UHGV virus genome: UHGV-0221207
Source of the DNA: a virus
Reading direction: 5' to 3' (one strand)
Length of the DNA: 12,366 bases
Shown: in pieces, positions 1-12,366 of the stretch
How positions within the stretch are numbered: the first letter of the stretch is position 1
Layout: each line of letters begins with the position of its first letter
Position numbers and translations under genes: made by a program
Notes under the pieces: model-generated
What the model saw: the letters and a program-made list of their open reading frames with translations, nothing else
Databases searched by the model: none
What the model was told of the DNA's origin: nothing

Positions 1-1
1 G

Positions 2-364
2 CTTAACAGCGCCAGCCACACCATCGAAACGCAGCGCGCGGCGCTGAAAAGTAAAGCGCACGAACTAACGAAGAAAAATAGCCAGCTGATCAGTCTGTCC
101 ATTCTGGCTGAAACCAATAACAGGGAGCAGGCGCGGCTCTATGCCGAAGCAGAACAGACCAGCGCGCTGCTGAGACAACGACAACACCGGATCGAGGAAC
201 TGAAACGTGAGAACGAGGATTTACGCCGCTGGGCTGATACTCCTTTGCCTGCTGACATTATCCGGCTGCGGGAACGTCCGGCACTCACCGGAGGTGCAGC
301 TTACCGTCAGTGGTTGTCCGCGAGTGACGCCGTGTCGGCTGGAGCAGGCAGCGCCGCGCACTAA
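2..364 (+). CDS. lysB: LysB-like spanin (Rz-type inner-membrane subunit), 5' end lies outside the window
   Basis: Frame is open from the window edge to TAA at 362-364. Translation ...RQRQHRIEELKRENEDLRRWADTPLPADIIRLRERPA... resembles the C-terminal part of P2 LysB as I recall it. A lipoprotein ORF is embedded in the +1 frame, the usual Rz/Rz1 arrangement. Position just upstream of R matches P2 gene order. Confidence 0.6.
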   Translation, partial: LNSASHTIETQRAALKSKAHELTKKNSQLISLSILAETNNREQARLYAEAEQTSALLRQRQHRIEELKRENEDLRRWADTPLPADIIRLRERPALTGGAAYRQWLSASDAVSAGAGSAAH

Positions 365-497
365 CGGTGATCTGAACGCATTGCTGGATGAAACGGAGGC
401 CGCCTGGGCGGTCTGTGCAGACAAAGTGGACATGATTATTGCGTGTCAGGAGCGAAACAGTGAACAAACCACAATCCCTGCGCCACGCCCTCAATAA
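207..497 (+). CDS. lysC: LysC-like outer-membrane lipoprotein spanin (Rz1-type), embedded in and extending beyond lysB
   Basis: GTG start at 207, TAA at 495-497, 96 aa. N-terminus has a hydrophobic stretch ending in lipobox-like LSGC (AAGLILLCLLTLSGCG). Most of the ORF lies inside lysB in another frame. Cys- and Pro-containing periplasmic tail. Confidence 0.6.
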   Translation: MRTRIYAAGLILLCLLTLSGCGNVRHSPEVQLTVSGCPRVTPCRLEQAAPRTNGDLNALLDETEAAWAVCADKVDMIIACQERNSEQTTIPAPRPQ

Positions 498-891
498 AGC
501 AGTGCCTTATGTCCGCAATAACCCGGATAAGCTGCATCTGTTTGTGGATAACGGTTCGCTGGTTGCCACGGGGGCCAGCTCCATGTCATGGGAGTACCGT
601 TATACCCTCAACGTGGTGATTGAGGATTTCAGCGGCGACCAGAATCTGCTGATGGCCCCGGTTTTGCTGTGGCTGCGTGATAACCAGCCCGATGCCATCA
701 ATAATCCGGCGTTACGGGAAAAGTTATTCACCTTTGAGGTGGATATTCTGCGCAACGATGTCTGTGATATCAGCCTCAACCTGCAACTGACGGAACGTGT
801 GCTGGTCAGCACTGACGGAAGTGTGTCGAGCGTTGAAGCAGTAGCGGAACCCGATGAACCTGAAGAAATGTGGACGGTGAAACGTGGCTGA
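460..891 (+). CDS. R: Tail completion protein R
   Basis: The track ORF begins at TTG 439, but an in-frame GTG at 460 sits 8 nt after AGGAG (447-451) and gives MNKPQSLRHAL..., which parallels the P2 gpR N-terminus as recalled. Conserved-looking stretches FVDNGS, YTLNV, PVLLWLRDNQPD. TGA at 889-891 overlaps the S start (GTGGCTGA). Confidence 0.8.
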   Translation: MNKPQSLRHALNKAVPYVRNNPDKLHLFVDNGSLVATGASSMSWEYRYTLNVVIEDFSGDQNLLMAPVLLWLRDNQPDAINNPALREKLFTFEVDILRNDVCDISLNLQLTERVLVSTDGSVSSVEAVAEPDEPEEMWTVKRG

Positions 892-1336
892 ACTGCAGAA
901 GGTGGACGACTGGCTGAGTGCTTTGCTGGCGAATCTGGAACCAGCCGCAAGAAGCCGAATGATGCGCCAGCTGGCGCAGGAACTGCGCCGGACACAGCAG
1001 CAGAATATCAGGATGCAGCGCAATCCAGATGGCAGCAGTTATGAGCCGCGCAGGGTAACAGCACGCAGCAAGAAGGGGCGCATCAAACGTCAGATGTTTG
1101 CAAAGCTGCGCACCACAAAATACCTGAGAACTGCCGCCAGCGCGGATTCTGCCAGCGTACAGTTTGAAGGTAAGGTACAGCGTATTGCCCGTGTTCATCA
1201 CTACGGTCTGCGCGATCGCGTCAGTCCAAAGGGGGGAGTCATTAAGTATCCATCCCGAAAATTGCTGGGTTTAAATGAACATACTGAAAATGAAGTAAGA
1301 GATTTACTTTTAAAGTATTTATTGATGAAAAATTAG
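884..1336 (+). CDS. S: Tail completion protein S
   Basis: 150-aa ORF with GTG start overlapping the R stop, the same length as P2 gpS, in the position after R. The last ~30 codons lie in AT-rich DNA (see findings). Confidence 0.75.
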   Translation: MAELQKVDDWLSALLANLEPAARSRMMRQLAQELRRTQQQNIRMQRNPDGSSYEPRRVTARSKKGRIKRQMFAKLRTTKYLRTAASADSASVQFEGKVQRIARVHHYGLRDRVSPKGGVIKYPSRKLLGLNEHTENEVRDLLLKYLLMKN

Positions 1337-1341
1337 AATGT

Positions 1342-1872
1342 TTACGCTCTTAATAAACTTAAATAACTTTTTATGCTTTGGCAAAAAGGGAAAAGGTCTA
1401 TTTTAATTTTCCAGTTTTTTTTGTTTTGAACCCCAGAAGCAATAATAGAACCGTCCCAATATTTTATTCCATTTTTGCCGGTCTTTTTTGTTAACTCAAA
1501 ACTTAATGCGTGAATAATTTTATTGCAGCATTCGCGTATAGAATCTTTAACATGACCATCTATAACAAAAAGTATATTTTCATGTTCTTCAAATGCTTCT
1601 TTCTCAGGTGAGTAATCTGGGTTCCACTCATGTTCACTAGTGTCTTGGAGAATTCGTAGTTTTGTACAAAGGCTAATAAGATTGTTGCTAATGGTATATT
1701 CCAACCATCCGTTGTACGATAACTCCTCCATTTCAAATTCAGTTACTATAGAACCATCATATACTTTCTGTGTGGAATATATACGCTGTAAATAAAATTC
1801 AGATGAACAGCATAATTGCTCAATTATTCTTGCGTGTTCTTCTATAGCGTAATAATCAATTGGATGGCTCAT
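1342..1872 (-). CDS. Hypothetical protein of unknown function, candidate accessory/defence moron (176 aa from internal ATG; ORF extends to 1911 giving 189 aa)
   Basis: Uninterrupted 570-nt ORF on the opposite strand to every flanking phage gene. The DNA is visibly AT-rich (about one-third GC by eye, against over half in neighbouring genes), so a chance ORF of this length is unlikely. The internal ATG (complement of 1870-1872) is preceded by AAAGG/GGTAAAAG 8-10 nt upstream. No signal peptide, transmembrane segment or catalytic motif that I can recognise. Confidence 0.7.
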   Translation of the reverse strand: MSHPIDYYAIEEHARIIEQLCCSSEFYLQRIYSTQKVYDGSIVTEFEMEELSYNGWLEYTISNNLISLCTKLRILQDTSEHEWNPDYSPEKEAFEEHENILFVIDGHVKDSIRECCNKIIHALSFELTKKTGKNGIKYWDGSIIASGVQNKKNWKIKIDLFPFCQSIKSYLSLLRA

Positions 1873-1903
1873 TCTTTTACCTTTCTTTGATTGGAATTGT
1901 ATT

Positions 1904-1921
1904 TGTGTCATTTACCACACA
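1904..1921 (+). promoter_or_regulatory. Possible Ogr-type late-promoter activator site (TGT-N12-ACA dyad) upstream of V
   Basis: TGT at 1904-1906 and ACA at 1919-1921 separated by exactly 12 nt, 47-64 nt upstream of the V ATG. P2 late promoters carry this dyad centred near -55. The spacing to the V start codon is tight, so this is tentative. Confidence 0.3.
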
Positions 1922-1967
1922 AGGACGTATTGATGCCATAGATTCAAGGTCCGTGCAACCTAACCCT

Positions 1968-2546
1968 ATGAACGCACAACTAACCGAAATCATGCGCCTT
2001 ATCACCAACCTGATCCGCACTGGTGTAGTCACCGAAGTGGACCGGGAAAACTGGCTTTGCCGGGTGAAAACGGGCGAGCTTGAAACCAACTGGATCAGCT
2101 GGCTGACGCTGCGTGCCGGGAATGCCCGCACATGGTGGCGACCATCGGAAGGTGAGCAGGTGGTGCTGCTGAGTCTGGGCGGCAATCTGGAAACTGCCTT
2201 TGCGCTGCCCGCTGTCTATTCGAATCAGTTCGCACCACCGTCGACGTCGGCAGACGCCTGCGTGACAGAACATCCTGACGGCGGCTGGTTTGAATACGAA
2301 CCCACTACCGGGCGCTGGTATGTCAGGGGCATCAAATCAATGGTCATTGAGGCCGCTGACAACATCACCATGAAAACCAGTGAGTTTGTACTGGAGGCTG
2401 ACCGCACGCGCATTAACAGCGAAGTGGTGATCAATGGTGGCGTTACCCAGGGCGGCGGAGCGATGAGTTCTAACGGGATCGTGGTTGATGCGCATCAGCA
2501 TACTGACGTCCTGAAAGGCGGCGACACAACCGGAGGCCCGGTATGA
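1968..2546 (+). CDS. V: Baseplate assembly/spike protein V
   Basis: MNAQLTEIMRLITNLIRTG... aligns with the P2 gpV N-terminus as recalled (…IRTG, WLTxRAG, TWWxPSxGEQV, GGxLxTAF, SSNG…H.H). The track ORF from TTG 1860 is an upstream extension into the AT-rich insertion and is not used. TGA at 2544-2546 overlaps the W start (ATGA). Confidence 0.85.
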   Translation: MNAQLTEIMRLITNLIRTGVVTEVDRENWLCRVKTGELETNWISWLTLRAGNARTWWRPSEGEQVVLLSLGGNLETAFALPAVYSNQFAPPSTSADACVTEHPDGGWFEYEPTTGRWYVRGIKSMVIEAADNITMKTSEFVLEADRTRINSEVVINGGVTQGGGAMSSNGIVVDAHQHTDVLKGGDTTGGPV

Positions 2547-2902
2547 CGCTTTATAGCGGGATGAACAATACCAGCGGTAAAGCCATTACTGATATTGATC
2601 ATCTGCGCCAGTCGGTGCGGGACATTTTGCTGACGCCGCAGGGTAGCCGCATTGCCCGTCGGGAATATGGTTCCCTGCTGTCGGCACTGATAGACCAGCC
2701 ACAAAATCCGGCATTACGCCTGCAGGTCATGTCGGCAGTGTATGTGGCGCTGAGTCGCTGGGAGCCACGGCTGACGCTGGATTCCATCACCATTAACAGC
2801 AATTTTGACGGTTCAATGGTGGTGGAGCTGACCGGGCGGCGTAATAACGGTGTGCCTGTTTCCCTTTCCGTATCAACAGGAGCAGAGAATGGCAGTGATT
2901 GA
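2543..2902 (+). CDS. W: Baseplate wedge protein W (gp25-like)
   Basis: 119-aa ORF with ATG overlapping the V stop, in the position and at about the size of P2 gpW. Its 3' end overlaps the J start. Confidence 0.85.
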   Translation: MTLYSGMNNTSGKAITDIDHLRQSVRDILLTPQGSRIARREYGSLLSALIDQPQNPALRLQVMSAVYVALSRWEPRLTLDSITINSNFDGSMVVELTGRRNNGVPVSLSVSTGAENGSD

Positions 2903-3797
2903 CCTTTCGCAGTTGCCTGCGCCGCAGATTGTGGATGTGCCGGACTTTGAGACGCTGCTTGCCGAACGCAAGGCAGAATTTGTGGCGCTTCATCCGAAAG
3001 ATGAGCAGGAAGCAGTGATCCGCACGCTGGAACTGGAATCTGAACCCGTCACCAAATTGTTGCAGGAGAATGCTTACCGTGAGTTGCTTCTGCGCCAGCG
3101 CATTAACGAAGCCGCGCAGGCGGTGATGGTGGCTTATGCCATAGGGGGCGATCTGGACCAGCTCGCCGCCAACTACAACGTGAAACGCCTGACGGTGACG
3201 CCTGCTGATAATGACGCTGTGCCGCCCGTTGCAGCTGTGATGGAAAGCGATGAAGCGTTACGCCTGCGTGTGCCTGCAGCCTTTGAAGGGCTTTCAGTTG
3301 CGGGGCCAACTGCAGCTTATGAATTTCATGCCCGAAGCGCCGACGGTCGGGTGGCGGATGCCAGTGCAACCAGCCCAGCACCTGCAGAGGTGGTGCTGAC
3401 TGTCCTTAGCCGCGAAGGCGATGGAACTGCAGAAAAAGACCTGCTGGACGTGGTGGAAAAAGCTCTGAACAGTGAGAACGTCCGCCCGGTGGCTGACCGT
3501 CTTACGGTTCGCAGCGCAGAAATCATCCCGTATCGCGTGGAAGCCACCATTTTTCTCTATCCGGGACCGGAAGCAGAGCCGGTAATGGCAGCGGCAAAAG
3601 CCAGTCTGCAGAAGTACATTGCCAGCCAGACGAGGCTTGGTCGGGATATTCGCCGTAGCGCCATCTTTGCTGCTCTGCATGTTGAGGGTGTTCAACGTGT
3701 GGAACTGGCTTCTCCGCTGGCGGATGTGGTCCTGAACAAAACACAGGCGGCATCATGTACGCAGTGGAGCGTAACCAACGGAGGAACGGATGAATAG
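2889..3797 (+). CDS. J: Baseplate protein J
   Basis: Internal ATG at 2889 gives MAVIDLSQLPAPQIVDVPDFETLLAERKAEF..., 302 aa, the same length as P2 gpJ as recalled. The track ORF from 2850 is an in-frame upstream extension. TAG at 3795-3797 overlaps the I start. Confidence 0.85.
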   Translation: MAVIDLSQLPAPQIVDVPDFETLLAERKAEFVALHPKDEQEAVIRTLELESEPVTKLLQENAYRELLLRQRINEAAQAVMVAYAIGGDLDQLAANYNVKRLTVTPADNDAVPPVAAVMESDEALRLRVPAAFEGLSVAGPTAAYEFHARSADGRVADASATSPAPAEVVLTVLSREGDGTAEKDLLDVVEKALNSENVRPVADRLTVRSAEIIPYRVEATIFLYPGPEAEPVMAAAKASLQKYIASQTRLGRDIRRSAIFAALHVEGVQRVELASPLADVVLNKTQAASCTQWSVTNGGTDE

Positions 3798-4395
3798 TCT
3801 GCTGCCACCGGGTTCAACTTCACTGGAGCGCCGACTGGCGCAAACCTGTAGCGGGATTTCTGATCTGCAGGTGCCGCTGCGTGACTTGTGGAATCCGGCT
3901 ACCTGTCCGGTCAGCTTCCTGCCTTATCTCGCCTGGGCGTTCTCTGTGGATCGCTGGGACGAGGGCTGGACAGAAAGCGTCAAACGCCAGGTAGTGAAGG
4001 ATGCTTTTTATATTCATCAGCATAAAGGAACTACCAGTGCCGTGCGGCGGGTGGTGGAACCGTTCGGATTCCTGATCCGCATTATTGAGTGGTGGCAGAC
4101 CGGAGAAACACCGGGCACGTTTCGCCTGGATATCGGCGTGCAGGACCAGGGCATCACTGAAGATACCTATCTGGAACTTGAGCGGCTGATAAGCGATGCC
4201 AAACCATGTAGCCGTCACATGATCGGCATGTCCATCAATCTGCAGACCAGCGGTCCGCATTGGGTGGGGGCCGCCAGCTATCTTGGCGAAGAAATCACGA
4301 TCTATCCGTATATCAACGAAACAATTATTTCCGGCGGCACCGCGCATGAAGGCGGGGCGGTCCATGTTATTGACACAATGAGAGTGAATCCATGA
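3790..4395 (+). CDS. I: Baseplate protein I (tail-fibre attachment)
   Basis: Motifs LWNPATCPVSFLPYLAWAFSVDRWDEGW, RRVVEPFGFL and GTFRLDIGV parallel P2 gpI as recalled. ATG overlaps the J stop, and TGA at 4393-4395 overlaps the H start. Confidence 0.8.
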   Translation: MNSLLPPGSTSLERRLAQTCSGISDLQVPLRDLWNPATCPVSFLPYLAWAFSVDRWDEGWTESVKRQVVKDAFYIHQHKGTTSAVRRVVEPFGFLIRIIEWWQTGETPGTFRLDIGVQDQGITEDTYLELERLISDAKPCSRHMIGMSINLQTSGPHWVGAASYLGEEITIYPYINETIISGGTAHEGGAVHVIDTMRVNP

Positions 4396-5798
4396 GCACA
4401 AAATTTTATACCCTGCTGACGGATATTGGCGCGGCGAAACTTGCCAGCGCCGCCGCGCTCGGTGTGCCGCTAAAAATTACCCATATGGCGGTGGGCGATG
4501 GCGGCGGAACATTGCCAACGCCGGACGCCAAGCAGACAGCATTGGTAAATGAGAAACGCCGGGCTGCGCTGAATATGCTCTATATCGACCCGCAGAACAG
4601 CAGCCAGATTATTGCTGAACAGGTGATCCCTGAAAACGAGGGCGGTTGGTGGATACGTGAAGTGGGCCTGTTTGATGAGTCCGGGGCATTGATTGCCGTG
4701 GGCAACTGCCCGGAAAGCTATAAGCCGCAACTGGCTGAAGGCAGCGGGCGTACCCAGACCGTGCGCATGGTGCTGATTACCAGCAGCACGGACAATATCA
4801 CCCTGAAAATCGACCCTGCCGTAGTGCTGGCAACCCGCAAGTATGTGGATGACAAGGTACTGGAGCTGAAGGTGTACGTGGATGATCAGATGGCAAAACA
4901 TCTTGCCGCACCGGACCCGCATTCACAGTATGCACCCAAAGAAAGTCCGACGTTTACCGGGACACCAAAAGCGCCAACTCCAGCGGCAGGGAATAACACC
5001 ACGCAGGTTGCGACCACCGCGTTTGTTCAGGCGGCACTGACGGCTCTTATTAATGGTGCGCCAGCCACGCTGGACACGCTGAAAGAAATAGCCGCAGCCA
5101 TTAACAATGATCCGAATTTCAGTACCACCATTAACAATGCGCTGGCACTGAAAGCGCCGTTGTCGAGTCCGGCACTCACCGGAACGCCAACAGCCCCCAC
5201 TGCTGCACAGTCGGTCAACAATACACAGATTGCCACCACGGCTTTTGTGAAATCGGCGATTGCAGCAATGGTAGGTTCTGCACCTGCGGCACTGGATACA
5301 CTGAACGAACTGGCGTCGGCGTTGGGGAATGATCCGAACTTTGCCACGACAATGCTTAATGCGCTGGCAGGTAAACAACCGCTGGACAATACGCTGACTA
5401 ATTTGAGTGGAAAGGATGTCGCTGGTCTTCTCGCATACCTTGGTTTGGGAGAAGCGGCGAAAAGGGATGTGGGCACAGGAGATAATCAGATACCGGATAT
5501 GGGAGCATTCGCTTCTGGTTCGGGATGGTTCAGGCTACCAGGTGGATATATTGTTCAGTTTGGCACTTTTTCAGGAAACACGACCCGCTTTATCAGTGGA
5601 CACTTCCCTATACCATTCCCTAATCAGCCGATGGTTTCAGTCAGTGTTATGTCTGATGCCGTTCAGTCAGACCCGTCGAATCCTGCCACGCAGGTTTTGT
5701 CTGTAAATTTTGAACATATCAGTAATTCAGCGTGGCGTGTGGCAACCAGTGATATCTCACAGCAATACAGATTCAGTTATATTTCGATAGGACGGTAG
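4392..5798 (+). CDS. H: Tail fibre protein H, current orientation (constant N-terminal ~350 aa plus variable C-terminal receptor-binding end)
   Basis: N-terminus MSTKFYTLLTDIGAAKLASAAALGVPLKITHMAVGDGGG... is the conserved P2-H/Mu-S type fibre N-domain. A tandem shaft repeat follows. The reading frame crosses the inversion crossover site at the GLGE codons (about 5440). TAG at 5796-5798. Confidence 0.85.
   Translation: MSTKFYTLLTDIGAAKLASAAALGVPLKITHMAVGDGGGTLPTPDAKQTALVNEKRRAALNMLYIDPQNSSQIIAEQVIPENEGGWWIREVGLFDESGALIAVGNCPESYKPQLAEGSGRTQTVRMVLITSSTDNITLKIDPAVVLATRKYVDDKVLELKVYVDDQMAKHLAAPDPHSQYAPKESPTFTGTPKAPTPAAGNNTTQVATTAFVQAALTALINGAPATLDTLKEIAAAINNDPNFSTTINNALALKAPLSSPALTGTPTAPTAAQSVNNTQIATTAFVKSAIAAMVGSAPAALDTLNELASALGNDPNFATTMLNALAGKQPLDNTLTNLSGKDVAGLLAYLGLGEAAKRDVGTGDNQIPDMGAFASGSGWFRLPGGYIVQFGTFSGNTTRFISGHFPIPFPNQPMVSVSVMSDAVQSDPSNPATQVLSVNFEHISNSAWRVATSDISQQYRFSYISIGR
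4944..5387 (+). repeat. Tandem in-frame repeat (2 x ~222 bp, ~74 aa units) in the fibre shaft
   Basis: Unit 1 SPTFTGTPKAPTPAAGNNTTQVATTAFVQAAL...NDPNFSTTINNALALKAP and unit 2 SPALTGTPTAPTAAQSVNNTQIATTAFVKSAI...NDPNFATTMLNALAGKQP align colinearly with many identities. Confidence 0.7.
5428..5453. repeat. Left inversion crossover site (gix/hix-like 26-bp imperfect palindrome)
   Basis: TTCTCGCATACC-TT-GGTTTGGGAGAA. The half-sites resemble the Gin/Hin consensus (TTATCnAAAACC / GGTTTnnGGATAA). The right half is identical to the inverted partner at 7313-7338. Confidence 0.75.
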
Positions 5799-5800
5799 AA

Positions 5801-6241
5801 ATGCAGAAATATATTTTCAGTGCCGATAAAAATGCGTTTTTCCCTGTGGAGCTTAAAATCGCTTATCAGGAATCCGGCGAATGGCCCGATGATGGAATCG
5901 AAATTGACGACACTGTTGCCGCCGAATTTATGAAGGAAGCACCAGAAGGAAAATACAGAGGTGTCATCGACGGAATGCCTGCATGGATTGATATTCCACC
6001 GCCAACTCATGAGGAACAAATTGCCGCAGCCGAATTGGAAAAGCAGCAATTGATTAATCAGGTCAACGAATACATAAACAGTAAGCAATGGCCTGGTAAA
6101 GCGGCGATTGGTCGTCTGAAAGGTGAGGAACTGGCGCAATATAATTTATGGCTAGATTATCTGGACGCACTGGAACTGGTTGATTCCTCCAGTGCTCCAG
6201 ATATTGAATGGCCTACGCCTCCGGCAGTTCAGGCCAGATGA
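5801..6241 (+). CDS. G: Tail fibre assembly chaperone (Tfa) G
   Basis: 146-aa ORF starting 3 nt after the H stop. C-terminal tail ...LDYLDALELVDSSSAPDIEWPTPP is Tfa-like. Position matches P2 G. Confidence 0.8.
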   Translation: MQKYIFSADKNAFFPVELKIAYQESGEWPDDGIEIDDTVAAEFMKEAPEGKYRGVIDGMPAWIDIPPPTHEEQIAAAELEKQQLINQVNEYINSKQWPGKAAIGRLKGEELAQYNLWLDYLDALELVDSSSAPDIEWPTPPAVQAR

Positions 6242-6815
6242 CATCCGGTGCGGTGCTGGTATCTGTTGCCGTCACCGCGTCAATGTAATCCAGCACGGCG
6301 TTAAGTCGGGTGTTTTCTGGCTGCGTCAGCTTCCGCCCGGCCCGTAATTTCAGTTGAATCAGACTGATGGAAGCCATTGCAGCATCAATCAGCGACTGGC
6401 GCTGTGCTTCTGCCGCGTCTACTGCGGCACTATGCTGTGCCTCAGTATCTGTCACCCATTTCTCACCATTCCATTCATCGTATGGCGTTAACGGGGCGAT
6501 AGTGGTTGTATTTTCAGGATAATCACCCGGAGCTGTGATTTCTTTCGATTCTCCTGTTTCGGTGCTATAGACGATTTCACCGCGATGGTCTGGCACATAT
6601 TCCCATGAATTTAAATCTACAGAGCGACAGATTGCATAACCAGCTTTATGTGTACCTGGTGCATCCAAACAAGAACATGCCGGAATACCGACGCCGACAG
6701 CGAGATATTCAGTTGATGTAGAAATATATTCACGCGTTTCACCATCATAGTTATAAACAGTAATATTTCCTGCCTGGGTGGCGATAAACTCGTTATTTAA
6801 TACGGCGTAATCCAT
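6213..6815 (-). CDS. Alternative tail fibre assembly chaperone (Tfa'), silent in this orientation
   Basis: 200-aa ORF. Its C-terminus ...LDYIDAVTATDTSTAPDVIWPELPEA parallels that of G. Its start overlaps the stop of the alternative fibre end (TAATG). It converges on G with a 29-bp overlap. Confidence 0.75.
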   Translation of the reverse strand: MDYAVLNNEFIATQAGNITVYNYDGETREYISTSTEYLAVGVGIPACSCLDAPGTHKAGYAICRSVDLNSWEYVPDHRGEIVYSTETGESKEITAPGDYPENTTTIAPLTPYDEWNGEKWVTDTEAQHSAAVDAAEAQRQSLIDAAMASISLIQLKLRAGRKLTQPENTRLNAVLDYIDAVTATDTSTAPDVIWPELPEA

Positions 6816-7366
6816 TATGCAGCCCTCACGATATACGCAAATGCCAGGTTCCGTGGTCTGGTTTCTTTAATTAAAGAGGAGGCATCAGGTGAACTCACTG
6901 ATTCAGCACCATTTCTTCCACCAGTTGTATAAGTAAAAACTCTTTCACTGTTAGACCAGTAATCCACACCAACTGTTTTTGCTGATGAAAAAATGGTTTC
7001 ATCAGATATAACCTGTTCTATTCCATACGGGATATTAGTAACTGACCCCACTTTTGTAGGTATTCCATGATTATGAGAAATTACTGCATGCTCTTGATTC
7101 GTTAATAAAGTACGACCGCTATCCACTCCACGCCCGTCATCCCAGCCACGAATAAATTCACCGCGTAAATCAGGCAATTTATTTGTCGGATAAACCTTTG
7201 CCAGTTCCGGGTATTCTTCAGCAGAAAAAGCCGCACCGTTGCATTTCAGCCAGCCAGTAGGCGGTGTGGCTGAAGGCCACGGAACAGGCACACCAACGGG
7301 TAATGCCGAACCTTCTCCCAAACCAACATTTATGAAAATGCAGAGATAACGGCTAACTGGCATCAT
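6815..7366 (-). CDS. Alternative tail-fibre C-terminal cassette (H'), promoterless; joins the H N-terminus only after inversion
   Basis: The frame reads ...INVGLGEGSALPVGVPVPWPSATPPTGWLKCNGAAFSAEEYPELAKVYP... and ends ...NLAFAYIVRAA, resembling the C-terminal end of P2 H / Mu S type fibres. The GLGE codons coincide with the crossover site. The first ~13 codons (7327-7366) lie outside the segment and are probably not a genuine N-terminus. Confidence 0.7.
   Translation of the reverse strand: MMPVSRYLCIFINVGLGEGSALPVGVPVPWPSATPPTGWLKCNGAAFSAEEYPELAKVYPTNKLPDLRGEFIRGWDDGRGVDSGRTLLTNQEHAVISHNHGIPTKVGSVTNIPYGIEQVISDETIFSSAKTVGVDYWSNSERVFTYTTGGRNGAESVSSPDASSLIKETRPRNLAFAYIVRAA
7313..7338. repeat. 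Right inversion crossover site (inverted partner of 5428-5453)
   Basis: Top strand TTCTCCCAAACC-AA-CATTTATGAAAA. Its reverse complement TTTTCATAAATG-TT-GGTTTGGGAGAA shares 15 contiguous nt (TTGGTTTGGGAGAAG) with the left site in inverted orientation. Confidence 0.75.
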
Positions 7367-7387
7367 CTCCGGTTTTTATTCAGGGGG

Positions 7388-7960
7388 ATGATCATGCTTA
7401 TTGGCTATGTACGCGTGTCAACAAATGACCAGAACACCGATTTGCAACGTAATGCACTGAACTGCGCGGGATGTGAGCGGATTTTTGAGGATAAAATCAG
7501 TGGCACTAAGTCCGACAGACCGGGGCTGAAAAAGCTGCTCAGGACACTATCGGCAGGAGACACGCTGGTTGTCTGGAAGCTGGACAGGTTGGGGCGCAGT
7601 ATGCGGCATCTTGTTACGCTGATAGAGGAGTTGCGCCAGCGTGGTGTGAATTTCCGAAGCCTGACTGACAGTATTGATACCAGTACCCCAATGGGCCGTT
7701 TCTTTTTTCATGTCATGGGTGCCCTGGCTGAAATGGAACGCGAACTGATAGTTGAACGTACCAGGGCAGGGCTGGCTGCAGCTCGTGCCAAAGGCAGAGT
7801 AGGTGGACGCCGTCCTAAGTTGACCACCGAACAGTGGGCACAGATTGGGCGTTTACTCGAGGCCGGAGAATCAAGACAGCGTATTGCACTGATTTTTGAT
7901 GTGGGTGTTTCCACAATTTATAGAAAATTTCCGGCAAATAAGAGTAATGAATCCCCCTGA
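7388..7960 (+). CDS. Serine DNA invertase (Gin/Hin/Cin/Pin family)
   Basis: MLIGYVRVSTNDQNTDLQRNAL...VVWKLDRLGRSM...FRSLTDSIDTSTPMGRFFFHVMGALAEMERELI...GRRPKL... is near-identical in motif content to Gin/Hin as recalled, including the catalytic Ser in RVSTNDQ and a C-terminal helix-turn-helix. The start is probably the second ATG at 7394. The gene begins ~50 bp beyond the right crossover site. Confidence 0.9.
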   Translation: MIMLIGYVRVSTNDQNTDLQRNALNCAGCERIFEDKISGTKSDRPGLKKLLRTLSAGDTLVVWKLDRLGRSMRHLVTLIEELRQRGVNFRSLTDSIDTSTPMGRFFFHVMGALAEMERELIVERTRAGLAAARAKGRVGGRRPKLTTEQWAQIGRLLEAGESRQRIALIFDVGVSTIYRKFPANKSNESP

Positions 7961-8008
7961 ATCAGCATTATTTTGATTATCCCTGCAAGTAGACAAATAC
8001 CGTCATTT

Positions 8009-8026
8009 TGTGTGAATAACGGTACA
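8009..8026 (+). promoter_or_regulatory. Probable P2-type late promoter activator site (TGT-N12-ACA) for the FI operon
   Basis: TGT 8009-8011, 12-nt spacer, ACA 8024-8026, centred ~85 nt upstream of the FI ATG. A CACAAT -10-like hexamer lies about 25 nt downstream and AGGAGG at 8088-8093. Confidence 0.4.
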
Positions 8027-8102
8027 ACTGCGCTTAGCTGTTTGTCAGGCACAATCACTTCAACATAGGGCGAAGCCTAATCCAATCAGGAGGTTCGCCA
8101 CT

Positions 8103-9275
8103 ATGGCTCAGGATTACCACCACGGGGTGCGCGTTGTTGAAGTCAACGAAGGCACCCGATCCATTACCACGGTGAGCACCGCCATCGTGGGCATGGTCTG
8201 CACGGGCGATGATGCCGATGCAAAAATGTTTCCTCTTAACAAACCTGTGCTGATCACTGATGTGCTGACTGCCAGCGGTAAAGCGGGTGAGTCCGGCACG
8301 CTGGCCCGTTCGCTGGATGCCATCGCTGACCAGGCAAAACCCGTGACCGTTGTTGTGCGTGTGCCGCAGGGTGAAACGGAAGAAGAAACCACGACCAATA
8401 TCATCGGCGCAGTGACTGCTGAAGGTAAAAAAACAGGCATGAAAGCTCTGTTATCTGCCCAGTCACAGCTCGGCGTTAAACCGCGCATTCTCGGCGTGCC
8501 AGGTCACGATAACAAAGCCGTTGCGACTGAGTTGCTGAGCGTGGCGCAAAGCCTGCGTGGGTTTGCTTACCTGTCAGCGTATGGCTGCAAGACGGTACAG
8601 GAGGCGATCACTTACCGTGAAAACTTCAGCCAGCGCGAAGGAATGCTGATCTGGCCCGACTTTACTGGCTGGGACACGGTGCTGAATGCCGAAGCAACGG
8701 CATATGCCACCGCCCGTGCACTTGGTCTGCGTGCCAAAATTGATGAGCAGACCGGGTGGCACAAAAGCCTGTCCAACGTGGGCGTGAACGGTGTCACCGG
8801 AATTTCTGCAGATGTGTTCTGGGATCTGCAGGACCCGGCAACCGATGCAGGTCTGCTGAACCAGAACGACGTCACCACGCTTGTGCGTAAAGACGGTTTC
8901 CGCTTCTGGGGTTCCCGCTGTCTGAGCGATGATCCGCTTTTTGCCTTCGAAAACTACACCCGCACGGCGCAGGTGCTGACGGACACAATGGCAGAAGCAC
9001 ACATGTGGGCGGTGGATAAACCGCTTAACCCGTCGCTGGCCCGCGACATTATCGAAGGTATCCGCGCCAAAATACGCAGCCTGGTCAGTCAGGGCTATCT
9101 CATTGGTGGTGATTGCTGGCTGGATGAGTCGGTGAACGACAAAGACACGCTGAAAGCCGGAAAACTCACCATCGACTATGACTACACGCCAGTGCCGCCA
9201 CTTGAAAATCTGATGCTGCGCCAGCGCATCACCGATCAGTACCTGGTGAATTTCGCCAGCCAGGTCAGCGCGTAA
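8103..9275 (+). CDS. FI: Contractile tail sheath protein FI
   Basis: [33 protein letters not shown]... and ...[21 protein letters not shown]... parallel P2 gpFI as recalled. 390 aa. Strong RBS. Confidence 0.9.
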
Positions 9276-9284
9276 GGGGACAAC

Positions 9285-9800
9285 ATGGCTTTACCACGCA
9301 AATTAAAACATCTGAACCTGTTTAACGACGGGAACAACTGGCAGGGGATCGTTGAGTCGCTGACGCTGCCGAAATTCACCCGCAAATATGAGAAGTATCG
9401 CGGCGGCGGAATGCCGGGTGCAGTGGATGTGGATCTGGGGCTTGATGACAGTGCGCTGGACACAGAATTTTCCATTGGTGGTACTGAACTGCTGCTGTTT
9501 AAGCAGATGGGCAAAGCCACGGTAGATGGCATTCAGCTGCGCTTTACCGGCTCTATCCAGCGTGACGATACCGGGGAAGTGCAGGCCGTGGAGCTTGTGG
9601 TGCGTGGACGTCACAAAGAAGTGGATTCCGGCGAGTGGAAGACGGGCGAAAGCAACACCACCAAAGTGACCAGTACCAACAGCTACGCGAAGCTGACCAT
9701 CAATGGTGAGGTGCTCTATGAAGTGGACCTTATCAACATGGTGGAAATTGTGGACGGTGTGGACCTGATGGAAGCGCACCGCAACGCCCTCGGCCTCTGA
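9285..9800 (+). CDS. FII: Tail tube protein FII
   Basis: 171-aa ORF 9 nt after FI, with the size and position of P2 gpFII. Confidence 0.85.
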   Translation: MALPRKLKHLNLFNDGNNWQGIVESLTLPKFTRKYEKYRGGGMPGAVDVDLGLDDSALDTEFSIGGTELLLFKQMGKATVDGIQLRFTGSIQRDDTGEVQAVELVVRGRHKEVDSGEWKTGESNTTKVTSTNSYAKLTINGEVLYEVDLINMVEIVDGVDLMEAHRNALGL

Positions 9801-9811
9801 TGTATCTGAAC

Positions 9812-9829
9812 GGCGCGGGATACCGCGCC
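9812..9829 (+). other. GC-rich hairpin (7-bp stem GGCGCGG/CCGCGCC, 4-nt loop) in the FII-E intergenic region
   Basis: Perfect inverted repeat read directly from the sequence. No downstream U-tract, so it is not a canonical intrinsic terminator. Confidence 0.35.
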
Positions 9830-9854
9830 AGAACCCAATTTACAGGACAGCAAA

Positions 9855-10157
9855 ATGAGCGATAAGCAGACTGAAAAGACTATTCAACTGGATACCCCCA
9901 TCAAGCGCGGTAAAACAGAAATCACCGAAATTGTGCTGCGTAAACCGCAGTCCGGTGCGCTGCGCGGTACACGCCTGCAGGCCATTATGGATATGGATGT
10001 GAACGCGATGATGACCGTGATCCCCCGTATCTCCAGTCCGGCACTGACTGCACAGGAAATTGCAGAGATGGACCCGGCAGATCTCACTGCCATGTCGGTT
10101 GAGGTTGTCACTTTTTTGTTGAAGAAGTCGGTGCTTGCCGGTTTACCGACAGCCTGA
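9855..10157 (+). CDS. E: Tail assembly chaperone E (zero-frame product)
   Basis: 100-aa ORF upstream of the tape measure gene. It contains a T_TTT_TTG slippery heptamer near its 3' end, as in P2 E. Confidence 0.8.
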   Translation: MSDKQTEKTIQLDTPIKRGKTEITEIVLRKPQSGALRGTRLQAIMDMDVNAMMTVIPRISSPALTAQEIAEMDPADLTAMSVEVVTFLLKKSVLAGLPTA

Positions 10158-10291
10158 CGGTTGACGATCTGGTGGCTGATATCGCCACCATCTTTCACTG
10201 GCCGCCATCCGTTACTGACGTTATGCCGCTGACCGAAGTGCTGGAATGGCGGTATAAAGCGATTCAGAGAAGCGGGGCCAACGATGAGTGA
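9855..10291 (+). CDS. E+E' fusion chaperone made by programmed -1 ribosomal frameshift at 10112-10118
   Basis: Slippery sequence T TTT TTG sits in the X_XXY_YYZ register relative to the E frame. The -1 frame is open from 10118 to TGA at 10289-10291 (...VEEVGACRFTDSLTVDDLVADIATIFHWPPSVTDVMPLTEVLEWRYKAIQRSGANDE) and ends overlapping the T start (ATGAGTGA). This matches the known P2 E/E+E' arrangement. Confidence 0.6.
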
Positions 10292-12366
10292 TAACAACCT
10301 GCGGCTGCAGGTCATTCTTAATGCGGTTGACAAACTCACCCGCCCATTCCGTGTTGCACAGGCCAGTTCGAAAGAGCTGGCTGGCGCAATTCAGAATACC
10401 CGAAACAGCCTCAAAGAACTGAATAAGCAGGCTGGCAGAATTGATGAATTTCGCAAGACGCGCTCGCAACTAGCCATAACAGCCAACAACCTGAACGCAG
10501 CCCGCGAAGAGGCGGCAAAACTCGCCACACAATTTGCTGCCACTAACAGGCCAACCGCCGCGCAGGCAAAGTTATTCAGTCAGGCCAAAACACGAGTACA
10601 GGAACTTCAGCAGACCTATAACGGCTTGTTGGGGGCGGTCCAGAGACAACGTCAGGCACTTAAAGAATCAGGGATTGATACCAGACAACTCAGTAGTGCC
10701 CAGCGAGAACTTAAGAAAAATGCTGAAGAAACAAGGCAGGCACTGGAGGGCCAGCAAAAAGCACTTAAACGTCTGGGTGAACAACAGGCACGGATGAACG
10801 CTGCCAGAGAACAATACTCAAGACGGCTTGAAGTGCGCGATCGCATCGCAGGAGCCGGAGCCACTACCACGGCTGCAGGGCTGGCAATGGGTGCGCCAGT
10901 GATGGCAGCAGTAAAAAGCTATACCAGCATGGAAGATGCCATGAAAGGTGTGGCAAAGCAGGTCAATGGTCTGCGTGATGATAATGGCAACCGCACTGCG
11001 CGTTTTTACGAAATGCAGGATGCCATCAAGGCTGCCAGCGAACAGTTGCCGATGGAAAACGGTGCTGTGGACTTTGCCGCACTGGTTGAAGGTGGTGCGC
11101 GCATGAACGTCGCAAATCCTGACGACAGCTGGGAAGACCAGAAACGTGACCTGCTGGCCTTCGCCAGCACGGCAGCAAAGGCGGCAACAGCCTTTGAGCT
11201 GCCAGCGGATGAACTGTCAGAAAGTCTGGGGAAAATCGCCCAGCTCTACAAAATCCCTACCCGCAATATTGAACAGCTCGGTGATGCGCTGAACTATCTG
11301 GATGATAACGCCATGTCGAAAGGGTCAGACATCATTGATGTCATGCAACGCCTGGGCGGTGTGGCAGATCGTCTGGATTATCGTAAAGCGGCGGCGCTGG
11401 GTTCCACCTTCCTGACACTGGGCGCTGCGCCGGAGGTTGCTGCCAGTGCAGCAAACGCGATGGTGCGTGAATTGTCCATTGCCACCATGCAAAGTAAGAG
11501 TTTCTTTGAAGGGATGAATCTGCTGAAACTCAATCCTGAAGTGATTGAAAAGCAGATGACGAAGGATGCGATGGGAACTATCCAGCGTGTGCTGGAGAAG
11601 GTGAACGCACTGCCGCAGGACAAGCGTCTGTCTGCCATGACCATGTTGTTTGGTAAAGAGTTTGGTGATGATGCAGCGAAACTGGCAAACAACCTTCCGG
11701 AACTGCAGCGCCAGCTAAAACTGACAGCGGGCAATGATGCGCTCGGTTCCATGCAGAAAGAATCCGACATCAACAAAGACTCACTTTCCGCTCAGTGGTT
11801 GCTGGTCAAAACCGGAGCGCAGAACACCTTCAGCAGCCTGGGCGAAACGCTGCGCCAGCCGCTGATGGATATTCTGTACACGGTAAAAAGCATCACGGGG
11901 GCGTTGCGCCGCTGGGTGGAAGCTAACCCGGAACTGACAGGCACACTGATGAAAGTAGCGGCTGTTGTGGCTGCGGTTACCGTAGGCCTCGGCACCTTAG
12001 CGGTGGCGCTGGCTGCAGTGCTGGGGCCGCTGGCAGTCATCCGTCTGGGATTCTCTGTGCTGGGTATCAAAACGTTACCTTCCGTTACGGCAGCAGTAAC
12101 ACGAACCAGCAGCGCGTTGTCCTGGTTAGCTGGCGCTCCACTGGCACTGCTGCGACGCGGGCTTGCTTCATCGGGCAACGCAGCGGGTTTACTTACTGCG
12201 CCGTTGTCGTCTTTGCGCCGCACCGCATCACTGACGGGGAATGTCCTGAAAACTGTAGCAGGTGTGCCGGTTGCACTGTTGCGGTCTGGATTATCCGGTT
12301 TACGTGCGGTTGCTGTGATGTTTATGAATCCACTGGCAGCACTACGCGGTGGACTGGCTGCCGCAG
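10284..12366 (+). CDS. T: Tail tape measure protein T, 3' end outside the window
   Basis: The frame beginning ATG 10284 (MSDNNLRLQVILNAVDKL...) stays open to the window end by my manual translation; it is absent from the ORF track, which lists no open-ended frame here. Content is coiled-coil-like and Ala/Gln-rich, followed by hydrophobic segments, typical of tape measure proteins. It follows E/E' as in P2. Confidence 0.8.
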   Translation, partial: MSDNNLRLQVILNAVDKLTRPFRVAQASSKELAGAIQNTRNSLKELNKQAGRIDEFRKTRSQLAITANNLNAAREEAAKLATQFAATNRPTAAQAKLFSQAKTRVQELQQTYNGLLGAVQRQRQALKESGIDTRQLSSAQRELKKNAEETRQALEGQQKALKRLGEQQARMNAAREQYSRRLEVRDRIAGAGATTTAAGLAMGAPVMAAVKSYTSMEDAMKGVAKQVNGLRDDNGNRTARFYEMQDAIKAASEQLPMENGAVDFAALVEGGARMNVANPDDSWEDQKRDLLAFASTAAKAATAFELPADELSESLGKIAQLYKIPTRNIEQLGDALNYLDDNAMSKGSDIIDVMQRLGGVADRLDYRKAAALGSTFLTLGAAPEVAASAANAMVRELSIATMQSKSFFEGMNLLKLNPEVIEKQMTKDAMGTIQRVLEKVNALPQDKRLSAMTMLFGKEFGDDAAKLANNLPELQRQLKLTAGNDALGSMQKESDINKDSLSAQWLLVKTGAQNTFSSLGETLRQPLMDILYTVKSITGALRRWVEANPELTGTLMKVAAVVAAVTVGLGTLAVALAAVLGPLAVIRLGFSVLGIKTLPSVTAAVTRTSSALSWLAGAPLALLRRGLASSGNAAGLLTAPLSSLRRTASLTGNVLKTVAGVPVALLRSGLSGLRAVAVMFMNPLAALRGGLAAA

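Follow-up and report, generated by a model that had tools for sequence, protein, structure and literature searches.

An accessory cassette at the S-V junction of a P2-like prophage carries a candidate single-gene anti-phage defence protein

The viral DNA analysed here (UHGV virus genome UHGV-0221207, a stretch of 12,366 nucleotides hereafter called the window) contains an AT-rich block between tail genes S and V, which is an accessory cassette that entered the 'orf30' slot of P2 by recombination. Its three components are an S C-terminal tail that has been recoded, a single convergent gene encoding 176 amino acids, and an Ogr-dependent PV promoter of its own. We infer that the encoded protein is probably a defence protein against phages. 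The best overall explanation of the data is a single-gene defence of the abortive-infection type, with a divergent HEPN-like RNase core and expressed in lysogeny, which we advance tentatively and rate at somewhat below an even chance. The features of the locus are collected in Table 1.

The first 3 kb of the window are 99.9% identical to the prophage Cartapus of E. coli LF82. An earlier note, made from the sequence alone, had described a sharp drop in base composition between about 1240 and 1960, and this was borne out. GC is 0.324 over positions 1240-1967 and 0.326 over the cassette as delimited here, compared with 0.536 in the rest of the window. Other 728-nt windows have a mean GC of 0.531 (sd 0.038, minimum 0.416), so that the island lies about 5 sd below them. 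In a nucleotide alignment, homology to the empty-site phage 500465-1 stops at about 1227 and restarts at about 1956, and comparison of the S-V junctions among related phages revealed polymorphism. The AT-rich block is therefore real, but its left edge is not at 1240: it starts within S and includes the last ~36 codons of that gene. The proposal that the block is foreign DNA agrees with its presence/absence polymorphism across phages whose gpV is at least 96% identical. The right ~65 bp are the PV late promoter and are not specific to the cargo.

The island had been placed inside a tightly packed operon, whereas it actually occupies the boundary between two. The PO operon consists of ONMLKRS and the PV operon of VWJIHG (PMC3931495), S ending the one and V opening the other. 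The 3' tail of S has a GC of 0.30 versus 0.57 for codons 1-114. Salmonella and Enterobacter carriers share the tail variant IKYPxRxLLGxN, and most other cargo types have an S tail of their own, while the carrier of PDC-S59 keeps the empty-site tail. An Ogr dyad is found 45-47 nt before the V ATG in 12 of the 12 cassette variants examined, the empty site included, although the surrounding sequence is unrelated.

Table 1. Features of the S-V junction in the window.
Feature	Coordinates	Strand	Evidence
Gene S (tail completion/virion morphogenesis), last in PO late operon	884..1336	+	Pfam Phage_tail_S, E = 4e-42; Cartapus and LF82 annotation; operon structure (PMC3931495)
Swapped AT-rich cassette (tail of S, cargo gene and PV promoter region)	1228..1955	.	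GC contrast; alignment with empty site; missing in most near relatives
Variable AT-rich 3' tail of S (last ~36 codons), moves with cargo	1228..1336	+	Homology end at ~1227; GC 0.30
Cargo gene, 176 aa (WP_000019234.1; Cartapus gp14; LF82_787/CARTA_14; PHROG 18838, unknown-function)	1342..1872	-	ORF, RefSeq, dN/dS, family, AF2 model, RNA-seq
Shine-Dalgarno-like AAAGG	1880..1884	-	Read from sequence; 7 nt upstream of ATG 1872
Candidate -10 hexamer TACAAT, weak -35	1896..1901	-	Sequence; not picked up by consensus scan
TGT-N12-ACA dyad, Ogr-activator box of PV late promoter	1904..1921	+	46 nt upstream of V ATG; consensus (PMC3931495)
Gene V (baseplate spike), first in PV late operon	1968..2546	+	Annotation; empty-site homology restarts at ~1956

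The slot was surveyed in 80 IMG/VR loci with a gpV at least 96% identical, S and V both being visible in 77. Among these, 57 are empty, 7 carry the 176-aa gene and 13 hold other AT-rich cargos of seven kinds (GC 0.33-0.38), which with one exception are on the opposite strand. This small sample contains genes for a TIR_2 protein, an ApeA-like HEPN protein and PDC-S59 (E = 1.9e-197), together with four proteins of no recognised kind. The 176-aa gene occurs, at nucleotide identities of at least 99.2%, in 22 of 5426 complete E. coli genomes, of which 1030 have this V gene. The S-V slot has been recorded as variable, with P2 orf30 and a 741-bp ORF of phage R18C located there (PMC3091744, PMC6823313), and defence genes have been reported among P2 tail genes (PMC13586616). 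The suggestion that this junction is a recurrent cargo slot thus holds for orf30, for the R18C ORF and for seven further cargo types, several of them known or candidate defence genes. The 176-aa gene has the properties of an 'orf30' slot cargo: it lies between S and V, its composition is not that of the backbone, and it is present in some relatives and absent from others.

As the earlier note had stated, the island has a single long ORF on the minus strand, readable as 1342-1911 (189 aa) or 1342-1872 (176 aa). An ORF of this length was never reached in 5000 Markov simulations of the island, in which the longest stop-free run was 172 codons. The dN/dS ratio of the gene, calculated against the Salmonella copy, is 0.094, a value comparable to those of S (0.064) and V (0.138). 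The gene is under purifying selection, and a chance ORF is ruled out by the simulations and by dN/dS. Sequence comparison places the true start at ATG 1872, because every homologue begins with M-S/P-H-P-I and the Salmonella copy has a TTG at the same start codon, with unrelated sequence upstream. The RefSeq annotation is likewise of 176 aa, and the 189-aa start is ruled out, since N-terminal conservation begins at MSHPI. The Shine-Dalgarno-like motif noted ahead of the internal ATG is present. The proposed sigma70 -10 hexamer is indeed present on the minus strand (1901-1896), but it is not kept in the Salmonella cassette, and a consensus scan of the island returned neither a promoter on the cargo strand nor a terminator. 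An Rfam scan of the island gave no match.

The gene is separated by 5 nt from the S stop codon and by 95 nt from the V ATG, with 32 nt between its start codon and the Ogr box. With room for nothing more on its two sides, it has no partner gene. The adjacent, co-transcribed antitoxin of a type II toxin-antitoxin pair is absent from these flanks, the 95 nt being promoter DNA.

The family to which the protein belongs comprises 93 representative clusters, with members typically of ~175-210 aa, and residues R113, N117, K118 and H121 are invariant. Members also occur in marine Vibrionaceae, in Pseudoalteromonas, and in a Chloroflexia MAG and a Dokdonia MAG. In both Aliivibrio and Vibrio hepatarius the homologue forms an integron cassette with no other gene. 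In Aliivibrio the ORF (6001-6546) sits between repeats at 5853-5984 and 6547-6678 in a locus with 10 repeat copies, and in V. hepatarius attC-like repeats are found on both flanks. A homologue on a V. anguillarum plasmid has an attC-like repeat directly upstream, and no such repeat is found within the window. Some other homologues are chromosomal genes with no phage surroundings. The two longest apparent homologues (P0098 and P0103), considered as domain fusions, proved to be helicase-associated repeat proteins and hence false positives.

Homologues of the gene are associated with defence genes. One sits downstream of a PDC-S35/CAP12-type TIR protein, at a distance of 15 nt, another is a cassette adjoining a cassette for a Lit-like peptidase (PADLOC Lit, E = 2.3e-23), and a third adjoins an LmuB/GajA/PtuA-like ATPase; several homologue contexts have no defence neighbour. 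We also considered an orphan toxin or selfish addiction module, kept since its loss or activation harms the cell and with no adaptive role in defence. This appears most improbable: neither the cassette nor the single-gene integron cassettes contain an antitoxin-sized ORF or an Rfam RNA, and the near-identical copies in the 22 complete E. coli genomes indicate stable carriage.

Searches for relatives of known function gave little. The Pfam, PADLOC and NCBIfam HMMs assigned the protein to no family, the PADLOC-DB 2.0 scan returning 0 families at E <= 10, and PHROGs contained only its own family of unknown function. A Pfam scan of 77 family members produced scattered chance matches only, as did sequence and profile searches of the PDB (collagen adhesin, fibrinogen, vesicle transport protein). 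The 77-sequence alignment, used as a profile against a set of 5.8 billion proteins, added no annotated or multidomain relatives. In hhalign, the family profile matched the ApeA-like cargo and the RDKIAH-motif cargo of the same slot with a probability below 1%. The view that the protein resembles no virion protein and has no familiar defence motif is in line with these results, structural-protein and defence HMMs alike being unmatched. No mention of WP_000019234 was found in the main text of papers. However, the candidate is not undescribed, as had been thought: Table S5 of DefensePredictor (DeWeirdt, Mahoney & Laub 2026, PMC13092281) lists the identical WP_000019234.1 as 'Predicted novel defense gene', with a mean log-odds of 6.89 against a cut-off of 4. 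As far as the searched text and tables of that paper extend, the protein is outside the 94 cloned units and the 42 validated DS systems, and they give no structure, mechanism, slot analysis or family description for it; the overall validation rate reported there is 45%. The tables searched list no CNKIIH-type motif among the validated DS proteins.

Published RNA-seq of LF82 allowed the gene to be followed in a lysogen. Its log2(fpkm+5) is 5.9-6.0 in B6 and 5.1-5.3 in B1 and MB1, where S and V have values of 2.3-3.3; in B6 this amounts to ~56 fpkm versus ~2-5 for S and V. In these samples the gene is thus transcribed apart from its neighbours in the lysogen, and the expression independent of the late operon that the earlier note had anticipated is observed. 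In LB stationary phase it reaches ~1.5-6 fpkm, near background and under the 5-fold moron criterion of the LF82 authors, who for this reason did not class it as a moron. LF82_789, which is among the two Cartapus genes published as morons, is located elsewhere in the prophage and is not this gene. Cartapus still produces virions, so the cargo gene is compatible with its own phage.

Relative to LB stationary phase, the transcript is ~4-9-fold up in B1, B6 and 1-h macrophages (MB1) and ~3-4-fold in 6-h macrophages (MB6). This pattern would suit a moron that serves host fitness in a way unrelated to phages, for example in the response to stress or to the host environment, and P2 hotspots are known to bear non-defence cargo such as cytolethal distending toxin. 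We regard such a function as distinctly unlikely, given that several homologues neighbour defence genes and that the machine-learning call is 'defensive'. A role specific to mammalian hosts is moreover unlikely because the family occurs in marine bacteria and in the Chloroflexia and Dokdonia MAGs.

Alternatively, the cargo could serve the phage itself, as an anti-defence protein or as a weapon against competing elements such as P4-like satellites, acting at infection or induction. Its position 32 nt from a late promoter fits this idea, as does the divergence of the cassette, which is similar to that of the phage structural genes (dN 0.15 versus 0.12) and indicates that they are inherited together; anti-defence genes are also known in some P2-like phages. 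However, the gene is transcribed in the uninduced lysogen from the strand opposite the late genes, anti-defence systems are present in only 28 of 1511 P2 elements, and the integron and chromosomal homologues have no phage nearby. A service to the phage is accordingly very unlikely.

A structure prediction and structural search, proposed earlier as a check, yielded a model (AF2, pLDDT 90.3, pTM 0.86) for which Foldseek found nothing below E = 0.1 in PDB or BFVD. In the model, the invariant motif is in a helix of residues 112-120, H121 being the first residue after it. This predicted position, at the end of helix 3, matches the description of HEPN domains (PMC3710099). Between helices 2 and 3 the model places a long insert (residues 79-111) that contains a short helix and a strand. 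Helix 2 carries R73 (99%) and, as a conserved acidic residue, D77 (87%), an Rx3D arrangement compared with Ex3[KR] in HEPN, and in the model a beta insert immediately follows the motif, as it does in Csx1. The canonical HEPN signature Rx4-6H (as defined in PMC3710099) is absent, the invariant R113 and H121 giving Rx7H. The canonical arginine would precede N117, at position 116, which is Cys in 83% of the 77 members; N117-K-I-I-H121 invariantly keeps the N-x3-H spacing of canonical R-N-x3-H. No profile-level link to HEPN families was detected with Pfam, PADLOC and NCBIfam on the query and the 77 members, with PDB profiles or with hhalign. Parep1/8 is a precedent for a HEPN family that has no motif arginine and uses other conserved basic residues. 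Taken with the predicted fold, the invariant R-x3-N-K-x2-H motif points to a HEPN-like RNase of non-canonical type, which we consider possible rather than probable. Paired cysteines (LCCSSE, RECCNK) had also been singled out in the protein, but only C116 is conserved across the family (83% of members); C21, C22 and C115 are not, and a metal site formed by the pairs is ruled out.

Another possibility is that the protein is an anti-phage or superinfection-exclusion protein but not an RNase. Such a protein might, through its helical bundle and beta sheet, bind a component of the phage or the host and block it, or might sense infection and act via a host factor, the conserved R/N/K/H residues then forming a site that binds a ligand or another protein. 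The evidence from context that favours defence, namely the other slot cargos, the defence neighbours and the DefensePredictor call, fits this equally well, and the HEPN motif spacing and profile-level homology are both wanting. The classical P2 accessory genes old, tin and fun(Z), too, exclude other phages, and they do so by several unrelated mechanisms. We nevertheless judge the non-RNase explanation fairly unlikely.

Under the preferred reading, a divergent HEPN-like RNase that defends the lysogen, the 176-aa protein would be a stand-alone cytoplasmic module expressed by the prophage in lysogeny, with a predicted four-helix core forming the RNase domain. The catalytic centre would be built from R113, N117, K118 and H121 where helix 3 ends, and R73 and D77 of helix 2 would probably contribute. 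The modelled beta insert of three strands (residues 124-159), a candidate sensor or regulator, may hold the enzyme in a latent state until an incoming phage is sensed. Since the start codon is only 32 nt from the Ogr box, the promoter of the cargo gene and PV would stand back-to-back, and Ogr, when bound there in the late phase of the prophage's own development, could switch the gene off. Both the sensor role and the Ogr switch are speculative. That all of this describes one undescribed family of stand-alone abortive-infection nucleases, having a rewired HEPN-like centre with the arginine moved by one helical turn, a beta-sheet sensor, traffic between Vibrionaceae integrons and the S-V slot, and silencing by the prophage via the Ogr-dependent PV promoter, we consider unlikely as a whole.

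Among the closest known systems is HepS ('HEPN Solo'), an abortive-infection protein of the Salmonella prophage Gifsy-1 that, as a lone prophage HEPN protein, both senses the phage and kills the cell (PMC13043305). Its function is demonstrated, whereas that of the cargo protein is predicted; it has a canonical R100-x4-H105 motif, in contrast to the R-x7-H of the cargo family, and PDB profile searches detect no sequence similarity between the two. HepS is encoded in a lambdoid accessory region, unlike the cargo gene at a P2 late-gene junction. The MNT-HEPN toxins (PDB 7ae2, 5yep, 8xdj) are 4-10% identical to the cargo protein. Their motif is the canonical Rx4H, they depend on a neighbouring MNT antitoxin that is absent here, and they do not have the 35-residue beta insert that follows the motif in the cargo protein. 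Vpc_cass2, a HEPN protein of a Vibrio integron cassette (PDB 3jrt), is 12% identical with no profile-level match, and its motif and inserts differ.

The other S-V cargos (P2 orf30, R18C ORF16, and the TIR, ApeA-like, PDC-S59 and DUF6216 genes) share the site, the AT-rich composition and mostly the opposite strand. Like the 176-aa cassette, most have their own S tail and all have their own PV Ogr box, but the proteins are unrelated and the 176-aa protein matches none of their families. The genes old, tin and fun(Z) are similarly horizontally acquired accessory genes at fixed P2 hotspots, with old/tin and fun(Z) described as defence or phage-exclusion genes; they occupy other hotspots (the TO and Z regions), and their proteins are unrelated to the cargo.

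If the protein protects against phages, it would represent a compact, single-protein defence family of 176 aa that Pfam, PADLOC and NCBIfam miss. In that case the HEPN active site would also be shown to tolerate a shifted arginine, and motif-based searches for such nucleases could be broadened. The anatomy of the cassette is useful whatever the function of the cargo. The S-V junction is a third, little-exploited cargo slot of P2-like phages, with sharp and searchable edges set by the conserved S core and by the Ogr box fixed 46 nt before V. Given that a small sample yielded TIR, ApeA-like and PDC-S59 genes and four unrecognised proteins, it could be mined like the old/tin and fun(Z) hotspots. 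The link to integron cassettes of Vibrionaceae suggests one way for defence genes to travel between integrons and temperate phages. The gene is also present in LF82, a studied pathobiont with deletion tools and RNA-seq data already available.

Sequence comparison identifies the window as the Cartapus prophage or a very close relative, since its first 3 kb match Escherichia phage Cartapus (NC_070909, Peduoviridae) at 99.9% identity, whereas the sequences diverge in the tail-fibre region. Cartapus is P2-like prophage 4 in adherent-invasive E. coli LF82. The difference lies in the invertible tail-fibre module (4392-7960), which is approximately 350 nt longer in the window than in the deposited record, so the two are not identical throughout. 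Between tail genes S and V, the earlier note had described an AT-rich island with one opposite-strand ORF, and the composition bears this out: GC content is 0.326 in 1228-1955 against 0.536 in the remaining window (minimum among other 728-nt windows, 0.416). The island contains a single long ORF on the minus strand, and its 176-codon stop-free run was reached in none of 5,000 Markov simulations of the island (maximum 172). The Shine-Dalgarno-like motif and the TACAAT hexamer claimed for it were both found in the sequence. Two starts had been offered, at 1872 (176 aa) and 1911 (189 aa), and the former is the true one (ATG): all homologues share the N-terminus M-S/P-H-P-I, and the Salmonella copy has a TTG start at the matching codon, with an unrelated upstream leader. 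The 189-aa start was rejected on this family alignment. In the gene table accompanying the LF82 RNA-seq data, the gene (LF82_787/CARTA_14) is entered as the 189-aa ORF, starting at 1911, whereas the RefSeq and deposited Cartapus records start the 176-aa protein at 1872; the annotation discrepancy spans 1873-1911.

The cassette boundaries were defined by aligning the window with the empty-site phage 500465-1, whose S and V genes are 68 bp apart. The two nucleotide sequences cease to be homologous at about 1227, within S, and match again from about 1956, with 12 nt left to the V ATG. The foreign block, placed by the earlier note at 1240-1967, is indeed an AT-rich insertion between S and V, but it starts inside S. 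Because homology breaks off there, the last ~36 codons of S belong to the block; they still specify an S-like tail, in AT-rich codons (GC 0.30). Among 80 IMG/VR loci with gpV at least 96% identical, S and V were both visible in 77; the slot was empty in 57 of these, held the cargo gene in 7 and held one of seven other cargos in 13. The proposed alignment of S-V junctions across relatives thus revealed presence/absence polymorphism, as expected of a foreign cassette in a recurrent cargo slot, and this position (orf30 in P2) is one of three regions with horizontally acquired genes in P2-like phages (PMC3091744, PMC6823313). Across 5,426 complete E. coli genomes, the V gene occurred in 1,030 and the cargo gene in 22, always adjoining S. 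The seven other cargos share an AT-rich composition (GC 0.33-0.38), and only one of them is not on the opposite strand. The four lacking a PADLOC hit (L057, L084, L035 and L016) are candidates only; RDKIAH in the first is a canonical-looking HEPN motif. The ApeA-like ORFs (195 and 372 aa) cover the N- and C-terminal portions of PADLOC's ApeA model; a frameshift or pseudogenisation may have split the copy, or the pair may be a true two-gene variant.

Features of the window, of the modelled cargo protein and of the other cargos in the S-V slot
Feature	Position	Strand	Remark
R	439-891
S	884-1336	+
Cargo ORF	1342-1872	-	strand opposite to neighbours
V	1968-2546	+	followed by W, J, I, H
Tail fibre H	4392-5798		invertible module
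Tail-fibre assembly protein	5801-6241		invertible module
Second assembly gene, inverted	6213-6815	-	invertible module
Inverted fibre C-terminal fragment with Collar domain	6815-7366	-	invertible module
Gin-like serine invertase	7388-7960		invertible module
Helix, kinked	residues 7-34		AlphaFold model
Helix	residues 45-78		AlphaFold model
Insert	residues 79-111		AlphaFold model
Short helix bearing invariant motif	residues 112-120		AlphaFold model
Three-stranded sheet	residues 124-159		AlphaFold model
Helix	residues 160-175		AlphaFold model
TIR_2 protein			other slot cargo
ApeA-like HEPN protein, split in two ORFs	L077:2168-3920	-	other slot cargo
PDC-S59			other slot cargo; PADLOC E = 1.9e-197
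DUF6216 membrane protein, 268 aa	L016:642-1448	-	other slot cargo; no PADLOC hit
393-aa protein, C-terminal RDKIAH motif	L057:2764-3945	-	other slot cargo; no PADLOC hit
Predicted membrane protein, 314 aa	L084:3009-3953	-	other slot cargo; no PADLOC hit
Predicted membrane protein, 146 aa	L035:3475-3915	-	other slot cargo; no PADLOC hit

The slot is not the interior of a tightly packed structural operon, as had been supposed, but the junction of two operons, since the unit driven by PO (ONMLKRS) ends with S and that driven by PV (VWJIHG) starts with V (PMC3931495). At the block's right end, a TGT-N12-ACA dyad (1904-1921), the consensus of four Ogr-dependent P2 late promoters (PMC3931495), stops 46 nt short of the V ATG. 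In 12 of 12 region variants, empty sites and all seven other cargo types included, such a dyad precedes this ATG by 45-47 nt, and the sequences surrounding the dyads are unrelated. Every cassette carries its own PV promoter, and most also bring their own S tail. The last 15-36 residues of S differ with most cargo types (window 1228-1336; L016, L035, L057, L072, L077, L084) while retaining the pattern LLG.N...D.L..L; the PDC-S59 carrier has the empty-site tail. A second dyad at 8009-8026, in the invertase-FI intergenic region 76 nt upstream of sheath gene FI (ATG 8103), may be the PF late promoter. The only other matches in the window, at 9319 and 11314, are intragenic, consistent with chance.

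The cargo ATG and the dyad are separated by 32 nt, so the promoter of the cargo gene has to overlap the Ogr site. A consensus scan for that promoter was negative, and the TACAAT hexamer is not kept in the Salmonella cassette. In published LF82 RNA-seq data (S1 Table of PMC9928086; log2(fpkm+5)), the cargo gene reached 3.5/2.7 in LB stationary phase, 5.1/5.2 in B1, 5.9/6.0 in B6, and 5.1/5.3 and 4.6/4.4 in macrophages at 1 h and 6 h, respectively. S and V stayed at 2.3-3.6 throughout, except V at 6 h in macrophages (4.3/4.05), which indicates that in the lysogen the cargo gene is driven by a promoter activity of its own, independent of the late operon as had been suggested. It fell below the authors' moron criterion, which rested on LB only. 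At the opposite prophage end, outside the window (LF82 2758544-2760452), the hypothetical genes CARTA_1, CARTA_47 and CARTA_46 rise steeply in macrophages, with peaks of 9.6, 10.5 and 7.7, far above the cargo gene. Between the Cartapus and Salmonella copies, which share the slot and 74% amino acid identity, dN/dS was 0.094 for the cargo gene, close to the values for S (0.064) and V (0.138). The cargo gene is real and autonomous; the island has no room for a partner gene and contains no Rfam RNA.

An exhaustive HMMER search yielded 93 representative clusters, typically of ~175-210 aa; the two longest hits were rejected as false positives. In an alignment of 77 members whose columns average 22% identity, four residues never vary (R113, N117, K118 and H121); conservation is above 90% for R73, G141, G147 and W154, and above 80% for E114, D77, C116 and H3. 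Sequence methods found nothing on the mechanism. The AlphaFold model (pLDDT 90.3, pTM 0.86) was compared with the published definition of HEPN domains (PMC3710099). Its helical core may correspond to the HEPN four-helix bundle, as may the insert that separates helices 2 and 3 and an acidic residue conserved on helix 2; the model also agrees in that the motif closes helix 3 and is directly followed by a beta element, as in Csx1. In contrast, the motif R-E-x-C-N-K-I-I-H has Rx7H rather than the defining Rx4-6H spacing, though it retains N-x3-H of the canonical R-N-x3-H, with a conserved Cys in the usual place of Arg. One HEPN family, Parep1/8, has lost the Arg of the motif, whose role may be taken by other basic residues that are conserved (PMC3710099). 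Because of this spacing and the partial fit, the protein is not assigned to HEPN. That it works like a HEPN RNase is regarded as the best mechanistic lead, held tentatively at somewhat below an even chance. Functionally, the nearest precedent comes from prophage Gifsy-1, whose HepS, a HEPN protein working alone, both senses a phage tail-tip protein and cleaves tRNA anticodons, and is tolerated by its own prophage (PMC13043305); likewise, Cartapus with the cargo gene still makes virions.

The gene was less unnoticed than the earlier note implied. Table S5 of the DefensePredictor study (Science 2026, PMC13092281) lists the exact protein (WP_000019234.1), from an ECOR genome, as 'Predicted novel defense gene' with a mean log-odds of 6.89 (cut-off 4), so a defence role had already been put forward for it by machine prediction. 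The protein is not in that study's tables of 94 cloned units or validated units; the overall validation rate was 45%. The rest of the outline (foreign cassette, recurrent slot, independent expression, candidate defence gene) was largely right, with corrections to the operon structure, the cassette's extent and the HEPN question, and we regard the cargo gene as a candidate single-gene prophage defence system, possibly a non-canonical HEPN. In the ECOR assembly (GCF_003333645.1, contig NZ_QOYR01000032.1), it lies ~21 kb from DS-30, an experimentally validated four-gene system ('ABC3', with a DUF2326 protein; PMC13092281), and one prophage region may hold both defence loci.

The closer homologues (60-74% identity), from Salmonella and Enterobacter, sit in this slot too and have the S-tail variant in common. 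Distant ones (33-44%) occur in Aliivibrio, Vibrio, Pseudoalteromonas, and Chloroflexia and Dokdonia MAGs, and their GC content (~0.34-0.38) fits the island composition. In Aliivibrio and V. hepatarius the homologue is a single-ORF cassette with attC-like repeats of ~120-130 nt on both sides, and the copy on a V. anguillarum plasmid has such a repeat directly upstream; phage defence is documented as cargo of integron cassettes. One homologue adjoins a Lit-like peptidase (PADLOC Lit, E = 2.3e-23), one adjoins an LmuB/GajA/PtuA-like ATPase, and one begins 15 nt after the end of a PDC-S35/CAP12-type TIR protein; other contexts were uninformative. The TIR arrangement occurs on two independent metagenome contigs (L090:257-1923 and L091), where the family member has 184 aa and the TIR protein 365 aa, and the two may form an operon pairing the family with a TIR effector. 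A DUF2326 protein is encoded ~6 kb from the V. anguillarum homologue. The Aliivibrio sp. S4MY1 locus (L092:1-12537) is a chromosomal integron array in which attC-like repeats of ~130 nt occur at least 10 times; among the cassettes, some of them duplicated (300-nt repeats), are a Lit-like Peptidase_U49, the cargo-family member and a GNAT acetyltransferase.

Follow-up and report, generated by a model that had tools for sequence, protein, structure and literature searches.

In P2-like phages, the interval between tail genes G and FI varies in content. In the window analyzed here (the whole 12,366-nt stretch of viral DNA under study), it holds a serine recombinase gene, a reverse-strand fiber gene end, and a second chaperone gene, which raises the question of whether this locus is a switch that exchanges the receptor-binding end of the tail fiber and whether this particular copy can still invert. 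We conclude, with a probability of about 0.88, that it is a two-state invertible tail fiber cassette of the Pin/Gin type (Din family), carried by a P2-like prophage in the G-FI interval. A first-pass annotation had proposed a Gin/Hin-type invertible tail fiber switch, and this proposal is supported by the crossover sites, an intact invertase, a predicted enhancer, an in-frame swap of fiber ends, and both orientations among relatives. The nearest relative of the invertase, however, is Pin of e14 (85% identity) and not Gin or Hin.

Tail genes and the two fiber ends

The tail genes follow the P2-like (Peduoviridae) order V-W-J-I-H-G, a variable interval, and then FI-FII-E-T, as judged from Tail_P2_I, tail-collar fiber N-terminus, and sheath domains and from DNA similarity to P2 J/I, H, and FI/FII. 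P2 shares the synteny of I-H-G, variable interval, and FI-FII-E-T, with 64 to 74% DNA identity in the conserved genes, but it has a fixed 669-aa H, a single G, and the reverse-strand gene fun(Z) between G and FI, without an invertase. Late-promoter-like TGT-N12-ACA motifs, which we take to be the consensus of P2 late-promoter activator sites, occur at 1904 and 8009. The second (8009-8026, + strand) precedes the sheath gene FI (8103-9275) and marks where the inserted module ends on the right; in the P2 annotation, too, FI is preceded by an activator binding site. On the P2 map, fun(Z) occupies the G-FI interval and orf30 the S-V interval, which confirms the position of Z/fun given in the first-pass annotation. 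Its further statement that both classic P2 variable loci lie in the window holds for the Z/fun interval, but the second interval here is the orf30 locus (S-V). The classic P2 pair is old/tin and Z/fun (bioRxiv 10.1101/2024.10.15.618418), and the old/tin interval, flanked by gene A and the portal gene, falls outside the tail-gene window.

As it now stands, the H open reading frame covers 4392-5798 (468 aa). Residues 1 to 150 match PF12571 (E 2.6e-65), and the constant part (4392-5441, + strand) supplies the 354-aa prefix, ending in ...AYLGLGE, that is common to the two fiber forms constructed in silico. Past GLGE follow the 114 aa of the currently expressed variable end, here referred to as end A (5442-5798, + strand), with a gp53-like C-terminal domain (PF21882, Gp53-like_C, on H residues 381 to 468). 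In relatives with the opposite orientation, end A is the silent "gp53-like domain-containing protein" adjoining the invertase. The tail fiber assembly chaperone of end A (5801-6241, + strand; 146 aa; PF02413, E 2.5e-34; phrog_188) is P2 G/TfaP-like and matches e14 TfaP at 69 of 123 aligned residues. The chaperone of end B (6213-6815, - strand; 200 aa; PF02413, E 8.9e-32; phrog_105) is TfaE-like and identical to e14 TfaE at 179 of its 200 residues. The two genes are convergent, overlap by 29 nt, and both encode Caudo_TAP proteins, in agreement with the earlier description of two convergent Tfa genes between the sites.

The silent end B (6815-7324, - strand) contributes 165 aa past GLGE and contains a Collar domain (PF07484, E 4e-15); over the first 92 aa, it has 66% identity to e14 StfE. 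Mechanically, its open reading frame reaches an ATG at 7366, beyond the crossover site, which is not a real start of end B. When the segment is inverted in silico, the 354-aa part of H is joined in frame to the 165-aa end B, giving a 519-aa protein with its own Tfa directly next to it. This form, together with the TfaE-like gene, supports the proposal that inversion swaps the end of H along with its matching chaperone.

Crossover sites, invertase, and predicted enhancer

A scan of positions 4000 to 9000 yielded a sole perfect inverted repeat of at least 15 nt, in which 5440-5454 pairs with 7312-7326 (TTGGTTTGGGAGAAG); by our own estimate, about 0.07 perfect 15-nt inverted repeats would be expected by chance in 12.4 kb. 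The repeat marks two 26-bp sites of 12-2-12 layout in inverted orientation. The left, pixL-like site (5428-5453) reads TTCTCGCATACC TT GGTTTGGGAGAA, with the crossover dinucleotide TT at 5440-5441, and the right, pixR-like site (7313-7338) reads TTCTCCCAAACC AA CATTTATGAAAA, with AA at 7325-7326; the two cores are mutual reverse complements, and the inner half-sites are identical. The left site is palindromic at 10 of 12 positions and the right at 7 of 12 only. Both match the dix consensus and pixL/pixR, with one departure from consensus, G16 to A, at 7328. Of its 26 positions, the right site shares 25 with published pixR, and the left differs from e14 pixL at 3 of 26. No third site or half-site was found in a search of the whole window, and an ideal palindrome with up to 3 mismatches allowed had zero matches in 200 shuffles. 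The codons for G-L-G-E (GGT TTG GGA GAA) lie under both sites, as H residues 351 to 354 on the left and as the start of the reverse-strand fiber end on the right. These codon positions bear out the earlier placement of both sites at GLGE; the two inverted 26-bp sites and their shared 15-nt core are likewise present as first described, except that the coordinates given for the core were one off.

The gene for a Din-family serine DNA invertase (7394-7960, + strand) is intact and full length, encoding 188 aa. Its mechanical open reading frame begins at 7388, two codons earlier, but the start is probably at 7394 because the homologous start MLIGYVRVS is found there. This places the gene 55 bp past the right site, close to the ~50 bp first estimated. 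The protein comprises a Resolvase domain (residues 5 to 137, E 2.3e-53) and an HTH_7 domain (residues 140 to 183), belongs to phrog_125 (DNA invertase, E 1.4e-101), and over residues 1 to 184 matches the Gin crystal structure 3UJ3 end to end (E 7.9e-93). Identity is 85% to e14 Pin, 77% to Cin of P1, and 73 to 74% to Gin of Mu. Inactivating changes, named in the first-pass annotation as evidence that would count against a switch, do not appear: Ser9, Arg7, Asp64, Arg65, and Arg68 are kept, as is every column invariant in Pin, Gin, and Cin. Residue 114 is the wild-type methionine, where the crystallized Gin chains have valine. A simple scan found no sigma-70-like promoter for the gene.

A Fis-binding enhancer had been suggested for the 5' part of the invertase gene, and a candidate pair of sites is indeed found there. 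The predicted recombinational enhancer (7412-7483) lies inside the gene and contains two Fis-type sites, at 7416-7430 (TGTCAACAAATGACC) and 7464-7478 (GCGCGGGATGTGAGC), 48 bp apart from center to center. The degenerate pattern used in this search is said to stem from work by Hübner and Arber in 1989. Since about 0.7 such pairs per window are expected by chance, the weight rests on position and not on mere occurrence: the interval corresponds to nucleotides 19 to 90 of the coding sequence, which are annotated as the enhancer in P1 cin, and pin, gin, and cin carry the pair at the same coding positions (23 and 71) as the window. The midpoint of the enhancer is 121.5 bp from the center of the right site, versus 120.5 bp in Mu and e14. 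The interval matches pin at 63, gin at 52, and cin at 56 of 72 positions, above the whole-gene identities, a conservation confounded by coding constraint, as the interval encodes VSTNDQ...CAGCE.

In the mechanism that we propose, invertase dimers would bind both 26-bp sites and assemble with host Fis on the enhancer that lies within the invertase gene's first 90 nt; Ser9 would then cut both sites at the central TT/AA, and the 1,885-bp segment from 5441 to 7325 would invert. In the orientation of the window, the late V-operon transcript would yield H with the gp53-like end (468 aa) and the chaperone encoded at 5801-6241. After inversion, it would yield the 354-aa constant part with the collar-type end (519 aa), followed by the TfaE-like chaperone, and a lysogen population would be expected to release virions of two receptor specificities. 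For the window's copy, both Fis dependence and the rate of inversion are what we infer, and by analogy with Mu and P1 the two fiber ends would confer different host ranges.

Orientations among relatives and the right-site variant

The window itself is a single sequence in which a single orientation is visible. Related E. coli prophages are ~96% identical and carry the same gene set; no identical public record was found, the best full-length match being 96.2%. Among complete E. coli records with at least 80% coverage, 26 are in the orientation of the window and 29 agree with the inverted construct; the annotations of many E. coli genomes already include near-identical copies in either orientation. 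In one relative (L001), the switches in collinearity fall exactly on 5437-5454 and 7312-7326, and several relatives have their breakpoints at the cores. The assembly of one isolate, strain 13P477T, contains both orientations: the flanks of its two copies are 100% identical over 2,685 and 4,609 nt, and the 1,848-nt middle is inverted and 99.95% identical.

The sole doubt about the activity of the window's copy is a rare G-to-A change in the right site, whose presence had been reported correctly but whose variant at 7328 had been overlooked. At this position, G is found in published pixR and in all 63 E. coli records that are otherwise identical. The base falls at position 3 of its half-site, where 19 of the 20 half-sites compared (from Mu, P1, e14, and relatives) have C, and the catalytic domain of Gin specifically recognizes positions 3 and 2 (PMC3985619). 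Because position 2 of the same half-site is already off consensus as well, inversion in the window's copy may, judged from these bases, be slow or absent.

The strongest alternative is accordingly a locked or crippled switch, of Pin type by descent, in which the change at 7328 stops useful inversion and the phage is fixed in its gp53-like form. Besides the conservation of position 3, it can draw on the rarity of the variant, which at 100% identity is absent from 1,186 matching E. coli records and is also missing from the genome_contigs collection (one genome per species, 185,579 species). We nevertheless consider it unlikely. Functional natural sites can depart from consensus at this position, as hixR does with GG as its bases 3-2 (Table 3, PMC3241671). 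The A variant was seen in four metagenome contigs, of which one (L015) is of the window's own lineage, so it is not a private sequencing error. In another lineage (L014, L016, and L017), the A-variant site has an identical outer flank of 203 nt; on its inner side, L017 has a collar-type end, and L014 and L016 have a gp53-like one. Exchange at the site leaves such a pattern, although the contigs are mosaics rather than clean mutual inversions.

Scarcely credible is the remaining alternative, that the repeat is not a recombination target, the orientations being products of homologous recombination or assembly artifacts and the recombinase serving, for example, in resolution: the perfect repeat is just 15 nt long and the window shows one orientation, but RecA-dependent exchange is inefficient over a repeat as short as 15 nt, and this alternative has against it the 26-bp match to published pix sites in the correct 12-2-12 layout, an enzyme 85% identical to Pin, the exact breaks at the cores in several relatives, and fiber end and chaperone pairs arranged as in Mu, P1, and e14.

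If the locus is a two-state Pin/Gin-type cassette, the open reading frame at 6815-7366, called "tail fiber protein" by pipelines, represents the silent alternative end of H, a gene that has two products. A lysogen would be expected to release two receptor-binding forms, which bears on host range prediction and on tailocin or phage engineering. The rare G-to-A change also provides a small natural test of position 3 in a pix-type half-site. Beyond correct annotation, the locus has little importance: the arrangement is common and not peculiar to this phage, and the literature already describes the module type, its location in the Z/fun hotspot, and its inversion in P2-like prophages. Inversion in e14 gives rise to a chimeric protein, StfE2, that prevents adsorption of T2 (PMC12529663). 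By analogy, it is conceivable, if very doubtful, that the flip might serve the lysogen too, through collar-ended H', if leakily expressed from the prophage, masking outer membrane receptors against other phages, and that the invertase might also flip pix-type segments of other prophages in the same cell.

Comparison with known invertible segments

Among the closest known systems is the e14 P segment (pixL/pixR, stfP-tfaP/tfaE-stfE, and pinE), which has the same layout of constant part, site, end A, Tfa, reversed Tfa, reversed end B, site, and invertase. DNA identity is 83 to 87% across 6086-6866 and 7085-7855, the two elements have the same inner half-sites, and the distance from enhancer to site agrees within 1 bp. 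In contrast to the complete P2-like tail gene cluster of the window, e14 is a defective lambdoid remnant. It has no match to the gp53-like end A, its distal collar end diverges, its segment measures 1,797 bp versus 1,885 bp, and the window has A instead of G at 7328.

The Mu G segment with Gin and the P1 C segment with Cin share the mechanism class, the S/U-S'/U' logic, the Fis site pair at equal coding positions, and 26-bp sites with the same half-site pattern, whereas their fiber ends and chaperones are only distantly related to those of the window. The central dinucleotide is TT/AA in the window, cix, and pix but TC/GA in gix. P1 has its invertase gene at the opposite side of the segment, with the enhancer ~510 bp from the nearest site.

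Invertible segments are also found in P2-like elements of the same phage family, including Salmonella Fels-2 (fin), EPEC E2348/69, and Escherichia phages Cartapus, pro483, and 500465-1, all with an invertase and alternative fiber ends adjoining the tail fiber genes. Phage records carry a DNA invertase annotation with two Tfa genes. We verified the G-FI placement of the module in E. coli prophages; it has also been stated for P2-like phages, in whose Z/fun hotspot invertases are frequent (bioRxiv 10.1101/2024.10.15.618418). Tail fiber inversion linked to fin has been described for Fels-2 (PMC7953296), and a single study documented inversion by sequencing in EPEC P2-like prophages and by PCR in e14 (PMC4272514). 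Most close relatives differ from the window in a distal collar patch (6869-7107). With its three sites, one EPEC prophage has four states (PMC4272514), whereas the window has two sites and two states.

Layout of the fibre cassette and its crossover sites

The window is the tail-gene cluster of a P2-like prophage. Gene identities were assigned by family scans, which place a P2 gpI-type protein at 3790-4395 and, at 4392-5798, the tail fibre gene H, with a tail-collar fibre N-terminal domain and a gp53-like C-terminal domain. Next come two chaperone genes of the lambda-gpK/Tfa type that converge, at 5801-6241 (plus strand) and 6213-6815 (minus strand). A phage tail collar domain was found in an ORF on the minus strand (6815-7366), and resolvase and HTH_7 domains in the gene at 7388-7960; the tail sheath gene occupies 8103-9275. 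No NCBIfam model reached its cut-off for the invertase or either chaperone. TGT-N12-ACA motifs precede the V operon (1904-1921) and FI (8009-8026), matching the places of the P2 late-promoter activator binding sites.

On the P2 map, fun(Z) lies between G and FI, as the first-pass annotation had stated, and orf30 lies between S and V. Its remark that both classic P2 variable loci fall in the window was imprecise, considering that the classic pair in P2-like phages is old/tin and Z/fun (bioRxiv 10.1101/2024.10.15.618418): the Z/fun interval is present, but the old/tin interval, between gene A and the portal gene, lies beyond the window. The S-V interval is present, and the 189-aa ORF encoded there on the minus strand (1342-1911) bears no relation to P2 Orf30; its sole match is PHROG family phrog_18838, of unknown function, with none in Pfam, NCBIfam, or PADLOC.

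Within 4000-9000, the sole perfect inverted repeat of at least 15 nt is TTGGTTTGGGAGAAG, at 5440-5454 paired with 7312-7326. It belongs to two 26-bp sites, the left one (5428-5453) reading TTCTCGCATACC-TT-GGTTTGGGAGAA and the right one (7313-7338) reading TTCTCCCAAACC-AA-CATTTATGAAAA; their inner half-sites are identical and their outer half-sites differ. A scan of the whole window with the ideal palindrome (≤7 mismatches) returned these two sites only, and 200 shuffles gave no match at ≤3 mismatches. The same scan recovered the annotated boundaries of the Mu G segment and both e14 P-segment sites. We rejected a multi-site shufflon of the Min or EPEC type because the window contains no third site and, by scanning, no extra half-site.

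To follow the reading frame, we cut both sites in silico within the central dinucleotide and turned round the intervening 1,885 bp (5441-7325). H stays open after this inversion: its first 354 residues, to LGLGE, are unaltered, and a collar-type end of 165 residues takes the place of the gp53-like end of 114 residues; the stop codon of the resulting 519-aa product overlaps the start of the TfaE-like chaperone gene. Since H remains in frame with the collar end, the minus-strand ORF at 6815-7366, annotated by pipelines as a tail-fibre protein in its own right, is the silent alternative end of H. Its ATG at 7366 is not a real start and lies outside the invertible segment, and no sigma-70-like promoter for the silent end emerged from a simple scan. 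The distal part of this end (6869-7107) does not align with those of L001 and L002, the two closest E. coli prophage relatives, with flanks 93-97% identical on both sides, and aligns throughout with a third (PEC1011); this is a mosaic patch at the tip that presumably binds the receptor.

The invertase and its predicted enhancer

The mechanical ORF start of the invertase gene is ATG 7388, and homology to Pin, Gin, and Cin together with RefSeq annotation of relatives (567-nt genes) points to ATG 7394. From this start (MLIGYVRVS...), the protein has 188 aa and aligns end to end with the chains of the Gin crystal structure (E value of 7.9e-93), with identities of 85% to e14 Pin, 73-74% to Mu Gin, and 77% to P1 Cin. 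No residue that Pin, Gin, and Cin have in common is lost, Ser9 included, and the wild-type Met is present at position 114, where the crystallised Gin chains have Val. The gene has no frameshift or premature stop, so the inactivating changes that the first-pass annotation had named as grounds against a working switch are not found. A simple scan for sigma-70-like promoters returned none for this gene. ATG 7394 is preceded, 6 nt upstream, by a GGGGGA run, and a weak terminator-like hairpin followed by a T-run (7355-7374, plus strand) separates the gene from the right crossover site.

The Cin enhancer is annotated in the P1 record at nt 19 to 90 of cin, equivalent to 7412-7483 in the window. We scanned for enhancers with the older degenerate Fis pattern, KNNYRNNWNNYRNNM; in a literature search for such strings, only the later form GNtYAaWWWtTRaNC turned up. 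The interval contains two 15-bp matches (7416-7430 and 7464-7478) spaced exactly 48 bp apart, and pinE, gin, and cin each have this pair too, likewise at coding positions 23 and 71. Because about 0.7 such pairs are expected by chance in a sequence of the window's size, and one other pair is indeed present at 1030, the case for the predicted enhancer lies in its homologous position and not in the mere occurrence of a pair. Identity over the 72 bp is 63/72 with pin, 52/72 with gin, and 56/72 with cin, above the whole-gene values of 78%, 68%, and 70%, respectively. The predicted enhancer's midpoint lies 121.5 bp from the center of the right site; the corresponding distance, computed from coordinates, is 120.5 bp in both Mu and e14. 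Fis would be expected to bind at 7416-7430 and 7464-7478.

Both orientations among relatives and a variant base in the right site

We queried 5,426 complete E. coli genomes with the 3.5-kb region and then with its in silico inverted version. At a coverage of at least 80%, 26 records matched the window orientation and 29 matched the inverted construct, all at about 90-97% identity. In one inverted relative (L001), the sequence is collinear with the window up to 5454 and again from 7312, while 5437-7326 aligns in reverse, placing the switch points exactly at the shared cores. In this relative, H carries the collar end, and the recombinase has a silent "gp53-like domain-containing protein" as its neighbor. 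Among records otherwise identical to the window at the right junction, both kinds of neighbor occur in comparable numbers.

The strongest case is E. coli 13P477T, a single assembly that holds the same P2-like prophage in both orientations (records L010, NZ_CP019275.1; L011, NZ_CP019274.1; L012, NZ_CP019279.1; and L013, NZ_CP019273.1). The flanks are 100% identical over 2,685 and 4,609 nt, and the 1,848-nt segment between them is 99.95% identical and inverted. A circular "plasmid" record of 37.4 kb, resembling an excised phage genome, holds one of the two forms. In the compared copies, the invertase encoded by this prophage is identically damaged, with a deletion of 8 bp and a premature stop; presumably, then, a different Din invertase acting in trans carried out the inversion. 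Members of this family are well known to complement one another.

The one real caveat is that the right site of the window copy may be dead. It differs by one base from published pixR (TTCTCCCAAACC AA CGTTTATGAAAA), with A in place of G at 7328. Over 7312-7420, no E. coli record is 100% identical to the window, and the 63 that are identical except at 7328 all have G, like pixR; an exact scan of genome_contigs, with one genome for each of 185,579 species, gave no match to the A-variant right site. Within its half-site, the change replaces C by T at position 3, beside a position 2 at which G already stands in for C. Of the 20 half-sites from Mu, P1, e14, L001, and the window, 19 have C at position 3, and the Gin catalytic domain is reported to recognize positions 3 and 2 specifically (PMC3985619). 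However, natural hixR has GG at these two positions (PMC3241671), and the A variant recurs in four metagenome contigs (L014 to L017). One of them, L015, shares the window's lineage and orientation, which speaks against an error private to this sequence. In another lineage, 203 nt of outer flank are identical next to the A-variant site, whose inner side is collar-type in L017 versus gp53-like in L014 and L016. We rejected these three as one element in opposite orientations, as only the 203 nt outward from the core are common and the rest is mosaic; in L016, no left site was found in the 11 kb examined. Because the three are mosaics rather than clean inversions, their support for inversion at the A-variant site is moderate. 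Overall, we consider that the window copy probably still inverts, with a probability of roughly 0.8 to 0.85.

Relation to known inversion systems

The sites, genes, and invertase described in the first-pass annotation are all present, and its interpretation as a Gin/Hin-type tail-fibre switch is supported by the sites, the reading frame, the intact invertase, the predicted enhancer, and the occurrence of both orientations in relatives. In layout, the module corresponds to the P segment of e14, the G segment of Mu, and the C segment of P1; in sequence, it is closest to Pin and e14. Among P2-like elements, both orientations were shown by sequencing for two prophages of EPEC E2348/69, one of which has three sites (PMC4272514), and in Fels-2 a tail-fibre inversion is linked to fin (PMC7953296). 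According to a survey of P2-like hotspots, the Z/fun hotspot often encodes a DNA invertase, with inversion of adjacent genes (bioRxiv 10.1101/2024.10.15.618418). Phage isolates such as Cartapus, pro483, and 500465-1 have the invertase and both chaperones annotated, and a match to the right junction occurs in 1,173 of the 5,426 complete E. coli genomes. Given these published P2-like cases and the frequent matches in E. coli, the module, its position, and its behavior are already known, and the window holds one more copy, 96% identical to annotated ones.

Follow-up and report, generated by a model that had tools for sequence, protein, structure and literature searches.

Invertible tail-fibre segments are a known and documented kind of system, and the reaction behind them is understood from the biochemistry of Gin and Hin: a Fis-assisted invertase cuts its sites at a central dinucleotide, rotates the ends by 180 degrees and religates them. 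In the G segment of phage Mu (S-U / U'-S' / gin), the sites are 26 bp long with an AAACC core half-site, and the annotated boundaries, at 31,966 and 35,025, enclose ~3.06 kb. The C segment of P1 and Min of p15B, the latter a multi-inversion system, share the mechanism and layout of the locus described here, as does Mu. Invertible fibre segments are also known in P2-like prophages of EPEC E2348/69 and in carotovoricin Er, where coexisting orientations were found by sequencing and PCR (PMC4272514, citing Nguyen et al. 2001), and a multi-inversion system has been reported in a P2-like prophage of EPEC (PMC4272514). Likened by description, these are the same kind of switch on the same kind of element as ours. 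Closest of all is the P segment of the e14 element of E. coli K-12 (stfP-tfaP / tfaE-stfE / pinE). Inversion of the e14 segment, and of those in P2-like prophages, has been shown experimentally by sequencing and PCR (PMC4272514; for e14 also PMC12529663).

The DNA analysed here (the window, 12,366 nucleotides or 12.4 kb) is a metagenome contig, the consensus of which can display a single orientation only; all its genes correspond to those in the first 12.4 kb of a 16.2-kb contig, k119_62618, of the ENA metagenome assembly ERZ27263625. It carries the tail module of a P2-like (Peduoviridae-type) prophage, with R, S, V, W, J and I preceding the fibre gene H and the sheath, tube, E/E' and tape measure genes lying past a serine recombinase gene. 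The region in between (Table 1) is very probably a two-state, Pin-type invertible tail-fibre segment of the Hin/Gin/Cin/Pin family, in which the fibre tip is swapped between two unrelated ends. Between its two crossover sites lie two convergent cassettes, and each pairs a variable C-terminal fibre part with an assembly protein of its own. Near-identical loci are present and annotated in public genomes, and the best match to the fibre region among complete E. coli genomes stands at 95.8%.

Table 1. Features of the invertible fibre segment and its surroundings, in window coordinates.
Feature	Position	Strand	Pfam match or motif	Residues identical to e14 StfE	GC fraction
Tail-fibre gene H as assembled	4392-5798	+			
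Constant part of H (aa 1-349), P2 H-like	4392-5439	+	Phage_tail_fib (PF12571), 2.6e-65		
Left 26-bp crossover site (pixL-like)	5428-5453		central dinucleotide 5440-5441		
Expressed variable fibre end, gp53-like / R-pyocin-like, predicted lectin-fold C-terminal domain	5455-5798	+	Gp53-like_C (PF21882)		
Tail-fibre assembly protein of the expressed end (146 aa, TfaP-like)	5801-6241	+	Caudo_TAP, 2.5e-34		
Silent tail-fibre assembly protein (200 aa, TfaE-like)	6213-6815	-	Caudo_TAP, 8.9e-32		
Reverse fibre-end ORF	6815-7366	-			
Silent variable fibre end, collar-type (StfE / T4 gp37-like), AT-rich divergent middle	6815-7311	-	Collar		
Silent end, N-terminal collar part		-		64/67	0.54
Silent end, middle	6866-7111	-		17/86 (20%)	0.36
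Silent end, C-terminal part		-		14/16	0.54
Right 26-bp crossover site (pixR-like)	7313-7338		central dinucleotide 7325-7326		
Serine DNA invertase (Pin/Gin family), 188 aa from the MLIGYVRVST start at 7394	7388/7394-7960	+	Resolvase, 2.3e-53; HTH_7, 1.5e-15		
Candidate Fis-dependent recombinational enhancer inside the invertase gene	7416-7478	+	degenerate motif matches 7416-7430, 7464-7478		

The module is a copy of the e14 P segment, fused here to the N-terminus of a P2-type H. The five genes have the same order and orientation in both, the crossover sites are near-identical, and the pairing of ends is the same, with StfP belonging to Gp53-like_C and StfE to Collar. Identity to the e14 proteins is 85-87% for the invertase (full-length alignment), 90% for TfaE, 58% overall for StfE and 56% for TfaP, the last over 124 aligned residues (query residues 25-146). 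In the window and in e14 alike, the tfa genes share 29 nt at their 3' ends. The setting differs: whereas e14 is a defective lambdoid element, the window segment sits on a full P2-type H N-terminus within an apparently complete P2-like tail module. The middle of the collar-type end has been replaced relative to StfE, and a BLASTP comparison of the whole window H with StfP aligned only the LGLGE junction, leaving the kinship of the two gp53-like ends at the Pfam level only.

The two crossover sites are marked by a perfect 15-bp inverted repeat (5440-5454 and 7312-7326), for which we estimate a chance expectation of ~0.007 in 3.8 kb. Of the 16 bases in the e14 repeat as published, TTGGTTTGGGAGAAGG (PMC12529663), it matches 15, and it encodes the GLGE motif common to both fibre ends; the site in H falls inside the conserved LGLGE codons. 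The left and right 26-bp sites are identical over a 12-bp half-site and the AA core (14 bp). As the reverse complement, the left one reads TTCTCCCAAACC-AA-GGTATGCGAGAA, compared with TTCTCCCAAACC-AA-GGTTTTCGAGAG in e14; the right one reads TTCTCCCAAACC-AA-CATTTATGAAAA, one base away from TTCTCCCAAACC-AA-CGTTTATGAAAA of e14 pixR, and the conserved half-sites show zero or one base difference from e14 each. The second site is inverted, adjoins an intact serine invertase gene and lies ~1,885 bp downstream of the first, which makes the segment slightly longer than that of e14 (1,797 bp) and ~1.2 kb shorter than the Mu G segment. Further crossover sites, as expected of a multi-inversion system, were sought throughout the window and none was found; as there are only two, we take the switch to have two states. 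When the segment is inverted in silico, the constant 349 residues join in frame to GSALPVGVPVPW...IVRAA, giving an uninterrupted 519-aa fibre followed by the 200-aa Tfa. Inversion swaps the C-terminus of H in frame, and each end comes with its own Caudo_TAP assembly protein.

The constant part ties the locus to phage P2. Window H is 49% identical to the N-terminal 350 residues of P2 H, the homology breaking off at the YLGL junction, and the gene occupies the same position in the V-W-J-I-H-G operon. Unlike the window, P2 has neither an invertible segment nor an invertase, and its H C-terminus (280 residues; Phage_fiber_2 and Gp34_trimer) is like neither end here. A C-terminus of the P2 H type, whether sought as P2 H residues ~388-669 or as the Phage_fiber_2/Gp34_trimer domains, is absent from both window ends.

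Elsewhere in the P2-like backbone, an AT-rich minus-strand ORF (1342-1911, 176-189 aa, ~31% GC compared with ~55% around it) lies between the tail genes S and V, in the slot taken by the non-essential orf30 in phage P2. It matches phrog_18838, a family of unknown function, and gave no match to Pfam or PADLOC. Its homologues form only 12 clusters, those with a named source being from Enterobacterales; it is missing in a closely related prophage (L005) and replaced by a different gene in the same slot in the prophage locus of E. coli bR_120_Kylling. The ORF looks like variable cargo at a third P2 hotspot.

The end that is silent in the assembled orientation is of the collar type. Its minus-strand ORF reads ...INVGLGEGSALPVGVPVPWPSATPPTGWLKCNGAAFSAEEYPELAKVYP...NLAFAYIVRAA and matches Collar (PF07484) with 56.0 bits (gathering cut-off 24; 4e-15). 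In the PDB it finds a short tail fibre (9CUY, 7e-17), the T4 gp37 tip (2XGF, 1e-14), in a match that includes the ...NIAFNYIVRLA ending, and also gp12; among phage records it finds 753, lambda stf and T4-like distal fibre genes included. The combination of an N-terminal collar domain with a C-terminal ...N(I/L)AF.YIVR.A ending is the one seen in the T4 gp37 tip, T4 gp12 and lambda Stf. Unlike that group, the silent end has a single HxH motif (SHNHG), and the stretch between the collar-forming parts is far longer in gp37 than here.

The closest named relative of the silent end is StfE of e14, and the similarity is unevenly spread (Table 1). With flanks that are 88-96% identical to StfE, the middle is, as judged by alignment, a swapped tip module within a conserved collar frame. 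This middle is found, at no less than 95% identity, in 48 of the 5,426 complete E. coli genomes (~0.9%). In gp37, the collar is built by both ends of the chain, and the distal tip comes from the part between them; by analogy, the AT-rich middle of the collar end is probably the distal, receptor-contacting specificity module.

The end that is expressed in the assembly, where H encodes a 468-aa fibre ending ...FEHISNSAWRVATSDISQQYRFSYISIGR, falls into a different curated Pfam family, Gp53-like_C (34.1 bits; gathering cut-off 24.9), and has 469 relatives at the 50%-cluster level. A phmmer search of the PDB with this end alone returned nothing significant. A profile built from 17 of its diverse relatives matched gp53 of phage AP22 (4MTM, 1.5e-7) and the R1/R2 pyocin fibres 6CXB (7e-7), 6CT8, 6CL5 and 6CL6, with all hits between E values of 1.5e-7 and 1.7e-5. 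An AlphaFold2 model of the end reached a moderate pLDDT of 78, as a monomer where the solved homologues are trimers; the best four Foldseek matches to it were R1/R2 pyocin fibres (E 1e-5 to 7e-5), followed by sugar-binding lectins. In the description of the pyocin fibres, the corresponding domain is a lectin-like beta-sandwich at the fibre tip, with the SLL-2, Helix pomatia agglutinin and discoidin families as structural neighbours (PMC6116203). Profile matches and the predicted fold together indicate that the tip expressed here is of a known type, already characterised by structure determination, and that it is a homologue of the lectin-like C-terminal domain in the R1/R2 pyocin fibres and in AP22 gp53.

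Identity over the structural alignments is only ~17-24%, and the window fibre lacks both the knob and the shaft of the pyocin fibre. R pyocins of Pseudomonas aeruginosa bear this tip type on P2-like contractile tails. Pyocin fibres are not known to be switched by inversion. Going by the fold and by R pyocins, for which LPS core sugars are cited as part of the receptor sites (PMC6116203), the probable ligand of the lectin-like end is a sugar of the cell surface, LPS core for example; in one study, AP22 gp53 itself gave no inhibition of infection (bioRxiv 10.1101/518761). The exact receptor target is not readable from sequence, a point on which the initial annotation was right.

The two types of end differ in how widely they are distributed. 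Relatives of the expressed end appear in 50 phage records, compared with the 753 of the silent end, and this gp53-like end is fused to the H constant part in 30 E. coli genomes, compared with 417 for collar-type ends. The same gp53-like end, at 99% protein identity and in the silent orientation, is found in the Klebsiella phages Kp48xx (OK490395.1 and related), which are induced Klebsiella pneumoniae phages; the cassette is thus common to E. coli and Klebsiella prophages.

That the two ends are not homologues belonging to one receptor-binding family, as the initial annotation had supposed, is borne out: they show no similarity to each other by BLASTP (E 7.1) and belong to different Pfam families. 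The peptides it quoted are likewise present, at the positions it gave, in the reverse fibre-end ORF and in H. Homology searches with each end therefore upheld its view of two unrelated families, but the identities it gave them did not hold, the silent end being of the StfE/gp37/lambda Stf collar type and not of the P2 H/Mu S type. By BLASTP, the silent end has only a marginal 26%-identity, 88-aa piece in common with P2 H (E 0.006 for a single comparison) and nothing with Mu S or Mu S' (E 32 and 2.2). Pfam finds no Collar domain in P2 H, Mu S or Mu S'; Mu S (Gp34_trimer, Phage_fiber_2) and Mu S' (gp37_C) belong to families other than the Collar and Gp53-like_C of the window ends. As these direct comparisons revealed no real similarity, the supposed resemblance to P2 H and Mu S was rejected. 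Nor can the expressed end be called a divergent, non-canonical variant, given that it has a curated Pfam family of its own and solved R-pyocin homologues, and that its fold, as predicted for a monomer, matches the R1/R2 pyocin fibres best.

The machinery for inversion appears to be in place. The invertase is 74% identical to Gin in full-length alignment, has the conserved Ser9 and is identical to PinE and Gin in its N-terminal catalytic region. The gene contains two matches to a weak, degenerate Fis motif (~1 match per 128 positions), 48 bp from each other at +23 and +71, and the homologous pinE and gin keep both at the same gene positions. From its sequence, the pair is consistent with the known geometry of an enhancer, which is short of proof that it is one. 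The nearer match is ~97 bp from the right crossover site. Separately, a perfect 12-bp inverted repeat (7378-7389 and 7951-7962; ATTCAGGGGGAT / ATCCCCCTGAAT) closely brackets the invertase ORF; with ~0.4 such pairs expected by chance in 3.8 kb by our estimate, it may be meaningless.

Relatives of the locus are found in both orientations. A query of 3,286 nt, composed of the constant part, the segment and the invertase, was matched over at least 80% of its length by 25 complete E. coli genomes in the orientation of the window and by 25 in the flipped one, with 94-96% identity among the matches listed. Annotation of the flipped loci gives a fibre of the tail-collar type, a pair of tfa genes, a gp53-like ORF and a recombinase. 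Among the close relatives of the expressed end listed from the protein database, the majority are ORFs of 131-132 aa, which is the length of the gp53-like end when it is in the silent position. The claim that the prophage is locked in one fibre state is accordingly not supported: a metagenome contig is one assembly path, and its single orientation is therefore uninformative on locking, while the invertase and both sites are intact, the flip is in frame and the relatives divide 25:25.

A switch that is present but dead here, through a defective enhancer, promoter or invertase residue, would leave the fibre frozen with its gp53-like end. The one orientation displayed by the contig fits this idea, and decay is known in relatives, as in CP019275.1, the nearest phage-collection record, which has a frameshifted invertase. 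We nevertheless consider it unlikely, as the window invertase ORF is full length, close to the active PinE and unchanged in its N-terminal catalytic region, both sites retain the 14-bp half-site and core exactly, and the candidate Fis sites are conserved. Pin-type invertases elsewhere in the cell can, moreover, act in trans on such sites, the e14 segment being inverted by each of PinQ, PinR and PinE (PMC12529663).

Two related records deserve mention in their own right. CP019275.1 (E. coli p13P477T-2) is a 37.4-kb circular 'plasmid' record with a P2-like tail module and the same segment, and could represent either a phage-plasmid or an excised prophage, with a truly disabled switch. In E. coli bR_120_Kylling (NZ_CP182374.1, 2,120,000-2,165,000), the left halves of two P2-like prophages meet head-to-head exactly at the fibre segment (junction at 20640-24400 of that locus), in the order H with a collar end, the 200-aa tfa, the reversed 146-aa tfa, a 394-aa H, I, J and onwards, with no invertase between. 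The arrangement has the appearance of a large inversion of the chromosome in which two prophages recombined via their fibre crossover sites, unless it is a misassembly.

A different role for the ORF in the silent position would be to encode a fibre-tip protein that is made on its own, blocks surface receptors and protects the lysogen against other phages, as reported for the e14 chimera StfE2. An ATG is retained in this ORF, its 17-codon leader resembles the one in e14 stfE (MMPVSRYLCIFINVGLGE compared with MPFACYFFIFINVGLGE), the equivalent 131-132-aa ORF is annotated in many genomes, and such activity has been reported for a gp53-like chimera in K-12 (NAR 2025, PMC12529663). However, the stretch that encodes the leader coincides with the crossover site and with sequence upstream of the invertase gene, and can therefore have been conserved for reasons other than coding. 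A promoter and terminator scan of 5300-8200 gave nothing usefully above shuffle expectation and no promoter-like site immediately upstream of the start of the silent ORF, the sole minus-strand match lying beyond the invertase gene (7996-7967). In K-12, no protection came from the StfE-type protein, which is the form that this orientation carries (PMC12529663). We therefore hold this role to be very unlikely; if it were true, the switch would toggle a host-defence phenotype besides virion host range.

The initial reading taken as a whole, with a canonical P2 H/Mu S-type silent end, a divergent expressed end and a locked prophage, is barely credible, for although the wider spread of the collar family does make the silent end look more familiar, comparing that end with the C-termini of P2 H, Mu S and Mu S' gives no significant similarity and different Pfam domains, the expressed end has its curated family and solved homologues in fibres of R pyocins with P2-like tails, and the components of the switch are intact with relatives in both orientations.

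For the two-state, Pin-type switch that we favour, the course of events can be proposed from Gin and Hin. Bound to the two sites and aided by Fis at an enhancer within the gene that encodes them, invertase dimers would cleave the DNA at the central AA dinucleotide, turn the half-sites by 180 degrees and religate them. Inversion would change which C-terminus, with its matching Tfa, comes after the constant part. The assembled orientation would yield a 468-aa fibre with a lectin-like beta-sandwich tip (Gp53-like_C, as in the R1/R2 pyocin fibres, AP22 gp53 and e14 StfP), and the other a 519-aa fibre whose tip is of the collar type known from e14 StfE, T4 gp37 and lambda Stf and includes an HxH motif as well as the divergent, AT-rich stretch in its middle. 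A population of lysogens would then be expected to release virions of two host specificities.

Beyond correct annotation, the significance of the locus is slight. The proper label is a Pin/e14-type invertible fibre segment that carries one gp53-like end (R-pyocin-like, lectin-fold) and one collar-type end (StfE/gp37), and a label such as 'P2-H-like versus divergent' is to be avoided. The orientation found in an assembly, above all a metagenomic one, tells nothing of a fixed state, and predictions of host range for such prophages need to consider both forms of the fibre.
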